DNA from: a phage
Strand: one strand, 5' to 3'
Sequence record: PX915678.1
Length of the DNA: 64,000 bases
Shown: in pieces, positions 1 to 64,000 of the stretch
Position numbering within the stretch: position 1 is the first letter of the stretch
How the letters are laid out: every line of letters begins with the position of its first letter
The notes under the pieces: model-generated
Seen by the model: only the letters and a program-made list of their open reading frames with translations
Told to the model about the DNA's origin: nothing
The model's database searches: none
Translations under genes and position numbers: made by a program

Positions 1-3976
<3,976 letters not shown>

Positions 3977-4006
3977 TTTGAATAAATATCCTTAAAAGGA
4001 GGGTCT

Positions 4007-4663
4007 ATGGCAGCACCTAGAATATCATTTTCGCCCTCTGATATTCTGTTTGGTGTTCTAGATCGCTTGTTCAAAGATAACGCTACCGGGAAAGTTCTTG
4101 CTTCCCGGGTAGCTGTCGTAATTCTTTTGTTTATAATGGCGATTGTTTGGTATAGGGGAGATAGTTTCTTTGAGTACTATAAGCAATCAAAGTATGAAAC
4201 ATACAGTGAAATTATTGAAAAGGAAAGAAATGCACGCTTTGAATCTGTCGCCCTGGAACAACTCCAGATAGTTCATATATCATCTGAGGCAGACTTTAGT
4301 GCGGTGTATTCTTTCCGCCCTAAAAACTTAAACTATTTTGTTGATATTATAGCATATGAAGGAAAATTACCTTCAACGATAAGTGAAAAATCACTTGGAG
4401 GATATCCTGTTGATAAAACTATGGATGAATATGCAGTTCATTTAAATGGACGTCATTATTATTCCAACTCAAAATTTGCTTTTTTACCGACTAAAAAGCC
4501 TACTCCCGAAATAAATTACATGTACAGTTGTCCATATTTCAATTTGGATAATATCTATGCTGGAACAATAACCATGTACTGGTATAGAAATGATCATATA
4601 AGTAATGACCGCCTTGAATCAATATGTGCTCAGGCGGCCAGAATATTAGGAAGGGCTAAATAA
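4007..4663 (+). CDS. t: Holin T (lysis timing; RI-sensitive)
   Basis: 218 aa, ATG with AAGGAGGG SD; N-terminal cytoplasmic segment, single TM (VAVVILLFIMAIVWY), large periplasmic domain; same length and position as T4 t. Confidence 0.85.
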   Translation: MAAPRISFSPSDILFGVLDRLFKDNATGKVLASRVAVVILLFIMAIVWYRGDSFFEYYKQSKYETYSEIIEKERNARFESVALEQLQIVHISSEADFSAVYSFRPKNLNYFVDIIAYEGKLPSTISEKSLGGYPVDKTMDEYAVHLNGRHYYSNSKFAFLPTKKPTPEINYMYSCPYFNLDNIYAGTITMYWYRNDHISNDRLESICAQAARILGRAK

Positions 4664-4936
4664 TTATTTGTTTGTATACATCTCTAGATATCGATATACA
4701 CCCTCAAAACCCTCGTTGAATTCGTCGATGAGGGTTTTCTTATCTTCTTGAGTTAATTCAGAAACAATTTTACGGAATGAATTCTGATTCAACTTTCTAC
4801 CTTCATGCGTTACTCCAATCTCATTCAGAAATGCAATAAAATTAGCACGATTCTCAACAATATCTTCTCGGGAAAATTTAATCAAAATAGACGCAACAGT
4901 AATAATTTCACGAACTGTATCAATATTTTTATTCAT
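4664..4936 (-). CDS. asiA: Anti-sigma-70 factor AsiA
   Basis: 90 aa; sequence MNKNIDTVREIITVASILIKFSRED... matches T4 AsiA as I recall it; convergent with t. Confidence 0.9.
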   Translation of the reverse strand: MNKNIDTVREIITVASILIKFSREDIVENRANFIAFLNEIGVTHEGRKLNQNSFRKIVSELTQEDKKTLIDEFNEGFEGVYRYLEMYTNK

Positions 4937-4948
4937 TAACTATACCAC

Positions 4949-5101
4949 TCAATTAGTTGACTTTGTTATAATATCATCAGACGCTTGATTTGTAAACTGG
5001 TCTGTGTTATTTTCTTCAAAAATTTTTTCTACGAATTCCTTGAACGACTTACGTTCCTGAGCTACATTATGCTCGATTACTTTTTCAAGATTATGACTCA
5101 T
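4949..5101 (-). CDS. Hypothetical 50-aa protein (not in ORF track)
   Basis: ATG at 5099..5101 overlaps arn stop (ATGA); weak SD; spans the asiA promoter; low confidence. Confidence 0.3.
   Translation of the reverse strand: MSHNLEKVIEHNVAQERKSFKEFVEKIFEENNTDQFTNQASDDIITKSTN
4968..4997 (-). promoter_or_regulatory. Early (sigma-70-type) promoter upstream of asiA
   Basis: Minus-strand GTTTAC (4992..4997), 18-nt spacer, TATTAT (4968..4973); A/T-rich upstream. Confidence 0.45.
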
Positions 5102-5376
5102 TCGAAATAATCTTCAATTTCATAATCAAGAACATAAATCATTATAGTTTTTAATACATCATCAATACTTTTTCCAGGAGCTGGAATTACGTAAAAATAT
5201 CCTGCTTTTGAGAGGTCTTTATAAGTTCCAACCAAGAAATCATTATTCTCAAGATGCAGTTCTTCAACTAATTCATTAACAATTGAGTGGTATAAATTTG
5301 GTAGTAACTTGTATAGCTTTTCTAGAATATCAATTTTGATTGTGTATTGAACCACAGACTGAGAATCAATAATCAT
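5098..5376 (-). CDS. arn: Anti-restriction nuclease Arn (McrBC inhibitor)
   Basis: 92 aa, acidic; same length and position as T4 Arn between asiA and motA. Confidence 0.8.
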   Translation of the reverse strand: MIIDSQSVVQYTIKIDILEKLYKLLPNLYHSIVNELVEELHLENNDFLVGTYKDLSKAGYFYVIPAPGKSIDDVLKTIMIYVLDYEIEDYFE

Positions 5377-5459
5377 AGACCTTCCCCTTATGTTTCTGTT
5401 TGCGATTAGATTCTTTAAACGCTTTCTTCTTATCTTTATGGACAGAAGCTTTATTAAAA

Positions 5460-5678
5460 TTATGTTTTGCGACTAAATTGTTCATAGTGCTGAATTACCT
5501 CTCTCAAACATTTGCATGTGAATGAAAACTTTTTAGCTACACCACATTCAAATATATGTTCTCTTAAATCACGTGTGTCAGTATATCCCATCTCAACAAT
5601 AAAATGTCGTATTAGATTTTTATCTTTATCATTGAGAGAATTGAAATAATCGGATTTTGAATTAATTTCCCTGGCCAA
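5460..5678 (-). CDS. Hypothetical protein (arn-motA interval)
   Basis: 72-aa track ORF, Cys-containing (CGVAKKFSFTCKC). Confidence 0.55.
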   Translation of the reverse strand: MAREINSKSDYFNSLNDKDKNLIRHFIVEMGYTDTRDLREHIFECGVAKKFSFTCKCLREVIQHYEQFSRKT

Positions 5679-5958
5679 ATTGAATCACCTTCAGTTGACG
5701 TTTTAATTCTTTTATCATTTCTTCGTTCATCGCAATATAAAGATCGCGTAAAGCAGGTTTTAGCATTCCATTTACTGGAGAACTAAATGGGCACACATAA
5801 TCTTTTCCTACGAGCTTTTTGGCGAATTCCATATTACAGAATTGAAATGCCGGTTCATTAGCATAAATTCCCCATTTGGTTGACATCATTTTATTGGCAT
5901 ATTCCAACGCCTGGATTTGATTCATAATTCCATCAATTTGAAACTTTTTAATATTCAT
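5662..5958 (-). CDS. Hypothetical protein (arn-motA interval)
   Basis: 98-aa track ORF; start codon overlaps stop of upstream ORF. Confidence 0.55.
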   Translation of the reverse strand: MNIKKFQIDGIMNQIQALEYANKMMSTKWGIYANEPAFQFCNMEFAKKLVGKDYVCPFSSPVNGMLKPALRDLYIAMNEEMIKELKRQLKVIQFGQGN

Positions 5959-6419
5959 TAGTAAAGGTCCTCAGAGTAAAGTTCTTTTTCACTACCACCA
6001 CGTTCAATACGTACTTGTCCGGCGTAAGTTGCAATAATCATTGCTTCTTCACGTGTCCAATAATTACTATATTGGTCAATAAATCCTTGGTCATCATCAC
6101 AAACTTGTTGAGTAACTAATTGAGGTTTAACTACATCTAAAACTTCTGCCATATCTTTAGAATAATGACGAGCACCTGGAATAACAAGAGTTCGTCCATC
6201 TTTTAATTTAAAACGGTTGGCTGCGCAAACAATTCGTCGTTGATACTTTTGGTTTTCGTCCCAATACGCAGTTTGCCAACAGATTTCAGGAACTTCATCT
6301 AAAACATTTTGTTCTGTGTATTCACCACCGTAAGAAGCTAATTTAGCAGCCAGACTTTCCGGAGTCTCACGCAATAAAGCTTTATCTAACAGAGCTAAAC
6401 GTTCTTTAAAAGTTTTCAT
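5958..6419 (-). CDS. Hypothetical protein (arn-motA interval)
   Basis: 153-aa track ORF; 4-nt overlap with upstream ORF. Confidence 0.6.
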
Positions 6420-6745
6420 TTAAACCATCCTTTAATACGCTGCCACAAAGTTTTCTGTTGAGCTTTGTTAACACCAATTGAGCGAATAACCGGTTGAGAT
6501 TCCTGGAATTCTTTATAATCAGCAAGGTAAATTTCGTAAGCTGCATCTGTAAATGAACTTATCGCCGCCATAAAATTATTGCGAATACCTACTGGAGCAT
6601 CTTTACTTTCACGAATAATCATGTATTTACCAGTCTTAATCTTTACGATAGTTCCAAGATAAGCTCCATGGTACCAGATGTCCCACCCCTCTTGAGTGGG
6701 TTCTGCACAACGACGAAGTTCATTAACAATTTCTAACTTGTTCAT
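6416..6745 (-). CDS. Hypothetical protein immediately downstream of motA
   Basis: 109-aa track ORF. Confidence 0.6.
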
Positions 6746-6755
6746 TATTTATTCC

Positions 6756-7391
6756 TCACAGTTCAGATGCTACGGTGATTACTGCTTCAATGTTTTCTGC
6801 CGAGCGTTTAATGTCAAGATACACATTACCGTTTTTAGCGATTTTACATGACATTCCGATATCAGTAAATTTCTGAATATGATGTTCCATCATTTTGTAT
6901 CCAAAAATTCGCATATTTCCATTGTTGTTAATTTCAAAATTGCGAATTCCATGAGTGCGTTTTTCTAAAATAGCAAGATAGTTACTGCGGTAAGTTTCAA
7001 CCTTTTTAAGAACAAATCCATTTTCATCTAAAAGTTTTAACATGAAGTCTTTATCTTCTTCCATATCGGAAGTAATCTCACGAGCTTTACGAGTTGCTCG
7101 TTTTTTCAGCAGTTCAGGAGCATTTTCCTGCGCGTATAAAGTTGCTGCATTTGAAATAATATCCTGAGCTTCACCTGTAATGATTAATCCATCACCAGAT
7201 TTCTCCACCAGGCCTTTTTTAATCAATACCCCAATATTACTATTAACTACTGCGTTACCTAAATCTGGATGCACCTCACGAACTTCTGCAGCTGTAATGA
7301 AATCTTTCTTAGCAATGGTAATTAAAATCGCAGCAGTTTTTTCATTCAGAACATCGTTAGAAGCTTTGATGATGTAAGTTACTTTAGACAT
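6756..7391 (-). CDS. motA: Middle-transcription activator MotA
   Basis: 211 aa; same length as T4 MotA; position upstream of gene 52. Confidence 0.9.
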   Translation of the reverse strand: MSKVTYIIKASNDVLNEKTAAILITIAKKDFITAAEVREVHPDLGNAVVNSNIGVLIKKGLVEKSGDGLIITGEAQDIISNAATLYAQENAPELLKKRATRKAREITSDMEEDKDFMLKLLDENGFVLKKVETYRSNYLAILEKRTHGIRNFEINNNGNMRIFGYKMMEHHIQKFTDIGMSCKIAKNGNVYLDIKRSAENIEAVITVASEL

Positions 7392-7432
7392 TTTCTAATC
7401 TCCGTAATTCTGTATCAGTAGTTGATAGTTGT

Positions 7433-7462
7433 ATAGTACCACAGTATGCTTTGGTTGTAAAC
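7433..7462 (-). promoter_or_regulatory. Early promoter upstream of motA (part of a terminator-promoter cassette)
   Basis: GTTTAC (7457..7462), 18 nt, TACTAT (7433..7438); A-rich upstream element; about 85 percent identical over about 95 bp to the cassette at 63715..63809. Confidence 0.55.
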
Positions 7463-7494
7463 CGTTTTGTGAAAAAAATTTTTGAAATAAAAAA

Positions 7495-7514
7495 GGGAGA
7501 GCCTCGGCTCTCCC
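7495..7514 (-). terminator. Intrinsic terminator hairpin
   Basis: GGGAGAGC/GCTCTCCC stem followed on the minus strand by a U-run (forward aaataaaaaa 7485..7494). Confidence 0.55.
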
Positions 7515-7519
7515 TAAAA

Positions 7520-7669
7520 TTACTGCATGACTGTGATAACTGTCATGATAACACGTTGAATTCCGAACGCAAGAAGACCTCCTGCTACTGCTGGAACAAC
7601 ACCTAAACCCGCCAGTAAAATGCTACCAGATACTAATGCAGCGCTTGTAATACCAATGAATGGACTCAT
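7520..7669 (-). CDS. Small hydrophobic membrane protein (49 aa) downstream of gene 52
   Basis: ATG overlaps gp52 stop (ATGA at 7666..7669); GAGGA SD; fully hydrophobic; not in ORF track. Confidence 0.45.
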   Translation of the reverse strand: MSPFIGITSAALVSGSILLAGLGVVPAVAGGLLAFGIQRVIMTVITVMQ

Positions 7670-8994
7670 TTGATTTCCTCTAAATCTTTGGTGTATTCTG
7701 TAACTACATCAGTAGTTTTCCAATATTCGTTTTCTTCTTTCTTAGCTTTAGCTTCTTCAGCAAGTTTCTTTGCTTCGTCGGAAGTCATATGAAAAATATT
7801 CATTCCGACTAGTTTATCAACATAAGAAGAATACATATCAATTTTAGAAAGTTCTTCGGTCAGTTCTTTGCGAGTTTTACCTTGTACAACAATTTCACCT
7901 GAAATTACTTTCTTAATGAAATGTGCCTTGGCAAAAGCTAAACGAAATGCTGATTCAGTTTCTTTGATTTTGTTATCAATTCGTTTTTGGACATAAGTTT
8001 TACGAACTTCAACGAAGTCTTTGATTAAATCAACTACATTATCGTAAACTTGCAGCTTTCCTTTCTCATTAATAACGGTGATATTCTGGGAACGACGCTC
8101 AATCAACCCGAAGTCTTTCATAATTTTTGCATGACGTTCTTCTTCGTTATCACTCAAAGAGTATTCTTTACGGAATTTAACTTTAAAGCCAAAACCATGC
8201 TCACCGCAAGCATCATCCCACGTAATGAAACCTTTATCTTCAAGCGGGTCTAAGATTTTACTCACGTAAGTTTCACGATCATACTTATATGGAATCTCAG
8301 TGATATGCATTTGAGTTCGTGAAGTAAACTTGTATGTTCCACGAATTTCATATTGACCGTCAATTTCAACGACTTCACCACGAAATTCTGGGAATTCTAC
8401 CTTAGGTTTAATTACTTTCTTTCCTTGAAGAGCTTGCAGTACAGCTTTCTTGACAGAAGAAACGCTATGAGGAAGAATGTAAGTTGCATAACCAGTTGCA
8501 ATACCGGAAACACCGTTAAGAAGAACAGTAGGAATAATAGGCAAATAGAAAGCAGGCGGAATGTGTTCTTTATCTTGATGTACCGGAGCATATTCAGTAT
8601 CTTTATATACATTATAGAAATTTTTACTTACACGAGCAAAAATATAACGACTTGCCGCTGCTTTTTGAACGGTACGAGAACCAAAGTTTCCTTGACCATC
8701 TAACAAAGGAAAGTTATTATTCCAAGTGTTAGCCATCAAAGCACCTGCGTCTTGCGCAGAGTTTTCACCATGATGATATCCAAGGTCCGCTACACCACCT
8801 GCAATAGAAGCGAGTTTGTGAAACTTATCTTTATTTCCTCGTGCCAAATCAAGAGCTCGAGCAATAACAAATCGTTGAACTGGCTTAAATCCATCAATCA
8901 TATTTGGGATAGCACGATTTTCAACCGTGTACATAGCATAAGCCAATGCTTCATTATCAATGATACTTTTTAAATCGCGATTATTCAGTTGCAT
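7666..8994 (-). CDS. 52: DNA topoisomerase II medium subunit gp52 (GyrA-like cleavage-religation domain)
   Basis: 442 aa as in T4; GyrA-like N-terminal motifs (MIDGFKPVQRFVIARA...). Confidence 0.9.
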   Translation of the reverse strand: MQLNNRDLKSIIDNEALAYAMYTVENRAIPNMIDGFKPVQRFVIARALDLARGNKDKFHKLASIAGGVADLGYHHGENSAQDAGALMANTWNNNFPLLDGQGNFGSRTVQKAAASRYIFARVSKNFYNVYKDTEYAPVHQDKEHIPPAFYLPIIPTVLLNGVSGIATGYATYILPHSVSSVKKAVLQALQGKKVIKPKVEFPEFRGEVVEIDGQYEIRGTYKFTSRTQMHITEIPYKYDRETYVSKILDPLEDKGFITWDDACGEHGFGFKVKFRKEYSLSDNEEERHAKIMKDFGLIERRSQNITVINEKGKLQVYDNVVDLIKDFVEVRKTYVQKRIDNKIKETESAFRLAFAKAHFIKKVISGEIVVQGKTRKELTEELSKIDMYSSYVDKLVGMNIFHMTSDEAKKLAEEAKAKKEENEYWKTTDVVTEYTKDLEEIK

Positions 8995-8998
8995 AAAT

Positions 8999-9139
8999 TT
9001 ACCATACTAGTGAATGTAGTGCCATAATAACATCAGAAATGAAAAGCACGACTTGAATTAATCCGAACATTACTCCATAATATAGTGCTACCAATAAAGT
9101 AGCAAGGGCTAATGAATAGCCCAAGATTTTCTTAATCAT
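8999..9139 (-). CDS. Small membrane protein (46 aa) upstream of gene 52
   Basis: ATG at 9137..9139 overlaps stop of upstream ORF (TAATG); ends 4 nt before gp52 start; hydrophobic; not in ORF track. Confidence 0.4.
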   Translation of the reverse strand: MIKKILGYSLALATLLVALYYGVMFGLIQVVLFISDVIMALHSLVW

Positions 9140-9290
9140 TAGTAGATAACAACACAAATGTTAAATATGCACACATACCCTGGGCTAAAGCTTGTGAAAA
9201 CACACTGCTAGCATCAATACAGATAGTTAAAACACATGCTACTATCCAACAAACAAATGAAATAACTCCTAATAATTTTGCGATATTCAT
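9132..9290 (-). CDS. ac: Ac-like small membrane protein (52 aa)
   Basis: ATG at 9288..9290 with GAGGAG SD (track start 9320 is TTG); one TM; position between stp and 52; symbol assigned by position and size only. Confidence 0.45.
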   Translation of the reverse strand: MNIAKLLGVISFVCWIVACVLTICIDASSVFSQALAQGMCAYLTFVLLSTND

Positions 9291-9300
9291 AATATTCTCC

Positions 9301-9456
9301 TCAACTATTTTTAGAACCAATGTACGCGAATAATGATAAAATCGCTAATACGCCCTGAGCTGATGCTTGCAAAAATACTGAAGTTTCTCCAGTTATTACT
9401 GTTCCGATGCATAAAAAGAACCAACAGAAAAAGGCTATACCGTGAACAAATTTCAT
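9301..9456 (-). CDS. Paralogue of the Ac-like small membrane protein (51 aa)
   Basis: GAGG SD then ATG at 9454..9456; shares F.CW...C...T...SVF.QA.AQG with ORF 9132..9290; not in ORF track. Confidence 0.45.
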   Translation of the reverse strand: MKFVHGIAFFCWFFLCIGTVITGETSVFLQASAQGVLAILSLFAYIGSKNS

Positions 9457-9463
9457 ATTTTCC

Positions 9464-9544
9464 TCACTGGCGTCCGAAGACGCCTTTGGTTTTAAGATTA
9501 TTACGATAGAACTGCATCACGTGTTCGTTATGGAAATTACTCAT
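9464..9544 (-). CDS. stp: Stp peptide (26 aa; host restriction-system modulator that triggers PrrC anticodon nuclease)
   Basis: Translation [26 protein letters not shown] matches T4 Stp as I recall it; ATG overlaps ndd stop (TAATG at 9542..9546); below track size cut-off. Confidence 0.75.
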
Positions 9545-9999
9545 TAGTATGCCTGCAAAACAAATTTAAAGTTATCAGCCAACATACGGTTCATTTCTTC
9601 AAGCGTTTGATATTCAGAATGATGATTACGAGTAAACGCTAAAGCTAACTGGCCTTTTCCAAATCCTGTCGTCAGAGGTTTCATCTTAGAAGCAGGTAGA
9701 TAAAATACTGTATATGGAACATTATTATTTGCAATAGTACGCGCAAGCTGAGACCGACGCTGACGAATATGACTTAGAACTGCACTGAATCCTTGCTTAG
9801 AACGCTGATTACCTACATAAAATCGTGCAGATACACACGGACTATCAAATGGACCACCAAATTTACTCACTAAAAAGTAAAATCCAGGTGTAGATAAAAT
9901 GTCTTTATGTGGAGTTCCAAAAACCCATTCACCGCCCTTGATTGTACCAATAACAGTAGCACCTGCATTATTCAAATCAGTAACAGTCATGTATTTCAT
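9544..9999 (-). CDS. ndd: Nucleoid disruption protein Ndd
   Basis: 151 aa as in T4 Ndd; position between denB and stp. Confidence 0.8.
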
Positions 10000-10058
10000 A
10001 TTAATTTCCTCTAATTATTTTCTACTCCAAGGCCGCATGAATACACACGGCCGATAAA

Positions 10059-10274
10059 TTAATCGTCGCAGTCGACGCTCAATTCCCAGAACTCTTCTAC
10101 AGTATAAGTTTCAGTATCGTTTTCAATACAGAAACGTTCATTACTGTTATTTGCTAAAGTAGCATTAACTGTCATTTTCTCGCTAGTGCTCTTAAGAGGT
10201 GAAATACGAATTAACTGATCACCACTATCCAAGCAAAAAATTTCGCCAACTTTTACATCTTTAAAAATTTTCAT
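10059..10274 (-). CDS. Hypothetical protein (ndd-denB interval)
   Basis: 71-aa track ORF. Confidence 0.5.
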   Translation of the reverse strand: MKIFKDVKVGEIFCLDSGDQLIRISPLKSTSEKMTVNATLANNSNERFCIENDTETYTVEEFWELSVDCDD

Positions 10275-10389
10275 AATTCACCTCAGGGAGTATAAAATCC
10301 AAATGCAGTTGTTGACCATCCCATCCAATACGGAAAATTTGCACCAACGTAAAACATGAGAATATAAAACCAACCACTCAGCAAATTCA

Positions 10390-10587
10390 TCATTTTACAC
10401 CATTCCAAATTGTTTCAACCACAGATTTTAAGCCATTTTGATGAATGTCCATTCCGACAACTGCCATCAAATAAATTCCAACTACAACTGAACCTAAGGC
10501 AAAAATCAGCATGAAAATGAATAAAGCTGGAAAAATATTATCGAAAAACCATTCAATAAATGTAAAAGCACTGCGTTTACGCTTCAT
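10390..10587 (-). CDS. Small membrane protein (65 aa)
   Basis: ATG at 10585..10587 with GAGGA SD (track start 10608 is TTG); basic N-terminus then TM helix. Confidence 0.5.
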   Translation of the reverse strand: MKRKRSAFTFIEWFFDNIFPALFIFMLIFALGSVVVGIYLMAVVGMDIHQNGLKSVVETIWNGVK

Positions 10588-10594
10588 ATTTTCC

Positions 10595-10708
10595 TCACAT
10601 AAATCCAAAGTAAGCGTTTAATACATCAATCATTAAAACGATTGGGAATATACTCAAAACTACTAGTATTATAACTACATTCCATATAGCTTTAACAATC
10701 TTTTTCAT
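10595..10708 (-). CDS. Small membrane protein (37 aa)
   Basis: GGAGG SD then ATG at 10706..10708; single TM; C-terminal part of track ORF 10595..10843. Confidence 0.4.
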   Translation of the reverse strand: MKKIVKAIWNVVIILVVLSIFPIVLMIDVLNAYFGFM

Positions 10709-10736
10709 TTTCTGTTCCTCCGTAGTTGATAGGGTA

Positions 10737-10766
10737 ATAATACCACAGAGGAACAGTCTTGTAAAC
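10737..10766 (-). promoter_or_regulatory. Early promoter with conserved leader
   Basis: GTTTAC (10761..10766), 18 nt, TATTAT (10737..10742); leader ...CUACGGAGGAACAGAAA-AUG. Confidence 0.5.
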
Positions 10767-10983
10767 AACTTTTTTAAAAATATTCGTAATAAATGTGAAT
10801 ACCAATCACCACTGCCGAAACTTGTGCAACCCACCATGCACAAGCAATAAGTACAGAATTCAAAATTTTCATAATAACCTCATTACAAAAGTAAATGTTA
10901 AACAAATTAATGGAATACTAACTAACCAAACAAAACACCACCACAATGAACTCATAGTTCAATCTCAACGATTTTCATTTTAC

Positions 10984-11190
10984 TCAATAATCTGCTAAAA
11001 GATCGACGATTGCATCACGAAGACACTTATTCGCAATACGTTTAAGAGCAATTTCAGTTTCTGGAGCATTTTGAATAATCATTGAATTCAATTCAGCCTC
11101 AGCAAACTGAAGTTCTTTAACTAATTCAGCTTTATATTTTCCTTGCCCTTTCTTAGCTTTTGCTCGTTTTAATTCAGCTGTAGTAAACAT
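10984..11190 (-). CDS. Hypothetical protein (68 aa) upstream of ndd-side cluster
   Basis: ATG at 11188..11190 with GGAG SD (track start 11202 is TTG); helical, Lys/Glu-rich. Confidence 0.55.
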   Translation of the reverse strand: MFTTAELKRAKAKKGQGKYKAELVKELQFAEAELNSMIIQNAPETEIALKRIANKCLRDAIVDLLADY

Positions 11191-11224
11191 TTTATTCTCC
11201 AAATCCGTATCAGTTGATAGTTGT

Positions 11225-11254
11225 ATAGTACCACAGTCCTTGTGGTATGTAAAC
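11225..11254 (-). promoter_or_regulatory. Early promoter
   Basis: GTTTAC (11249..11254), 18 nt, TACTAT (11225..11230); spacer contains CCACAG-TCC-TTGTGG inverted repeat. Confidence 0.55.
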
Positions 11255-11271
11255 CGTTTTGTGAAAATTTT

Positions 11272-11829
11272 TTAAATGGAAAGATACCATCCGTTGTAGT
11301 TGCTTTTTCTTACAACCTTACGAAGGTCTTCTCTATCACCAATGAACTTCGGAGTGTACTGGATGACACCTGGATGAATTTCTTTAGTGTTGAATATAAT
11401 TATACAGTCAGCGACCTGATGATTCAGAATGGGCCCTAGATTTATTCCAGAACCATATGGATACTCTCCGCTGCATCCTGTTGTTACAGAAATCCAACGT
11501 GAGTCAGTTTGATGTGTCTTAACTTCTACACGAAGCCCGCAGTATCTTGGATGCGCCAATACATCCCATGCATATGTATACGGGTCATTAACATCTTCTT
11601 GGCCTTTGTTAACATACCCACTTAGCCAATCTGCTACAAAAAATTCTGCGTACACCGCGATACGACATCTTTCAATAACTTCTGCTTTATCCTGATTTGG
11701 ATTTTGTTTTAAAGAGTATCTTGCTGTATCAGCAATTTTGACCTTCATTTCACTAGTCAAGTCACTGTTCGATAGGGTAAATGTCGGAATCTGAAATAGT
11801 CTCTGTAAACCCGGATTCGTTTTCTGCAT
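11272..11829 (-). CDS. denB: Endonuclease IV DenB (dC-specific ssDNA endonuclease)
   Basis: 185 aa as in T4 DenB; position next to rIIB. Confidence 0.8.
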   Translation of the reverse strand: MQKTNPGLQRLFQIPTFTLSNSDLTSEMKVKIADTARYSLKQNPNQDKAEVIERCRIAVYAEFFVADWLSGYVNKGQEDVNDPYTYAWDVLAHPRYCGLRVEVKTHQTDSRWISVTTGCSGEYPYGSGINLGPILNHQVADCIIIFNTKEIHPGVIQYTPKFIGDREDLRKVVRKSNYNGWYLSI

Positions 11830-12091
11830 TTAGACTTTCCTTTTTACCGCTGAGATAAGCGTTATATACTTTAAGAGTGCCGTAATAAATTCGGTCATTT
11901 TCATCTAAAGACTCATGGTCAAGTTCATCGAGTTCCTTTTTATCCATGACTATAATATCATTGCAGTAAAGAAACCCAAGTTTTTCGTGACCAAACTCAA
12001 ATTTATTGCAGTACACAATATTAGCATGATGATTTCCGTGCAGTTTAATCTCTTTTATGTCGGAATCACCGATATTCATACAATAAATCAT
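11762..12091 (-). CDS. Hypothetical protein (denB-proximal)
   Basis: 109-aa track ORF; 68-nt out-of-frame overlap with denB start, so one of the two starts may be misplaced. Confidence 0.45.
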   Translation of the reverse strand: MIYCMNIGDSDIKEIKLHGNHHANIVYCNKFEFGHEKLGFLYCNDIIVMDKKELDELDHESLDENDRIYYGTLKVYNAYLSGKKESLNAENESGFTETISDSDIYPIEQ

Positions 12092-12109
12092 AATTTTTCC
12101 TTAAAACAA

Positions 12110-12124
12110 AAGGGCCGAAGCCCC
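12110..12124 (-). terminator. UUCG-tetraloop hairpin after the 64-aa ORF
   Basis: GGGC-CGAA-GCCC on forward strand (UUCG loop on transcript), A/T runs both sides. Confidence 0.4.
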
Positions 12125-12129
12125 TTATT

Positions 12130-12324
12130 TTATTTGAATTGCGCAATTCTTTTTTCTAAACAATCTGCGTAAGATTTCATTGAGATGAACTGTGAAAGCA
12201 GTAATTCTTGCTCAACTTCATTAATCGTTAGAAACTTTGTGCTTTCTAAAAATTTGCTCAGTGCATTAATTTTGAGCATTAATTGATCGTATTCTTCTTT
12301 TACTCGTGCTTGATAACCTAACAT
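12130..12324 (-). CDS. Hypothetical protein (64 aa) downstream of rIIB
   Basis: Track ORF, predicted helical. Confidence 0.5.
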   Translation of the reverse strand: MLGYQARVKEEYDQLMLKINALSKFLESTKFLTINEVEQELLLSQFISMKSYADCLEKRIAQFK

Positions 12325-12338
12325 AATTTTCCTTAGTT

Positions 12339-12354
12339 AAGGGCCGAAGCCCTT
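12339..12354 (-). terminator. UUCG-tetraloop hairpin overlapping rIIB stop codon
   Basis: AAGGGC-CGAA-GCCCTT; rIIB stop at 12353..12355 lies in the 3' arm. Confidence 0.4.
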
Positions 12355-13291
12355 ATTTAAATTGTTCAGTAACGTCTTCAACTACTTCGTATTGGCAGGT
12401 ACGCATTTTAGCATCGTTGTAATCAATCGGAATTGATACTACATCACGCGGATGCACTTTAACTTTTACAACTCGACTGGTTGAACTGCCAAAGTGACGA
12501 ATATAAGATTTAGAACACACATGCAGACCACGAGAACAAGTTTGTGTATCATCGTCATTCACACGAGTACGTGGCATTTTAACTACTTTACCAGGACTGT
12601 TATCAAAAGTATTTGAATGACAATCAAAGTAATTACTGCGAACTACTTTCCAAGCATAGAAGTAACCATCTTCTGTGATTTCAATATCGTTTGCTACCAA
12701 GAAATCAAAGAGTCGAGATACCGCTTTTTGGCTCGGGTTTTCCAACAGATTTTCCAAGAACGGAAAATAAAATTCAAAGTTTTCGCCTTTTTCCATCGAA
12801 TCGAGAATACGATCAACTAAACCAGATCGCAATTCAATATTTTGATAGAACAAGCTTCCACCTTCAATTCGAACATCACCGGAAATATATTTTTCAACAG
12901 CGCGACGAACATTAATTTTTTGTGCCGCTTCTTCCAATTTATCTGCAACAAGCAGATTAAGAATTTCCTGGAAGTTTGAATGAGTATTAGGAGTTGCGTT
13001 ATAAGTTACACCGTCAACAGTAATTGAAATGAATTTTTTAGATGCATTCCAAATAATGTCAGATTTAGCAACTGGAGCAATAACTGCATCGCTATTAACT
13101 TTAACTGTAATATCACCGCTAATGGTAACTTTAGAGCGCTCAGCTTCTTCAGCATTTTTCAAAACACGACGGATTGTGTCAACCGATACACCTTGCCAAT
13201 CAGCCAATTCCTGCTGAGTATAATTACCACTTAAATACAGTTTGATAATTTCAGCTTGTTCGTTTTTGGTCAGGCATTTAATATTGTACAT
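12353..13291 (-). CDS. rIIB: Rapid-lysis / lysis-inhibition protein rIIB
   Basis: 312 aa as in T4 rIIB; adjacent to rIIA. Confidence 0.9.
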   Translation of the reverse strand: MYNIKCLTKNEQAEIIKLYLSGNYTQQELADWQGVSVDTIRRVLKNAEEAERSKVTISGDITVKVNSDAVIAPVAKSDIIWNASKKFISITVDGVTYNATPNTHSNFQEILNLLVADKLEEAAQKINVRRAVEKYISGDVRIEGGSLFYQNIELRSGLVDRILDSMEKGENFEFYFPFLENLLENPSQKAVSRLFDFLVANDIEITEDGYFYAWKVVRSNYFDCHSNTFDNSPGKVVKMPRTRVNDDDTQTCSRGLHVCSKSYIRHFGSSTSRVVKVKVHPRDVVSIPIDYNDAKMRTCQYEVVEDVTEQFK

Positions 13292-13302
13292 AATTTTCCT
13301 TA

Positions 13303-15480
13303 TTAGGCCGCAAGGGCCTTCATAGTTTTAGCGATTTGGGAAACTTCATCATCACTTAAAGAGTTGCGATAACCGATGAAGTCGGAAACAATACGGAATT
13401 TCTTGGTAAACTCAGCAACCATTTTATCACTATTTTTTGAAGCATTATTTGACAATACATCAAAAAGATTAGTTACTGTCCAGATGTCATGACCGATGGT
13501 ACCTTTTCCACCGTTGAAATATATACCCTGCAATGAACTAACCATATTACCAAGGCGAGTATATTCTTCAGAAACTTCATCTACACTGAAGTACTTCATC
13601 ATAAAATCGAGTTCAGGATACTTAATAATTTTATCAATATATCGTTTAGCTGAACTTGAATAACCTACATACTTATCATAATCTACAGCATCAAAAGCAT
13701 CTACATATAAATCACGCAGAGTTTCAAAAATACATTGGCACTGACCAAGTTCTTTTACCTTTTTCTGCAAAAGTGGACGAATAACATAAAATTCATTAAT
13801 GCCAATAAGATTAGCCATACGAGTCAAAATACTCATAGATGGATGACAAAGCGATGTAGTACCATCCATAGAGAAAATATCAGAACGATGCATGTATGCT
13901 ACGTAACCAGTAATTTCATCTGCTTCTGATGTGAGCGTAAACAGTTCCTCTTTTTCCCAGCGCCCGTCTTTAATTTCAAACTTAAATGCAGTAGCAGCTT
14001 TAGGGCGAGGAGCTTTACTTTTAACTGCCTTCGGAATATAACTTTTAACTAAAGCTTCAATTTCTGACAAATAATGAATGTTAACTTCATCACTTTCAAA
14101 CATTGCCATAATATCAGGAAGTAAATCAATCTGCGATTCTACTTCTGGATTAATAAACAGAAGACGCTCATTATGATGAATATTCAAAGTGTTATTAAAT
14201 TCACTATCATCTAACGCATGCGCTAATCCACGGACAATATTAACACGATTTTTAATATTATCAATAACGATATTAATTTTTGTCGTATTAATACCAAACA
14301 GACGATAACTTGATGCAACGGCTGAAGTTTCATGACTTTGCTTAATGCGTTTCAGTCGAGGGTCAAGATTTACTTCATACACAACTCCTGCATTGCATAG
14401 TTTACTATCAGGTTCAAACATGCTTTGCATCTTCTTATATGACAGATTTTTAGTCGTAAATTTGACTGAATTACTAATCATATAATCTCGAGCAGAATAT
14501 CCCATCTTCATCAATTCACGGTATGTATGACGAGGAGATGTAGATTCTTTAAATCGTTTTACATCTTCATTGAATGCCTTCTCACTAAGCTCTTTAACAC
14601 GCTCAATAATATTTTTACGAGTACGATCATCTAGTGAAAGGGCTTCGCGTGATGGAGCAATATCAAGTGAACCCATTGGAAACTTAATGTAATTCACTTC
14701 ATTGCGGATGCTTAACCAGTTACGGTCTCTAATAACACCATCGATAGGATAAACAATACCACCGTAGATAGCATACAATCCACCGCGATCTGGCCAGTAT
14801 CTTTCTGGATTTACACCGTAATAGTCATCAAAATCCGGAAAATAATCAATTTCGCGGTCAAGACCATTAATAATAGCCAAATCTTTGAATGGTCGCATGA
14901 TATAAGAAACTTCATAAGCAAAGTTTCTAAAGTCTTTTTCTTCAACTGGAACTACGATTTCAATACCAGTTTTATCATCTGGACCCATTTCTTTTACAAA
15001 CGTAGGTTTAATTTGTGGACCATCGCCATCCATGTAAGCTACATAACCACGAATTTCGCCTTTATGATATGAAGTAATACTAAATGTATCAGTATAACTA
15101 AACGGAGATTTAGAACCTAAACCAAACCCACCAATGAAATCATTAGATTCAGCCTTAGATGAACTAAAGTATGAATTATACAACCCGGGAGAATTATCAT
15201 CACCTTGAATATCAAAATCGCTCATACCTGGACCAAAATCTCGACAAACAAATCGCGGATCTAATCGTCCTGGAACTTGAATGATAAATTTTTCAGGATT
15301 TCCATTGAGAGCATGGGCATCAATCATGTTGGTAATCAATTCACGGACTACTGCGCGAATCTTGTTTGTATACAAATCAGATGATAGAATTTTAAATACT
15401 TTAGGAGATGCTGTGATGCTAAATGCTTTTGATTTAGAACCATTACCAAGAATTGTTTCTTTTTCAGTGGTGATAATCAT
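13303..15480 (-). CDS. rIIA: Rapid-lysis protein rIIA
   Basis: 725 aa as in T4 rIIA; N-terminal GHKL-type ATPase-like motifs ([10 protein letters not shown]). Confidence 0.9.
13305..13319 (-). other. Short GC hairpin (GGCC-GCAAG-GGCC) between rIIB start and rIIA stop
   Basis: Inverted repeat 13305..13319 overlapping rIIA stop codon. Confidence 0.3.
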
Positions 15481-15490
15481 AATTTCCTCA

Positions 15491-15694
15491 TTAATTCATA
15501 TTGCGTTTAATAACTTCAGCAACTTCTAGTAGTTCATCTTTAGTTGCGGTGTCGGATTGAATTTTATCTCTAATATCCTTAAAGCGGTTTTTAAACTCTT
15601 CAGCTTCTCCCATATCGAAAAAGCGTTGAATGATTCTATATTCTCGATGAACTGCTTTATCAAAAAGTTCTAAATTTACTTTATATGATTTCAT
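15491..15694 (-). CDS. Hypothetical protein rIIA.1-like (67 aa)
   Basis: Track ORF immediately upstream of rIIA. Confidence 0.55.
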
Positions 15695-15719
15695 TTCAAT
15701 ATCCTCATTTGCCCAATTA

Positions 15720-15749
15720 ATTATACCACATCCTTGTGGTAAAGTAAAC
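15720..15749 (-). promoter_or_regulatory. Early promoter upstream of the rIIA.1-rIIA-rIIB unit
   Basis: GTTTAC (15744..15749), 18 nt, TATAAT (15720..15725); spacer holds inverted repeat ACCACA-TCCT-TGTGGT. Confidence 0.55.
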
Positions 15750-17566
15750 TATTGGCTCATCCATTCTTTACGAAGGTCAGCATTATCTCCCATGAGCATT
15801 TCAAAAAGCTCTTTCCAGTTCTCAGGAAGTTTAACAACATCATATACTGGGTTTTGAATCATCTCACGATATTCAGATTTTTCCAAAGAGCCAAGTCCCT
15901 TAATATAACGGATGCTATGTTTAGGTAGAGCATCTTTGGCACTCTCATATTCAGCGACTGTATAAAACCATTCTTGTTTTTTACCGACCTGAGCGATGAT
16001 TACGGGAGTTTTGACGAAGCGAATTCTTCCTTGTTCAAACAGTTCTGGCCAATTACTAAAAAATCCGAGCAGAGAAGGATAAATGCTTCCTAGACCATCA
16101 TGGTCAGCATCAGTCATAATAGCAATATTATGATAATTCAAGTTTTCAGCTTTTTCGCCAAGAACTAATCCAGTGATTGCGCAAATATCAAACAGTTCTT
16201 TGTTTTTAAGCATATCAGCATATGACATACCCCAACTGTTGAGAACTTTACCACGCAATGGATAACCACCGTGAAGTTCTTTATCACGAACATCAATAAG
16301 ATATCCGATAGCAGAATCACCCTCAGTCAAGAAAAGAGTCGTGTCAGCATCTTTACCACAAAGATTCGCTTTAATGTGTTTATGAACCTTAGCTTTAGAG
16401 GCCTTTTTAGCTGCTTTAGTTTCTGCTGCTTTTTCTGCCGCCAATTTACGAGCCAAGGCAGCTTCAATAATTGGCATTAAAATTGCTTCATTGTTTAAAA
16501 TAGCGCGTGAAATCTTTTTAGCATCAAGTTGAATATGACTACGGATTTCACCAAATGGAGAAGTCAAACGCTCTTTAGTTTGAGAATCAAATCGCATGTT
16601 TTTCATATCACGAACAAACATAACGATAGTCAAACATTCTTTGACACGAGCTTTAGTTACATCAATTTTGAACTTACGTTTGATTTGTGGAATAAGGTCT
16701 TCACAAATATCATCCATAACGCAGTCAATATGATGGCCACCATTCTTAGTATGAATGTTATTGACGTATGTTAATTGACGAAAACCATCCGGTGAACGAC
16801 CAACCGCAATAGAACAATTTTCTTGTTCTTGAACAATAGCATGCTCATCATATTGGCGTGCATATTTCTTAAAATTACCCTGAACCTTTTTACCATTAAA
16901 GGTAAATTGAATATCAGGATAAACTACTGCAAGTGTCTGGAGACGATCCAGTGTAATGTCAAGATAAACTTGAGATAGCTCATTAGTTTCAAATGACATA
17001 AAATCAGGAATGAAAGTAACACGAGTTCCTTTCCATTTTCCAGGAATAGTTTCCCATGATTTATTTTCCATGCCATTTGAACAACGAACTACAATATTAT
17101 TTTGACCGTCGCCAGTTTCACCGACAAACATCACAGAAAAAATGTTAGTTAAACTAGAACCAACACCGTTCATACCGCCAGTGACACGTTCTTTATCATC
17201 ACCGAAGTTACCACCTGCTTTTGGAATAGTCCAGGCGGCAACAGGACCGGGAATTTCTTCACCAGTAGGTGTTTTAACCATCGCTTGTGGAATACCACGA
17301 CCGTTATCTTCAACTGTTACTTGATTGTTTTTGATAGTAACATTAATTTTATTCGCGAATTTAAACTTAGTACGAATACCTTCATCTACTGAGTTATCGA
17401 TAATTTCATCAATAAGCTTAACAAGACCAGGTACATACTGAACACTTTCCCATTTACCAAACAGAAAGCGCTCATGCATTTCATTAGCGGAAGAGCCAAT
17501 GTACATGCCGCTACGCTTTTTGATATGTTCAATATCGCTCAGAATTTTAATTTCATTCTTAATCAT
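15749..17566 (-). CDS. 39: DNA topoisomerase II large subunit gp39 (GyrB-like ATPase), uninterrupted form equivalent to T4 gp39 plus gp60
   Basis: 605 aa from ATG at 17564..17566 (track start is GTG); GHKL ATPase motifs (MYIGSS..., IDNSVDEG); one continuous ORF. Confidence 0.9.
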   Translation of the reverse strand: MIKNEIKILSDIEHIKKRSGMYIGSSANEMHERFLFGKWESVQYVPGLVKLIDEIIDNSVDEGIRTKFKFANKINVTIKNNQVTVEDNGRGIPQAMVKTPTGEEIPGPVAAWTIPKAGGNFGDDKERVTGGMNGVGSSLTNIFSVMFVGETGDGQNNIVVRCSNGMENKSWETIPGKWKGTRVTFIPDFMSFETNELSQVYLDITLDRLQTLAVVYPDIQFTFNGKKVQGNFKKYARQYDEHAIVQEQENCSIAVGRSPDGFRQLTYVNNIHTKNGGHHIDCVMDDICEDLIPQIKRKFKIDVTKARVKECLTIVMFVRDMKNMRFDSQTKERLTSPFGEIRSHIQLDAKKISRAILNNEAILMPIIEAALARKLAAEKAAETKAAKKASKAKVHKHIKANLCGKDADTTLFLTEGDSAIGYLIDVRDKELHGGYPLRGKVLNSWGMSYADMLKNKELFDICAITGLVLGEKAENLNYHNIAIMTDADHDGLGSIYPSLLGFFSNWPELFEQGRIRFVKTPVIIAQVGKKQEWFYTVAEYESAKDALPKHSIRYIKGLGSLEKSEYREMIQNPVYDVVKLPENWKELFEMLMGDNADLRKEWMSQ

Positions 17567-17618
17567 CACTTATCCTCGTTTGGTTTCGGGAATATTATAC
17601 TCCGGTAATCATAAAGCT

Positions 17619-17636
17619 AAAGGCCCGAAGGCCTTT
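17619..17636 (-). other. UUCG-tetraloop hairpin just upstream of the gene 39 leader, next to a TATAAT box
   Basis: AAAGGCC-CGAA-GGCCTTT; forward tattatactcc (minus GGAGTATAATA) at 17594..17604. Confidence 0.4.
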
Positions 17637-17896
17637 TATTTAAAACGGATAGTCGAATCCTTGAAGAATAGTCCAGAACATACTGTTCCTTCTACTTTCT
17701 GCCCAGTAGGTCCAATAGCACGAAATCCAGTATGCTGGAAATCATTTTCAGAGCAACCAAACCAATTGTATCCAGTGATTTCAATATCAGTAAACCCACT
17801 TGAAGACAAAACTTTAGTTGCATTATCAGCATCAGTACATCCTACTAAAGATACTGCTAATACTAATGCCGCGATAGAACGATTAACATATTTCAT
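17636..17896 (-). CDS. Putative lipoprotein
   Basis: ATG at 17894..17896; signal peptide MKYVNRSIAALVLAVSLVGC with lipobox LVGC. Confidence 0.55.
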   Translation of the reverse strand: MKYVNRSIAALVLAVSLVGCTDADNATKVLSSSGFTDIEITGYNWFGCSENDFQHTGFRAIGPTGQKVEGTVCSGLFFKDSTIRFK

Positions 17897-17900
17897 AATT

Positions 17901-18272
17901 TCACTCAAATTTAATGGCTTGAAGAAGACTAATGATTCTCAAGCGACTTCTTTCATCTTTAACTGTAAAGGAAAGAGGGTCACCAGATTTCATAGTAATA
18001 GTGCATTCAAAATCAAAATCTTCTGTAACTTCTTCGAAGAAGTCAAATTCTTCATCATAAATTAGAACATTACTCTGAAAACTGTGAAGAATTTTTCCAT
18101 CATTTCCAGATGCTGTACTAATCATTGTAACATTATGGCCTTTCATATCTTCAACGATAAATTCGCTTGTAGATATTACGGCATTAATAGAACCATTCCT
18201 ATAAATAGAAGAAAGCAGATATTTCTTTTCTTCACCTTCACGAACACGATATTTCTTACCGATTTTAAACAT
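17901..18272 (-). CDS. Hypothetical protein (123 aa)
   Basis: ATG at 18270..18272 (track start 18278 is GTG); acidic. Confidence 0.55.
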   Translation of the reverse strand: MFKIGKKYRVREGEEKKYLLSSIYRNGSINAVISTSEFIVEDMKGHNVTMISTASGNDGKILHSFQSNVLIYDEEFDFFEEVTEDFDFECTITMKSGDPLSFTVKDERSRLRIISLLQAIKFE

Positions 18273-18274
18273 AA

Positions 18275-18451
18275 TCACCCTTTAAGTAAGTCATAAAATC
18301 CGCCATTCACATGCTTAGGAGCAGAAGGCCGACGAGTAGACAGACGATGGCATTTAGGGCAAACATCATTTTCTCGTTCAGAAATCTTTTTAATTTTTTC
18401 GTATTCATGCCCGCAATCTTCGGATTGGCATTTATAATCATACATTGGCAT
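18275..18451 (-). CDS. Zinc-ribbon protein (58 aa), FmdB-like pattern
   Basis: MPMYDYKCQSEDCGHEYEK...CPKCH matches the FmdB-family signature; AAGGA SD; not in ORF track. Confidence 0.45.
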   Translation of the reverse strand: MPMYDYKCQSEDCGHEYEKIKKISERENDVCPKCHRLSTRRPSAPKHVNGGFYDLLKG

Positions 18452-18453
18452 AA

Positions 18454-18867
18454 TTATTCCTTAAAATGTGCTTTCAACATCTGATACAAGGACCATGCCT
18501 GTTCATTATTTTCAATAGTAACTTTCATGACAGGAAATTCTGTGAAATCTTCTATTTGTTCTTGCTCTTCCTGCTCTTGTTCTTCAGCAGCCTGATATGG
18601 ATTTTCCACTTCATCAAAGAACTCTGCATCGCCCGCTAAAAGACAAATATAATTTTCATCGCAAGTATCTCTATATAAAAATAATGTTTCGTTAGATGTC
18701 ATAATTTTAGTTGGAGTTTGAAGAGAATCAACATCCAAGATTTTAAAAGGTTGCATACCTAAACGTTTTGCATAAATTTTATTCTCAGCATGGTCTTCAA
18801 TAAAAGCTTCTTGAGCTTGTTTATTTTTAAATTGATACCATTTATTAACTTCAAATTTAATAGCCAT
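18454..18867 (-). CDS. Hypothetical acidic protein (137 aa; possible T4 goF-region equivalent)
   Basis: Track ORF with [10 protein letters not shown] acidic tract; position between gene 39 side and motB-like ORFs. Confidence 0.55.
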
Positions 18868-19082
18868 TAATAAATTTCCTTCCAGTAAGTTGTACCGTCT
18901 TCAGTGATTTCACGGAATACACCGTAAATTGGTTGTTTATCACCGACTTTCTCATACACATAAACCGAAGTCAAGTGAGTAAACTTAGCAGTGTGTTCCT
19001 TTTGAACTACTACCAAATCTGGATCGAATAATACATCTTCAAATTCGTCATTAGTGCAGTTCTGAACAATTTTGTGTTTCAT
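18867..19082 (-). CDS. Hypothetical protein (71 aa; possible cef-like by size and position)
   Basis: ATG at 19080..19082 with GGAG SD (track start is TTG). Confidence 0.5.
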
Positions 19083-19179
19083 TACATTCTCCAAGCTGTT
19101 TTCTGTATCAGTAGTTGATATTGATATAGTACCATAATCAACTACTGATGTATATAGTTTTATGAAAAAATTTTAAACT

Positions 19180-19677
19180 TTATGCATAGCGAGCTTTGCT
19201 ATAGTGTTTAATCCAACTTTCAGGAATGACTTTGTATGTTCCTAAAAATACCGCGTTGTACAACTTAACGCCATCTTCTACCCACTGATCGGTAATGTAT
19301 GCACACATAGCGCGAGTACGGTGTTTTTGAACAACCCCTTCCTCATCTTCAGTAAATTCGAATTCATAAGGAGCAACGAACTTAATAGCTTGACCGAGTT
19401 TCCACTTAAAGTCTACACCTACATGCGAAGTATCAATCGTCTCAATTCCTTTAGCAGGAACAGCTTTCAAAAACGCAGACTCAAGAAATTTCGCACGAAC
19501 ATAGCCAAACTGAGGTTTAGACTTTCCATCTTTAGGAATGATACGCACTTTTACTTCAGAATCTTCATCTTTAACACCATGTTTAAGCTGAATGCTTACA
19601 ATTTCAACCAATTTTCCTGCTGCTTTAGAGCGGGATTTATCAGATACACGAGCAATTTCACCAATATTAATAATCAT
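19180..19677 (-). CDS. Hypothetical protein (165 aa); paralogue of ORF 19754..20293; possible MotB-region equivalent
   Basis: Shared C-terminal motif C.Y/W.TDQW.EDGV.L.N with neighbour. Confidence 0.6.
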   Translation of the reverse strand: MIINIGEIARVSDKSRSKAAGKLVEIVSIQLKHGVKDEDSEVKVRIIPKDGKSKPQFGYVRAKFLESAFLKAVPAKGIETIDTSHVGVDFKWKLGQAIKFVAPYEFEFTEDEEGVVQKHRTRAMCAYITDQWVEDGVKLYNAVFLGTYKVIPESWIKHYSKARYA

Positions 19678-19721
19678 AGTTATCTCTCACTTGTTAAAAA
19701 GATTTTATACTCCACGGGACC

Positions 19722-19751
19722 ATTATACTCTGGTCCCAAGAGTTTGTAAAC
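19722..19751 (-). promoter_or_regulatory. Early promoter whose -10 lies in the loop of a 7-bp hairpin
   Basis: GTTTAC (19746..19751), 18 nt, TATAAT (19722..19727); inverted repeat GGGACCA...TGGTCCC at 19716..19737. Confidence 0.5.
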
Positions 19752-19753
19752 TA

Positions 19754-20293
19754 TTAATTCAAAATAGCTACCACTGCACTACGAGGTACTACGCTAAAAT
19801 CACCTGCATGAACAACGTTCAGAAGTTCAACACCATCTTCAATCCACTGGTCTGTTACCCAACCACAGACCGAAATAAATGGGGTCTTGATAGCTACTGC
19901 ACGAGTCAAAAGGTCAGTAGGATCGCATTCTTGGAAGAGGATAAGCTCTGCTTCAAAGACTATAGTTTTAATTACTTCATCATTATCTAAGCGATGTGCT
20001 CGAATCACGTAAGCTTTATTCTTATCATGCCAATTACTTTTTGAAAAGCTTTTAACCACAAACTCGCCTTCACCAAAAGCATTGACTAATGCTTTATAAC
20101 CCAAACTTAGTTCAGTAGTTTTAATTTCAGTTTCAACCAGTTTGTAGGTTTTGCCGATTTCAATAGCGGTAGTCATAGTAGGTTCCTTAATTTCCAGTGG
20201 TTTAACAGGGCATACATAAGTGCTTACAACATCAAAATCAATCAGTTTAGCTACTGGATTTGGTGTATATTCAGGATTATAATTAAATTTCAT
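19754..20293 (-). CDS. Hypothetical protein (179 aa); paralogue of ORF 19180..19677
   Basis: Track ORF; motif C.W.TDQWIEDGVELLN. Confidence 0.6.
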   Translation of the reverse strand: MKFNYNPEYTPNPVAKLIDFDVVSTYVCPVKPLEIKEPTMTTAIEIGKTYKLVETEIKTTELSLGYKALVNAFGEGEFVVKSFSKSNWHDKNKAYVIRAHRLDNDEVIKTIVFEAELILFQECDPTDLLTRAVAIKTPFISVCGWVTDQWIEDGVELLNVVHAGDFSVVPRSAVVAILN

Positions 20294-20295
20294 AA

Positions 20296-20796
20296 TTATC
20301 TCATTTCAATAAAATCTACGAGTTCAGCATGCGATTTGCGGAACATTACTTGGTGCCCACCAATGATAACTTCATCTTCAGGAACTTCGTATACAGCGAG
20401 ATAAAATCCTTTAGAAGATAATTCTTCCCGCTCTTCTCGCGTGAACCATCTCATCATATCATATTCACTAGCGAAAGCAAAATGATAAAGACCTATAAAC
20501 CATCCTGGAATATGATATTCTACTCCAACATAATCTTTCTTGAACTTAGTATTAATTACTATATTAGCGTTTTTAACTAATAGTTTATCTTCGTGTGGTA
20601 AAGGAATTCTTTTATTATTATCGCTATGATGCATAAAATTAGGTCTGCCATAACCTACGTGTAATAACCACTCTTCGCTCCATGAATCTATTATACTCCT
20701 GTATGGCGTTATTTGAACACAAAGATTTCGACGTATTGTTATAGCATCTTCACAATTAAGAATACTAAAAGATGATTCAACACGATAAATTTTCAT
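20296..20796 (-). CDS. Hypothetical protein (166 aa)
   Basis: ATG at 20794..20796 with GAGGA SD, downstream of promoter 20824..20853 (track start 20835 lies almost inside the promoter). Confidence 0.55.
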   Translation of the reverse strand: MKIYRVESSFSILNCEDAITIRRNLCVQITPYRSIIDSWSEEWLLHVGYGRPNFMHHSDNNKRIPLPHEDKLLVKNANIVINTKFKKDYVGVEYHIPGWFIGLYHFAFASEYDMMRWFTREEREELSSKGFYLAVYEVPEDEVIIGGHQVMFRKSHAELVDFIEMR

Positions 20797-20823
20797 TTTA
20801 TTATCCTCAGTAGTTATGGTGTT

Positions 20824-20853
20824 ATAATACCACAACTAACCGAGGAAGTAAAC
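20824..20853 (-). promoter_or_regulatory. Early promoter
   Basis: GTTTAC (20848..20853), 18 nt, TATTAT (20824..20829). Confidence 0.5.
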
Positions 20854-20859
20854 AACTTT

Positions 20860-21543
20860 TTATCGTTTTGTTGGAAGAGACAGAGGATCGCACTCTTCCT
20901 CTGACGGAGCATCTTCAAGACCCATAGCATATCGCAAAGCATACTTCATCATCAGGATGTCTTTCGCACAGTCATGAATAGAATCATGCGCAACGAATCC
21001 ATCTAAAGTTCCCTTTGGAAGAGGACATGTGGTCATATCACGAACAAGCAGAAGTGCTTCAATTCTGGTACGAATATCACGCTGATTCCAGAATTTACAT
21101 GGTTCTAACTTAAATGTGTCAAGTTCATTCTCGGAAACGCCGTTAAGACGTTGAATATCGCGAATGAGATCAACTAAAATAGGAAAATCAAACGACATTC
21201 CACGGCACCAGCCTTGAGATTTCCAAGGATCGATGTTATGTGCATTGATGTAATCATTAAATTTTGCAATACCATCGATAGTGCTTACATCTTCATCTGA
21301 TGGTGCAATATTTTTTCGAGCTTCAGGAGACTGATTTTTCCACCATTCGATAGTGCTTTTAGTAAAAAGACGATGTCCTTTTTGGCTTTTTAAATCAAAC
21401 TTGATTTTAATGCCGCGTGAAACTAATTCATCAAATGTTTCAACTACTTCTGGATTAGGGTCAAAGGCAATAACAGCCAAATCAATAACAGCTGCCTTTT
21501 CACCGCTTCCCATTGTTTCAAAATCTATAATAAAATCAAACAT
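20860..21543 (-). CDS. dexA: Exonuclease A DexA (DEDDh 3'-5' exonuclease)
   Basis: 227 aa as in T4 DexA; DEDD-type motifs (FDFETMG, HDSIHDC). Confidence 0.85.
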   Translation of the reverse strand: MFDFIIDFETMGSGEKAAVIDLAVIAFDPNPEVVETFDELVSRGIKIKFDLKSQKGHRLFTKSTIEWWKNQSPEARKNIAPSDEDVSTIDGIAKFNDYINAHNIDPWKSQGWCRGMSFDFPILVDLIRDIQRLNGVSENELDTFKLEPCKFWNQRDIRTRIEALLLVRDMTTCPLPKGTLDGFVAHDSIHDCAKDILMMKYALRYAMGLEDAPSEEECDPLSLPTKR

Positions 21544-21818
21544 TAAATTTTCCTCGCTAAATCGCGAATTTGACCTACAGTATAATCTTGGATATAAACT
21601 TTATTAATGGGCTCATCAATAAATTTTGCTATAGATTCAATATCTTTTTGTATCTCTTCAAGACTGTATACTATCTTTAAAGCTTTTTCGCGAATAGTAA
21701 CATTATCAGGTCCTGGATTTTCTTGAATGACAGCTTTAACGTTTGCCATAAGAGATTTAAATTGGTACCAACTTAATTCAATCATTAATAACCGCCTTAT
21801 AAAGATGGCTAATTTCAC
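21543..21818 (-). CDS. Hypothetical small protein, member of a tandem triplet
   Basis: 91-aa track ORF; shares K[IL]..LEEI..D[IL]...K.V.I.DY..G.I with ORF 21778..22038. Confidence 0.5.
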   Translation of the reverse strand: MKLAIFIRRLLMIELSWYQFKSLMANVKAVIQENPGPDNVTIREKALKIVYSLEEIQKDIESIAKFIDEPINKVYIQDYTVGQIRDLARKI

Positions 21819-22038
21819 CTAAAACATAATCACTGATTGTAACAGTTTTCACTTCGCCGCAAAAGAATTCTAACGCAATCAAATCTCGTTCAATTTCTTC
21901 TAATTGAAGCATTAACTTGCCTGATTCAATTTTCACATTTGTACGATTTTTACTATAAGCTATTTCATAAGTTTCGCTCACTTTATCTTGAAGCAGATAA
22001 AACTGGTCTTTAGTTATTTCCACGAATAGCTTCCTCAA
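21778..22038 (-). CDS. Hypothetical small protein, member of a tandem triplet
   Basis: 86-aa track ORF; see shared motif. Confidence 0.5.
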   Translation of the reverse strand: MRKLFVEITKDQFYLLQDKVSETYEIAYSKNRTNVKIESGKLMLQLEEIERDLIALEFFCGEVKTVTISDYVLGEISHLYKAVIND

Positions 22039-22270
22039 ATTTAATCAGCAACTTACAGACACTTTCATCTAATGTAATTACAGTATCTGTATTACTGTGA
22101 TATGATTGTTTTTCAATTCGTTTAATTGCTAGTATAGTATCACTTATAAGATTAAGCTTATAAAGGAGCTCAGCTCCTGTTACCATAACACTGAGGTTAT
22201 CTTGCTTATCAGTGTGCTTCTTTATACCATCTATTAGACGATTTAAATATTTTGAATTGATGTTAATCAT
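22010..22270 (-). CDS. Hypothetical small protein, divergent member of a tandem triplet
   Basis: 86-aa track ORF; weaker similarity (TVITLDESV). Confidence 0.5.
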   Translation of the reverse strand: MININSKYLNRLIDGIKKHTDKQDNLSVMVTGAELLYKLNLISDTILAIKRIEKQSYHSNTDTVITLDESVCKLLIKFEEAIRGNN

Positions 22271-22276
22271 ATATCC

Positions 22277-23596
22277 TCACACATAAAACACATCATAACG
22301 ACCACGAGTGACACCAACATAAAGAAGCTGCTGAGCCAATTCAGCATCTGCATAATGAATACAAGGTGTATAGATGAAAGCACGGTCTACAGACATGCCC
22401 TGAGCTTTGTGGAATGTTGATGCAGGAAGTGCTTTCACTTTACTAAACTGTGATTTAGCATCCCAAAAATCACTCCACGGAGCTTTTCCACCTTTATTCC
22501 AATTTTTATACGTTTCTGCCGTTTTACCTAAAAATAAGTTAAACTTATACAGCTCTTCATCAGATGAAATTATTTTAATCTTTTCACGATAATATTCATC
22601 ATCGCCGTAAGTTTCTACTGTTAAATCCCAATGACGAATTAAATATTCTCCAGAAACACCACGAGCTTTAACAAATGTTGATGTATACTCTGCTTCTATA
22701 ATACGAACTAATTGTCCGTTATTAAAAATAATTTCTGACACAGGCTTTCCATCAATTTTATATGTTTTAATTAATGGTTCCTGCATTACAATAATTTCAC
22801 CAACGATAAAATCTTTATCAGTTTCAAAAATCTTTTTGCGAATAATGCTATTTAACTTATCAACAGATTTATTCGTAAATGCCATTACGCGATTTTCAAA
22901 CAAATCGTCTAGTGATTTTACTATTGAAAAATAATTTACCATAAAATCACGTAAAGCGGTATCACCAGTAAATCCACGTACTCCATGCCCGTCAACAACT
23001 TTATCATAAATCCACTTACCGTTGCGAACATCAGTAGCTACATCAATAATAGGAGCATTACTGCGTTTAACTTCAGTGAGTTCACACTGATAAAAATCTT
23101 TATGTGTAAAGAACGGACTGATATAAGCAGTGTTTTCTCCTGGGTCAACAGGTCTAATTTGCTTATTATCGCCTATTCCAATTATAGTACACCACGGCGG
23201 GATAGTTGAAAGCAGAATTTTAAATAGCTTTCTATCATACATTGACACTTCGTCGCAGATTAATACTCTGCATTTAGCTAAATCCGGTACTTCTTTTTGT
23301 TCAAAAAGAACGTTTTCTTCATATGTTACCGGGTTAATTTTGAGAATACTGTGAATAGTACTCGCTTCTTTCCCTGACAGTTTAGAAAGAATCTTTTTAG
23401 CTGCATGAGTAGGAGCTGCTAAAATAATGCCAGTTTCGCCCGTAGATATTAAGGCTTCAATGATGAACTTAGTAAGAGTAGTCTTACCAGTACCGGCAGG
23501 TCCATTAATAGTTACATGGTGTTTCTTTTCTTTGATAGCCCTCATAACGATGTTAAAGGCATTTTTCTGGCCTTCTGTCAAATCATCAAATGTCAT
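22277..23596 (-). CDS. dda: Dda DNA helicase (SF1B)
   Basis: 439 aa as in T4 Dda; Walker A GPAGTGKT, Walker B LICDEVSM. Confidence 0.9.
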   Translation of the reverse strand: MTFDDLTEGQKNAFNIVMRAIKEKKHHVTINGPAGTGKTTLTKFIIEALISTGETGIILAAPTHAAKKILSKLSGKEASTIHSILKINPVTYEENVLFEQKEVPDLAKCRVLICDEVSMYDRKLFKILLSTIPPWCTIIGIGDNKQIRPVDPGENTAYISPFFTHKDFYQCELTEVKRSNAPIIDVATDVRNGKWIYDKVVDGHGVRGFTGDTALRDFMVNYFSIVKSLDDLFENRVMAFTNKSVDKLNSIIRKKIFETDKDFIVGEIIVMQEPLIKTYKIDGKPVSEIIFNNGQLVRIIEAEYTSTFVKARGVSGEYLIRHWDLTVETYGDDEYYREKIKIISSDEELYKFNLFLGKTAETYKNWNKGGKAPWSDFWDAKSQFSKVKALPASTFHKAQGMSVDRAFIYTPCIHYADAELAQQLLYVGVTRGRYDVFYV

Positions 23597-23904
23597 CGTA
23601 AATTCCCTGCAATTGGTATACTAACAATACGCCCAGTATCTAAAATTCGCCGATATAATCTTTGTGTGTCTACATCAGGCTTAACATGTTTAACTTCTAT
23701 TTTATTAAACCAAAACTTGCGTGGAGTTTCAACTAATCTCGGAATTCCCATACCTAAAGCTAGTCGATACTGATCTTTAAGAGTTGTAAATACTTTATCA
23801 GCAATCTCCCTTTCAAAAAATACAGCAGGGCGATGTTCATCGAGCGGAACTGGCACTGCAAATCCATCTTTATCTCTATACACTATCGCATATACATAAA
23901 ACAT
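23593..23904 (-). CDS. Hypothetical protein (103 aa) downstream of dda
   Basis: Track ORF; ATGA overlap with dda stop. Confidence 0.55.
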   Translation of the reverse strand: MFYVYAIVYRDKDGFAVPVPLDEHRPAVFFEREIADKVFTTLKDQYRLALGMGIPRLVETPRKFWFNKIEVKHVKPDVDTQRLYRRILDTGRIVSIPIAGNLR

Positions 23905-23905
23905 A

Positions 23906-24652
23906 TTATCCTCGGATAAGTTTAAAAATTGAACAATTTAGCGGGTATCCTCTTTTCAGTTTAAGTTTATCAATAAAAGACAAGTTTTGATACCGCTCTA
24001 CACCTTGAATAATTTTATCACACATATCATATTGCATTTCTGCTTCTGACAACTTTTTCACAGTTTTCCAATCAGAGCCTTTAAGAAGAACGTTCAATTT
24101 AACAACTTCAGTGCCTTCTGCTATACGAGAACCATCAATACGAGCTTTGAGTGCTACAATCGTTAGCTTAATGTCAGAGGTTTGTTTTGATTTAGAAAGC
24201 TGAGAAATGTGTTCAATTCGGTTTTCACGTTTTTTCTGTATAGCTTTAATTTGATTATAAGTCTTTTTGATTTTAGCCCATTTCTTTTCATCTAAATTTA
24301 GTTTATGAACTTTTTTCGCAGATGAACGACCAATTCGCAAAGCAAATAAATCACGCTTTTCAATCAACTCTTCTAAAGTATAATCAGAACGAAATGTATT
24401 GTACTTTTTCTTTACTGCAATAACATTCCCTTTAATGTATCCAACGTTATTATCAAAACGTTCTAATGATAATTTCTCTCCTTCAATACGATTATCAAAA
24501 GGTTCTCCCGAGTAAGCGCAAACTTTCTGATCTAAAATGTTCTTAATGTAATTGAAGTCTAAGTTAAAATCTTTAGAACGTCTTTTAGCAGATGCCTGAG
24601 TGTGCTCTAGACGACGTGTAATTTTACGAATTTGATTTTTAGACAGTTTCAT
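23906..24652 (-). CDS. Basic 248-aa protein in the T4 srd position; contains a degenerate HNH-like motif
   Basis: Track ORF; CAYSGEPF...LSLERFDNNVGYIKGNVIAV...KKKYN parallels the HNH skeleton but lacks the Cys ligands and catalytic His; Lys-rich C-terminus. Confidence 0.6.
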   Translation of the reverse strand: MKLSKNQIRKITRRLEHTQASAKRRSKDFNLDFNYIKNILDQKVCAYSGEPFDNRIEGEKLSLERFDNNVGYIKGNVIAVKKKYNTFRSDYTLEELIEKRDLFALRIGRSSAKKVHKLNLDEKKWAKIKKTYNQIKAIQKKRENRIEHISQLSKSKQTSDIKLTIVALKARIDGSRIAEGTEVVKLNVLLKGSDWKTVKKLSEAEMQYDMCDKIIQGVERYQNLSFIDKLKLKRGYPLNCSIFKLIRG

Positions 24653-24682
24653 ATTTTTCTCACGGACGGGTTAACTACTTAT

Positions 24683-24712
24683 ACTATAACATTTTTACTT
24701 CAGTTTGTAAAC
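24683..24712 (-). promoter_or_regulatory. Early promoter upstream of the srd-position ORF
   Basis: GTTTAC (24707..24712), 18 nt, TATAGT (24683..24688). Confidence 0.45.
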
Positions 24713-24768
24713 AACTTTATGAAAAATGCTTTAAAACTTTCATGGTATAATGAATCTAAGTCCTTCCA

Positions 24769-25371
24769 TTATAGATTAAATCCTTCAAAATCAAGAGTAT
24801 AGATAGTGTATGTTGAATACTTTTTATACTCGTATCTATCCGCAATTCTAAATACGCTTCCAGCTGGTATCATTACTTCTTGTTCATCTGAAACTAATTC
24901 CATATTACGATAACGATGGCTATCTGGAAACTTAAAACTCGGGCTATATTCTTTACAACGTAGAGCTTTTATAGCATACTCCTGGAAATTAAACACCATA
25001 GGAGCTTTGAATTCAAAAATAACTTGTGTGTTGTATTCTAATCCAGAAGCAAAATGTAGAGCTATATTTTTATCATATGAAGCTGATACTACTTTATCAA
25101 ATGTAATAATATCAATTCCTTGATTTAACACCTGTTTAGTCTCAACTGGAACACCTCTCCAAAGAGGTTTATCGTTTGGAACCAAACGAGATTTGATTAT
25201 TTCATTTAACCAAGAATGATCGTCTGGCTTATTAGTAATACAATGAATTAAAAGTTCAATTTCGGATAAATTAAATCCTTCAGAAAGTAATTCTTCACGA
25301 ATAGAAGCACGCACCGATGCATCCATTGATTTGATTTTAAAATCTTTTAATTGCATTGCTGAATATTTCAT
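24769..25371 (-). CDS. modA: ADP-ribosyltransferase ModA
   Basis: 200 aa as in T4 ModA; ART-type motif LWRG; modA/modB assignment rests on size. Confidence 0.7.
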   Translation of the reverse strand: MKYSAMQLKDFKIKSMDASVRASIREELLSEGFNLSEIELLIHCITNKPDDHSWLNEIIKSRLVPNDKPLWRGVPVETKQVLNQGIDIITFDKVVSASYDKNIALHFASGLEYNTQVIFEFKAPMVFNFQEYAIKALRCKEYSPSFKFPDSHRYRNMELVSDEQEVMIPAGSVFRIADRYEYKKYSTYTIYTLDFEGFNL

Positions 25372-25991
25372 TCAACTACCTCAATATCATACACTTTAAA
25401 TGTTCCAAATGAATCGTGTAATTTTTCTTTTGAAATAGAAGTTATTTTATACTTTCCAATTGGAATCATCCATTCTTGTTCACGTACAATCATCATTAAG
25501 TTATCAGTACGTTCTGAATCTAATCCATCAGTATCTTCATATGTATACTTAAACTCAGTGTTAGGAGAAGAAAGTATAATATCGCTGATATGGTCAGAAT
25601 AATTAAAAGCTTTATCAGTTTTTAAGCGAAATATTATTTCAGTGGAATATTCAACATAAGAAAAACCACATGCTGTGTGCAAACTAGTAGTAAATGAATC
25701 TACTCTATTCGTTGAAAACACTTCTCCAACTTGTAAATCTTTAATGAGTTCTTTTGTCGATTTTGATATACCACGATATAGCTGATAAGGTGATTTAGTT
25801 AAATGCTTTTTAACGATTTTATTCAACTGCCGATGAAGAGCTTCATTCTTTTTGGCTTCCATACATTGCCAAAGAATTGACTGTTCAAAGTCAGTAAATT
25901 TTTCACAGACCTTTTTATACATATCATATTGAAAATCAACACTTTCAGCTTTTATAGATAACTGTTCAACATCTGCAAGATTAATAATCAT
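25368..25991 (-). CDS. modB: ADP-ribosyltransferase ModB
   Basis: 207 aa from ATG at 25989..25991 with GGAGG SD; ART-type motif YRG..S; ATGA-type overlap with modA. Confidence 0.7.
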   Translation of the reverse strand: MIINLADVEQLSIKAESVDFQYDMYKKVCEKFTDFEQSILWQCMEAKKNEALHRQLNKIVKKHLTKSPYQLYRGISKSTKELIKDLQVGEVFSTNRVDSFTTSLHTACGFSYVEYSTEIIFRLKTDKAFNYSDHISDIILSSPNTEFKYTYEDTDGLDSERTDNLMMIVREQEWMIPIGKYKITSISKEKLHDSFGTFKVYDIEVVE

Positions 25992-26017
25992 GATAGCCTC
26001 CATATACTTCAGAAGCT

Positions 26018-26047
26018 ATCATATCATTGTTAGGAAGGAAAGTAAAC
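26018..26047 (-). promoter_or_regulatory. Candidate early promoter upstream of modB
   Basis: GTTTAC (26042..26047), 18 nt, TATGAT (26018..26023); weaker -10. Confidence 0.35.
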
Positions 26048-26058
26048 AACTTTTTGAA

Positions 26059-26241
26059 TTATTTTGCCCAGGGAGCCCAGGGCGGAGGGTCAAGATGGTA
26101 TGAAGCTAGTTCTTCTAGAAGAGCATCTGGGGCTTCAATTCCATAATTCTGTAATACTATACGGTACTCTTTCTTATAATCACTAGAATCATTCTGGATA
26201 TTCGTAGAATGATTATCTTCTAACATCTCAAATAAATCCAT
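26059..26241 (-). CDS. Hypothetical protein (60 aa)
   Basis: Track ORF. Confidence 0.45.
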   Translation of the reverse strand: MDLFEMLEDNHSTNIQNDSSDYKKEYRIVLQNYGIEAPDALLEELASYHLDPPPWAPWAK

Positions 26242-26249
26242 ATTAATTC

Positions 26250-26720
26250 CTAGCGATAAAAACCAAAATGACGATTAGCTTCAATAATCTTTCTTTCTTC
26301 TTCGGACATTCTCCAGCGTAGTCCAACATCAAAATGAGCCCAGACCATCTTAACAAATGCATTTATATCTTTAATATCTTCAATAATGAATGTTTTACTT
26401 TTATAAGGTTGACTAGCTAATTTAACTTTATCGTCTTCAAACAGGTCAAAAAGACCATATTCATTAGCTCTTTTATAGCCTTTAATAGTTAAAGCTTCAG
26501 AAGAAGAAAACGGTGAATCAGTATTCTGTAAAATATCTTCAGTATGCTTTATAATTAGAATAACATTTTCTGGATATTTTCTTTCTTTTATATCTTTAAT
26601 TAAAAGATCCGGATTTTCTGCTAAAGGAATAATTAATGAGCACTCTTTATCAAGTGTATTTACTGATTTACCTTCTTTAGACATAAATTCTATTGAATAA
26701 TGTTTTGCTACTTCAATCAT
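26250..26720 (-). CDS. Hypothetical protein (156 aa)
   Basis: Track ORF. Confidence 0.55.
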
Positions 26721-26873
26721 GTGATTTCCTCTTGCCTACTAATGGGCCGTCAGGAATTTTGTTTTCCTGGATATATTTCTCATTTTCTTCCATCATTTTA
26801 CTGCCAATTTTAAGAAGCAAATCCAGTGCTTCGTTTGCTTTAGCTTTAGCCTCTTCTAATGTCATATCTCTGT

Positions 26874-27077
26874 TCACGATTTATCCCCATAGATGTCTCT
26901 CATCAATTTAAGCGCTGAGCGTTCTAATTTCTTTTCTTTCTCAGCACTAATCATTGATTTCATCCATTCTTCCGATTCGTTCTGCATTTCTTTATTTGCT
27001 TGTTCAACCCAACCATCGTCAATATACATTGAGTTTGGTCTATTGAACCATTCAAGCATTTTCTTCAGAACTTTCAT
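26874..27077 (-). CDS. Hypothetical protein (67 aa)
   Basis: Track ORF, Lys/Glu-rich helical. Confidence 0.45.
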
Positions 27078-27537
27078 TTGTTTTACCTAAAATAACAGTA
27101 GGAGCATCATCAAATTCATGAATTTTTAGCAAATTTGGATGTAAACTATTCCATACAGAAGAAATAAAGTATGATAAAGCATCTTCACTTGCAATTATAA
27201 ATTTATTTCCTTTATCTATTTTCCAACTATATACTGAATCATACGAATAAAAAGATAAAGGTTTATCATTATATTGTTCTGCGCTAACATTAATGTATTC
27301 TGATTTAGTAAATGCTTCAATTGCTCTAAATGGAATATTTGGTACAGTTTCAATAATACCAATCTTTTTAAGTTTTATTTCAGCATCTTCTGGAACTGGC
27401 ATTGAAACGAAATTTTCTACGAGATACATTGGGTCACAATAACCCTTATCAGTCATTACTGCTACGGTAATTGGAACGTCTTTAGCAAACGACAAACTAT
27501 TACTGCTAATATACATTTCAAACAAAATCGCTTCCAT
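27052..27537 (-). CDS. Hypothetical protein (161 aa)
   Basis: ATG at 27535..27537 with GAGGA SD (track start 27549 upstream). Confidence 0.55.
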
Positions 27538-27545
27538 AATTTTCC

Positions 27546-27884
27546 TCAATCACAAGATGTAGATGAACAACTAGAATCACAAGAACTTCCACATGAATCG
27601 CCCGTCCATACATGAACAGGAACATTAGTATCATATGAATCAGAACTAGACTGTGTATTCTGCGCATTAGATGATGTAGGTGTTGACCAACGCCAAGGAT
27701 TTTTATAATATTCCTGGGCTTCTTCATACGTCATAGTAACCGCTTCTACTGTTCCATCTCCCATATAAACATATTCAACTACAGTTAAAGGAAGGTAGTC
27801 ATTTGAAATAGGAACTACACCTTCTCCGGGAGTTGTAGAGAAAAAATCCGTAAAGAAACTTTTAAACCAATTAAAGATAAACAT
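27546..27884 (-). CDS. Hypothetical protein with Cys/Ser-rich C-terminal tail
   Basis: 112-aa track ORF ending ...[20 protein letters not shown]. Confidence 0.55.
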
Positions 27885-28096
27885 TACAAAAAGCCTCTTT
27901 GAAATTCGACTCTTTGAAATCCACCCCAGTCAGTGTATCGCATTTCAGCATTGAACTCGACTGAACCATCTGCATGCATCATGAATGAATGCGTGACGAT
28001 ATCACAATCCCAGCTTTTCATACCCCATTTATCAGAGATAGCTTTATCAAGAACCTTCTGGAGGTCTTCATTTGGTTTAATCCAACGATTTAACAT
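27884..28096 (-). CDS. Hypothetical protein (70 aa)
   Basis: Track ORF downstream of promoter 28123..28152. Confidence 0.5.
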   Translation of the reverse strand: MLNRWIKPNEDLQKVLDKAISDKWGMKSWDCDIVTHSFMMHADGSVEFNAEMRYTDWGGFQRVEFQRGFL

Positions 28097-28122
28097 AGTG
28101 CTCTCCTCTATAAGATAATTCT

Positions 28123-28152
28123 ATTATACCATACTTGTTTTGGAAAGTAAAC
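28123..28152 (-). promoter_or_regulatory. Early promoter (part of a terminator-promoter cassette)
   Basis: GTTTAC (28147..28152), 18 nt, TATAAT (28123..28128). Confidence 0.55.
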
Positions 28153-28168
28153 CGGTAAAATGAAAAAA

Positions 28169-28186
28169 GGACTCCCGAAGGAGTCC
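28169..28186 (-). terminator. Intrinsic terminator after soc (UUCG tetraloop)
   Basis: GGACTCC-CGAA-GGAGTCC followed on minus strand by U6 (forward aaaaaa 28163..28168). Confidence 0.55.
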
Positions 28187-28194
28187 TTGAATTA

Positions 28195-28431
28195 TTAACC
28201 ACTTATTTGTGTAGGCGTAAACATTGCAGCATTCTTAGTTTTCCAATCAGCTGCATCAGAAACTACGGTAGAATATGCTGCCTTTTCAGAAGGAAAGATC
28301 TGATAATGAGAATCTGCGATACGATGCTCGTTAGAATAAATTTCAAACGGAACAGAAACTTCCATACCTTTAACTTCTTTGCCTTCACCTGCTGGATGAG
28401 TAAAGGTCTTGATGTTAACGAAACCACCCAT
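28195..28431 (-). CDS. soc: Small outer capsid protein Soc
   Basis: 78 aa; resembles T4 Soc (YQ.FPSEKAAYSTV); preceded by late promoter and AAAGGAG SD. Confidence 0.75.
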   Translation of the reverse strand: MGGFVNIKTFTHPAGEGKEVKGMEVSVPFEIYSNEHRIADSHYQIFPSEKAAYSTVVSDAADWKTKNAAMFTPTQISG

Positions 28432-28462
28432 AATAAACTCCTTTATTGTTTAATTACAGGTG

Positions 28463-28470
28463 TATTTATA
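28463..28470 (-). promoter_or_regulatory. Late promoter (TATAAATA) for soc
   Basis: Exact TATAAATA on minus strand about 32 nt upstream of soc ATG. Confidence 0.5.
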
Positions 28471-28473
28471 TCA

Positions 28474-28992
28474 TCAATAACCTCGGTCTTGACGAGCGAA
28501 GTTTTCAGCATTTTTCAGATAATAAAGTTTAAAGATTTCTTCAGCAGTAAGACCGAGACCTTGGAACATGTTCAGAACGAAATGAAGAATATCAATCATT
28601 TCGAATTTAATTTCCAACTGGTCTTGTGGAGACAAATCAGTAATTAAAGTTTCACGGCGTTCACCGTGTTGCGACTTCCAAGGTTTCCATACAGCAGATG
28701 CATCTTTTTCACCATTGCTCATACCACCAAGAGAAGTCAGAAGTTCGCGGAATTCATCATCAATATAATCTTTCTGATTACGCAGCCAATCAACAACTTC
28801 ACCTGCAGTAGCCAAATCATCAGGATGATGGTTATATTCAGGTTTATCTTTAGCTAAACGAACCTGCAGAGATTTCTGCATATCAAGCATAACCTGCAGC
28901 GGGTCTTTTTCATCACCGAGAATATCCCAGTATTCATTTTGAGCTTTATCAGCGCCTTCAATCAGTTGACTACATTCATTAAAGTAAGCCAT
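28474..28992 (-). CDS. 56: dCTP pyrophosphatase gp56 (dCTPase-dUTPase)
   Basis: ATG at 28990..28992 with AAGGA SD (track start 29085 upstream); N-terminus MAYFNEC..., strongly similar to T4 gp56 as recalled. Confidence 0.85.
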   Translation of the reverse strand: MAYFNECSQLIEGADKAQNEYWDILGDEKDPLQVMLDMQKSLQVRLAKDKPEYNHHPDDLATAGEVVDWLRNQKDYIDDEFRELLTSLGGMSNGEKDASAVWKPWKSQHGERRETLITDLSPQDQLEIKFEMIDILHFVLNMFQGLGLTAEEIFKLYYLKNAENFARQDRGY

Positions 28993-29063
28993 TATTTTTC
29001 CTTTCAATTCATGGGTTAGTAGATTAATTATACAATAAATATATAAAGCAATAAGGAGGACAT

Positions 29064-29264
29064 ATGGTACAAAAATTAATGGCACTTGTTAATGCCATAA
29101 AAGGTAATAAAAAACGTATAGCTTTTACTATTTCTGCTATGGTAGGAATTTTACTCTGGAATTTTGTTTTATCACCAATTGCTATTGCTCATGGTGTTAA
29201 TATTCCAGTAATTACTCTTGATACATTCGTAGATTTAGCATTTGCTTTGGTTGGGTTAATTTAA
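29064..29264 (+). CDS. Plus-strand small membrane protein (66 aa) between genes 56 and 61
   Basis: ATG with strong AAGGAGGA SD; two hydrophobic segments; only plus-strand ORF in a minus-strand block, convergent with gene 61. Confidence 0.4.
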   Translation: MVQKLMALVNAIKGNKKRIAFTISAMVGILLWNFVLSPIAIAHGVNIPVITLDTFVDLAFALVGLI

Positions 29265-30289
29265 ATCTTAGCATATTTAGATAGCCGCATTTTAGCCATC
29301 AACCCTTGGGCAATATTATTTTTCATATATTCCATAATTTGTTCAGGGGTTGCACCTTCCTTTCTAATCATATCATTAACATCTTTTGATTTCCAGGGAG
29401 ATTTATCCCAAAACATAACCCTTTCTCCTGCATCAACTAATTTAGTCATTCGTTTAATAGTGTCAGGGTGACGAGGTTCATTATCTAAAACCCATACACG
29501 TCTATCTTTAAATGGAACAATTTCTAGGTCTAATTGACCACCCGTAATAGCTATACCATTTTCAATAAAAAGCGAATCTATAGGTCCTTCTAGAACATAT
29601 ACATCGCCATCTTTGACTCGTTCAACTCCATAGATTTTTGTTGCCTCAGGATAAGCTTTGATGGTGATATATTTTTGAGGAGCATCTTTCTTTAATGCAC
29701 GTCCTTGAAAAGACTCGGCTTTTCCGTTAGCATTATAAATTGGAATAACAAGACGAGGCTCGGGCATTTCCTTTTTATATGTTCCTGGCGCTATACTATT
29801 AACTAATTTAGGCCATTCGGTTGTAAACCAAAGATATTTCCATTTATCCTTTGGAATACAACGAGCTTTTACATATTTTATAATTGGATGGTCTTCCGCC
29901 AGTTTATCTAGTCTAATGCATGACGGAAGAGATTTAATTATTTTCTTCTCAGGTTGTTTAGGAAGTTCTTTAGGTTTTTCTACTGGACGACTTTTACCTT
30001 TTTCTTTTCTTATTTCAAAGATATATTCACGATATAAATCAGGTTCAAACTCCTTTAAATATATTCCGATTGGTGCATGATAGTTACAGTTATAACAATG
30101 AATATTTCCTTCATTATTATCGCCATAATACCATCCACGGGCTTTATTTTGATCGGTTTTTGAATCTCCACAAACAGGACATCTAAACCGTAATTTAAAA
30201 GTTGAACTATTATTTACTTGTGCGAATTTAGGTAAATGAGCCAATGCACGGTATGCAAACTCATTATCAATCCAAGGTATTGATGACAT
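29261..30289 (-). CDS. 61: DNA primase gp61
   Basis: 342 aa as in T4 gp61; zinc ribbon CPVCGDS...CYNC and TOPRIM region. Confidence 0.9.
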   Translation of the reverse strand: MSSIPWIDNEFAYRALAHLPKFAQVNNSSTFKLRFRCPVCGDSKTDQNKARGWYYGDNNEGNIHCYNCNYHAPIGIYLKEFEPDLYREYIFEIRKEKGKSRPVEKPKELPKQPEKKIIKSLPSCIRLDKLAEDHPIIKYVKARCIPKDKWKYLWFTTEWPKLVNSIAPGTYKKEMPEPRLVIPIYNANGKAESFQGRALKKDAPQKYITIKAYPEATKIYGVERVKDGDVYVLEGPIDSLFIENGIAITGGQLDLEIVPFKDRRVWVLDNEPRHPDTIKRMTKLVDAGERVMFWDKSPWKSKDVNDMIRKEGATPEQIMEYMKNNIAQGLMAKMRLSKYAKI

Positions 30290-30291
30290 TT

Positions 30292-30456
30292 TTACTCTTC
30301 TTTTTCTTTAGATTCCTCTTTTTTCTTTTTAGGAATCTGTTCAGGACCTTTATTTACTACAGCACCTGACGTTGTTCCAGTGGAGATATTTTCAGGATTA
30401 CCACCTGAATCTCCAGCGACCATATCTTCTTTAATAAATTCTTTATATGTTTTCAT
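30292..30456 (-). CDS. Small acidic/basic protein (54 aa; 61.1 position)
   Basis: GAGGT SD then ATG at 30454..30456; ends 2 nt before gene 61 start; not in ORF track. Confidence 0.45.
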   Translation of the reverse strand: MKTYKEFIKEDMVAGDSGGNPENISTGTTSGAVVNKGPEQIPKKKKEESKEKEE

Positions 30457-30457
30457 A

Positions 30458-30814
30458 TTAACCTCTATTCATAAAAGCATTAAAAATTTGGTCATCAATC
30501 GATGGAATAGCAACTTTTTCTGCATCATTTAGCAAATCATTAATTTCATCAGATAGCATAACGCATGTACCTTTATTTCCTGTAATTGTTACTGCGCAAT
30601 TACGAACGTTTTCTTTATCAAATTTTAGGTTAATATTTTCGTAGTGAAAATCCTTTAATGCCGAATATATTTTTAAAATGAAATTGTCTTTTACTACAAT
30701 AAACCCAACTTCACTATTAAAACGTGGTTCATGGAAACTGTAATAAACCTTTTCATCTATAAAATCGTATGAAATTTTTTCCATTTTTAAATATGAAAAT
30801 TCAGAACTGTACAT
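30458..30814 (-). CDS. Hypothetical protein (118 aa; 61.2 position)
   Basis: Track ORF. Confidence 0.6.
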   Translation of the reverse strand: MYSSEFSYLKMEKISYDFIDEKVYYSFHEPRFNSEVGFIVVKDNFILKIYSALKDFHYENINLKFDKENVRNCAVTITGNKGTCVMLSDEINDLLNDAEKVAIPSIDDQIFNAFMNRG

Positions 30815-30826
30815 ACTAACCTCTAA

Positions 30827-31120
30827 TTACTCACCTACCACTTCAGCGATGATATTTTTATTATTAAAGTTTTTATCGCAATACAGAACATAATTATACT
30901 GCATTACACCGCCAGACTTAAGTTGTTTTTGCACTTCAGCTTTCATTTCAGGACGATCACGCTCAACGATATTCATAATATCCGCTTCAATTTGAGTTTC
31001 AACCTCAGTCTGATCTGCAGTCATAGACCACTCACACAAATCTTTGTCATAACCCGCCATAGCAGGCTGAGCAGCACAAGAAGATAAAGCAAAAATTGCA
31101 GCAAAGATAAATTTTTTCAT
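30827..31120 (-). CDS. sp: Secreted periplasmic protein, likely Spackle (Sp) superinfection-exclusion lysozyme inhibitor
   Basis: 97 aa with signal peptide MKKFIFAAIFALSSCAAQPAMA; GAGGAG SD; size and position match T4 sp (61.3) as recalled. Confidence 0.55.
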   Translation of the reverse strand: MKKFIFAAIFALSSCAAQPAMAGYDKDLCEWSMTADQTEVETQIEADIMNIVERDRPEMKAEVQKQLKSGGVMQYNYVLYCDKNFNNKNIIAEVVGE

Positions 31121-31148
31121 GATAATCTCCTCAGTAGTTTATGTTTAT

Positions 31149-31178
31149 ATAGTATCTCAATTTCCAATAAAAGTAAAC
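31149..31178 (-). promoter_or_regulatory. Early promoter upstream of the sp-like gene
   Basis: GTTTAC (31173..31178), 18 nt, TACTAT (31149..31154). Confidence 0.5.
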
Positions 31179-31180
31179 AG

Positions 31181-31438
31181 CTATTTTAAAACTTCTGCAT
31201 AATCACATGTTACAAACTGTTTCTCTAACTTGACGATTTTACGAAAGTATCTTTTGCATTGACGAATCTGTCGCTTCGTAGGACGCACAGCAAACTTAAT
31301 AAATTCCACTCGACCAAATGGAGGACTTTCTTCTGCCGGAATATCTAATACTAATTCCCACGTATCTGCGATAAGTGCTTTAAATTGAGTATTTTTCCTG
31401 ACGTTATACGGTGTAGGTTTAAATAAAACAATATGCAT
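31181..31438 (-). CDS. Small basic protein (85 aa) immediately downstream of dmd (61.4 position)
   Basis: ATG at 31436..31438 with GAGGA SD, 1 nt after dmd stop; basic C-terminus KRQIRQCKRYFRKIVK. Confidence 0.55.
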   Translation of the reverse strand: MHIVLFKPTPYNVRKNTQFKALIADTWELVLDIPAEESPPFGRVEFIKFAVRPTKRQIRQCKRYFRKIVKLEKQFVTCDYAEVLK

Positions 31439-31439
31439 A

Positions 31440-31622
31440 TTATCCTCGGCAATCCACTTCGCATACTTTCTTGTCATCAATGAAAGCTTTAACTAATGCT
31501 TTATTAACTTCAGCATATTGGGTAGTAGCCCATTGAACGTCATCTTTCATCATTGTGATTTCTTTAGTAAACATGCTTTCATTCTTAAACCACCCCATAA
31601 AAACTACCTTTACCAATTCCAT
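31440..31622 (-). CDS. dmd: Dmd antitoxin-mimic (inhibitor of host RnlA/LsoA toxins)
   Basis: 60 aa; MELVKVVFMGWFKNESMFTKEI... matches T4 Dmd as recalled; GAGGAG SD. Confidence 0.8.
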   Translation of the reverse strand: MELVKVVFMGWFKNESMFTKEITMMKDDVQWATTQYAEVNKALVKAFIDDKKVCEVDCRG

Positions 31623-31651
31623 AACAATCTCCTCATTTAACCAACAAGACT

Positions 31652-31681
31652 ACTATACCATAGTCTTGTCGGCTTGTAAAC
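31652..31681 (-). promoter_or_regulatory. Early promoter for dmd with -10 inside an 8-bp hairpin
   Basis: GTTTAC (31676..31681), 18 nt, TATAGT (31652..31657); inverted repeat CAAGACTA...TAGTCTTG at 31645..31668. Confidence 0.5.
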
Positions 31682-33108
31682 TAAAATTTTAATTCATTTG
31701 CCAAAGCATCTAACTGAGCTCGAGCGGATTCGTTTCTTTGATAGCGATTCTGTTCAGCCTGAATCTGCTGTGAACCTGCTACTTCGTTCACTTCGGTTGG
31801 AGTAGAATCTTGCTCAATTTCTACCCATTTTTGATTTCCTTTTTGAACACCCATTAAAAACTTATTCCATTTATTCTTATCACCATATCGTGATTTGATT
31901 TGCTTAATGAGTTGTTGTTCAGCAGCTGCTAACTCCTCGGTTTCAATGACCGCAAGCATAAAATCGGCTGTTGCTGGAAGACCGGCAGATTCCGCAATAT
32001 CGCTCATGTTAACATCAGAAGAATCCCAAGCTTGTTTACCAACCTGTGCTGCAGTCCAAAGAACAGTTTCAGTTTCAACAGCCAGAGCACGCAATTCCTC
32101 TGCGATAGCTTTAACAGTTGTGTAACTATTTTCTGAATAAACTCTGATGCGGCAAGATTTACAAATACCTAGATAGTCAACAATAATGATTGTTGGAACA
32201 AAATTCTTCTTGAGCTTCAATTCGTTTAAAAGCGATCGAAATGTGTTAGCGTCTGCTCCACCAGTAGGATATTGCTTAACGATTAAACGGCCGAGAGTAG
32301 ATTTCTCACGCCATTTTTCCATTTTTCCTTTATACTCAGCGTAAGAAATATGCCCGTCATCAATGTCATCAAGAGAAACATCAAGCATATTAGCGTCAAT
32401 ACGCTTAGCACAGACTTCTTCTGCCATTTCCATTGAAATGTAAAGAACATTATGACCGAGCTGTAAATAATCTGCTGCCAATGAACACAATCCTAATGAC
32501 TTACCAACGTTAACACCAGCCATTAAAACGTTCAGTGTTCCAGTTTCAGCTCCGCCTTTAGTAATTTTATTTAGAATTTTGAGTTTAAATGGAACCTTAC
32601 GAGCTTTATTCATATAAGATAGCCAACGTGCTTCGTAGTCATCCATCCAATCATGACCAACGTAACTATCAAATGAAATTGATAATGCTTGACGCATGAT
32701 GTCAGGAATAGCACCAACATCCGGCATTTTCTTATTTCGTTTTTCCGGAGGAAGCTCAGCATTGGTTTGAATTTCAATTATTTTAGACGTAGCATTAAAC
32801 ATCGCTCTTTGCTGAACATATTTTTCTGTTTCTTTTACTAACCAGCTGTGGTCTTCTGGAGAATCGGCTAGTTTCGAAATAAGTGTTTTTACACCAGAAT
32901 ATTCTGTTTCAGTAAATGAACTATTTTCTAATGCAACATTTAACGCATTAATAGATGGAACGCTATGGTACTCATTAACATGAGATTTAATTAATTTGAA
33001 TGTATTTTTAGCTGGACCACTTTCAAAATATTCTGAATCCATATATGGCCAAACTTTTGAAAAATAAGCTTGATCAAATATGAGATGAGAAAGAATAATT
33101 TCTACCAC
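31681..33108 (-). CDS. 41: Replicative DNA helicase gp41 (DnaB-like)
   Basis: 475 aa as in T4 gp41; Walker A GAGVNVGKS region. Confidence 0.9.
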   Translation of the reverse strand: MVEIILSHLIFDQAYFSKVWPYMDSEYFESGPAKNTFKLIKSHVNEYHSVPSINALNVALENSSFTETEYSGVKTLISKLADSPEDHSWLVKETEKYVQQRAMFNATSKIIEIQTNAELPPEKRNKKMPDVGAIPDIMRQALSISFDSYVGHDWMDDYEARWLSYMNKARKVPFKLKILNKITKGGAETGTLNVLMAGVNVGKSLGLCSLAADYLQLGHNVLYISMEMAEEVCAKRIDANMLDVSLDDIDDGHISYAEYKGKMEKWREKSTLGRLIVKQYPTGGADANTFRSLLNELKLKKNFVPTIIIVDYLGICKSCRIRVYSENSYTTVKAIAEELRALAVETETVLWTAAQVGKQAWDSSDVNMSDIAESAGLPATADFMLAVIETEELAAAEQQLIKQIKSRYGDKNKWNKFLMGVQKGNQKWVEIEQDSTPTEVNEVAGSQQIQAEQNRYQRNESARAQLDALANELKF

Positions 33109-33117
33109 ACTTACTCC

Positions 33118-33456
33118 TTAAAAGAATTTAAATTTTTTCTTTGACCTTTTATTAAATGCATCTTGCAGTTGCATTGTAATACATTTTTCTACATGAGGAG
33201 CTAACTCAGCTTTTCTTTCTTGGTCAAGAACAGCAAAGTCCATTACGACTTTTCCATCAACCCAATCTAATTTTGTCACATACACAATGTGTGTAGAACC
33301 GTCTTCTAGTTTAATGACAATCTCCTGGATAACATTTTCCATGGCAGATTTAATTATCTTAAGAGATTCATTAAAAAGACGTTCTTTTCTTTCTTCTTCC
33401 CCCTCCGAAGAGGGGGATTCATCGATAATTTCTAAATCTAAATCATCTTTATTCAT
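33118..33456 (-). CDS. Acidic protein (112 aa), possibly gp40 (head-vertex assembly factor) by position
   Basis: ATG at 33454..33456 with GGAAG SD (track start 33474 is GTG); 8-nt overlap with uvsX end. Confidence 0.5.
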   Translation of the reverse strand: MNKDDLDLEIIDESPSSEGEEERKERLFNESLKIIKSAMENVIQEIVIKLEDGSTHIVYVTKLDWVDGKVVMDFAVLDQERKAELAPHVEKCITMQLQDAFNKRSKKKFKFF

Positions 33457-34630
33457 TAAATTCTTCCATATCACTTAACTGATCTAGGTCAGTTTCTAAA
33501 TCAGCAGCTGATTTACTTTTACTTTCTGGAGATTTAAATTTTTCAACCTTTGAGTTAATCAATTCATCAACTTCAGCTTCAACAATTTCATTACTATCAA
33601 TAGCACCTAACTGATAAGCGCGTTTAATAGCATCTCGGAATGGTTGATGCTTAAATAAAGGACCCCAGAATGTAGTGCAATTGGTATCTTTTGCACGCCA
33701 AGATTTTTCTTCGCGAATCATCTCGCCGGTTTCTTCATCAAGAAATTCACGAGCATACCAGCCATTTTTAGGTTTTACCACAAATCCTAATTCAAGAGCC
33801 ATATCTAACAATCCAGAATAAGGATCGATGCCACCGTCAAATTTAACATCAATAAAGAATTTACTTTTTTCTTTAACTGTACGAGATTTTTCTACATTTA
33901 GAACAAATTGATACCCCTGAAGATCGGAACCATCTTTAATCTGGCGCTTACCGATAATGAATACAGTATCAGCCGAATACATTACGCCTGTACCACCTGT
34001 CATCACGGTTTTACTAAACATTTCAATTGTTTCAATTGTATGGTTAACCGCAACACATGGAATGTTTTTAATACTAAAATAAGGAGTAACAATACGGAAT
34101 AATGACTTCAGTGATTTAGCACGAGTCATATCTGCCACAGATTTTTCATTTAAGGCATCTTCCGTTTCTTTCTTAGAAGCCATATTACCAATTGAGTCGA
34201 TGAATACAATAACTTTTTCACCGCGCTCAATAGCTTCAAGCTGATTCACCATATCAATTTTCAGCTGTTCAACTGACTGAATTGGTGTATGAATTACTCG
34301 TTCCGGGTCAACTCCCATGGATCGCAAATAAGCTGGAGTAATACCAAATTCGCTATCATAGAATAGACATACCGCGTCAGGATATTTGTTCAAATACGCC
34401 GCAACCATAGTCAAAGACATATTTGATTTAAAGTGTTTAGAAGGACCTGCAAAAATGGTTAAACCAGACTGCATACCACCATCAATCGCACCAGAAATAG
34501 CGATATTAAGCATTGGGATTTTTGTACGGATTACATCCTTTTCATTAAAGAATTTAGATGTAGTCAGTTCAGCAGTCATTTTAGAAGTGGAAGCTTTAAT
34601 CAAACGGGATTTTAAATCTGCAATAGACAT
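33449..34630 (-). CDS. uvsX: UvsX recombinase (RecA/Rad51 family)
   Basis: 393 aa; RecA-like Walker A GPSKHFKS; N-terminus resembles T4 UvsX. Confidence 0.9.
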   Translation of the reverse strand: MSIADLKSRLIKASTSKMTAELTTSKFFNEKDVIRTKIPMLNIAISGAIDGGMQSGLTIFAGPSKHFKSNMSLTMVAAYLNKYPDAVCLFYDSEFGITPAYLRSMGVDPERVIHTPIQSVEQLKIDMVNQLEAIERGEKVIVFIDSIGNMASKKETEDALNEKSVADMTRAKSLKSLFRIVTPYFSIKNIPCVAVNHTIETIEMFSKTVMTGGTGVMYSADTVFIIGKRQIKDGSDLQGYQFVLNVEKSRTVKEKSKFFIDVKFDGGIDPYSGLLDMALELGFVVKPKNGWYAREFLDEETGEMIREEKSWRAKDTNCTTFWGPLFKHQPFRDAIKRAYQLGAIDSNEIVEAEVDELINSKVEKFKSPESKSKSAADLETDLDQLSDMEEFNE

Positions 34631-34707
34631 TCATTTTTTCCATAGGCATCATTATATTTTCCTCACTGGTTAAAGATAGAGTAATTATAACACAATAAAT
34701 TTAGGCA

Positions 34708-35550
34708 TTAATCAACTGCTATTGGATGAATAGCATTAAACTTATGAAACGCTTCTGATTTTTCTTTGCGCGAAACACACATGCGAAGAACCTTTAATGG
34801 CTCGTCTTCTTCACCCAACGATTTTCTCTTTTCAATATTCGATGTTTTCCAGCGAGCTTGCTCTGGAAACTCTCTATTGATTTGCTCAAGAGCTCTATTA
34901 TGTTTTGAATTACTACGAATTGAACTACATCCGCCAGGAGCTTGCGCTTTTCCGGATACAACCAGATATTTGAACAAGGCCAAATGCGGATAACCTTGAT
35001 TAATTAAATTGAGAAATGCATACATATCTTCGCATAAATCAATTTTTCCATACCCAATTTGTTCTGTTGTAAGTTTCCCGAGGTCATACCAAGTATTCGT
35101 GAATCCATATGAATTTTCACGATAATTACCCCAAGATGAAGTAATTTTAAAAATAGGCAGACGAGCATGACCATGATAATACCCGCAATCCATGGCATCT
35201 TCAACGTATTGAATCAATTCATAGAACTGTTCACGAGTTAACTGATTAATTTTATCTACGCAGCGACGATCATCTTTCTTTCGCATTGAACTCATACGAA
35301 TAGTAGTATCATCATCAATCATCCAAATTCGTTGACCTGCATACATATCAGTAATTGCTTTACGAGTACCAGCAATTCCATTAACATCATCAGGAATAGT
35401 TATAATTTTAGCTCTAGACCCGTAAGCGTCATAATAAGCTTTTTCTTCGTGTTCACGTACTACAATATGAGGTTCATAATCAGTCGGAAACATATCAAGG
35501 GCAGAAACTGCCCCTACGCGTTGATAGCTTGGAATTACGAATTGAATCAT
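34708..35550 (-). CDS. Glycosyltransferase (GT-A-like, DxD) in the T4 beta-gt position; probably the T2/T6-type HMC-glucose glucosyltransferase
   Basis: 280 aa from ATG at 35548..35550, overlapping gp42 stop as ATGA (track start is GTG); DxD motif WMIDDDTT; much shorter than T4 beta-gt (351 aa). Confidence 0.55.
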   Translation of the reverse strand: MIQFVIPSYQRVGAVSALDMFPTDYEPHIVVREHEEKAYYDAYGSRAKIITIPDDVNGIAGTRKAITDMYAGQRIWMIDDDTTIRMSSMRKKDDRRCVDKINQLTREQFYELIQYVEDAMDCGYYHGHARLPIFKITSSWGNYRENSYGFTNTWYDLGKLTTEQIGYGKIDLCEDMYAFLNLINQGYPHLALFKYLVVSGKAQAPGGCSSIRSNSKHNRALEQINREFPEQARWKTSNIEKRKSLGEEDEPLKVLRMCVSRKEKSEAFHKFNAIHPIAVD

Positions 35551-36287
35551 TTCCACTCACCATTATAATCTTTTTTCGCAATATGAGTTTCGCCAGTTTT
35601 CCACCAATGGTCAACCAAATAAAAATGACGGGAATACACATGAAGGCTTCCGACATTCCATATAATGGAACCTGCTTTATACTGACGAGTTGAATCACCT
35701 GCATTCAAATCAGATACTAATTTATCTAGTACGTATTTTTGCCATGCATAATCATTACGGAATCCGAAGACCACGTCATTTGAACGCATGCTTACTACTG
35801 CATTGACTTTCTTATCACGAATCAGGTACTGTACTGTATTCGTACACATGAAATCTGACATACCATCTTTATTGTAGTCAAACTGCATGGATGGACGAGT
35901 ATAAATCATGATACCACGTCGAGAATCAGGATTTTGACCAAGTTCAGCTAAACACATATCATACTGGGCATAGTTATCTTCTGACCAGATGGCCCAACCA
36001 TAATTCGAGTTAATTTCGCCTTTAGAAGATGCTACCTGTTGCCAAATCTTCGGTGTTTCACCCGGAATATCTTTAACAAACAAACTTTTAGATTTATACC
36101 ATTCAAGTTCACGCTGAATGTATTCATCATTAAGAGCGCCAAAAATAAACGGTTCATCTGCTACAAATGATGCGCCAATAATTTCAATAGTTTTAACGCC
36201 AGTTTTATCAATTACGAAATCTTTTTCCTTTAACGCAATTCCCAAATGAAGACGAGTTTCTTCAACTGTCAAAGAGTCATTAATCAT
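35547..36287 (-). CDS. 42: dCMP hydroxymethylase gp42
   Basis: 246 aa as in T4 gp42; thymidylate-synthase-like fold motifs. Confidence 0.9.
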   Translation of the reverse strand: MINDSLTVEETRLHLGIALKEKDFVIDKTGVKTIEIIGASFVADEPFIFGALNDEYIQRELEWYKSKSLFVKDIPGETPKIWQQVASSKGEINSNYGWAIWSEDNYAQYDMCLAELGQNPDSRRGIMIYTRPSMQFDYNKDGMSDFMCTNTVQYLIRDKKVNAVVSMRSNDVVFGFRNDYAWQKYVLDKLVSDLNAGDSTRQYKAGSIIWNVGSLHVYSRHFYLVDHWWKTGETHIAKKDYNGEWK

Positions 36288-36294
36288 TTAAACC

Positions 36295-36444
36295 TCAATT
36301 GATACATTCATATTTAACTTGTAACAGTAATAAACCCCAACTTATAATAAGTGTCGGAATCATACAAGGAACCGTTACGCTATAGTATATACTTATTATA
36401 ATCATCAAGATTAAAAGCAATACTGTTAAAATTTTGCTTTTCAT
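36295..36444 (-). CDS. Small membrane protein (49 aa) between imm and 42
   Basis: ATG overlaps imm stop (ATGA at 36441..36444); GAAGGA SD; not in ORF track. Confidence 0.4.
   Translation of the reverse strand: MKSKILTVLLLILMIIISIYYSVTVPCMIPTLIISWGLLLLQVKYECIN
36395..36420 (-). promoter_or_regulatory. Candidate MotA-dependent middle promoter for gene 42
   Basis: Minus strand TTGCTTTTA, 12 nt, TATAAT; MotA-box-like with one extra T. Confidence 0.3.
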
Positions 36445-36692
36445 TCCTTCTCTCTGATGATAATTACTTGATTTGGTTGTGCGGATTTTTTAGTTTCACC
36501 CGCAATTGACCAAATAAATGTAATAAACCAACCAATAATTGACCAGTTAAACAGTAAAGATGTAAAAAAGATTCCTACTGTCGATTTTGACCCGCGCATC
36601 AAGGCGATGAACCATGGAAGCATGTATATAATAATAGCCAACACGCCTGATACTAAAACCATAAAAATTGAACCTGCTACTAAAGTTTCCAT
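36441..36692 (-). CDS. imm: Immunity protein Imm (superinfection exclusion, inner membrane)
   Basis: 83 aa as in T4 Imm; two TM helices. Confidence 0.8.
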   Translation of the reverse strand: METLVAGSIFMVLVSGVLAIIIYMLPWFIALMRGSKSTVGIFFTSLLFNWSIIGWFITFIWSIAGETKKSAQPNQVIIIREKE

Positions 36693-36699
36693 GCTTTCC

Positions 36700-37080
36700 T
36701 CACTTAGTCAAATTTTTTACACATGAATTATAAGAATTCACTACATACTCCATCGGAGCATTTTTACCTGTGCGCCATTGGTAATTATTAGCCCAATTAG
36801 CCCAAAGTTCGGCGCAGTAGTTTTCAATTTTTTCTTCGCGTGTAATTACATCTGAATTACGATATGCTTGAGCAGATTCATCTGGACGAATAGCTTCGTC
36901 AAAATTCGCCTGCATTTGTTCTACTGTCTGTTTTGGAGCCTCTTTATAACACTTAACATTAGGATTATAAAATTTGCTTGAACAATTTACAGTTTTTCCT
37001 GCATCAGACTGATTTACTACCGGTCCTTGAGCTACACAACCAGTAAGACCCAATGCAATAACCAAAATAGCGATTTTCAT
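36700..37080 (-). CDS. Putative lipoprotein (126 aa)
   Basis: ATG at 37078..37080 with GGAG SD; signal peptide MKIAILVIALGLTGC with lipobox. Confidence 0.55.
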   Translation of the reverse strand: MKIAILVIALGLTGCVAQGPVVNQSDAGKTVNCSSKFYNPNVKCYKEAPKQTVEQMQANFDEAIRPDESAQAYRNSDVITREEKIENYCAELWANWANNYQWRTGKNAPMEYVVNSYNSCVKNLTK

Positions 37081-37114
37081 TTCATTCTCCAAATTTGTAT
37101 TGGTTGATAGTTAT

Positions 37115-37144
37115 ATAGTACCAAAGAGGAACAGTCTTGTAAAC
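37115..37144 (-). promoter_or_regulatory. Early promoter upstream of the lipoprotein-imm unit
   Basis: GTTTAC (37139..37144), 18 nt, TACTAT (37115..37120). Confidence 0.5.
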
Positions 37145-37233
37145 AGTTTTGTGAAAAATTTTTTAATGAATTCCAAAGGTCCAGAATCATCTATTTTTTC
37201 CTAAGTATAGATTTATATTACTTGTATGAAAAA

Positions 37234-37249
37234 GGGACCCGGAGGTCCC
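37234..37249 (-). terminator. Intrinsic terminator after gene 43
   Basis: GGGACC-CGGA-GGTCCC followed on minus strand by a U-run. Confidence 0.5.
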
Positions 37250-37262
37250 CAGATTTATTCTA

Positions 37263-39959
37263 TCAGCCAAACAGGAAGTCTAACGAAGCTTTTTCCTCAT
37301 AGTCCATACCTGCCGATTCACACATACCAGCAAGAGGTTTAACAAACGATTTTTGGAACAAAGTTGAGTAGTCAATCCAAGACAGTACGTCAGAACGAAT
37401 TTCTTTTGGAAGTTCTGTACCCGACGGCCAAGCAATGCACTTGTCACCAAACGGATTTCCTTCGCGTAATGGAAGAACCATTACCTTATTTCCATCCAAA
37501 ATTGGAGCTACACCTAAACCGCTAACAGCTCGACGATAAGTTAGCACACCGCGAATATGGAACGGGCATTTAAATCCTGGCCAGCCTTTATCATCATATT
37601 TCGCTATATCGTTCGCAGTTTTTACTTCAGCAATAACTTTATAGTCAAGTTGACGATATTCTTTCTCAAAGTTCTTGTAGTATTCTTGGACAGACTCTTC
37701 ACCTTCCTGAAGAATACGACGAATACTTTCTTCGAGAGCTTCTTGTACTGCTTTTGGTGTTGAACTCTGTTGAGTTTCCATACCCATGATTTTTAAATGC
37801 GGTTCGGCAAATCGCTTATCTTCCATATCATAAACGTTCAGAGCATAACGTTTTTTCGCTTTCCAAAATCCACCAACACCCTTTGAACCAAGTGGAGGGC
37901 AAGAAATAGCTTCACGGTCCATATGCATCAGATGCTCGCGGTTATTCATATAATCACATAACTCACGATATGCAACATCAATCATAGGTTCCATCTTTTT
38001 CTTACCAAACTGATTCATGAATTCAACTAAATCATTTTGTTCTTTAAAGCGATCAAGACCTACTTTTTCAATAACTTTATCTACACAAACATATACCGAA
38101 TCAGTATCACCTGCTGCGATGAAATCTTCACCATTAGTTCCACATACTTTATTTAGATACTCATTAATTTTACGAGCAATCCATTGAATACCGACTTGAC
38201 CGAAAATTGTGATAGCAGTAGCATTTCGCAAATCATAGTAGCGAAAATGAATATTACCAAGAGCACCATAAAGACTGTTAATAAGAATTTTACGGTTCAG
38301 CTGATTTGTGTTAGCAAGCGTAGCTGCTTTTTCACATTCTTCGATCAGACTATTAAGAACAGATTCAGTGTAATTCGATAATTCGTTTAAGAAATCATCA
38401 TTGAACTTAACATATCGTTCAACTTCCGGTTTAGTTGAACAGGACCCTGCACCTTTCATAATAATCTTTTTAATAGCTTCGGCATTCATTTCTTCCGCGA
38501 ACATTTTCTTTTTCCAATCTTTACGCTGGAAAAATACTTTAGCGATTTCCTTTGGAATGATACCTTCTTGGTGCTTATCATACATCCATCCATTCGGAGA
38601 GCAAGAATATTCATCACTTGGCTTAGGAGCTGTTCCTGCGATATATTCATGAATTGGATGAACTTTAAACTGCCCGCGAATAGTCTCAGGACTAATGTTA
38701 ACCTGACGAATAATGCTAGGATACAGAGACGTCAAGTCAAAACTCATAATGTATCGACGAGCAATCGGTTTAGGTTCAAACACAAATGCACCTGGAAAAC
38801 TCTGTTTAACGTGCAAACCTTGTTGAGGAATAACCTTATGTTCACCTTTCAGTGAGTTAAAAATAATAGCATCCCAAGTTTTAATAGGACTCATTACACC
38901 AGAAAAAGGCATTTTAGCGTAATAAGACATACTTAAAACTAGATCGATAAACCCACGAATTTTATCAATTGCTTGAACTGATTCTACGTCAATGATGTTA
39001 TAACTAATGTATCGTTGATGATTAGTCTCACGAAGTTTATTAATAGGACCATCGTACGGCAATTTACCTTTTTTGGTTTCATGCTGAGCAACTGATTCCA
39101 AAGAGAACGATGGCAAATTAGTAAATGCGAATTTCTTGTACAAATCTAAATAATCAAGAATAGATACGCCATCAATAGAATAAATTTCTTTGCTACCGTA
39201 CATATTTTGAATTAGTTTAGATTTTACTCGACCGATTGGAGAGAAGCGTTTCATACTGCGTTCGCCGAGAACCATTTTAACGCGATTCATGATATACGGA
39301 ACGTCAAATCCCTCAATATTCCAACCGGTAAAAATAGCAGGTCGTTTCTGTTCCCAGAGATTAATATATTCCATGAGCATATCACGCTCATTATCAAATG
39401 GCATATAAATTACTCGGTCAAGAATTTCTTGAGGAACTTCATCACCACCTTCACAGTCAAGCTTAGCAGCTAACTTTGCATCCCATTTTGATACTGAACC
39501 GTACATTGAATTCAACAAATCAAAGACGTAAAAACGATCGTCAATTGAATCATAATGAGTGATAGCATCAATTTCATATTCTGCTTTCATTGGGTCAGGA
39601 AATTTATCACCAGTAACCTCAATGTCACAGTTAGCTACACGAACAAATTTTCGGTCATAAACAATTTCTGAACCATATGTATCACTGATATAAGCGAGTT
39701 TAAAATCGTTCATACCGAGAGCTTCGAGACCGATGTCTTCCATTCGTTTCATCCAATCTCGTGCATCTTTCATTGATGGAAATTTTTGAGGAGCGCAATT
39801 TTTACCATAAATGTCTTTGTATTTTGACTCTTCCTTACAATGCCTAAACATAGTCGGAAGATATTCTACTTCACGAGTACGTTCCTTTCCATTTTCATCA
39901 ATATAACGCTCAACAATGTTATTTCCGACTGTTTCGATAGAGATATAAAATTCTTTCAT
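37263..39959 (-). CDS. 43: DNA polymerase gp43 (family B, with 3'-5' exonuclease)
   Basis: 898 aa as in T4 gp43; exo and pol motifs (SFDIE, YGDTDS). Confidence 0.9.
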   Translation of the reverse strand: MKEFYISIETVGNNIVERYIDENGKERTREVEYLPTMFRHCKEESKYKDIYGKNCAPQKFPSMKDARDWMKRMEDIGLEALGMNDFKLAYISDTYGSEIVYDRKFVRVANCDIEVTGDKFPDPMKAEYEIDAITHYDSIDDRFYVFDLLNSMYGSVSKWDAKLAAKLDCEGGDEVPQEILDRVIYMPFDNERDMLMEYINLWEQKRPAIFTGWNIEGFDVPYIMNRVKMVLGERSMKRFSPIGRVKSKLIQNMYGSKEIYSIDGVSILDYLDLYKKFAFTNLPSFSLESVAQHETKKGKLPYDGPINKLRETNHQRYISYNIIDVESVQAIDKIRGFIDLVLSMSYYAKMPFSGVMSPIKTWDAIIFNSLKGEHKVIPQQGLHVKQSFPGAFVFEPKPIARRYIMSFDLTSLYPSIIRQVNISPETIRGQFKVHPIHEYIAGTAPKPSDEYSCSPNGWMYDKHQEGIIPKEIAKVFFQRKDWKKKMFAEEMNAEAIKKIIMKGAGSCSTKPEVERYVKFNDDFLNELSNYTESVLNSLIEECEKAATLANTNQLNRKILINSLYGALGNIHFRYYDLRNATAITIFGQVGIQWIARKINEYLNKVCGTNGEDFIAAGDTDSVYVCVDKVIEKVGLDRFKEQNDLVEFMNQFGKKKMEPMIDVAYRELCDYMNNREHLMHMDREAISCPPLGSKGVGGFWKAKKRYALNVYDMEDKRFAEPHLKIMGMETQQSSTPKAVQEALEESIRRILQEGEESVQEYYKNFEKEYRQLDYKVIAEVKTANDIAKYDDKGWPGFKCPFHIRGVLTYRRAVSGLGVAPILDGNKVMVLPLREGNPFGDKCIAWPSGTELPKEIRSDVLSWIDYSTLFQKSFVKPLAGMCESAGMDYEEKASLDFLFG

Positions 39960-39995
39960 AGATATTCCTTAGTTTATAGCCCGAGTTATTAGGCT
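39960..39995 (-). promoter_or_regulatory. Gene 43 translational operator (autogenous repression by gp43)
   Basis: Minus-strand RNA AGCCUAAUAACUCGGGCU forms a 5-bp stem with 8-nt loop, followed by AUAAACUAAGGAAUAUCU-AUG. Confidence 0.5.
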
Positions 39996-40017
39996 CTTGA
40001 TATATTATACTCCAAAT

Positions 40018-40035
40018 AAGGGGCCGAAGCCCCTT
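40018..40035 (-). other. UUCG-tetraloop hairpin upstream of the gene 43 leader, next to a TATAAT box
   Basis: AAGGGGC-CGAA-GCCCCTT; forward tattatactcc at 40003..40013. Confidence 0.4.
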
Positions 40036-40037
40036 GC

Positions 40038-40271
40038 TTAAATTAATACCAGTTGTCGGTGAAAAATTGTTAATCCATCTGCATTAATTGACTTAACCAC
40101 TGCGGTAAAGTGTTTTTGTTCTGGGTGAACTAATTTTTGAAATTCTACCTGAAATTTTAGTTGGAGGTTTTCTGGTAAATCAAAAAGTGTTTCTGTTGCA
40201 GAAAGATTATATTTTTCTTTAAGAGACGCCATGTATTCTTGCGGAGTTATAGCAGTCATATTAATTACCAA
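40038..40271 (-). CDS. Hypothetical protein (77 aa) between regA and 43
   Basis: Track ORF. Confidence 0.5.
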   Translation of the reverse strand: MVINMTAITPQEYMASLKEKYNLSATETLFDLPENLQLKFQVEFQKLVHPEQKHFTAVVKSINADGLTIFHRQLVLI

Positions 40272-40629
40272 TCGTATATTTAGGAACGAGTTTCCATTCG
40301 TGTTTTTGTTTAAAAGAAATAACTCGGAAGTTATTGGTCAAATCTTTCATAAAAGTTCTTTGACCAGGAACGATTTCAATCAATCCCCAATCTTCTAACA
40401 GCCACGCAATCGAATCACGACGAACTTCATCTTCTTCTGTCATTTCAACCTGACGGCCATCCATACGAAGCATTTCTTTAAAATGAACGATATAGTATAG
40501 TCCTTTTTTCTGAAGAATGTGGCAGGACTGATATAGAACTTTATCTTTATTATTAGCAATTCCCATACGAGTCAAAGTTTCTTTTACTTTCAGAAAATCT
40601 TCAGGTTTTTTAAGAGTAATTTCAATCAT
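40261..40629 (-). CDS. regA: Translational repressor RegA
   Basis: 122 aa as in T4 RegA; gene order 62-regA-43. Confidence 0.85.
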   Translation of the reverse strand: MIEITLKKPEDFLKVKETLTRMGIANNKDKVLYQSCHILQKKGLYYIVHFKEMLRMDGRQVEMTEEDEVRRDSIAWLLEDWGLIEIVPGQRTFMKDLTNNFRVISFKQKHEWKLVPKYTIGN

Positions 40630-40630
40630 T

Positions 40631-41194
40631 TTACCATTCCAATGCTAGTTTTTTGAGTTGTTTCTGTTCTTTTACATTCTTAGTCACTTCTTTTAAAAAA
40701 TCATCCGTGACTAAACCTTTTAGTTCTTTTAATACTAAAGGAAGTTTTCCATTTTTAGTAAGAATTGATTTATAGTTAATTGCATCATTTGTATTAACTT
40801 GATACCGCTTAGCAAGTAACTTAATAATCAATACTTCAGTAGAATCTTCGACCAGTTTTGCCCATTTACCATATCTTTTACCACGAGGAACAGCAGCCAT
40901 CAGATAATTAAAATGGGCTTCATCGCTTAAACCTGATCCAATTAAATTCATAGCATATACAGCTGGCATGCATTCAGGAAATTGTGATAATGCATTCTCA
41001 ACCATGTATTTTGAATAATCTTTTTGAGCAATAGAGCATTTAGTTTTATTATTAATAGCTCCAATTATTTCAAAAAATTCATTTTCAGCTTTTTCCTTAA
41101 AAGAATCAGCAGCAGATTGGACAGCTGTCCAATCTTTTGAATACCAAGCAACTTGATGCTCGTTTAATTGAATATCATCTTCAAATAAGCTCAT
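40631..41194 (-). CDS. 62: Clamp-loader subunit gp62
   Basis: 187 aa as in T4 gp62. Confidence 0.85.
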
Positions 41195-41195
41195 A

Positions 41196-42155
41196 TCACT
41201 TCCACTGCATTTCGCATGCTAATTGAATGAAAAGATATGCTAAATGTAATTCAGTATTAGCCGCAATTCCGTGATACTGGTTATTTTCACCAACAATTTC
41301 ATACATACGAATAATACTTTGCGGAGTTACGCGTGTATAGATTTCTTCGGCAAGTTTACCTACGAACCACGAATAATCAGCTGCATATTTTGGTGCTAAA
41401 GCTCTGAGATGTTTAACATCTTTATTTTTGAGAGACTCAAGAACATCATCAATAGCACCACGATCGTTAGTAACCAGTGATAAAATACCAGCATCCAAAA
41501 CACCTTTAGATGAATAACTATCGAGCTCACCAATAGTTTTACGAAAATCAGGAAAATTCTTTTTAACCAAAGCTGCTACAACTTTCATATCAGCTATAGC
41601 AATTCCTTCATGCTTGCAGATTTCAGTCAATCGACGAATCATCTGCTTCATCATTTCAATTTTATCTTCATCGGTCGGCTGACCGAACGTAATAACTCGG
41701 CAGCGTGACTGAAGCGGTTTAATAATACCATCAATATTGTTAGCAGTAATAATAATACTACAGTTTGAACTATAAGCTTCCATAAAGGAACGAAGATGTC
41801 GCTGAGACTCTGCTAACCCTGAACGGTCAAATTCATCAATAACGATTACTTTTTGACGACCATCAAATGAAGCTGCACTAGCAAAATTAGTCAAAGGACC
41901 ACGAACGAAATCAATTTTACAATCTGACCCATTCACAAACATCATATCAGCATTTACATCATGACACAATGCTTTTGCTACAGTCGTTTTACCTGTTCCT
42001 GGAGAAGGAGAATGAAGAATAATATGTGGAATCTTACCTTTACTTGTAATAGATTTAAAGGTTTCTTTATCAAAGGCGGGAAGAATACATTCATCGATAG
42101 TAGATGGACGATATTTCTGTTCAAGAATGTGTTCTTTTTCATTTACAGTAATCAT
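41196..42155 (-). CDS. 44: Clamp-loader ATPase gp44 (AAA+)
   Basis: 319 aa from ATG at 42153..42155 with GAGGA SD (track start 42170 is TTG); N-terminus MITVNEKEH; Walker A GTGKTT. Confidence 0.9.
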
Positions 42156-42170
42156 AATTTCCTCATTCAA
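42141..42170 (-). promoter_or_regulatory. Probable RegA translational operator at gene 44 initiation region
   Basis: Minus-strand GAGGAAAUUAUGAUUACUGUAAAUGA around the gene 44 start, AU-rich. Confidence 0.35.
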
Positions 42171-42187
42171 GTTTTAGTGTAAATTAT

Positions 42188-42205
42188 AAAGGGCCGAAGC
42201 CCTTT
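42188..42205 (-). other. UUCG-tetraloop hairpin between genes 45 and 44
   Basis: AAAGGGC-CGAA-GCCCTTT, 7-bp stem, 2 nt after gp45 stop. Confidence 0.45.
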
Positions 42206-42206
42206 A

Positions 42207-42893
42207 TTAAAAGTCGTGGGTAGAATCAGCTTCAAGAGCTACTACATAATTCGCGTGTTCACCTTCAAATTTAGCAGCACCCTGTTTACCTTTTGCCCAG
42301 AGCAGAAGTTTATAATTTCCTGGTTGCATTTTCATATTTGCCATATTGATAATGAAATTAAATGTATTTTCACCATCATAATCACCAAGAGTCAAAGAAT
42401 ATTTAACGCGAGTCAAAGCAGAATCTTCTACTTTATTAAAACCATTAATTACGATTTTACCTTCTTTTACTGTGATAGCAATTGTATCAATCTGCAGACC
42501 ACGAGATACACGCAACAGTTGTTGAAGGTCTTCAGCTTTAATTTCAGTAACAACAGATGCTACCGGGAATGGAATTGGTTTATTAGGAGCAACTACTGTA
42601 CTCGGATCGGCTGCTGGCCAAAAAATTGTTGAACGAGCATCAGCAATTTTAATATTTCCATCTTCTGACTGGGAAATTTCTGCATCGTCATTAACTAGAG
42701 ACAGAATACCGAGAAAACCGTTCAAATCGTAAATTGCTACATCAAAATCAATAGTGTCAGAAATATTTGCTTCTGCATAAGTTGTACCATTAACCGCGCG
42801 AGTCATAATAAATTGACCGGATTTAAGCATAATGCCAGAGTTAATAGTAGCGAAATTTTTGAGCAGAGCAGTAGTATCTTTAGACAGTTTCAT
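42207..42893 (-). CDS. 45: Sliding clamp gp45
   Basis: 228 aa as in T4 gp45. Confidence 0.9.
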   Translation of the reverse strand: MKLSKDTTALLKNFATINSGIMLKSGQFIMTRAVNGTTYAEANISDTIDFDVAIYDLNGFLGILSLVNDDAEISQSEDGNIKIADARSTIFWPAADPSTVVAPNKPIPFPVASVVTEIKAEDLQQLLRVSRGLQIDTIAITVKEGKIVINGFNKVEDSALTRVKYSLTLGDYDGENTFNFIINMANMKMQPGNYKLLLWAKGKQGAAKFEGEHANYVVALEADSTHDF

Positions 42894-42948
42894 GTAATTT
42901 CCTTCAATTCAAATGGGATTTAATTTTATAACTAATTTAATAAAGCAA

Positions 42949-43338
42949 TTAACGATTAAAATCGGCAGCAATTGTTTCCGCAACAAGTTGAGCAGCAACA
43001 ATTAGGCGTTCATCTGCATTACCGCAATAATCGTCTTCAAGGCGTTCACCACATGAAGTCATAATAAATTTAGCACCAGCATTTAAAGATTCTGTCGTAT
43101 GTTTGCGCATTAGTTCAATCCATTTATTACTTACTTCACGATCGATAGCTTCATAATACGCATGACGAGCAGGTGCAGATTTAATTTTGTTCTGAATAAC
43201 TTCCATCGCGTTATCAGAAAGAGACAAAACCCATGCTCGACGAATTTTATTTTGGTTTTGTGGATTTGAATCAGAACGCACGTGTTTTGGCTGAATATCT
43301 TTTACATCAACAGTATAATTCACAGTAATTTTAGTCAT
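42949..43338 (-). CDS. rpbA: RNA polymerase-binding protein RpbA
   Basis: 129 aa as in T4 RpbA; position between 46 and 45. Confidence 0.7.
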
Positions 43339-43347
43339 AATACACCT

Positions 43348-43536
43348 TTAGTCATAATAATCAGTAACAGTCCAAGCTTCATTTCTGTTGGACATTATTT
43401 TCGTATATTCTGCTTTAAATGCATTCTTAAGCATAGATTCAGTAACTATATGCTCTTCATTAGAAAAATTATTTCTCAGAATATATCGTTTTATTTCAGG
43501 AATAGTTAATAGATGCTGTCCAGTTGAATATTCCAT
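43348..43536 (-). CDS. Hypothetical protein (62 aa)
   Basis: Track ORF. Confidence 0.5.
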   Translation of the reverse strand: MEYSTGQHLLTIPEIKRYILRNNFSNEEHIVTESMLKNAFKAEYTKIMSNRNEAWTVTDYYD

Positions 43537-43591
43537 GTTTTTCCTCCATAGAGATTATACTCTAATAAATTAAAGCATAATCTCTTATAAA

Positions 43592-45274
43592 TTAAACCAT
43601 TACAGTAAATCGACCAACTTTCTTCATTTGAAGATGCTGACCATATGCTTGTGGGTCGTGGTCTCTATGTGAAATAACAAAAACATTAGTATTTTTTAAA
43701 CTATCTAAAATAGTTGAAATAGCTTTTACACCTTCAACATCGGTTGCTGAATCAAAAACTTCATCGAGAATTAGTGTGTTTATTTTAACACCTGAAACTT
43801 TTTCAGCAATATCACGCCAAGTAAATAGAAGAGCAATATCAATTCGTGCTTTTTCGCCTTGACTGAATGAAGCATAACTAAAATCTTCACGACCGCGGGA
43901 TTTAATTGTCTCATTAAATTCTTCATCTAATGTAAACACATAATCCGCTTCCATTATTTTAAGATAATGGTTAATCTGCTTATTAAATAATGGAATGTAC
44001 TTTTTAATAATAGCACCTTTAATACCAGAATCTTTGAGCATATCAGTCAAAATTCCTCTGTGGTATTTTTCCATTACTAAATTAGTTTTTGTCTTAACAA
44101 TTTTATCAAGTTCTTCTTGAAGCAGTGCTATTTCATCAGCATGGTCAATAAACTCAGATGATGCTTTTTCTATAGCTGCTTTAACTTTTTTAGCTTTATC
44201 TACAGTCGTGATTAGAGATTGCTTTTTATTGCGAATATCATTCGCCAACGTCTGCTGGGTTTTAATATTATCTCGGTATTCATCAACGAGAACTTTTAAA
44301 TTATCACGATGTGTTGAAAGCTGTTCAAACGAATGCGTGCATTCAGAAACTTTATCTTTAATTTTAGAAACAACTTTATCACCGGAACTTAATTGTGACA
44401 AACAGGTTGGACATAATCCACCTTCGTGATACATATTAATGACTTTATTATACGAGTCAATTTTTGATTTAATTAAAAATGCTTCTTGGCCGATTTTATT
44501 AAATGCATCAGTCGGGTCTTCATCCAAAACAATATTAACTAATCTTTCATTAGCTTCTTCTATTTCCGATTTTAGCGTTCTAGCTTCTTTTGCCAAATCA
44601 TCATACATATTCTGTAGACGAGTAAGGTTATCACCAGTTAATTTTTTCTGGCGTTCAACGTTATCATTATATATTTTAATTTGTTGGATAATACTATCTT
44701 TTTTAACATCAAGCACTTGGTTTTGTGAATTTAATTCACGTATTAGTGCTTTATTAAGCTTATCCATTTCAGCTAATGTTCCTACCTCGAGCAGGTCTTC
44801 CACAAGCTTTCTTCGTGCAGGGGTCGACAAACCCATGAAAGGGGTATACCCTGCTGTACCAAGGACAACAATCTGCTTGAAACTGGCATATGACATTCCG
44901 ATAAGCTGTTCAAATTCTGCTTGGAAATCTTTACTGCTGGCAGATTCATTAAGACGTGTACCGTTAACGGTGATTTCGAAAACGTTTGGTTTTTGTCCTC
45001 TTTTGATATAGTACTTTTTCTCATCATATTCCATCCACAGTTCAACTAAAAGTTCTTTCTTATTTGTGCTGTTTATTAATTGACCTTTCTTTACATCACG
45101 AAATGGCTTGCCAAAAAGCCCAAATGTGATGGCTTCTAACATAGTAGACTTACCACCGCCATTTCGTCCAGTAATAAGAGTTTTTTGAACCTTATCTAGT
45201 TGAATGTCAATAGGATTTCCACCTACTGACATTATATTTTGATACCTAACTCGGTTTAGTTTAAAATTCTTCAC
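43592..45274 (-). CDS. 46: Recombination endonuclease subunit gp46 (Rad50/SbcC-like ATPase)
   Basis: 560 aa as in T4 gp46; Walker A GRNGGGKST, coiled-coil middle, zinc hook CPTC, signature/Walker B LILDEVFDS. Confidence 0.9.
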   Translation of the reverse strand: MKNFKLNRVRYQNIMSVGGNPIDIQLDKVQKTLITGRNGGGKSTMLEAITFGLFGKPFRDVKKGQLINSTNKKELLVELWMEYDEKKYYIKRGQKPNVFEITVNGTRLNESASSKDFQAEFEQLIGMSYASFKQIVVLGTAGYTPFMGLSTPARRKLVEDLLEVGTLAEMDKLNKALIRELNSQNQVLDVKKDSIIQQIKIYNDNVERQKKLTGDNLTRLQNMYDDLAKEARTLKSEIEEANERLVNIVLDEDPTDAFNKIGQEAFLIKSKIDSYNKVINMYHEGGLCPTCLSQLSSGDKVVSKIKDKVSECTHSFEQLSTHRDNLKVLVDEYRDNIKTQQTLANDIRNKKQSLITTVDKAKKVKAAIEKASSEFIDHADEIALLQEELDKIVKTKTNLVMEKYHRGILTDMLKDSGIKGAIIKKYIPLFNKQINHYLKIMEADYVFTLDEEFNETIKSRGREDFSYASFSQGEKARIDIALLFTWRDIAEKVSGVKINTLILDEVFDSATDVEGVKAISTILDSLKNTNVFVISHRDHDPQAYGQHLQMKKVGRFTVMV

Positions 45275-45534
45275 AAAAGATTCCTTTTAATGTATCTTTT
45301 AGACCATTCTATCATATCATCATAATCTAAAAAGTATTCATCAAATTCAGCCATGCAAACAACACCTTGCGCTGCTTTTGATGTGATATAAATTATTCCA
45401 ACATATCTAGAATCTTCTTCGGTGTAATCAATATTTGCTATGAATTCATCGTTAATGTCAAATGTCGAAAACTTCACAATATGCATCCTTAATACAAGAT
45501 ACAGCCATATCTTGTAATGATTTAGGTGTGTCAT
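45271..45534 (-). CDS. Hypothetical protein (46.1/46.2 position)
   Basis: 87-aa track ORF; overlaps neighbour, real start may be internal ATG at 45486. Confidence 0.45.
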   Translation of the reverse strand: MTHLNHYKIWLYLVLRMHIVKFSTFDINDEFIANIDYTEEDSRYVGIIYITSKAAQGVVCMAEFDEYFLDYDDMIEWSKRYIKRNLL

Positions 45535-45721
45535 TATCTAAAATGTTGAAGTTAAAAGATACAGCCCAATCAGTGCAGACCGTAACCTTTTTAATACAAT
45601 TATCTTCAACCTCTAGCGGTTCAAACCAATATTCAATAATTTCTTTATGCCCAATATCATCTTTTACTTCGCATTCAAAATGCTGACTCATCATAGCATT
45701 TTTAAATTCATCAAAAGTCAT
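45458..45721 (-). CDS. Hypothetical protein (46.1/46.2 position)
   Basis: 87-aa track ORF; ATGA-type overlap with gp47 stop. Confidence 0.5.
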   Translation of the reverse strand: MTFDEFKNAMMSQHFECEVKDDIGHKEIIEYWFEPLEVEDNCIKKVTVCTDWAVSFNFNILDNDTPKSLQDMAVSCIKDAYCEVFDI

Positions 45722-46737
45722 TGTGTTGCCTCTACATATAGCTGATTTGCATATTGAATAAGTGCTTCGCGATCAGAATCAGTGATGTCTGGAATTGCAT
45801 TAATGTATTCTTCCATCAACGTCTGAAGAGATTGAACTTCAACTTCTTCACTATCATCTGACTCAACAGAGTTATCAATCTTTGACACAACTCGTAATGA
45901 ATGCACAACTTTTTCTAGTTCAGATTCGAACTTCGTTAGATTTTTGTCTACTTCAGTTACTATAACACGCACTGATAGATTTGTAAAATCTTTATAGTCA
46001 ATTTTTCCCTTAAATGGATATTGAATTCGACGATGCCAGGTAGTGTTGTTTGGAATAAATTCCATTCGTTCTGTTTCTGTATCAAACATCCAGAACCCGC
46101 GAGGGTCATTCTCGTCACCCGCAGTTAGTGTCCATGGTGTCCCAATATATCTGACATTAGCAGCCTCAGAGATAGTATGGAAGTGACCAGACCACACCTC
46201 TTTATAAGTCTTAAGGAAATCAGGTTCAAGACCGTGAGATTTCATTCCTTTATAAAAATAAAATCCATTCAGTTCCCAGTGACCAACACAAAAAGAAGCA
46301 GATGAAGTTTTGATGTGTTCAAGAATTTCACCAGTATTTTCTTCACACATCCAAGGAATTAAATCAATCAAACATCCGTCAAAATCTACTGTAGTAGGCT
46401 TATCATATACTTTAACATTAGGATATTTAGCCAAAAGCTCAGTAGAAGCATTTGGAGTTAAAGTATTTTTAAAGTGCATATCATGGTTTCCTACAACAGT
46501 ATGTAGGGTAATACCAGCATCATCAAGCATTTGAACTATTTCACGAGCGAACTCCATAGTTTTATGTGTGATTGCTTTTCGCACATCAAAAATATCGCCG
46601 TATTGAATCCATGTAGTAATTCCATTTTTCTTAGAATATTCTATTGCTTGTTTAATTCCATCCAACTGAATGGATTGAACCCACTCATCATCGGCTTTAA
46701 CACCTAAATGCCAATCACCTAAATTTAAAATTTTCAT
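45718..46737 (-). CDS. 47: Recombination nuclease subunit gp47 (Mre11/SbcD-like phosphoesterase)
   Basis: 339 aa as in T4 gp47; calcineurin-like motifs (LGDWH, GNHD). Confidence 0.9.
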   Translation of the reverse strand: MKILNLGDWHLGVKADDEWVQSIQLDGIKQAIEYSKKNGITTWIQYGDIFDVRKAITHKTMEFAREIVQMLDDAGITLHTVVGNHDMHFKNTLTPNASTELLAKYPNVKVYDKPTTVDFDGCLIDLIPWMCEENTGEILEHIKTSSASFCVGHWELNGFYFYKGMKSHGLEPDFLKTYKEVWSGHFHTISEAANVRYIGTPWTLTAGDENDPRGFWMFDTETERMEFIPNNTTWHRRIQYPFKGKIDYKDFTNLSVRVIVTEVDKNLTKFESELEKVVHSLRVVSKIDNSVESDDSEEVEVQSLQTLMEEYINAIPDITDSDREALIQYANQLYVEATQ

Positions 46738-46874
46738 ATATCAAGAACCGTCATTGAAATGCAAAATAAAATTATTGAAATAAATCCATCTGGAGTGCTA
46801 AAGAACCCAATCCAACATGCTCTAGTGAATAGATAAAATGCGAGAAAAAGTATCACATATCCAAGAAATATCAT
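46734..46874 (-). CDS. Small membrane protein (46 aa) upstream of gene 47
   Basis: Stop overlaps gp47 ATG (ATGA at 46734..46737); hydrophobic; not in ORF track. Confidence 0.45.
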   Translation of the reverse strand: MIFLGYVILFLAFYLFTRACWIGFFSTPDGFISIILFCISMTVLDI

Positions 46875-46897
46875 TATATCAAACTCCGTATAAAGCT

Positions 46898-46915
46898 AAA
46901 GGGCCGAAGCCCTTT
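46898..46915 (-). other. UUCG-tetraloop hairpin overlapping a-gt stop
   Basis: AAAGGGC-CGAA-GCCCTTT. Confidence 0.45.
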
Positions 46916-48116
46916 ATTTTGTAATAATGTCAAACTGTTCTTTAAAGCAGAAGCTTGAATCTTGATGCTGATACAAAAATTCATAAGCTTTTTCGCGTTC
47001 ACGGTCATAAAGATTTCGGTCAGATGACAGTTCTTTAATACGCTCAAATGTTGATTCCATGTCATTTTCATCAAACCAAACGATACCGCTATCATGAGAA
47101 ATTAACGGAGTATTATCAACACGGAATTTTAAATTTTCGCCAGTAGATTTCCAAAATACTGGAATTGTTCCACACGCACCAAGCTCGAGATGAGTATATT
47201 CTAAAGAACGTTGTAGATATTTTTTATCCAACTTACTCAACTGATAACCAAATCCGGATTTACTCATACGTTCAAGCATTTCGCTATTTACATAACGGTC
47301 AAGAATTTGCGTTGGCAAATTAGGAGCAATTTTAATTTGGTCTACTTGATGAAGACGATAATACTCGTATGGAATTCCTTTTTCTTTAATAGGAATGAAC
47401 GCTGGAGAACGTTCCAGACCTTCCATAATAGTACTTAATCCAGCAGGTTTAAGATGTTTTTCGTGAAAATCAAACATCTGATAAAAACCTTTCCATGTAG
47501 TCGTACGACCGATCCAACGGTTGACATTCATATTAATTTCAGAAACATCTTTCCAGTAGGTTGATCGAACCTTCGCAATATCCATAGGAGGCTGAAAGTT
47601 GTATACAGTCGGTGCTTCTTCAATATCATCAAACAGAGAAACTGTTTCTGGATACCATTCTTTCATCAGAACTTTATTAAAATCACCATTATCAGAATGA
47701 CTAAAAATAACATCAGCTCGGCGAACAGTTTCTTCTAATCCCAAATTTCGACGCAAAGAAAGAGAAGAATGGTCATGTTGATAAACTACAACACGAACCG
47801 AAGGTTTAATGTTATCAATAATTTTTTTATAGTTATTAATAGTGTCTTCTTCGACTGAAGTAGCAGGAACTGAATTGATAATTAGAATATCACAATCATT
47901 TACCAGCTTAAGTGTTTTATCGTATTCTTTTGCCAATAAAACCGGAATTGAAAATGATTTATAATCATGCGCGCAATTACGGGTAAATGATTTATCTTTA
48001 GCATAAACCAAAGTTACTTCATGACCATTTTTAATAAACCAATCACGTTGCTCAAGAGAAAATTTAGTTACGCCACAACCTTCAAGACCTCGAGCCATAA
48101 AAATGCATACTTTCAT
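46914..48116 (-). CDS. agt: DNA alpha-glucosyltransferase
   Basis: 400 aa as in T4 a-gt; GT-B-like; position between 47 and 55. Confidence 0.8.
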   Translation of the reverse strand: MKVCIFMARGLEGCGVTKFSLEQRDWFIKNGHEVTLVYAKDKSFTRNCAHDYKSFSIPVLLAKEYDKTLKLVNDCDILIINSVPATSVEEDTINNYKKIIDNIKPSVRVVVYQHDHSSLSLRRNLGLEETVRRADVIFSHSDNGDFNKVLMKEWYPETVSLFDDIEEAPTVYNFQPPMDIAKVRSTYWKDVSEINMNVNRWIGRTTTWKGFYQMFDFHEKHLKPAGLSTIMEGLERSPAFIPIKEKGIPYEYYRLHQVDQIKIAPNLPTQILDRYVNSEMLERMSKSGFGYQLSKLDKKYLQRSLEYTHLELGACGTIPVFWKSTGENLKFRVDNTPLISHDSGIVWFDENDMESTFERIKELSSDRNLYDREREKAYEFLYQHQDSSFCFKEQFDIITK

Positions 48117-48166
48117 TTAATATCCTCATTGTTTTGGTTTATTTTACCAAAAATTTATAAAGCAAT

Positions 48167-48186
48167 ATAGGAGCCGAAGCTCCTAT
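48167..48186 (-). other. UUCG-tetraloop hairpin upstream of a-gt
   Basis: ATAGGAGC-CGAA-GCTCCTAT, 8-bp stem. Confidence 0.45.
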
Positions 48187-48359
48187 CCGCATAATACACC
48201 ATACAGAGGCTCATTAGAGCTTCTAAATTTTATACGTTTATGTGTTATAGTTCCTTCTGCTTTAGCTTTATCATGAGACTCTTTAAAGCGCCTCATCATT
48301 TCTACTTTAGAGGAACGAATTTTATTATAATCTATTTCACAAGTCTGGGCGTTCATCTT

Positions 48360-48566
48360 TCACAGTTGCCACCATTTTTTAACTTGATAAGAATCAACCC
48401 ACACTTTCATATTAGGGTCTGCTCTTACAATAGGAGGATTAACTTCTTTAATTGAACTATCATGGTATTCTTTTTCAGAAATTTTCACACAAAGATGACC
48501 ATTCAAAGATTCAGTAAATCCTGCATTAATTTTAAGACGCTTGAATTTTACGTGTGTAAGCATCAA
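48360..48566 (-). CDS. Hypothetical protein (68 aa)
   Basis: Track ORF. Confidence 0.45.
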   Translation of the reverse strand: MMLTHVKFKRLKINAGFTESLNGHLCVKISEKEYHDSSIKEVNPPIVRADPNMKVWVDSYQVKKWWQL

Positions 48567-48849
48567 TCATATCCTCAATCTGCGATCTAGTAGTCTTCCA
48601 AAGAATACTAATGAGTTCATCGTTATATGGCTGTTTTAGAATATCCCGACTTTTCTTGATAGCATATTCGTATTGAGCAAAATTATTGTTTTCAGCTGCA
48701 ATCTGAGCGTGCTTATAAAGACGGTTCAGTTCGCGTTTATTTTTAGACAATAACTTATTTGCTTTTCTTTCTGCTTCAAGACGGTTCTTTTCTTCAATAG
48801 AAGAAATAAGCTTTTCCACTTCATCATTAATTTCGGGTTTATCAGTCAT
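48532..48849 (-). CDS. Hypothetical protein (105 aa)
   Basis: Track ORF, helical Lys/Glu-rich. Confidence 0.5.
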   Translation of the reverse strand: MTDKPEINDEVEKLISSIEEKNRLEAERKANKLLSKNKRELNRLYKHAQIAAENNNFAQYEYAIKKSRDILKQPYNDELISILWKTTRSQIEDMIDAYTRKIQAS

Positions 48850-48850
48850 A

Positions 48851-49069
48851 TTATTTCTCTAATATAAAATAAAAATCATCATCTGTTAAATGATACCGAT
48901 AGTTTAATTCTACACCATTAGATTTAAAAGCGGTATCATACGGATTTTCTGGATCAATATCAATGTCAAGAGCTAAAACTTCCCTGAGATACATTTTAAG
49001 TAAATAGGGAATAGCTTCAACTTCAGGTATTTCTTCCAAGAATCCGGAGAGGTTAATCGTTAGCCTCAT
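48851..49069 (-). CDS. Hypothetical protein (72 aa)
   Basis: Track ORF downstream of gene 55. Confidence 0.5.
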
Positions 49070-49610
49070 ATAAAAAATCCAAACTAGGAGAATCGTCTAC
49101 AACACTTTTCTTTTCAGCCCCCGGTGTTCTATAGGTTGATTCTTCGTAATGCGTCATTTTATCGTAGATGTCTTGAATAAAAGTTTCATCTACTAACGCA
49201 ACCATATCGTCGTCACGACTGTCATAGACATTGTGAACGAAGTAACTGTATTTCTTTGCAACTTCCTTACGTTCTTTTTTAATACGTTGGACGAATGCAT
49301 TAAAACAAGCTTGAGTTATATATGCATGTGGGTTTTTATATTTCGTTTCATCAAAATTATGAAGCCCCTTAATAGAAGCTTCTATACCATCTGCAATCAT
49401 TTCTTGTTTCCAGGATTGGGTGTATCCTGAAAAGTTGAAACGTTTAGATAAGCCTTCTGCAATAAGCATAATGGCTAATCCGATAGTATCATTCTGACGA
49501 ACTACTTTATTTGGGTCTTTATTATTTGCTAATTCTGTTTTCCAATCAATAATAGCTTGTAAAAGCTCTTTATTGTTTACGTAATTATATTTAGGCTTAG
49601 TTTCTGACAT
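49053..49610 (-). CDS. 55: Late-transcription sigma factor gp55
   Basis: 185 aa from ATG at 49608..49610 with GAGGTG SD (track start is GTG); N-terminus [17 protein letters not shown] as in T4 gp55. Confidence 0.85.
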
Positions 49611-49688
49611 TTTCACCTCTTAGCTCAATTCATAGATCTATTATATCATAATATTTGAAGATCTATCTTAAAGCATAGAGGATATCAG

Positions 49689-49958
49689 TTATCTAAGTAA
49701 GCAGTATGCTTGGAACACTTTTTCCATCATCTTTTTAAATTCATGAATATCTATATAATGACTAGTTAAATCAGCATGATATAAAAAGTCTAAAAACTTT
49801 TCATGTGTGCTAGCATATTCACTTTCATTTAATTCAGAAACATGGCTTTCCCAATATCCAACACCAGTCTTATTTGGGAAAAATGAAATTTTCATGTATT
49901 GATCAACATAGAAAATGCCATAATTTTCAATAGTAATAGAAATATTAATAAATTTCAT
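49689..49958 (-). CDS. Hypothetical protein (89 aa)
   Basis: Track ORF. Confidence 0.5.
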   Translation of the reverse strand: MKFINISITIENYGIFYVDQYMKISFFPNKTGVGYWESHVSELNESEYASTHEKFLDFLYHADLTSHYIDIHEFKKMMEKVFQAYCLLR

Positions 49959-50176
49959 GCATTCATCAACTTAGCCGCTTCAAGAGCTGCATCTAGTGAA
50001 TCAAACTGGTCAACGTATTCAATCAATTCGCCATAATTAGCGTATAACCACCATTGGCTAAATTCATACTCAAGGATGAATCCATTTCCTTCAATTTGAG
50101 TTAAACCAATGCCATTTGTATTTACTTCATATCCGGCAAGACGCAAATCGTTAATAAGAGCTTCGTTCATATTCAC
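49955..50176 (-). CDS. Hypothetical protein (73 aa)
   Basis: Track ORF; ATGA-type overlap. Confidence 0.5.
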   Translation of the reverse strand: MNMNEALINDLRLAGYEVNTNGIGLTQIEGNGFILEYEFSQWWLYANYGELIEYVDQFDSLDAALEAAKLMNA

Positions 50177-50499
50177 ACCTTAGCAATTTTCAGATCAGCA
50201 AATTTTTTCTTGCGTTGATTTTTCATACGACGAATAGTTTTATCGGAAATTTCATGCTTTTGATAAGCTTTAGATTCTACACCAAAAGCTTTAACATCAA
50301 ATTCTGACAAGATATATTGAACCAACAATTCGCGGACAGTATTGCGTCCAATCTTCTGATCGTTCTGTTTCATCGTCTGATGAAGCTCTTTTTCCCATTT
50401 ATCCAAAATTTGAGGAGTTACAATATCACCTTTTTCTAGCAAAGAAACTACTTTATCATATGCATAAGAATTGATGGCGTTTTTAATTTGAATAGTCAT
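50173..50499 (-). CDS. Hypothetical protein (108 aa)
   Basis: Track ORF. Confidence 0.55.
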   Translation of the reverse strand: MTIQIKNAINSYAYDKVVSLLEKGDIVTPQILDKWEKELHQTMKQNDQKIGRNTVRELLVQYILSEFDVKAFGVESKAYQKHEISDKTIRRMKNQRKKKFADLKIAKV

Positions 50500-50537
50500 A
50501 CATTATCCTCAATTACATTAAAATTTTATTATCCAAA

Positions 50538-50553
50538 AAGGGCCGAAGCCCTT
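50538..50553 (-). other. UUCG-tetraloop hairpin overlapping an ORF stop
   Basis: AAGGGC-CGAA-GCCCTT. Confidence 0.4.
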
Positions 50554-50752
50554 AGCTAAACTGTTTGGCACCCTTCCAGCCTTCGTACATCATTGCGGCT
50601 GATATTAATATTGCTCCTGCGCATTTTGAATATTTGTGATTCCAAAACCAGTTCAGAAAAACTTCGTCATCAATACCCTGGGCTATCATATTTTCAAAGA
50701 ACTGGCGACGAGCTTCAGCAATTCGTTGCGATAATTTAGATTCAGGATTCAT
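50552..50752 (-). CDS. Hypothetical protein (66 aa)
   Basis: Track ORF. Confidence 0.5.
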   Translation of the reverse strand: MNPESKLSQRIAEARRQFFENMIAQGIDDEVFLNWFWNHKYSKCAGAILISAAMMYEGWKGAKQFS

Positions 50753-50884
50753 TTAAATTTTCCAATTACCGTTTTCATCAATAAATTTAATCCAGTCATT
50801 TACTGACCACTTGGTCGTATCGCCTTTTGGAGCAACATTTAAAGTGTATAATCCTTGTTTAAAAAGCATGCGTTTGATATTCAT
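50753..50884 (-). CDS. Hypothetical small protein (43 aa)
   Basis: ATG at 50882..50884 with GAGGA SD (track start 50968 would overlap upstream ORF by 77 nt). Confidence 0.4.
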   Translation of the reverse strand: MNIKRMLFKQGLYTLNVAPKGDTTKWSVNDWIKFIDENGNWKI

Positions 50885-50891
50885 ATTTTCC

Positions 50892-51185
50892 TCAGCTATA
50901 ACGATAACACTCGTTTGATTTACGCTTAGCAACTCGTTGAGAAGTATTGTAATCAAAATCATCGTCAATGTAAACTGATTTTTTCAACTTTCTTACTTCA
51001 CCACGTAATTGGCGATTTAGCTCATCTTTAACTTCTGAATCAATGCCTTTCATTCTACGCCATTTATCAGAGCGAAAAATGTTTTCGACCATATCTTTAT
51101 GACTTACACCATCAGGAGCTTTACGCTTTCCGAAATAGTCATAATCACGTACTTTTAAATCTTTACGACGATACGTTTTACCCAT
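50892..51185 (-). CDS. Hypothetical basic protein (about 97 aa)
   Basis: ATG at 51183..51185 (track start 51224 is GTG); Arg/Lys-rich. Confidence 0.5.
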   Translation of the reverse strand: MGKTYRRKDLKVRDYDYFGKRKAPDGVSHKDMVENIFRSDKWRRMKGIDSEVKDELNRQLRGEVRKLKKSVYIDDDFDYNTSQRVAKRKSNECYRYS

Positions 51186-51354
51186 GGAGTTTAATTTCCT
51201 TAGCAACTGAACTAAATACAGCACGATCGCAAATCATCTGTTTATTCCATTTAAGTACAGTATAATGAACATCTAGATCATCTACTGCTGTAACAATAAC
51301 AATATGTCCGTTAACACGATAATACTGATCTCTTTTAATCTCTTTATCAACCAT
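51178..51354 (-). CDS. Hypothetical protein (58 aa)
   Basis: GAGGA SD then ATG at 51352..51354, downstream of promoter 51385..51414; not in ORF track. Confidence 0.4.
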   Translation of the reverse strand: MVDKEIKRDQYYRVNGHIVIVTAVDDLDVHYTVLKWNKQMICDRAVFSSVAKEIKLHG

Positions 51355-51384
51355 ATCAAATCCTCAAAGGCAATTCATATGTTA

Positions 51385-51414
51385 ATAATACCACAGTTTG
51401 AACTTGTTGTAAAC
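51385..51414 (-). promoter_or_regulatory. Early promoter
   Basis: GTTTAC (51409..51414), 18 nt, TATTAT (51385..51390). Confidence 0.5.
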
Positions 51415-51495
51415 AACTTTGTGAAAATTATTTTAGGGAACGATAAGAAGGGAACGATAGCTTAGAATGGTAATATACAGAATGTGAGAAAGAAA

Positions 51496-51509
51496 GGCCC
51501 AGAGGGCCC
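51496..51509 (-). other. GC hairpin after nrdH
   Basis: GGCCC-AGAG-GGGCC just below nrdH stop. Confidence 0.4.
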
Positions 51510-51512
51510 GTC

Positions 51513-51821
51513 TTAATCTTCTATGATATCTCTATCATATCCAAGTGAAATGAGAGTTTCTTTGAAGTGTTTAATATTCTTTTGTCTAGAATCATTGATG
51601 AAAATGACTGGATAACGAATGTTAAGAGATGTGAATCCAGCGCGTTTAGCAAGAGATACAATCAGTGGACGATCATACTCAATCTTACCATTATTTGTAA
51701 GAACTTTATAGAAAGTAAAAGGAGCATTGAGCTCCTTTAGAAGTTTTGTAACTGATTGACATCCAGGACAACGACCTACTTCATCTGGAATTCCATAGAC
51801 TTCAATCTTGTTCTGTTTCAC
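51513..51821 (-). CDS. nrdH: Glutaredoxin-like protein NrdH
   Basis: 102 aa as in T4 NrdH; CPGC redox motif; apparent GTG start with AAGGA SD. Confidence 0.75.
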   Translation of the reverse strand: MKQNKIEVYGIPDEVGRCPGCQSVTKLLKELNAPFTFYKVLTNNGKIEYDRPLIVSLAKRAGFTSLNIRYPVIFINDSRQKNIKHFKETLISLGYDRDIIED

Positions 51822-51823
51822 AA

Positions 51824-52036
51824 CTATTCCTTACTAAGAGCAGAATTCAGCTTATTAGTAATTTTATCCAGACGCTCATTGAACTCGCTAGAAGACAGTC
51901 CTTTTTCTGGAGAAATCAAACTAATCACGAAAAATATAGCAATAAAAGGAATAAGGAAAATAGCTCCAACTGCCATAAACAGAAAGAATGTTACAGTTGT
52001 AAGAAAATCAGCTAAACCTTTGCGAAATTTATACAT
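51824..52036 (-). CDS. Small membrane protein (70 aa)
   Basis: ATG with AAGGGT SD; one TM helix. Confidence 0.5.
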   Translation of the reverse strand: MYKFRKGLADFLTTVTFFLFMAVGAIFLIPFIAIFFVISLISPEKGLSSSEFNERLDKITNKLNSALSKE

Positions 52037-52151
52037 ATTTTACCCTTAATTGATTAACCAAGCATTGATAAGCACTAAACTATATTGCGAATAAAATTCT
52101 GGACCAAAATGAAAAATCATATCATTTATAGTGTCCATAATATAATTCAAT

Positions 52152-52622
52152 TTAATCATGTTTCCACACCCCATCGGTATTTGACCAAAGTCGCTGATTA
52201 TCTGATCCTCGCCACAGCTTTTTAGTCGGAAGATTTTTCTCATACTTCCCATCAATAATAACATCAACATATTTAAGCATTTCTAGTTGTTTAATATCTT
52301 CAAATTTATATCCTGTCCACAACCAAATGCTTTTATTTGGATAAAGATTTTTTACTGTTTGAACAATGCAATGAACAACATCTCGGTTATCAGGATAGAG
52401 AGGGTCTCCTCCAGTTATAGTTAATCCTTCTATATAATCATTATTCAAACATTCAATTAATTGTTCCAGCGTTTCACCAGTGAATGGAACACCGTTTCTA
52501 GCATTCCATGTTGATTTATTATAACATCCTTCGCATTTATGCAAACAACCTGTAACGAAAAGAACGACCCTGCATCCAGGGCCATTCACAAAATCACAGG
52601 GATAAAATCTATCATAATTCAT
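52152..52622 (-). CDS. nrdG: Anaerobic ribonucleotide reductase activating protein NrdG (radical SAM)
   Basis: 156 aa as in T4 NrdG; CxxxCxxC motif CLHKCEGC; ATGA overlap with nrdD stop. Confidence 0.85.
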   Translation of the reverse strand: MNYDRFYPCDFVNGPGCRVVLFVTGCLHKCEGCYNKSTWNARNGVPFTGETLEQLIECLNNDYIEGLTITGGDPLYPDNRDVVHCIVQTVKNLYPNKSIWLWTGYKFEDIKQLEMLKYVDVIIDGKYEKNLPTKKLWRGSDNQRLWSNTDGVWKHD

Positions 52623-54436
52623 TGGTGTTTAACCCTATGCATGATTTCTTTATTTTTGCCGAGATTAAATCCGCGTTCATTCGGATTTCCCAAATAACCA
52701 CAAGTTCTTCTTATTGTGTTCATCTTTTTAGGATCAGTTTCTCCACAAATAGAACAAACAAACCCGTTTTCAGTAGGAGTCATTTCATGGGTACTTCCAC
52801 ACGTAAAACATTTATCTACTGGCATGTTAACACCAAAATAATCTAAATGTTGTGCAGCATAATCCCATACAGCCTCAAGACCTTTTAGGTTATTTTTCAT
52901 ATCAGGAAGTTCAACATAAGAAATGTGACCACCTGTCGCAATGAAATGATATGGAGCTTCGCGAGAAATCTTTTCAAACGGAGTAATATTTTCTTCTACT
53001 GAAACATGGAAACTATTAGTGTACCAGCCTTTATCAGTAACATCTTTTACACTTCCATATTTTTCAGTATCAAGTTTACAGAAGCGATAACAAAGGTTTT
53101 CAGCAGGAGTAGAATACAAGCTAAAAGCAAAACCGGTTCTTTCAGTCCACTGCTTAAGACGAGCATTCATTTTAGTTAAAATTTCCTGTCCAATATCACG
53201 ACCGACAAGAATATTCAATTCGTGAATACCAATGTATCCTAGGGACACTGAACTTCTACCGTTTTTAAATAACTCAATTATGTCGTCATCAGGTTTAAGA
53301 CGAACCCCGAATGCACCTTCTTGGTAAAGAATAGGAGCAACAGTCGCTTTAACTCCTTTTAAGGAACTAATTCTACACATTAAAGCTTCAAAACATAAAT
53401 CCATTCGCTCATTGAACAATTCGGCAAATTTCTGTTCATTGAATTGTGTTCCAATATAAGAATCTAACGCAATACGAGGAAGATTCAGTGTTACAACACC
53501 AAGATTATTACGTCCATCAAGAATTTCATTACCAGTCGAATCTTTCCATACGCTTAAGAAACTACGGCAACCCATTGGAGAAACAGGAATAGATGAACCA
53601 GTGATAGCTTTATTGTTCTTAGCTGAAATAATATCAGGATACATTCTTTTGCTTGCACACTCTAGAGCAAGCTGCTTAATATCATAGTTCGGATCATCTT
53701 TATAAAGATTAACACCTTCTTCAACGAACATAACAAGCTTAGGGAAAATAGGAGTTATCCCATCGCGACCAAGACCTTTAATACGATTTTTCAGAATTGC
53801 TTTCTGAATCATTCGTTCAGTCCAGTCAGTTCCCGTACCAAATGTAATTGTTACAAAAGGCGTTTGTCCGTTTGAACTAAAAAGAGTATTTAGTTCATAT
53901 TCATAAGCTTGGAATGCATCGTATACGTCTTTTTCTGTTTTAGATTGGGCATAATTCAACGCATCAGCGATTTGCCATTTTTCTGCATCCTCAATATGTT
54001 TTGCATAGGTGCGTTTAACATAAGGAGAAAGTACTTTATCTACATTCGCAAAAGTCGTTCCGCCATATTGATGGGAAGCAACCTGTGCAGTAATTTGTGC
54101 CATAATTGCAGTAGCAACGCCGATTGATTTAGGAGTTTCAATCTGTGCATTGCCGAGCTTAAATCCGTTTTCAAGCATTCCTTTTAAATCTACTAAACAA
54201 CAATTAGTAAATGGAAGAGCAGGGGAATAATCAATATCGTGGAAATGGATAATTCCGCTTTCATGCGCTTTCATAATAAAAGACGGGACCATATTTTTGG
54301 CAATGTGTTTAGACACAATACCAGCCATAAGGTCCCGTTGAGTTGGAAAAACACGAGAATCTTTATTAGCATTCTCGTTTAAAAGGTCTTTATTAGTTTT
54401 ATGAATCAATCCTTCAATTTCTTTTTCAATTGTCAT
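52619..54436 (-). CDS. nrdD: Anaerobic ribonucleoside-triphosphate reductase NrdD, intron-less
   Basis: 605-aa continuous ORF; C-terminal glycyl-radical and zinc-ribbon region (CGYLGNP; CxxC pairs). Confidence 0.9.
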   Translation of the reverse strand: MTIEKEIEGLIHKTNKDLLNENANKDSRVFPTQRDLMAGIVSKHIAKNMVPSFIMKAHESGIIHFHDIDYSPALPFTNCCLVDLKGMLENGFKLGNAQIETPKSIGVATAIMAQITAQVASHQYGGTTFANVDKVLSPYVKRTYAKHIEDAEKWQIADALNYAQSKTEKDVYDAFQAYEYELNTLFSSNGQTPFVTITFGTGTDWTERMIQKAILKNRIKGLGRDGITPIFPKLVMFVEEGVNLYKDDPNYDIKQLALECASKRMYPDIISAKNNKAITGSSIPVSPMGCRSFLSVWKDSTGNEILDGRNNLGVVTLNLPRIALDSYIGTQFNEQKFAELFNERMDLCFEALMCRISSLKGVKATVAPILYQEGAFGVRLKPDDDIIELFKNGRSSVSLGYIGIHELNILVGRDIGQEILTKMNARLKQWTERTGFAFSLYSTPAENLCYRFCKLDTEKYGSVKDVTDKGWYTNSFHVSVEENITPFEKISREAPYHFIATGGHISYVELPDMKNNLKGLEAVWDYAAQHLDYFGVNMPVDKCFTCGSTHEMTPTENGFVCSICGETDPKKMNTIRRTCGYLGNPNERGFNLGKNKEIMHRVKHQ

Positions 54437-54906
54437 TTTAAACTCTTTCTAAGCTGCTTCTTAAATGAAGCTATTAATTGTGTTTTGGTGTCAGATTCAT
54501 TATATTCAAATCCTCTTTGAAGCATCTCAGCCATCATTTCCTCTTTTCCTAAACGAGAAAATTCCTTTGATTTATCTCCAACGAAGTTAGGGTGAATATT
54601 ATTTTGGGTGTAATCGGATTTTAAATAAGTAAGTAAATTTTCTAGCCATTCAAGATAATCAACACCTTGTCCCTTTAAGCCAGAACGATTAAATTTGTGT
54701 TTCATTTGACCTTCCGCAGCATTGCAGAGATTACAGAGCAATCCACGTACCTTTCCTGCTTTTGGTCCATTTAATTCATGGTCATGGTCGAGGTGATTAG
54801 CTTGAACATCAGGATTTAGTTCTCGTTGGCAAATTAAGCATTTACCGTTTTGTGCATTATAAAATTTTTGTTTTTCTTCTTTGTATAATTTGCCAGTCAA
54901 TAACAT
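54433..54906 (-). CDS. 49: Endonuclease VII gp49 (Holliday junction resolvase)
   Basis: 157 aa; MLLTGKLYKEEKQKFY...HDHE matches T4 EndoVII as recalled. Confidence 0.9.
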   Translation of the reverse strand: MLLTGKLYKEEKQKFYNAQNGKCLICQRELNPDVQANHLDHDHELNGPKAGKVRGLLCNLCNAAEGQMKHKFNRSGLKGQGVDYLEWLENLLTYLKSDYTQNNIHPNFVGDKSKEFSRLGKEEMMAEMLQRGFEYNESDTKTQLIASFKKQLRKSLK

Positions 54907-55124
54907 AATAAAACCCTTACCTTGAATAGATAAGGGTATTTATTATTTTCAAGTATTGTAAAACATTCGATGCAATCGCTTATATTGCCGAATCATCTTT
55001 TTAGTAGGTCGAACATAAGTTCCTACACAAGTGGTCATATTAGAGTCGGTAGGACTTCCTTTAATAAAAAGTTTCCAAACCTTACCACCATTTAACTTTT
55101 CAGTATAAATTAATTCGGTTTTCA

Positions 55125-55589
55125 TTAAAACGCTCGGTCAGAAAAAGAATTTTGAGTTTCAAGCCATTCAATATATTCTGCCGCAGCTTGCATTAAATTT
55201 CCTTCATAACCATCGTTATTTTCTTGTGCAGCTAATTTAGCTAATGCGTATGAAATACGTTCACCTTGAAAAGCGGCTTCAGGTTTCCGAATAACTTGAC
55301 TAGTTCGTTCTACAACTTCTTCAATTTCGCCATTTTCTACTGATTCAGTATTCCACAAGCACCAATACGTAATTGGCTTATCGTAAATGTTAATAATCTT
55401 TCCATCAGAAAGTTCAATTTCAATAATTCCAGTATCAGGTTCTATATCATCTTCGCATTCTTTTGTAAGTTCACGAACTTTAAAGACAGTACCTGCACTA
55501 AGTTCCGGCCAATAATTACACAGCCCTTTATCAGCACGATTAATTCTAAACCACTTATCTACTGTAATCATGTCCCATCTCCATATCAA
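55125..55589 (-). CDS. Hypothetical protein (154 aa) in the position of T4 pin
   Basis: Track ORF; acidic; identity with pin not verified. Confidence 0.55.
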   Translation of the reverse strand: MIWRWDMITVDKWFRINRADKGLCNYWPELSAGTVFKVRELTKECEDDIEPDTGIIEIELSDGKIINIYDKPITYWCLWNTESVENGEIEEVVERTSQVIRKPEAAFQGERISYALAKLAAQENNDGYEGNLMQAAAEYIEWLETQNSFSDRAF

Positions 55590-55694
55590 TTAAGTCATTT
55601 ATCGTTGGTTCATTATATACTGTTTCTTCATCAGTGTAAACCGGTTCTTCCGGCTCTGGCTCTACTGTTTCCCATCTAGCCGCCCACCAAGGTT

Positions 55695-56015
55695 TTATAG
55701 CGTAATCCATTCTCGTACTGTCTGAGTTACTACACGTTCACGGGGCTCGACTAGTTCAACAGTCGGAACTGCATAATACCAGTCAGAATGGTAAGAACCT
55801 GAGCGAGTTTCATTTACAGACACATGAACGTTATGTTTTGGACTAAAATAAATGCACTGACGATATTGGCATTTACCATCTTGCACCCAGTCTTCTATTT
55901 CGATAGGTTTAAGATAATCCGAAAAATCGAAATCATAATTTTCTGAAAATGCATCATGGTCTTCGATGATTTCACTCAGAACTGCATCAACATCTAATTT
56001 ATTTTCAATAGTCAT
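55695..56015 (-). CDS. Hypothetical protein (106 aa)
   Basis: Track ORF. Confidence 0.5.
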   Translation of the reverse strand: MTIENKLDVDAVLSEIIEDHDAFSENYDFDFSDYLKPIEIEDWVQDGKCQYRQCIYFSPKHNVHVSVNETRSGSYHSDWYYAVPTVELVEPRERVVTQTVREWITL

Positions 56016-56025
56016 TTTTCACCAA

Positions 56026-56235
56026 TTAATTTCGCAATTTATTAAGTTCTTCATAATCAATCCAGGATTCTAGTCCTGATGGCAAATCAGATTCAATTTC
56101 CCAAAGAAGTTCTTCAATTTTCTGAAGACGATCTAATTCTTCAGCAGGAATAGTAACCATTGACGGAGTTCTTGATGCACTAATATCGTAAATCATATTT
56201 ATCCCAATTTGACCATACAATCGCCATATTTCCAT
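56026..56235 (-). CDS. Hypothetical protein (69 aa)
   Basis: Track ORF. Confidence 0.5.
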   Translation of the reverse strand: MEIWRLYGQIGINMIYDISASRTPSMVTIPAEELDRLQKIEELLWEIESDLPSGLESWIDYEELNKLRN

Positions 56236-56414
56236 TTAGAAATAGACTTTTCACCATTAGAATAATAAACTTCAAGTTTAGCACGGTTATTTTTAATTTG
56301 AATAACCTTGGCTGTCATCAAAGTTCCATACCCATAGTAAACTGCAACTTCATCACCTACATATACCGCGCTTCCGCGGTAGTCATGGATATAATCAGTT
56401 CCTTCGAGCATCAT
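56199..56414 (-). CDS. Hypothetical protein (71 aa)
   Basis: Track ORF; ATGA overlap with nrdC stop. Confidence 0.5.
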   Translation of the reverse strand: MMLEGTDYIHDYRGSAVYVGDEVAVYYGYGTLMTAKVIQIKNNRAKLEVYYSNGEKSISKWKYGDCMVKLG

Positions 56415-56674
56415 TTAAAGTATTCCCGCAATTGGTCAAATCCGCCAATATGACTTCCACCAGGAGCAAATACTTGTGGCATCGTCAGTCCAATTTGAGT
56501 ATCACGACCTAGTTTCGTTAGAAGCTCAGCGATTTTCTCATCATCAAAAACACCTTTTTCCGGCATAATGTTGATAAATTCAAATGGCTGTTTCTTTACA
56601 GTCAAAAGACGTTTTGCATTATCGCAATACACACATTTATGGATGTTGCTATCATAACCATATACTTTAAACAT
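56411..56674 (-). CDS. nrdC: Thioredoxin/glutaredoxin NrdC
   Basis: 87 aa as in T4 thioredoxin; active site CVYC. Confidence 0.85.
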   Translation of the reverse strand: MFKVYGYDSNIHKCVYCDNAKRLLTVKKQPFEFINIMPEKGVFDDEKIAELLTKLGRDTQIGLTMPQVFAPGGSHIGGFDQLREYFK

Positions 56675-56675
56675 A

Positions 56676-56918
56676 TTATTCCTTAATTCCTAGTACTTGT
56701 TTAAAAGTCTCATCGTAATCAAGACTTTGGCCCGTTTGCTCTTTATGTTTGTATATAATATCACTTACTTCTGATAGCATATTTTTATATGAACGAGTTA
56801 AAGCAGATTTAAGCACGCTGTATCTATCAGGAAATTTACCATGTTCATTATAATACGCTATTGCTAATTCGCGGACTGCCTTTTCAGCAATCTCCATATA
56901 TTCTTTACGCTTTGTCAT
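56676..56918 (-). CDS. Hypothetical protein (80 aa)
   Basis: Track ORF. Confidence 0.5.
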
Positions 56919-56920
56919 TT

Positions 56921-57310
56921 TTAATCCAAAATATTATTAGGCATTGGTTGAACACTCGCAAGTTCTTTAAAGAACTCAGTAGAGTCAGGTAATTTAACCA
57001 TTTCCGGAGCATGCTTGCTAAATTTGTGTTTACAATGACGGCATTTATATTCAAGTTCCGGTTTACGCCAGTTAATCAATTGAACCTGTTCAGTACCGCA
57101 TTCAGGACAATTAGGAACATTTTTAGAAGCCCTTTCGCGACGTTCAACCATAGCTATAATAGCATCCCAGGCTGGAGGTTTAAAGTCTAAATCATCACAA
57201 CCATGAATCTTTCCACGCATTTCTAAATCGTCTTCTTCACCAGCCATAATAATTTTAATTAGACTGGAATTACTTGAAGCTGCAATATCTTCTAATAGAC
57301 GCTTTTTCAT
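56921..57310 (-). CDS. Zinc-finger protein (129 aa)
   Basis: Track ORF with CPECG...CRHC pair. Confidence 0.55.
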
Positions 57311-58233
57311 TTCAGTACCTCAATAGCATCACGTAAACCATTTGCTTTGGCGGTTAAAGCCTTAAGAACTTTAGTATGCTCTTCAATCTGTTTTTCAACT
57401 TCAATCAAACGGGCACTGAGATATTCGCGTTCTTCTTTCATAGTATCATTCCCATGATTGGGCTTTGGTGCAGATTTAAATTTACTAGGGTCCTTTAACT
57501 TAATAACAACTTTAGTTTCAAACAGTGAAAGACCATAATTCGTATTATCATCAAAGGATTCAACTACGTCCATTTTAGACAATAACGTACGAAGATTATA
57601 AGTCAAAGAACGAATCGTTTTATTATGTTTATTAGCTTCACGCGGTTTCATATATGGAAGATTTTTATATATTTCATGCGGAGCACAAACAATAATTGAC
57701 AATTCAAATGGTCCATTCTGTGATGATGGAATGAATTTAGCCGTAACCCAATCTTTTACATTTACATTAATAGTACGGTCATCGCCATGACAAAACAGTC
57801 TACGAGAATGCTTAAAAAGCATATTCACATTATTATTAAATTCGTGTGAAAACTCACTAGCAAATTTTTCTTTACTATTTTTAGAAAACCATTCTTCTAA
57901 ATAAGTTCTTTTCACGTCATTAATAATATTAAATGTAACAACATTAGCATTTGATACATTAGTCTCAATGTAGCTTGGATACATAAATTTTTTAACATTA
58001 TTAACAGCTATCACAGAAGATAGTAATCGGGAACGTTTGAACCACTCTAGCAAAGAACCAAGAGAATGTGAATATGCATTTTGTGTATCTTTACAAATAT
58101 GGTTTTCCCATCCAATATAGTCTAAAAAATCACGAAGAATATTATTGATTACTGCTCTGTGTCCGATCTGATAATTACGGTGTTTAGTAATAAGACTGTC
58201 AAAATAATCAATATAATGTTTACGAGTTTTCAT
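57307..58233 (-). CDS. Hypothetical protein A with C-terminal coiled coil (308 aa)
   Basis: Track ORF; C-terminus [42 protein letters not shown]. Confidence 0.6.
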   Translation of the reverse strand: MKTRKHYIDYFDSLITKHRNYQIGHRAVINNILRDFLDYIGWENHICKDTQNAYSHSLGSLLEWFKRSRLLSSVIAVNNVKKFMYPSYIETNVSNANVVTFNIINDVKRTYLEEWFSKNSKEKFASEFSHEFNNNVNMLFKHSRRLFCHGDDRTINVNVKDWVTAKFIPSSQNGPFELSIIVCAPHEIYKNLPYMKPREANKHNKTIRSLTYNLRTLLSKMDVVESFDDNTNYGLSLFETKVVIKLKDPSKFKSAPKPNHGNDTMKEEREYLSARLIEVEKQIEEHTKVLKALTAKANGLRDAIEVLK

Positions 58234-58285
58234 GTTCTTCTCACTTGGTTAATGATTTATGCTCCGAGCCATCCTTGGCTTTAAA

Positions 58286-59287
58286 TTACTTAATTAACTG
58301 TAAAGCTTGTTCAAGACGATCCAGGCGATTAACAGATTCTTCCCAAATCCTTTTAGCCTGCTCATATTCTTTCTGCGCTTTATTAGAAATTTCTAGAACT
58401 TCTTTATAAGCCTTTTCTAGTGCAATAACTTCTGGACGAATTTCTACAGGTTCAGGCGAATCATCAAGATTATCCATTAGTTCCTCAAGTGTAATTTCTT
58501 CTTTAGGAGTATTCACAATTTCATCACATTTTTGTTGGTAAATTTCTTTATCAGTCGGTGAGTACGCACATTTCACTTCACGAAGACTAACTACAATTTT
58601 ATATCCTTCCCAACCGCATATATTCTTAAAAGGATACGTATGAATATTTTCTACTGTTTCCATACAAAGTAATGCGGTTTCTAATTGACGAGTTATAGTG
58701 CTAGCAATTGAGAAAAATTTATTAATGTTCTTTTGGTTAGTTTCTGGTGTAAAAAATCCATAATTCACAAAAATAGATACTTTATTTTTATCAAGTTCAT
58801 ATTCTTTTATGATAATCATATCAGAAGCCAAAGGATGAATTTGACGATAATCGCCATAACATAATTTAGAAGCTGATTTTAGAATCTGTCCTTTGAAAAG
58901 TCTGAAATTACTAATCCAACGACGAGTAAAAATATTCTCAGGGTCTTCTTTATTATTAAGATGATAAGAATTAACATCACCGAACCAATTATATCCTACT
59001 ACATCTTTGGTTCGTTTAATTTCTTTCCCAAAATTACCAAGAATATCCCGATTAACCAAATATGAAAGAAGACGAGACTCTTTAAAGGTTTTCTTGATAA
59101 CATCTTTATCTACACGGCTAGAAATTTTACGAATTTCATGAATAAATTTAACAGAAGAAACAATACTTGCGTCAACACTATTGAGCCATTGATTGATAAT
59201 AGAAATAACGCTATTTTGACCAAACATCGGTATAGCTTTATCATCAATAACACTATTGAATGATTTGATATATTCGTTACGAGTCAT
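58286..59287 (-). CDS. Hypothetical protein B with C-terminal coiled coil (333 aa)
   Basis: ATG at 59285..59287 with GAGGAG SD (track start 59317 lies in the promoter); motif QILKSASKL. Confidence 0.6.
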   Translation of the reverse strand: MTRNEYIKSFNSVIDDKAIPMFGQNSVISIINQWLNSVDASIVSSVKFIHEIRKISSRVDKDVIKKTFKESRLLSYLVNRDILGNFGKEIKRTKDVVGYNWFGDVNSYHLNNKEDPENIFTRRWISNFRLFKGQILKSASKLCYGDYRQIHPLASDMIIIKEYELDKNKVSIFVNYGFFTPETNQKNINKFFSIASTITRQLETALLCMETVENIHTYPFKNICGWEGYKIVVSLREVKCAYSPTDKEIYQQKCDEIVNTPKEEITLEELMDNLDDSPEPVEIRPEVIALEKAYKEVLEISNKAQKEYEQAKRIWEESVNRLDRLEQALQLIK

Positions 59288-59315
59288 ATTAATCTCCTCA
59301 GTAGAAAGTAAGAAC

Positions 59316-59345
59316 ATTATACCACATCCTTGTGGCGAAGTAAAC
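59316..59345 (-). promoter_or_regulatory. Early promoter inside the coiled-coil gene array
   Basis: GTTTAC (59340..59345), 18 nt, TATAAT (59316..59321); spacer inverted repeat ACCACA-TCCT-TGTGG. Confidence 0.5.
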
Positions 59346-60367
59346 TAGTTTAGTGCATTTAATGCATTGTTCAGTTTAGAACGTTGCTTCGTAAGATTTT
59401 TGACTTTTTCTTGAGCTTTTTCTAGTATCTTTTCAGCTTCTAGCACTTCATTAGTTGCTTTAACGAGTTCATCATCTACTGCCTTGATAGACTTCTCAAT
59501 CGCATCTGCATGCCATTTTTCAACAGGTTTAAGACTCGGATTTTCAACAGGAAGAAAATTCACTTTATTGAATTTCCATGAATCCTTATTACCTGAGCTA
59601 TACATCCAAAATTTAGGATCGTTTGATGAGTAATTGGATAAATTTAATTTATCTTGCACTTCTTGCTTTTTCTCTTGCGGGACTTCGTCCTTTCTCAAAA
59701 AATCGTATTTAAATGAAACGATCATATCAAGTTCATATGTTGTTGTGTCTAATTTAAATCGCTCAAAACGAGGTAAAATCTTAGACTGAACACTAGCAAC
59801 AACATCCATATACTTAAATGCTTCTGTCAACTGTGATTTAAGGCATTCACAAATTGAAAGAGAATTTTTTGTGTTAGGTTTAAAGCTAATTCGTGCAGTT
59901 CTATTATTTTCTTTTAATGGTCTTACTTCCATCTGAAGAGTATAACCATCAAATTTCAGATTCTTTAAGTTAATATCAGAACCTTTTAATCGACTCGCAG
60001 TTGATAAAATTTGCTTTAATTGTTTACGGAATAGAGCAATAAATCTCCATTCAATACGATAATGATTTGGATTGAAAAATCCAGATGATAAATCGACCTT
60101 ACTTTGACCAACGCCTTGAACAAATAAAGGATTTTTATAATCAATAGTTTTACAGAAATCGGTGAGCTGCTCACGGGCCGTCATTTGTGTAATATATCCT
60201 GCTTTACTAAAATTACGCACCCATTCACTGCTATTCGTATACTTAAAGTGATGAATAACACGATTAACTTTATCAGGGTCTAAATTATTTTCACACAAAA
60301 ATGTCATAACATCACGAGTATAGCTGGCATTACGAACCATATCTTCAATTTGAGAACGAGTTTTCAT
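59345..60367 (-). CDS. Hypothetical protein C with C-terminal coiled coil (340 aa)
   Basis: Track ORF; motif QILSTASRL; Lys/Glu-rich C-terminal heptads. Confidence 0.6.
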   Translation of the reverse strand: MKTRSQIEDMVRNASYTRDVMTFLCENNLDPDKVNRVIHHFKYTNSSEWVRNFSKAGYITQMTAREQLTDFCKTIDYKNPLFVQGVGQSKVDLSSGFFNPNHYRIEWRFIALFRKQLKQILSTASRLKGSDINLKNLKFDGYTLQMEVRPLKENNRTARISFKPNTKNSLSICECLKSQLTEAFKYMDVVASVQSKILPRFERFKLDTTTYELDMIVSFKYDFLRKDEVPQEKKQEVQDKLNLSNYSSNDPKFWMYSSGNKDSWKFNKVNFLPVENPSLKPVEKWHADAIEKSIKAVDDELVKATNEVLEAEKILEKAQEKVKNLTKQRSKLNNALNALN

Positions 60368-60375
60368 GGTGTTCC

Positions 60376-61266
60376 TTAAGATTTAAGTAAATCAACAATT
60401 TTAATTAACTTTTCACGCTCAGATTTAGCTTTACTATTCAGTCCAGATAGTCTGAAAATTTCATCATCATATTGTTGAATAGAAATATTCAGCTCTTCAA
60501 TCTGTTTATTAAAATAATCAATTTGTTCAAAATGTTTTTCGTTACTATGAACTGGTACAGGTTTTGTAGGCAATGTAGTTGAACTGGATTCATCCGGGCG
60601 ATAAATTAAAATACAACTTGAACCAATAGGGCATTTTGCATCAGATGAATATTCTAATGTTCCAGCTTCTTTTAAAACTTCAAAAGCTAAACAGAGATGA
60701 TGACCCATATTGACATAATCTGTAGAGTGAGCTCTGATATAATAATCATCGCCACGAGTACTAAATTTAAAGCATTTAAGGTCTTCTGTATTATTGGTCT
60801 TAAAAATCATTTGTTTATCTAGACCTTTAGCTAATCGAGCGCCTAATGCTAATAATCGTCTTTGATTTTCCCACAAATCCGCAATCATTTGATCGAATGA
60901 TAATTTTGGCATTAGTCGACCATAAAGGTCATATCCTTTATTATAATTACGAAGGATTTCACTCGCGTTAATACGAGACAATGCTCCAATTTTATTAAGG
61001 GCTTTCATAATGCGATTAGATAAACTCATTCCAGACCCATTTGTTCGCTGCAAATGTTTTTCTAATCCAAATCCAATATCAACTTTAAACTTATCTAAAA
61101 TTTCTGCATGAACATCTCTGTCAATAACATTCAAATCCAAAGTTGGGTTAAATCTATGAAAAAATTTATCCGGCTCTCCACGGCGAAATACAGTCCATTC
61201 ATTCATCATTTTTTTATTAACTAAAGATTTAATTACTGCATTGACATTATTAATTACTACTGACAT
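60376..61266 (-). CDS. Hypothetical protein D with C-terminal coiled coil (296 aa)
   Basis: ATG at 61264..61266 with GAGGA SD (track start is TTG); C-terminus IEELNISIQQYDDEIFRL...KLIKIVDLLKS. Confidence 0.6.
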   Translation of the reverse strand: MSVVINNVNAVIKSLVNKKMMNEWTVFRRGEPDKFFHRFNPTLDLNVIDRDVHAEILDKFKVDIGFGLEKHLQRTNGSGMSLSNRIMKALNKIGALSRINASEILRNYNKGYDLYGRLMPKLSFDQMIADLWENQRRLLALGARLAKGLDKQMIFKTNNTEDLKCFKFSTRGDDYYIRAHSTDYVNMGHHLCLAFEVLKEAGTLEYSSDAKCPIGSSCILIYRPDESSSTTLPTKPVPVHSNEKHFEQIDYFNKQIEELNISIQQYDDEIFRLSGLNSKAKSEREKLIKIVDLLKS

Positions 61267-61273
61267 ATTTTCC

Positions 61274-61681
61274 TCACTCAATTTCAATTTTACTAAATAT
61301 ACAGAATAAGATGGAACAGACTATATAAGCACCACACACAGATTGAACTAATACCATTCCAAAGAACCAAACAATATTATCAAACAATGTCTGTTTTACG
61401 TCGAAAGGACGTAAACTTACAGTAATATTATCACCTTTTTCTATTGAAGAATACATCTCTGGGGAAATATATTCACTAAATCTATAACCGTCTTTAAGTT
61501 CATATACGGCAATAAACGATAAACTAGACCCTTTTCCTTGTGTTCCTGTAATGGTATTAACTACAGTAACATCATAATCTTTATAATGCATATAATCATT
61601 AATTGCGTAATAACCATATGCAACTACTACACATAAACAACATATCAATAAATTCAATCTTTTAATTATCAACTGTTTCAT
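61274..61681 (-). CDS. Membrane protein (135 aa) with N- and C-terminal TM helices
   Basis: Track ORF; hydrophobic segments LNLLICCLCVVVAYGYYAI and IVWFFGMVLVQSVCGAYIVCSILFCIF. Confidence 0.55.
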   Translation of the reverse strand: MKQLIIKRLNLLICCLCVVVAYGYYAINDYMHYKDYDVTVVNTITGTQGKGSSLSFIAVYELKDGYRFSEYISPEMYSSIEKGDNITVSLRPFDVKQTLFDNIVWFFGMVLVQSVCGAYIVCSILFCIFSKIEIE

Positions 61682-61710
61682 AATAATCTCAATTAAAAGG
61701 GCTTAGAACC

Positions 61711-61735
61711 ATTATACCATCCTTGGTATAAAGCG
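61711..61735 (-). promoter_or_regulatory. Candidate MotA-dependent middle promoter
   Basis: Minus strand CGCTTTA, 12 nt, TATAAT; inverted repeat ATACCA-TCCT-TGGTAT spans the interval. Confidence 0.3.
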
Positions 61736-61736
61736 G

Positions 61737-62264
61737 TTATGCGAGTACCGTCTTTAACCGTTCTTCAAACTTCCGAAGAGTATTTTGGCGTTCAGCTCTT
61801 TGCTTTTTGTAAGTTTCAATACGCTCTGAAATGAGAGTGTATCGTTCATTTACCGATTCTTTCATAAAATCAGGAATTTCACGAGAAGCTTTAATCTCGT
61901 CAAATTTATCAATAACAGCTTGCTCTTCAGCAATTAAGTTATCATACATTAAAATATCTTTCTTGATGAACTCAATATCTTCTTGAGTTACACGAGATAA
62001 TTTAGATGCTTTATCCTTTTTGTACTGTTCGTTAGTATCACGAGACCAGTGCAATGTACGATTTTTATTCGTATTTTTGTAAATTTCTACAATACCGATC
62101 TCATCAATAATAACGATCCAATTCCAACGGGATTTGTAAATTTGTCCTCCATCAACAGTGATTTCACCTCCGATTGAGATGTCGTTAAAGAACTTGCTTT
62201 GCGCTTCAGATTTAAATTTACCATCGTTGTAATTTACCAAGTTGAAAATATCTTTAGCGTTCAT
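61737..62264 (-). CDS. Hypothetical protein with C-terminal coiled coil (175 aa)
   Basis: Track ORF; GGAGG SD; Lys/Glu/Arg-rich helical C-terminus. Confidence 0.55.
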   Translation of the reverse strand: MNAKDIFNLVNYNDGKFKSEAQSKFFNDISIGGEITVDGGQIYKSRWNWIVIIDEIGIVEIYKNTNKNRTLHWSRDTNEQYKKDKASKLSRVTQEDIEFIKKDILMYDNLIAEEQAVIDKFDEIKASREIPDFMKESVNERYTLISERIETYKKQRAERQNTLRKFEERLKTVLA

Positions 62265-62292
62265 TTTGTGTTCCTCCGTAGTTGATAGTTGT

Positions 62293-62322
62293 ATAGTACC
62301 ACAGAGGAACAGTCTTGTAAAC
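62293..62322 (-). promoter_or_regulatory. Early promoter with conserved leader
   Basis: GTTTAC (62317..62322), 18 nt, TACTAT (62293..62298); leader CUACGGAGGAACACAAA-AUG. Confidence 0.5.
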
Positions 62323-62324
62323 CA

Positions 62325-62627
62325 CTAAAAGAAACTTCTTTCACAATTTTTTCCACTGAACCAGGCGCTCACTGCTTTCTTAGTCTCAGGAGCAGTGTTA
62401 TCCATAAACCATTCAAAGGCAGCCTTTTTATGATTCTGGAGGGCTTCTCGGGCTTTAATCTGCTCACGGTCTATTAACACTAACATATGAGCCTTTCTTG
62501 TCACCATGGGCTTCTTATGATTTTTTGAATACTCCCAGTCATTTGTCCATCGCATTGTCGTTGCGAACTGAAATACTGCTTCTTTAATTTTAGTTTCGTA
62601 AATTTCACGAGCCTTTGAGTATAACAT
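62325..62627 (-). CDS. Hypothetical protein (100 aa)
   Basis: ATG at 62625..62627 with GGAGG SD (track start 62639 lacks SD). Confidence 0.5.
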   Translation of the reverse strand: MLYSKAREIYETKIKEAVFQFATTMRWTNDWEYSKNHKKPMVTRKAHMLVLIDREQIKAREALQNHKKAAFEWFMDNTAPETKKAVSAWFSGKNCERSFF

Positions 62628-62728
62628 CACTACCTCCATTCACCAGTTTAATTCTAGTCATCTTTTTAATGGCAGTCCATATAATCTATTTCTGAACTGC
62701 CTTTTTGTCGTAGAAGTCCTCTTATGAA

Positions 62729-63697
62729 TTATTTCAGAAGAGTAACCTCAGCGATTTCTTCCCAACCGTTTTTGTCGGTCATAATAAAGTCAGCAAGATA
62801 AAGAGCAGTACGCAGTGAAACATTGCGTAAACGATTAACATTAACTTTCATCCATGATAATGCTTTATAAGTTTCTTCATCAGAAAGACCGCGCTTTTGC
62901 ATCATGTCAGTTGAAAGAATAACATCTTCAACCCTGACCATAATTTCTTCATTAGTGTGAACACCCAAATCTAAATAAACTGAGCGGGACACTAATGCTT
63001 GTAAATGTGGAGCAAGTTTAGTACCACGGTCTAATTCGCGGTCAATGTCAACGTTTGTGATAAAAACAATCGTTCCTTTAAATTCAAACTCACGCTCAAT
63101 GCCTTTTTCTTCTAAGTAAGAAGACGCAGTGCTCCAGCAGACTTTACGGGTCTCTCCAGTGTCCAGAGCGGCTTTTAGAAGATTAAGAATGTCCATATCA
63201 GAGAAAACATCTACATCATCAATCAAAAGGACAGAATTCTCTTCACGATTATTCCAAAGCTGCTCATAAAGACCAATACCAGAGATTTTACCATTAATGC
63301 TTTTATATTCAATGTATCCAATATCATTTGCTTTATTTAAAGCTTTATCTAAAGAATACGTTTTACCAATACCTGCTGCGCCAGAGATAATTAATGAACG
63401 AATATTTCCGTTAATAATACCATTCGTCATCATTCCCATAACATTAAATCTTTTATTAATGCGGGTTTTCATATCTTCATATGATTCTTTAACTTCTTCA
63501 ACTTTTACACCATCATATGAAATATCTGATTTGTAAACCCAAACACCGCGACGTTTACCGTCAATTTCAACAAAAACTTTACCATCTCCTTGTGCATCTA
63601 CCGGAGCATTATCTGGGAACCATTCGCCTAAGAGCTCAAAAGTTCCAGAGATTTCTTTACCGAAGTAGATACCCTTATTAATAGTTACAGTTTTCAT
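62729..63697 (-). CDS. AAA+/P-loop ATPase of unknown function (322 aa)
   Basis: ATG at 63695..63697 with GGAG SD (track start is TTG); Walker A GAAGIGKT, Walker B LLIDDVD. Confidence 0.7.
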   Translation of the reverse strand: MKTVTINKGIYFGKEISGTFELLGEWFPDNAPVDAQGDGKVFVEIDGKRRGVWVYKSDISYDGVKVEEVKESYEDMKTRINKRFNVMGMMTNGIINGNIRSLIISGAAGIGKTYSLDKALNKANDIGYIEYKSINGKISGIGLYEQLWNNREENSVLLIDDVDVFSDMDILNLLKAALDTGETRKVCWSTASSYLEEKGIEREFEFKGTIVFITNVDIDRELDRGTKLAPHLQALVSRSVYLDLGVHTNEEIMVRVEDVILSTDMMQKRGLSDEETYKALSWMKVNVNRLRNVSLRTALYLADFIMTDKNGWEEIAEVTLLK

Positions 63698-63731
63698 TTT
63701 ATTCTCCAAATCCGTATCAGTTGATAGTTGT

Positions 63732-63761
63732 ATAGTACCATAAAGCTTTATGCTTGTAAAC
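63732..63761 (-). promoter_or_regulatory. Early promoter (terminator-promoter cassette, near-copy of 7433..7514)
   Basis: GTTTAC (63756..63761), 18 nt, TACTAT (63732..63737); leader identical to that at 11191..11224. Confidence 0.55.
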
Positions 63762-63791
63762 CGTTTTGTGAAAAAATTTTGAAATAAAAAA

Positions 63792-63809
63792 GGGAGCCCG
63801 AAGGCTCCC
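63792..63809 (-). terminator. Intrinsic terminator (UUCG tetraloop)
   Basis: GGGAGCC-CGAA-GGCTCCC followed on minus strand by a U-run. Confidence 0.5.
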
Positions 63810-63811
63810 TA

Positions 63812-64000
63812 TCATTTATAATAACTTCGATGGTTTTCAAGATAAACCCTCTCAAGGAAGTCATCCCAGAAACCCATGTCTACTTTTTGCTGCATACCGT
63901 TCTTAGAAGCTTCAATGGATGCTGCTTCTACTTGATCGACCACATCTTCCAAAAACTCTTGAACAGTTTTAAATGGATGTTTACCCAACTTCACGTCGAG
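63812..64000 (-). CDS. Hypothetical protein, probably 5'-truncated by window edge
   Basis: Track ORF 63812..63994 starts at GTG; frame stays open to nt 64000. Confidence 0.45.
   Translation of the reverse strand, partial: LDVKLGKHPFKTVQEFLEDVVDQVEAASIEASKNGMQQKVDMGFWDDFLERVYLENHRSYYK

Follow-up and report, generated by a model that had tools for sequence, protein, structure and literature searches.

How a T4-like phage comes to carry two ac-like genes where T4 has one, and whether both are genuine genes, is the question raised by the locus between ndd and gene 52 in the DNA analysed here (64,000 nucleotides of sequence record PX915678.1, referred to below as the window). The source is a T4-like phage of the genus Tequatrovirus. 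Positions 8900–9650 of the window are 100% identical to Escherichia phage Ec_MI-02, the closest public record, and this region is matched by 546 phage records. The best public match of the neighbouring 5-kb stretch (9400–14400) reaches only 97–98%, and the window is therefore a mosaic of its own.

The ndd–52 block and the stp gene

The block is read from the minus strand in the order ndd, stp, acB, acA, 52.1 and gene 52, all co-oriented (acA and acB are labels introduced here). Both ndd (nucleoid disruption protein, 151 aa; 9544..9999, minus strand) and gene 52 (topoisomerase II medium subunit, 442 aa; 7666..8994, minus strand) are open reading frames annotated in T4 and its relatives, ndd at the same position. 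The genes are tightly packed: (i) the TAA of ndd and the ATG of stp have base 9544 in common, giving TAATG, (ii) the ATG of 52.1 lies within the final codons of acA (an 8-nt overlap, ATGATTAA), and (iii) gene 52, the downstream border of the block, starts 4 nt past the 52.1 stop codon. The additional 46-aa hydrophobic peptide that had been noticed in this region was located at 8999..9139 (minus strand) and is gp52.1. It matches phrog_3595 and, over residues 1–46 of 46, the Pfam family PF24129 (DUF7396; E 3.5e-23, 81.9 bits, cut-off 27), and it is identical to T4 gp52.1 at 45 of 46 residues (A14T is the only change), with the same position and overlaps. The whole is very probably the standard T-even arrangement ndd-stp-ac-52.1-52, in a natural variant with two Ac-family members instead of one.

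Judging from the overlaps and gene packing, the block would probably be expressed as one transcript, with translation of stp and of 52.1 coupled to the gene upstream. A promoter scan of the block found 7 sites against 6.4 expected, with none above chance level, and an Rfam search of positions 8500–10500 gave no match. Inside 52.1 and ahead of gene 52 (9077–9105, minus strand), the window has TACTTTA at the place of T4 TGCTTTA (one mismatch), which in T4 is followed 12 nt on by TATATT. The T4 TGCTTTA...TATATT pair resembles a MotA-box middle promoter, and the promoter scan flagged the window site solely as a chance-level sigma-70-like site. The stop/start overlaps of ndd/stp (9537–9549) and acA/52.1 (9132–9144) contain a common 13-nt motif, TACTAATGA(T/G)TAA, which is a possible candidate substrate for deletions taking out stp and ac together.

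The preliminary description had pointed to a 26-codon open reading frame, absent from the supplied ORF track and overlapping the ndd stop codon, as the gene for Stp. The identification was borne out: the peptide (stp; 9464..9544, minus strand) is identical at 26 of 26 residues, and thus also over the N-terminal 18, to T4 Stp (NP_049878), and it matches PF08133 ("anticodon nuclease activator"; 75.3 bits, cut-off 25, E 2e-21, residues 1–26 of 26) and phrog_6763 (E 4e-21). As in T4, stp sits immediately downstream of ndd, with the same TAATG overlap and the same 3' hairpin; the difference is in the next gene, which is acB in the window and ac in T4. T4 Stp, a delayed-early product, is both required and sufficient for activation of the PrrC tRNA-Lys anticodon nuclease; it binds and inhibits the type Ic restriction enzyme EcoprrI, which blocks DNA restriction and, in prr+ hosts, unmasks PrrC (PMC3014915). 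This activity resides in the N-terminal 18 residues, and mutations cluster at residues 4–14 (PMC3014915). Given its identity with the experimentally tested T4 peptide, Stp of the window would be expected to neutralise type Ic restriction and to trigger PrrC in prr+ hosts.

The 3' end of stp (codons for GVFGR) can form a perfect 6-bp hairpin, GGCGUC-UUCG-GACGCC (9469..9484, minus strand), immediately ahead of the ribosome site of acB, with a folding energy of -17.5 kcal/mol and z -3.4. On the plus strand, this palindrome is followed by TTTGGTTTTA and scores as terminator-like; in some public records a "terminator" is annotated over the stp match. The hairpin is kept in all stp loci examined, with G-U wobble pairs and UUCG/UUUG loops as the only variants, and in this conservation coding and structural constraint cannot be separated.

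A tblastn search found stp in 614 phage records. Stp homologues were also seen in unrelated small E. coli siphoviruses, e.g. in Kagunavirus PDP21P8 (OZ035783, locus L048, rc 577–654, corresponding to locus positions 594–671), where the gene has a ribosome site of its own, and in Ro145clw, Rtp and LHE71. Their occurrence outside the T-even group suggests horizontal spread of this anti-type-Ic peptide.

Annotation of the gene lags behind its occurrence. Among the 40 stp matches listed, a stp feature is given only in the T4 record, and the other annotated ones mostly list ndd. The claim that stp falls below the threshold of ORF callers is in line with the record of Ec_MI-02, which is identical over 8900–9650 and in which neither stp nor 52.1 is annotated. 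The absence of stp from the ORF track thus reflects a real and widespread annotation gap and is no discovery. In addition, Ec_MI-02 (OP856590, locus L002, 2145–2597) and vB_Eco_F26 name Ndd "naphthalene 1,2-dioxygenase", a misannotation that is likely to propagate.

Two members of the Ac family between stp and 52.1

Both ac-like genes lie at the ac position, between stp and 52.1. The preliminary description had taken one of them to be probably Ac, and the downstream gene, acA (9132..9290, minus strand), turned out to be the orthologue of T4 Ac (NP_049877, "acridine resistance protein"), to which it is identical at 48 of 51 positions in the family alignment; its length of 52 aa is counted from the ATG, the ORF listing running further, to an upstream TTG. 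In the pairwise comparison, acA departs from T4 Ac by I13V and by the insertion of one Thr. Like T4 Ac, acA overlaps 52.1 by 8 nt and has the Gly at which the resistant variant G38R is altered; unlike T4 Ac, it has the extra Thr before the C-terminal ND and is preceded by acB, where T4 has stp. This extra Thr is widespread among other phages, and in PP01 the variant reportedly remains acriflavine-sensitive (bioRxiv 10.1101/2025.06.30.662393).

The upstream gene, acB (51 aa; 9301..9456, minus strand), appears in the alignment with T4 as one clean 166-nt insertion, a cassette placed between the stp stop codon and the ac start codon. T4 thus has a single copy, in agreement with the preliminary description, and the window exactly 166 nt more. 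Each gene has a ribosome site of its own: GAGGAAAAT upstream of the acB ATG, with GAGG 5 nt upstream, and GAGGAG 6 nt upstream of the acA ATG, the latter carried by the 10-nt acB-acA spacer (9291..9300, minus strand).

The proposed paralogy of the two proteins withstood a proper alignment. BLASTP of acB against acA gave 17 identities in 40 positions (43%; E 8e-10), and their Smith-Waterman score of 84 was reached by 0 of 20,000 shuffles (24.1 +/- 4.9). Both match phrog_2501 over 50 of 50 profile positions (E 4.9e-26 for acB and 1e-24 for acA). In the same comparison as the shuffle test, gp52.1 was unrelated to either, and no further Ac-family member was found within the window. A DNA-level repeat search of acA against acB revealed no repeat between the genes; the duplication is therefore old, with neither a recent duplication nor gene conversion. 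Of the tandem duplication described earlier, the two copies (against one in T4) are confirmed, but at 43% identity the duplication is not recent, and the arrangement was already in public records.

The two proteins have the same build. The helix-2 motif SVF.QA.AQG is present in both (its Gly is G38 in acA and G35 in acB), their GRAVY values are 1.15 and 1.41, and an AF2 model of acB, made from the family alignment, has helices at residues 2–22 and 27–50 (mean pLDDT 78). An ESMFold model of T4 Ac has the same two-helix shape (bioRxiv 10.1101/2025.06.30.662393). Across the wider Ac family (17 sequences), W12, T19, V27, Q30 and Q34 are invariant.

Searches of both paralogues against Pfam and NCBIfam returned no family match, and a PDB sequence search with the Ac family profile had none either; two B-type (acB-like) proteins carry the precomputed tag PF26944, which the local Pfam copy did not return. 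The Ac profile had 9 matches among 1.84 billion representatives, 7 of them short phage-type clusters (48–52 aa, two at E >1e-4). The other candidates, two long proteins (2254 and 859 aa) matching over short stretches at E 1e-4 to 5e-4, were taken as chance. By this profile search, the Ac family is a narrow one and lacks bacterial or distant relatives from which a function could be borrowed.

Arrangements in other phages

Three arrangements of Ac-family genes were found in this slot, that is, the A-type (acA-like) gene alone, the B-type gene alone, and both in tandem. From ndd to gene 52, the order is stp-A-52.1 in T4, stp-B-A-52.1 in the window, 101117BS1 and T4_ev151, and stp-B-52.1 in RB51, RB33, RPN226 and UPEC01 (in three of these four, RB51 and RB33 among them, the B-type gene is annotated as "ac"), while REP4 has stp-X-B-52.1, where X is an unrelated 53-aa membrane peptide. 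The single-copy B-type "Ac" of RB51, RB33, RB68, RPN226 and UPEC01 is 72–82% identical to acB in the family alignment and shares with it the TGETSVFLQ..AQG core, the length and the GAGGAAAAT ribosome site after stp. These proteins end in ...KND and their genes overlap 52.1, whereas in the window acB ends in ...KNS and has a further ac gene downstream.

DNA of acB type occurs in 93 phage records, and a query spanning the acB-acA junction was covered over at least 80% in 51. For the stp-ac junction of T4 type, 458 records give coverage, a number to which tandem carriers contribute as split matches. By these counts, about 400 records have acA only, about 50 the tandem and about 40 acB only, figures that include RefSeq/GenBank duplicates. 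The tandem might be taken for the majority state, since coverage of the query is 80% or more in 412 records, but this reading was rejected, as T4-type records without acB already reach about 78–80% coverage. Many tandem records annotate "acridine resistance" twice. The Stp and Ac genes and the tandem arrangement are thus already in public records, and the finding is correct but ordinary. The present analysis adds the polarity of the paralogues, the remnants in T2 and T6 and a crossover scar in a relative, and its evolutionary reading alone is new.

The slot also holds other small membrane proteins. A separate family of 51–55-aa two-helix proteins (X; motif G-V-W-x-P) occupies the stp-52.1 slot of other T-even phages, alone or beside an Ac-family gene (loci L008–L014, L025, L026, L030, L038 and L045); a comparison of the Ac and X families with hhalign gave a probability of 1.8%, i.e. 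the two are unrelated. In vB_EcoM-101117BS1 (L003, rc 607–780, corresponding to locus positions 1138–1311) and UPEC01 (L044, rc 451–624, locus positions 912–1085), an extra 57-aa membrane ORF (MKALFVMGYLLVLALF…CGVYE) lies between ndd and stp and overlaps the stp start. It appears to be another variable small-membrane-protein cassette of the block.

In the family alignment, B-type proteins share 14–19 identities with outgroup T-even phages and the A-type 11; being nearer to the outgroups, the B-type is the conservative form and T4 Ac the diverged paralogue. Distant T-even phages from IMG/VR, with Ndd 55–64% identical, have Ac homologues with the B-like motif TGE(T/S)SV.SQ, and in the cluster P0009 a B-like N-half is combined with an A-like C-half, which makes it intermediate.

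The spacers preserve further traces. The acB stop codon and the acB-acA spacer ahead of the acA ATG read TGAGGAGAATATT, which resembles the stp-acB spacer TGAGGAAAAT. An intact acB is missing from T2 and T6, and the sequence leading into their acA is GGTTTTAAAAATAGTTGAGGAGAATACT-ATG, in which the four final codons of acB and the tandem-type spacer are retained; over 41 nt, it has 2 mismatches to the window. Stp of the two phages is a fusion of Stp residues 1–18 with an acB-derived tail, NFGILGFKK or NFGILGFKNS, the latter ending in the KNS of acB (L046, T2 PV648364, rc 525–608, corresponding to locus positions 670–753; L050, T6 MH550421, 4838–4924). The acB 3' remnant fused to Stp indicates that T2 and T6 go back to an ancestor with the tandem and that an in-frame deletion, which spared the 18 functional residues of Stp, joined stp codon 18 to the acB 3' end. 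As regards acA, codon 11 is a TAA in T2, and the C-terminus is frameshifted in T6 (…AQGMWCIFNICVVI).

In T4, the junction reads TGAGGAAAAT-ATGAAT, the stp-acB spacer joined to acA. This would be compatible with a deletion between repeated stop-GAGGA...ATGAA junctions, and the junction alone would also allow an insertion of acB.

Instead of an old duplication in place followed by losses, unequal crossing-over in co-infection could have stacked an A-type and a B-type gene that had been divergent alleles of a single locus. That phages with A only, B only and B-A coexist speaks for such a route, as do the short common repeats at the gene junctions (e.g. TACTAATGA(T/G)TAA and TGAGGA.AAT) and, in the same slot of two relatives (L010 and L013), the unmistakable scar of an unequal crossover. 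In both, stp and an acB-like gene precede the scar, which consists of about 70 nt from the 5' end of 52.1 and about 66 nt from the 3' end of stp, fused at GAGTAAT (in L010 at 2675–2823); downstream of it lie X and an entire copy of 52.1, an order that shows how such stacks form. However, the acB-acA junction of the window is scar-free, with no remnant of 52.1 or stp, and its spacer resembles a copy of the stp-acB spacer that has since diverged. Moreover, the intermediate sequence P0009 exists, and the A-type must still derive from a B-like ancestor, so that stacking touches the route and not the paralogy. We consider stacking of alleles possible but somewhat unlikely, and duplication in place with subsequent losses is the reading retained here.

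As to the state of acB itself, all seven alleles read have an uninterrupted frame, with GAGG 5–6 nt upstream of the ATG, and dN/dS among them (Nei-Gojobori) was 0.09–0.67 with a median of 0.33, being below 1 in all 21 pairs; these values come from only about 34 synonymous sites and from pairs that are not independent. From these substitution patterns, acB is judged to be a conserved paralogue under purifying selection. It is very unlikely that acB is a redundant leftover, unexpressed or decaying, with acA alone of importance. In favour of such a leftover, about 400 of about 546 T4-like records do without it, T4 among them, T2 and T6 keep only a remnant, and the highest dN/dS (0.67) belongs to the sole comparison of tandem carriers (the window against T4_ev151; 3 synonymous and 7 non-synonymous differences), but against this stand the intact frames, the strong GAGG site and the ratios below 1 in all pairs, a core (FFCW...TGETSVFLQ..AQG) that is invariant among B-type alleles, and the B-type as the sole ac gene of RB51, RB33, RPN226 and UPEC01.

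Function of the Ac proteins and meaning of the tandem

Cells infected by T4 accumulate acridines by the action of Ac, and loss of ac leads to acriflavine resistance; the substitution G38R inactivates T4 Ac and makes the phage resistant, while expression of Ac by itself makes E. coli more sensitive to both acriflavine and ampicillin (bioRxiv 10.1101/2025.06.30.662393). The AcrAB-TolC efflux pump was proposed, as a hypothesis, to be the target of Ac (bioRxiv 10.1101/2025.06.30.662393), and a 2026 PNAS paper repeats the blockade of AcrAB-TolC by Ac as an assumption. PP01, the phage tested in the preprint, has acA only and is hence not informative as a tandem carrier.

By the positive-inside rule, acA and acB are both predicted to be helical hairpins of the inner membrane whose N- and C-termini lie on the cytoplasmic side, because Lys residues are found at both ends (K2 and K49 inside) and a Glu (E24) in the four-residue loop. 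The conserved polar/small face of helix 2 (S-V-F-x-Q-A-x-A-Q-G), which includes the Gly of G38R, may pack against a membrane partner. Blockade of efflux is the leading candidate for the action of Ac, held tentatively and at somewhat less than even chances. E. coli AcrZ (49 aa), which binds AcrB, offers a functional analogy and is not a homologue: BLASTP of Ac against AcrZ gave no alignment at E up to 100. Both are small and hydrophobic, but AcrZ has one helix and tunes the substrate range of the pump, whereas Ac has two and is a proposed pump inhibitor.

The main alternative is that proteins of the Ac family raise the permeability of the envelope directly, e.g. as an oligomeric leak or pore, an earlier model of uptake that goes back to Silver. 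With their polar Q-x-x-x-Q face, such small two-helix hairpins might form the lining of an oligomeric pore, and early work, as far as it is summarised in bioRxiv 10.1101/2025.06.30.662393, reported more dye uptake by infected cells; the same preprint, however, argues for interference with efflux from the combined sensitisation to acriflavine and ampicillin. Direct permeabilisation is a possibility that we rate as doubtful, and efflux blockade remains the preferred candidate.

A broader and decidedly speculative proposal, which we think rather unlikely to hold as a whole, is that acA and acB have diverged in function (acting on different pumps or envelope targets, or as a hetero-oligomer), that the stp-52.1 interval serves as a recombination slot for two-helix membrane effectors (Ac-A, Ac-B and X) through microhomology at the junctions, and that T4 Ac is the derived and the B-type the ancestral form.

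The consequences concern mainly annotation and the natural history of the T-even phages, and will be of interest mainly to specialists in this group. Gene callers often miss stp (26 aa) and 52.1 (46 aa), so that the anti-restriction and PrrC-trigger content of phages is under-reported. T4 carries only the derived Ac paralogue, and the older form, alone or in tandem, is found in about one sixth of T4-like records. Redundancy of acA and acB would be expected to make spontaneous mutants resistant to acriflavine much rarer in phages with the tandem, which would bear on the use of ac as a counter-selectable marker.

Follow-up and report, generated by a model that had tools for sequence, protein, structure and literature searches.

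The window (the whole 64,000-nucleotide stretch of phage DNA analysed, sequence record PX915678.1) carries a compact run of small ORFs between primase 61 and helicase 41, which raises the question of whether these are genes, which known factors they correspond to and whether together they make up a counter-defence hotspot, as was originally predicted from the letters of the sequence.

An anti-TA island between genes 61 and 41

As predicted, five small minus-strand ORFs (60, 85, 97, 118 and 54 aa) lie between the 342-aa ORF of primase 61 (29261-30289) and the 475-aa ORF of helicase 41 (31681-33108). Matches to the 1.5-kb interval came from 510 phage records, Tequatrovirus with few exceptions, at 90-99% identity; the best whole-interval match reached 97.9%, so the window comes from one more isolate of a common type. 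Pfam's curated cut-off was passed by four of the five proteins, NCBIfam gave no match for any of the five, and dN/dS lies at 0.12-0.27 for the two uncharacterised ORFs. On the strength of the 510 records, the Pfam matches and these ratios, the five ORFs are genes and not chance ORFs.

Comparison with the T4 61.1 to 61.5 products, proposed with the prediction as a way of checking it, revealed identities to the proteins of the T4 reference record of 60/60 for Dmd, 84/85 for gp61.4 (TifA), 94/97 for Spackle (Sp) and 52/54 for gp61.1, with the 118-aa protein differing from 61.2/AdfA. The 41-to-61 interval of T4-like phages has been called an "anti-TA island", with Dmd directed against RnlA, TifA against ToxN and AdfA/61.2 against DarT (Srikant et al. 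2022, PMC9391042). The window resembles the T4 island (dmd, tifA/61.4, sp, adfA/61.2, 61.1) in position, order, strand, spacing and an early promoter upstream of dmd, whereas the place between sp and 61.1 is taken in T4 by a 208-aa two-domain adfA and in the window by a 118-aa single-domain gene. T2 and RB32 show the window's five genes in unchanged order, with point differences only. We consider it very probable that the interval is the anti-TA island of T-even phages in its T2/RB32 arrangement, organised as two minus-strand transcription units and with the gene roles proposed here. Unit 1 would comprise dmd and tifA, coupled by TAA-T-ATG, behind an early promoter that lies within a stem-loop, and unit 2 would comprise sp, the 118-aa gene and 61.1, continuing into primase 61.

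The idea of a counter-defence hotspot was right, and the place already had its name; the main points of the original prediction stand in the literature of 2022-2023, such that the system is known. That prediction had linked the interval to inhibition of both toxin-antitoxin and DNA ADP-ribosylation defences, and the first part holds, with published anti-TA activity for Dmd and TifA, but the second does not carry over directly, as canonical AdfA/gp61.2 is absent from the window and the 118-aa gene stands in its place. Judged from its genes, we predict that the phage withstands RnlAB, LsoAB and chromosomal ToxIN as T4 does. The practical value of these assignments is annotation.

The dmd-tifA unit and its transcription signals

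The 60-aa product of dmd (gene 61.5; 31440..31622, minus strand) matches the Pfam family Dmd (PF17587) over its full length (residues 1-60/60; 156.9 bits against a cut-off of 27, 1.6e-46) and the solved chain 5hy3_B, "Antitoxin Dmd", at 1.8e-37, and together with the complete identity to T4 Dmd this confirms the name first given to the ORF. T4 Dmd directly binds and inhibits the RnlA and LsoA toxins, according to work cited in PMC9391042, and from its identity to the T4 protein the window Dmd would be expected to block both of these RNase toxins.

Upstream of dmd, an early-promoter-like site (31652..31680, minus strand) consists of TTTACA, a 17-nt spacer and TATAGT with an extended TG, and with 10/12 consensus matches it is the highest-scoring site of the region. 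Transcription of the dmd-61.4 pair depends on a T4 early promoter (PMC9391042), and the candidate site fits that published promoter. It is overlapped by a 15-bp stem-loop (31639..31674, minus strand; -23.1 kcal/mol, z = -4.5, with 0/200 shuffles folding equally well), such that the -10 hexamer falls within the loop and the 3' arm. Composite terminator/promoter elements made of an early promoter and a stem-loop, termed PeSL, have been described from hyperplastic regions of T4-like phages (PMC4122927), and the overlap of promoter-like site and hairpin in the 41-dmd spacer may represent a PeSL-type layout, the likeness being one of layout. The stem-loop can form only in RNA that reads through from gene 41. 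A second promoter is possible in the 60-nt spacer between tifA and sp, where a candidate picked out by eye (31149..31177, minus strand; TTTACT, a 17-nt spacer, TACTAT) agrees with the sigma-70 consensus at 8/12 positions and scores under the cut-off applied to the dmd site; a promoter downstream of tifA is mentioned in PMC9391042.

The 85-aa ORF (31181..31438, minus strand) had been singled out as the most interesting unknown of the cluster, strongly basic at its C-terminus and possibly an RNA binder. Its junction with dmd reads ...GGA TAA T ATG CAT..., such that it starts 1 nt past the dmd stop, as described, and it shares an operon with dmd behind the promoter-like site. Its product belongs to DUF7279 (PF23945; 72.7 bits against a cut-off of 24.5, 2.3e-20) and differs from T4 gp61.4 by a single change, I83V. 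It is no unknown, because function and mechanism of this protein are published: T4 escapes toxIN by amplification of the dmd-61.4 operon, 61.4 was renamed tifA (Srikant et al. 2022, PMC9391042), and the 85-aa TifA protein was shown to inhibit ToxN and to co-precipitate with it (PMC9391042) and to bind RNA (Guegler et al. 2023, PMC10853763), with a Pro53-Thr54-capped basic helix (K55, R56, R59) needed for both RNA binding and ToxN inhibition (PMC10853763). The suggestion of an RNA binder was sound, and binding through the basic helix was already in print. The basic stretch itself is real and lies at residues 52-73 (RPTKRQIRQCKRYFRKIVKLEK; 10 Lys/Arg and 1 Glu), although the final 12 residues lack this basic character.

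With V51 R52 P53 T54 K55 R56 Q57 I58 R59, the window TifA keeps the Pro-Thr cap and all of the needed basic residues. It would bind ToxN and RNA through the capped basic helix and trap ToxN on bulk RNA, a mechanism published for a variant one conservative residue away. Residue 41 tunes the potency of TifA, with Phe weak and Ser or His strong (PMC10853763), and the window copy has Phe, the weak T4-type allele, from which we predict T4-like strength, sufficient against chromosomal toxIN and not against plasmid-borne toxIN. RB69 TifA belongs to the same family and has the same P-T-K-R-Q-I-R basic helix, whereas it is without the C-terminal extension, carries His41 and is the stronger inhibitor; it is 57% identical to the window copy, next to a published figure of 56% for RB69 versus T4 TifA (PMC9391042).

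Two TifA-like genes, of 98 aa and 73 aa and each with an RPTKRQIR motif, are present in the island of phage VR25 (L006 707-1003 and 2159-2380), one beside dmd and the other after the gene of the short AdfA-like type, which points to paralogous inhibitors of the ToxN type that differ in specificity.

The 118-aa gene, AdfA and the shared tail

The gene in the place of adfA (30458..30814, minus strand) corresponds to RB32ORF033c (96% identical) and to T2 "61.2" (94%), and these two together with about 295 other records span 94-100% identity, such that the gene occurs in about 300 sequenced T4-like phages. Pfam, BLASTP, hhalign and an AF2 model relate its product, as a single domain, to the C-terminal half of AdfA. 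The Pfam AdfA profile (PF23813) is matched at 34.1 bits, above the gathering cut-off of 27 (2.3e-08), a score to be read against the 22-26 bits that related short proteins reach through the tail alone. The match covers positions 113-211 of the 211-position profile, whereas T4 AdfA covers 1-211; AdfA proteins are about 208-216 aa long with two domains spanning the whole profile, and the 118-aa protein is half as long and without the N-terminal domain. Against the C-half of T4 AdfA, BLASTP gave 1e-09 at 35% identity, 14 of the identities being the last 14 residues. With the tail removed, hhalign still aligned the short family with the AdfA C-half (P = 2.5e-5, 84 collinear columns) and, more weakly, with the N-half (P = 2e-3). 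AdfA and the 118-aa protein have in common the C-terminal domain, its strand-helix order and an invariant tail.

AF2 modelled the 118-aa protein with confidence (pLDDT 83, pTM 0.72). Five strands are followed by a helix, a short strand and another helix, after which a low-confidence linker leads to the last helix at 106-115; the order of five strands, helix and short strand is the same as in each half of the AdfA model. As that model of the T4-type protein, of moderate confidence (pLDDT 72), shows the five-strand-plus-helix pattern twice, AdfA looks like a tandem of the 118-aa domain. An internal duplication of AdfA sought by sequence gave a weak signal (BLASTP E 0.011, hhalign P = 2e-3), leaving the pattern in the pLDDT 72 model as its main basis. 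Foldseek searches of BFVD with the 118-aa model found a 212-aa protein of AdfA length (31% identical) and a 145-aa type, and fold searches returned no functional analogue.

Junction searches revealed sp leading into the 118-aa gene in 141 phage records and adfA leading into it, with both genes present, in 159, against 487 records with adfA overall. Since the gene coexists with adfA and is under purifying selection (dN/dS 0.17-0.27), it is a paralogue and not an allele or a wreck of adfA. Relatives of the same length, at 28-47% identity, occur in Gaprivervirus and other Tevenvirinae genera. A profile search of the family against 1.84 billion representatives yielded only 9 clusters, all phage-like and short, with no bacterial relatives, and thus lends no support to descent from a host antitoxin of the kind seen for AdfN/DarG.

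The protein ends in SIDDQIFNAFMNRG, encoded at 30458..30499 on the minus strand (codons S-I-D-D-Q-I-F-N-A-F-M-N-R-G-stop). The consensus DDQIFNAFM[NK]R[GD] was kept in 21/21 aligned sequences and ends all AdfA, all short relatives and the third, 145-aa type at the same locus. Within IMG/VR the motif was found in 16 stretches, almost all on contigs of T4-like genome size (about 115-172 kb), each tailed ORF being one of the three gene types. The 145-aa body has no detectable sequence relation to AdfA or to the short type (hhalign P about 0.1), and the 145-aa type was rejected as a counterpart of the AdfA N-domain (hhalign P = 0.09), a shared fold being suggested only by Foldseek with a score that includes the identical tail (E 9e-5, TMq 0.57). 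Adjacent 145-aa and 119-aa genes that both end in DDQIFNAFMKR[DG] were seen in VR25 (L006 1359-1796 and 1798-2157) and also in two further loci (L007 and L008), all of Gaprivervirus type.

In our preferred reading of the interval, the 118-aa protein has a single beta5-alpha domain where AdfA has two, with a flexible linker and a short amphipathic helix behind it, and by analogy with AdfA may act as a stoichiometric, protein-binding inhibitor. We infer that the tail may be a docking helix for a constant partner and that the body sets specificity. Beyond this, we tentatively propose that the 118-aa gene belongs to a distinct class of single-domain phage inhibitors, that AdfA arose from such a domain by tandem duplication or fusion, and that the DDQIFNAFM helix docks one constant partner, a reading that we hold to be possible but not probable. 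If this is true, the constant partner could be a toxin surface that is conserved or a hub protein of phage or host, the bodies, being variable, would determine which toxin is neutralised, and the inhibitor of the window phage would act on a host defence still to be paired with it. The tail would also offer a cheap handle on how AdfA-type inhibitors engage their targets.

The tail could instead be kept for reasons of DNA or RNA, as a homology arm for cassette exchange, as part of the ribosome-binding region of the next gene or as both. In phages with two tailed genes its codons form direct repeats of about 45 nt that flank the 118-aa gene; the three arrangements observed (adfA only, the short gene only and both) are those expected from recombination between repeats, and PeSL-type shuffling is documented in T4-like phages (PMC4122927). 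The last tail codons, AGA GGT, form the Shine-Dalgarno sequence for 61.1, which follows in AGA GGT TAA T ATG, the TAA-T-ATG junction having the same spacing as that of dmd and the 85-aa ORF. Against this stands the pattern of variation across 12 copies, in which 6/8 degenerate codons of DDQIFNAF vary synonymously and 0 non-synonymously, with DDQIFNAFM fixed, such that the peptide itself is under selection; the Shine-Dalgarno sequence covers only the last two codons, and it is these terminal residues (N/K, R, G/D) that vary. We regard a purely nucleic-acid reason for the tail as rather unlikely, and the tail-codon repeats could nonetheless mediate gain and loss of the cassette. Separately, a role of the tail as a gp45 clamp-binding motif is only remotely conceivable, as the gp43 SLDFLFG and gp55 ends are only loosely like SIDDQIFNAFMNRG and the PIP-box spacing is wrong.

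If the 118-aa protein were simply a short AdfA directed against DarT1, the window would keep an anti-DarTG1 factor in the interval. The identical tail speaks for this, as does the position of the residue that decides DarT1 neutralisation, RB69 AdfA residue 164 (His in the active T4 protein, R164 in the inactive RB69 protein; PMC11825919), which lies in the C-half of AdfA, the part homologous to the 118-aa protein. However, the active histidine is missing at the aligned position, which is occupied by Cys73 according to BLASTP or by the adjacent Asn according to MAFFT, neither of them the inactive Arg. In addition, T2 is said to "naturally lack an adfA homolog", and its DarTG1 resistance was mapped to adfN (gene 30.3) (PMC11825919); as T2 carries the 118-aa gene in the 94% identical form, sharing domain and tail with AdfA although the phage is called adfA-less, this argues against a DarT1 role. 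An anti-DarT1 function appears decidedly unlikely, and the Cys in place of the specificity His makes a toxin or allele other than DarT1 the more probable target.

It is highly improbable that the 118-aa ORF represents adfA in decay, a pseudogene that has lost its N-terminal part and has no function of its own, for although its AdfA match is limited to the C-terminal half and the spacer before it resembles an adfA-type end, as after deletion of adfA from a two-gene arrangement, an identity of about 35% to the AdfA C-half means that it is not a recent truncation, and the intact adfA alongside it in 159 records, the low dN/dS, the same-length relatives in other genera and the confident model all speak against decay. 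The spacer in question, 12 nt between sp and the 118-aa gene (30815-30826), reads TTAGAGGTTAGT and is close to the adfA-type gene end ATAGAGGTTAAT, a likeness consistent with the window arrangement having been derived by adfA deletion in a two-gene ancestor.

Spackle, gp61.1 and the surrounding genes

The 97-aa signal-peptide protein (sp; 30827..31120, minus strand) is Spackle, as had been proposed, with a full-length Pfam T4_Spackle match (PF25676; 1-96/96, 153.3 bits, 2.8e-45) and a match to PDB 6x6o at 1.1e-60. Because the solved mature chain 7cn6 corresponds to residues 23-97, the signal peptide of 22 residues is confirmed. Spackle is an exported periplasmic inhibitor of the gp5 tail lysozyme of superinfecting phage and acts in superinfection exclusion. 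Its placement within a counter-defence cluster was mistaken to that extent, as it is a superinfection-exclusion protein and not a counter-defence factor; as part of unit 2 it would be exported and would block the gp5 lysozyme of superinfecting phage.

The last of the five genes, 61.1 (30292..30456, minus strand), encodes a glycine-rich protein of 54 aa with a Lys/Glu tail that matches phrog_1823 at 7e-34 and has neither a Pfam match nor a role assigned to it in the literature. Its homologues are found only in T4-like phages, none of them with an informative name, and dN/dS against T4 is 0.12, indicating purifying selection. The label "major capsid domain-containing protein" that it bears in several records looks like a propagated misannotation. 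The conserved gp61.1 core (DMVAGDSGG.P..I..GTT.GAVVNKGPEQIP.KK) recurs as the C-terminal portion of longer proteins, of 92 aa in RB69 and of 156 aa in phrog_2086 (positions 109-154).

Further differences among T4-like phages were seen in and around the interval. In RB69 the 41-to-61 interval (L004 818-4399) holds twelve genes against five, the slot being plastic, with imm, imm.1, ORF032c, ORF033c, ORF040c, ORF041c and the 92-aa 61.1 as extras. Downstream of primase 61, T4 has dam, whereas no Dam-sized ORF was seen there in the window, where the place is taken by a 66-aa hydrophobic ORF (29064-29264, plus strand) homologous to RB32ORF030w. Beyond it lies a 172-aa ORF (28474-28992, minus strand) that is annotated as dCTPase in a 97.8%-identical phage.

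Follow-up and report, generated by a model that had tools for sequence, protein, structure and literature searches.

The closest described system is the counteraction of a sirtuin defence by phage T4. A T4 deletion clone fails to infect ECOR17 and MG1655 carrying dsr1, an E. coli sirtuin defence gene, and infection is regained once dsr1 is deleted (PMC9391042). Moreover, plasmid-borne nrdC.5 alone also regains infection by the T4 deletion clone (Srikant et al. 2022, eLife, PMC9391042). Dsr1 has a sensor homologous to that of Avs7, and the phage major capsid protein activates it (PMC13581612). DSR2, whose activator is the phage tail tube protein, is counteracted, or inhibited, by DSAD1, as described in the accessible parts of the sources (PMC10973363, PMC11087589, PMC11290490). 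T4 also carries dmd-tifA-adfA, each gene of which counters a different host defence (PMC9391042). Here, we analysed a stretch of phage DNA of 64,000 nucleotides (PX915678.1), referred to as the window, which carries an array of four genes corresponding to T4 nrdC.3 to nrdC.6; nrdC.5 is the sole proven counter-defence member of this array.

The four genes and their T4 counterparts

By sequence comparison, the phage of the window is a Tequatrovirus (T4-like), with 95-96% nucleotide identity between the region and Tequatrovirus genomes. The four minus-strand ORFs A, B, C and D are, on alignment, the orthologues of T4 nrdC.3, nrdC.4, nrdC.5 and nrdC.6, with 95-97% amino acid identity to their T4 counterparts, and the order nrdC.6-nrdC.5-nrdC.4 was identical in the window and NC_000866. 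A sequence-only reading of this DNA had listed four consecutive minus-strand ORFs of 308, 333, 340 and 296 aa, and we confirmed these coordinates and lengths:

57307..58233, minus strand: ORF A, nrdC.3 orthologue, 308 aa, 95.5% identical to T4 NrdC.3; basic globular core and C-terminal helix
58286..59287, minus strand: ORF B, nrdC.4 orthologue, 333 aa, 96.7% identical to T4 NrdC.4
59345..60367, minus strand: ORF C, nrdC.5 orthologue, 340 aa, 95.6% identical to T4 NrdC.5
60376..61266, minus strand: ORF D, nrdC.6 orthologue, 296 aa, 96.9% identical to T4 NrdC.6 over residues 1-259

The mechanical ORF list held alternative starts for B (ATG at 59317) and D (TTG at 61287). In both cases the start of the shorter ORF is correct, because the T4 annotation agrees with it, because a GAGGAG lies 7 nt upstream of the B ATG and downstream of the promoter -10, and because MS begins every D homologue.

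ORF C and T4 NrdC.5 are of equal length and their alignment spans 340 of 340 residues; on this similarity, ORF C is the orthologue of the T4 anti-Dsr1 counter-defence gene nrdC.5. The activity itself is experimental for the T4 protein, from one plasmid complementation, and would carry over to ORF C by the 95.6% identity. The earlier statement that no function could be assigned to the block is therefore outdated for ORF C, since T4 nrdC.5 counters Dsr1 (PMC9391042).

An early promoter had been placed within the array, and it was indeed present between nrdC.5 and nrdC.4, with conserved hexamers:

59316..59345, minus strand: early-type sigma-70 promoter in front of nrdC.4; the consensus scan gave 10 of 12 matches plus TG

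It consists of GTTTAC at 59345-59340, 17 nt, and TG-n-TATAAT at 59321-59316; the -35 hexamer overlaps the stop codon of nrdC.5, and the Shine-Dalgarno GAGGAG of B lies at 59299-59294. The hexamers and the Shine-Dalgarno were kept, with a diverged spacer, in T4, two IMG/VR T4-like contigs, DK-13 (Gaprivervirus) and JS98 (Dhakavirus), and the hexamers are thus conserved over three phage genera. Promoter-like sites in the region showed no excess over shuffles (30 vs 30.7), and the promoter claim therefore rests on conservation and not on the scan.

In family profile searches, A and B were both assigned to PHROG 1435 by full-length matches (E=9.6e-101 and E=5.6e-168, respectively) and D matched PHROG 2257 over its full length (E=1.4e-150), with PF26899 being the precomputed Pfam label on homologues of D. 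The DUF7235 (PF23882) profile matched ORF C over its full length with 428.2 bits (Pfam gathering cut-off, 30), and the Pfam profile search gave no DUF7235 match at E<=0.1 in A, B or D, indicating that C is the sole member of this family among the four. Apart from the DUF of C, none of the four proteins matched a solved structure or a curated family. Many GenBank records label such proteins as thioredoxin or glutaredoxin; no such Pfam or NCBIfam family was matched at E<=0.1, and the gene names 'nrdC.x' seem to be the origin of this label.

Kinship and layout of the four proteins

Profile-profile comparison of the four proteins, which the sequence-only reading had suggested as a check, gave a clear match for A-B, a probable one for B-C and no significant one for C-D and A-D. 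A and B are clear homologues by sequence (BLASTP 6e-5; hhalign 97.4-97.6%; reciprocal cross-family HMM matches of 1e-11 to 5e-16). B and C are probably homologous as well, as judged from a core-only hhalign match (P=1.9e-4, 47.6% probability) with 197 colinear core columns, which include positions kept throughout the C family. When the C profile was searched against the 578-ORF database, its best matches outside its own family were other array-type proteins. The shared motif first noticed in B and C, QILKSASKL versus QILSTASRL, is real and falls within the 197-column alignment, but its spacing to the upstream W/F residues had been misquoted. A and D had been taken as the more divergent members; in fact A and B are the closest pair, and it is D that shows no significant sequence match to the others. 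Common ancestry has good support in the case of A-B and is probable in that of C; for D, structure alone suggests it.

All four proteins had been described as a globular region followed by Lys/Glu/Leu-rich, heptad-like C-termini, and composition, heptad scan and AlphaFold2 models of C and D bore this out. The K+E+L content was 36-44% in the last 46-58 residues versus 22-24% in the cores, and a simple purpose-made scan found a heptad-like pattern in the tails of all four:

57310..57447, minus strand: tail of A, residues 263-308, coiled-coil-like (heptad scan, C-terminal motif, K+E+L 43%)
58289..58432, minus strand: tail of B, residues 286-333, coiled-coil-like, ending in RLEQALQLIK (heptad scan, composition, conservation)
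59348..59518, minus strand: long helix of C, residues 284-340, ending in KLNNALNALN (AlphaFold2 secondary structure, pLDDT)
60379..60531, minus strand: long helix of D, residues 246-296, ending in KLIKIVDLLKS (AlphaFold2)

AlphaFold2 predicted a single long helix at residues 284-339 of C and 246-295 of D, and residues 224-283 of C, before the helix, form a low-confidence linker by pLDDT that is probably disordered. A long amphipathic helix with heptad spacing is what a coiled coil calls for, and the tails are probably coiled coils by prediction. The C-terminal end motif L..A(L/I)..LK, defined after seeing the data, occurred in 4 of 4 array proteins and in 0 of 84 other ORFs of the window. A second motif lies in the core:

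57754..57825, minus strand: core motif in A, NMLFKHSRRLFCHGDDRTINVNVK, residues 137-160 (pattern search)
58832..58891, minus strand: core motif in B, GQILKSASKLCYGDYRQIHP, residues 133-152 (profile alignment and pattern search)
59960..60016, minus strand: core motif in C, KQILSTASRLKGSDINLKN, residues 118-136, where the second core helix ends (AlphaFold2)
60793..60861, minus strand: core motif in D, RRLLALGARLAKGLDKQMIFKTN, residues 136-158, where the second core helix ends (AlphaFold2)

The pattern of this core motif, likewise defined after the data had been seen, was confined to the array proteins (0 of ~529 other ORFs and 0 of 11,560 shuffles).

Neither BLASTP nor hhalign gave a significant match of D to A, B or C, and D belongs to separate families in Pfam and PHROGs, as would be expected if nrdC.6 were not a paralogue of the other genes, its layout had arisen independently and the array were a cluster of unrelated accessory genes. 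The AlphaFold2 models, of moderate confidence (pLDDT 61 for C and 74 for D), argue against this: both have the identical element order helix-helix, hairpin, helix, hairpin, linker and long helix, and similar motifs stand at the equivalent place in the predicted topology. Foldseek searches of BFVD gave four significant neighbours for C and 12 for D, three of them common (Mineola, fHe-Yen9-01 and Aeromonas phage 65.2), and all significant matches of either model were T4-like phage proteins of 222-378 aa; the Mineola match occupies the genome position held by nrdC.3 in T4. On the other hand, the Foldseek TM-scores to the common neighbours were low (0.25-0.5) with large rmsd, which fits an unrelated D, and the own-family BFVD representative of C was absent among the best 50 matches of the C model, indicating that the fold evidence is noisy. 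Tegunavirus gp94 offers a modest bridge: it matches A-type proteins at 4e-6 in BLASTP, and the D profile hits it at 5e-5. We consider an unrelated D improbable; predicted structure and motifs suggest a link between D and A-C.

Evolution and proposed function of the array

Between genera, the array proteins were 23-56% identical, versus 67-91% for nrdC, nrdC.8 and nrdC.10. Similarly, dN/dS was 0.09-0.31 in the array and 0-0.13 in these flanking genes; as the gene-wide values are below 1, positive selection is not demonstrated. The composition of the array varied across phages (D-C-B-A, D-C-B, D-C-A and D-A), some Mosigvirus carrying D and A only and others D-C-A, and Dhakavirus and Gaprivervirus carrying D-C-B. 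Two forms of nrdC.3 exist, which are 61% identical, and chimeric and internally duplicated forms occur as well. Thus, by sequence comparison, divergence between phage genera is far quicker in the array genes than in the genes around them, and the array also shows recombination and variable copy number; the earlier view of tandem divergent related genes in a plastic T-even region is upheld in direction.

Within the families, conservation was higher in the tail than in the core in each of the 12 comparisons (71-80% vs 55-58% in A; 62-70% vs 29-45% in D), and 6 of the 20 invariant residues of the C family fall within the last 17 positions. Conserved tails with a similar end motif, on proteins encoded by adjoining genes of one strand, might point to subunits of one hetero-oligomeric complex joined through the C-terminal helices, with a single function, anti-Dsr1 or other. 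However, plasmid nrdC.5 alone suffices to rescue the T4 deletion clone (PMC9391042), the array is split by the promoter, and its composition varies among the genera, indicating that no fixed complex is conserved; we regard such a complex as very improbable.

Instead, we lean, with somewhat more belief than doubt, towards an array of early inhibitors in which NrdC.5 blocks Dsr1, and the shared scaffold serves NrdC.3, NrdC.4 and NrdC.6 against other defences. The four genes would be early-transcribed, distantly related paralogues of one common design, each protein having a fast-evolving alpha/beta core (helix-helix, beta-hairpin, helix, beta-hairpin), then a flexible linker and a better-conserved amphipathic C-terminal helix of ~50 residues, probably a coiled coil. 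NrdC.5 would neutralise the NAD-depleting host sirtuin defence Dsr1 as a non-enzymatic inhibitor, in amounts matched to its target: made early and oligomerising via its tail, it would bind Dsr1 directly before the late-made trigger, the major capsid protein, appears. NrdC.3, NrdC.4 and NrdC.6 may act likewise on other host defence proteins or variants. Retargeting of the scaffold to other defence proteins would explain the diversification of the cores, the copy-number variation and the conservation of the tails.

Phages also counter NAD-depleting defences by rebuilding NAD+, for example by NARP pathways, as far as the accessible part of the source describes them, and NrdC.5 and its relatives could accordingly act not as binding inhibitors but as enzymes that undo the damage of defence, for instance through restoration of NAD+ or breakdown of a signal. 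We find this hardly credible, as searches of Pfam, NCBIfam, PADLOC and PDB gave no similarity to an enzyme family or solved fold, as no catalytic set can be recognised among the invariant residues, most of which are hydrophobic or Arg/Lys, and as core identity drops as low as 23% within the C family, a divergence not usually seen in enzymes that retain their activity.

A, C and D have strongly basic cores (+6 to +13, pI 9.1-9.5), which fits nucleic-acid binding. Together with the experimental support, limited to nrdC.5 among the four genes, and the frequent change of function among paralogues, this leaves room for NrdC.5 alone acting in counter-defence and NrdC.3, NrdC.4 and NrdC.6 being relatives or look-alikes with other early roles in host take-over, for instance nucleic-acid binding or the remodelling of host machinery by basic coiled-coil proteins. 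However, known DNA- or RNA-binding domains were not matched in Pfam and NCBIfam, nrdC.3, nrdC.4 and nrdC.6 match nrdC.5 in fast divergence, copy-number variation and allele replacement, which are typical of host-interaction genes, and they are dispensable on laboratory hosts, all deleted genes being non-essential (PMC9391042). We judge a role of NrdC.5 alone unlikely, though well worth keeping in mind.

The hint of counter-defence in the sequence-only reading is the best reading of the array, having been demonstrated for nrdC.5 in T4 (PMC9391042) and extended to A, B and D by inference. A bolder claim, that separate immune sensors of the host are disabled by NrdC.3, NrdC.4 and NrdC.6, one by each, and that the array is an immune-evasion gene family, is tentative, and we doubt it more than we trust it. 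If true, one scaffold with a conserved coiled-coil handle and a hypervariable recognition core would have been duplicated and retargeted across T4-like phages, the family would also take in the uncharacterised relatives from phages of Klebsiella, Yersinia, Erwinia, Acinetobacter and Aeromonas, and candidate targets would include other proteins with a capsid-sensing domain of the Avs7/Dsr1 type. As apparent fast-evolving relatives of nrdC.5, nrdC.3, nrdC.4 and nrdC.6 are good candidates for further immune-evasion genes.

Comparison with known systems

T4 NrdC.5 and ORF C share length, neighbours, promoter context and 95.6% identity. With A, B and D, T4 NrdC.5 shares the layout and, with varying certainty, ancestry; unlike it, these belong to PHROG 1435 (A, B) and PHROG 2257/PF26899 (D) and not to DUF7235.

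The proteins that significantly matched the C and D models in structure include, from other Straboviridae and with lengths of 222-374 aa, Mineola gp080 (Klebsiella) and fHe-Yen9-01 gp111 and gp94 (Yersinia), together with proteins of Erwinia phage Cronus and Acinetobacter phages Acj9, Acj61 and 133. Mineola gp080, which adjoins an nrdC.2-like gene, and both fHe-Yen9-01 proteins share the tail with the array proteins, and their C-terminal endings are similar. Unlike the array, these neighbours are mostly single copies of uncharacterised proteins, with 10-22% sequence identity.

DSAD1 of SPbeta-like Bacillus phages resembles NrdC.5 in being a phage protein that neutralises a defence-associated sirtuin NADase, as far as the accessible parts of its sources go. 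No sequence or fold similarity to DSAD1 was found, and we propose, by analogy, that inhibition by NrdC.5 may be similarly non-enzymatic. We know of no relationship among dmd, tifA and adfA of the T4 'anti-TA island', whereas nrdC.3-6 seem to go back to one scaffold that was copied and diverged. The island is nevertheless like the array in consisting of small, early, non-essential genes in a plastic part of the genome (PMC9391042).

Layout of the nrdC.3-nrdC.6 locus

The window belongs to the genome of a Tequatrovirus (T4-like phage). We found that the 4.7 kb around the array of four minus-strand ORFs (A to D) shares 95-96% identity with E. coli phages, e.g. HMD-9 and EcNP1; for 458 phage records, coverage of this region reached 80% or more. 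The ORFs are arranged in the T4 order, as listed below, where the identity of D to T4 NrdC.6 was computed over the 259 residues preceding a frameshift in the T4 record.

Array genes and the neighbouring nrdC gene
56411..56674, nrdC, the thioredoxin gene
57307..58233, minus strand, ORF A = nrdC.3, 308 aa, 95.5% identity to the T4 protein
58286..59287, minus strand, ORF B = nrdC.4, 333 aa, 96.7% identity to the T4 protein
59345..60367, minus strand, ORF C = nrdC.5, 340 aa, 95.6% identity to the T4 protein
60376..61266, minus strand, ORF D = nrdC.6, 296 aa, 96.9% identity to the T4 protein

The start codons chosen in the sequence-only reading were right: the ATG of B at 59287 is preceded by GAGGAG and lies 3' of the promoter -10, and D begins as chosen, with MS at the N-terminus of all D homologues. 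The early promoter that the same reading placed inside the array was also borne out; it lies between nrdC.5 and nrdC.4, with GTTTAC at 59345-59340, 17 nt, and TG-n-TATAAT ending at 59316. The promoter scan alone is not evidence, because promoter-like sites in the region showed no excess over shuffled sequence. T4, Gaprivervirus DK-13 and Dhakavirus JS98 nevertheless retain both hexamers at the same distance, as well as the Shine-Dalgarno sequence, but differ in the sequence of the spacer. The B-A spacer contains a terminator-like hairpin (58264-58278), but this was not taken as a terminator: the call was for the plus strand alone, and the coding strand carries no T-run.

The G+C content was 0.29-0.30 over nrdC.3 and nrdC.4 (window 57500-59000) versus about 0.33-0.39 in the surrounding windows. 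Among the flanking genes, nrdC.2 (56921-57310, 129 aa versus 104 aa in T4; PHROG 1474) gave zinc-ribbon-like matches (Zn_ribbon_8, E=1.6e-5, under the Pfam cut-off) and is variable among close relatives (62-97% identity). The product of nrdC.8 (61737-62264, 175 aa) has a helical heptad-like tail at about residues 143-174, without the C-terminal ending of the array proteins; a 175-aa protein of Klebsiella phage KPV15 was a weak structural match of the NrdC.5 model (E=2.4e-3). In contrast to the array genes, nrdC.8 is highly conserved. A P-loop-like GAAGIGKT motif was identified in nrdC.10 (62729-63709), which is conserved across genera (70-79%) and is adjoined by nrdC.11 (63812 onward), annotated as a nucleotidyltransferase; the two may form a conserved two-gene module.

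Kinship of the four proteins and their wider relatives

Each array protein consists of an N-terminal globular core and a C-terminal tail. The tails had been described from the sequence as Lys/Glu/Leu-rich and heptad-like, and both features held: K+E+L made up 36-44% of the tails versus 22-24% of the cores, and our simple scan found heptad-like hydrophobic spacing. AlphaFold2 predicted a single unbroken helix at residues 284-339 of C and likewise at residues 246-295 of D.

Sequence comparison indicates that A and B are clearly homologous. They matched by BLASTP (6e-5 across 240 residues) and by hhalign (97.6%, and 97.4% with the tails removed), cross-family HMM matches ranged from 1e-11 to 5e-16, and both belong to PHROG 1435. 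B and C are probably related, as judged from a tail-free hhalign alignment of 197 colinear columns (P=1.9e-4, 47.6% probability). The stretch noticed earlier as common to B and C, QILKSASKL/QILSTASRL, falls within this alignment, and conserved positions of the C family are paired there. When the C profile was searched against the 578 ORFs from all fetched loci, its best matches outside its own family were Tegunavirus gp111 (1.5e-3), A-type proteins (1.8e-3) and B-type proteins (0.036).

D showed no significant sequence link to A-C by BLASTP or by hhalign profile comparison, with or without the tails, and appears tied to them only indirectly, through predicted structure. The models of C and D have a common order of elements, namely two helices, a beta-hairpin, a helix, a beta-hairpin, a low-confidence linker and a long helix (pLDDT 74 for D and 61 for C, with about 70-89 in the C core). 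Significant BFVD matches numbered 4 for C and 12 for D, all of them proteins of 222-378 aa from T4-like phages, and three were common to both, from Klebsiella phage Mineola, Yersinia phage fHe-Yen9-01 and Aeromonas phage 65.2. This fold evidence is noisy: TM-scores were 0.25-0.5, and the C model missed its own family's BFVD entry in the top 50 matches. The Mineola protein lies directly upstream of an nrdC.2-like gene, which is the position of nrdC.3 in T4, and its best BLAST match was T4 NrdC.5 (2.6e-4). Tegunavirus gp94 matched Mosigvirus A-type proteins (BLASTP 4e-6) and also a D profile built with gp94 excluded (5e-5). That D is convergent, not related to A-C, is a main alternative.

Two short motifs were also examined. 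A helix-end motif, ~h-L-x-x-[AGS]-[SAR]-[RK]-L-x(1-3)-G-x(0-1)-D, lies within residues 118-160 of all four window array proteins and was absent from unrelated ORFs and from 11,560 shuffles (0/11,560). The C-terminal ending L..[AIVS][LIVM]..[LI][KND] likewise occurs in 4/4 array proteins and in none of the 84 other window ORFs of at least 80 aa. Both motifs are supportive but not proof of kinship, because they were defined after seeing the data.

Yersinia phage fHe-Yen9-01 (Tegunavirus) encodes two proteins with the array-protein layout, gp94 (292 aa; 9459-10337 of its locus) and gp111 (313 aa; 16382-17323), which are not adjacent; gp111 is flanked by nrdC.11-like and nrdC.10-like genes.

Scans of A-D against Pfam, NCBIfam and PADLOC gave a single match, DUF7235 for C, and no meaningful PDB match by sequence (E<=1) was obtained for A, B, C or the D-family profile. 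An exhaustive HMMER search with the C core against 1.8 billion representative proteins returned nine matches. Eight came from T-even-type phages, as relatives or fragments, and the ninth was a weakly matching repeat protein (E=6.5e-4); no bacterial or distant homologues were among them. DNA mimicry of the Ocr/Arn type was ruled out, since the cores are basic or neutral, not acidic. Another main alternative is that the array proteins are enzymes, yet no feature of theirs points to one.

Many GenBank phage records call nrdC.3-nrdC.6, as well as nrdC.8-nrdC.11, 'thioredoxin'. This identity was ruled out for A-D, none of which matched a thioredoxin profile in Pfam or NCBIfam, and the gene names appear to be the origin of the label. 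Our analysis flags this as a widespread mis-annotation of the array genes.

Variation of the array among T4-like phages

Between genera, A kept 56% identity, B 43-51% and D 30-50%, while C showed 23-29%, the range of its Dhakavirus and Mosigvirus homologues; the corresponding figures were 84-91% for nrdC, 67-86% for nrdC.8 and 78-79% for nrdC.10. Among close relatives, dN/dS was 0.09-0.31 for the array versus 0-0.13 for these three flanking genes, indicating that the array genes are kept by selection, yet evolve at several times the rate of the genes around them. Within families the tail was conserved better than the core in all 12 comparisons (for D, 62-70% versus 29-45%). Composition varies as well: the array is D-C-B-A in Tequatrovirus, D-C-B in Gaprivervirus and Dhakavirus, and D-C-A or D-A in Mosigvirus. 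In Tequatrovirus, nrdC.3 (window 57307-58233) occurs in two forms about 61% identical, with about 140 records at least 90% identical to the window form and 359 records in the 60-80% band. Because the two forms coexist while neighbouring genes stay >90% identical, the sequences suggest allele replacement by recombination.

Several rearranged copies were observed. A 299-aa protein on three contigs (longest 167 kb) is a natural chimera of NrdC.5 (~146-272) and NrdC.3 (~136-308), joined at a short NKVN/NNVN match, so that nrdC.4 is deleted; its called ORF begins at an internal NrdC.5 Met. NrdC.6 of Shigella phage Sf25 (378 aa) carries an internal tandem duplication of ~82 residues (IRAHSTDYVN...QIEEL repeated) spanning the second core half and the linker, and tblastn saw nrdC.4 and nrdC.6 of this phage each as two pieces. 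In the T4-like contig IMGVR_UViG_2974742932_000001 (~7054-8090), nrdC.4 is probably a pseudogene, since it is split into ORFs of 193 and 158 aa. The T4 reference NC_000866 (10067-10140, corresponding to window 60376-60490) has a 1-nt deletion in nrdC.6, CTGAATAT -> CTG-ATAT; the resulting frameshift puts another sequence in place of the conserved C-terminal helix (275 aa versus 296). The DNA 3' of the deletion is conserved in the original frame, and OZ209023, another 'T4' record, encodes the full 296 aa; the deletion is due either to faulty sequencing or to a mutation in the laboratory strain.

NrdC.5, Dsr1 and candidate roles of the neighbours

Dsr1, a protein with a sirtuin domain, is a common defence presumed to act by depletion of NAD+. 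E. coli ECOR17 resisted infection by a T4 clone in which accessory genes were missing, and infection was regained once the host dsr1 was deleted; plasmid-borne dsr1 protected MG1655 from this clone, and expression of T4 nrdC.5 alone restored its infectivity (Srikant et al. 2022, PMC9391042). The end-points of the evo 3 deletion, which would tell whether A, B and D were also gone when nrdC.5 alone rescued, were sought in that paper but not found in the text searched. A 2026 paper (PMC13581612) reports homology between the sensor domain of Dsr1 and the Avs7 sensor, with the phage major capsid protein as the trigger of the Dsr1 domain. In the literature searched, nrdC.5 was the sole phage gene found against Dsr1; a search on the Pfam accessions and anti-Dsr1 work yielded nothing past the 2022 paper, and one on nrdC.3, nrdC.4 and nrdC.6 nothing save a genome announcement that names NrdC.4 in passing.

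The three neighbours and a wider set of T4-like phage proteins probably have the NrdC.5 design in common. The simplest account would be one scaffold, duplicated to give the array, with a conserved coiled-coil tail for assembly or docking and a core that contacts host proteins, Dsr1 in the case of nrdC.5. We propose that the core may change fast because the contacted host proteins also change. NrdC.5 may act as a pre-emptive binding inhibitor, which fits best because nrdC.5 has early-type promoters and the protein reported to trigger Dsr1 is made late. A, B and D may likewise have counter-defence roles; the main alternatives are that these paralogues serve other host take-over roles, or that A-D make up a single hetero-complex.

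The array block is not new, because T4 annotations have included nrdC.3-nrdC.6 for decades and the role of nrdC.5 was published in 2022. Pfam holds the array proteins as three separate families, PHROGs unites only A and B, and no description of the neighbours' kinship to nrdC.5 was found in the literature or databases searched. This kinship would turn three 'hypothetical proteins' into specific candidates, ready for study as new counter-defence genes in the best-studied phage. The domain hypothesis, in which the variable core would recognize the target and the conserved tail would mediate assembly, is open to direct testing. A shared design would also explain why the array differs so strongly among therapeutic T4-like phages, whose host range may be affected.
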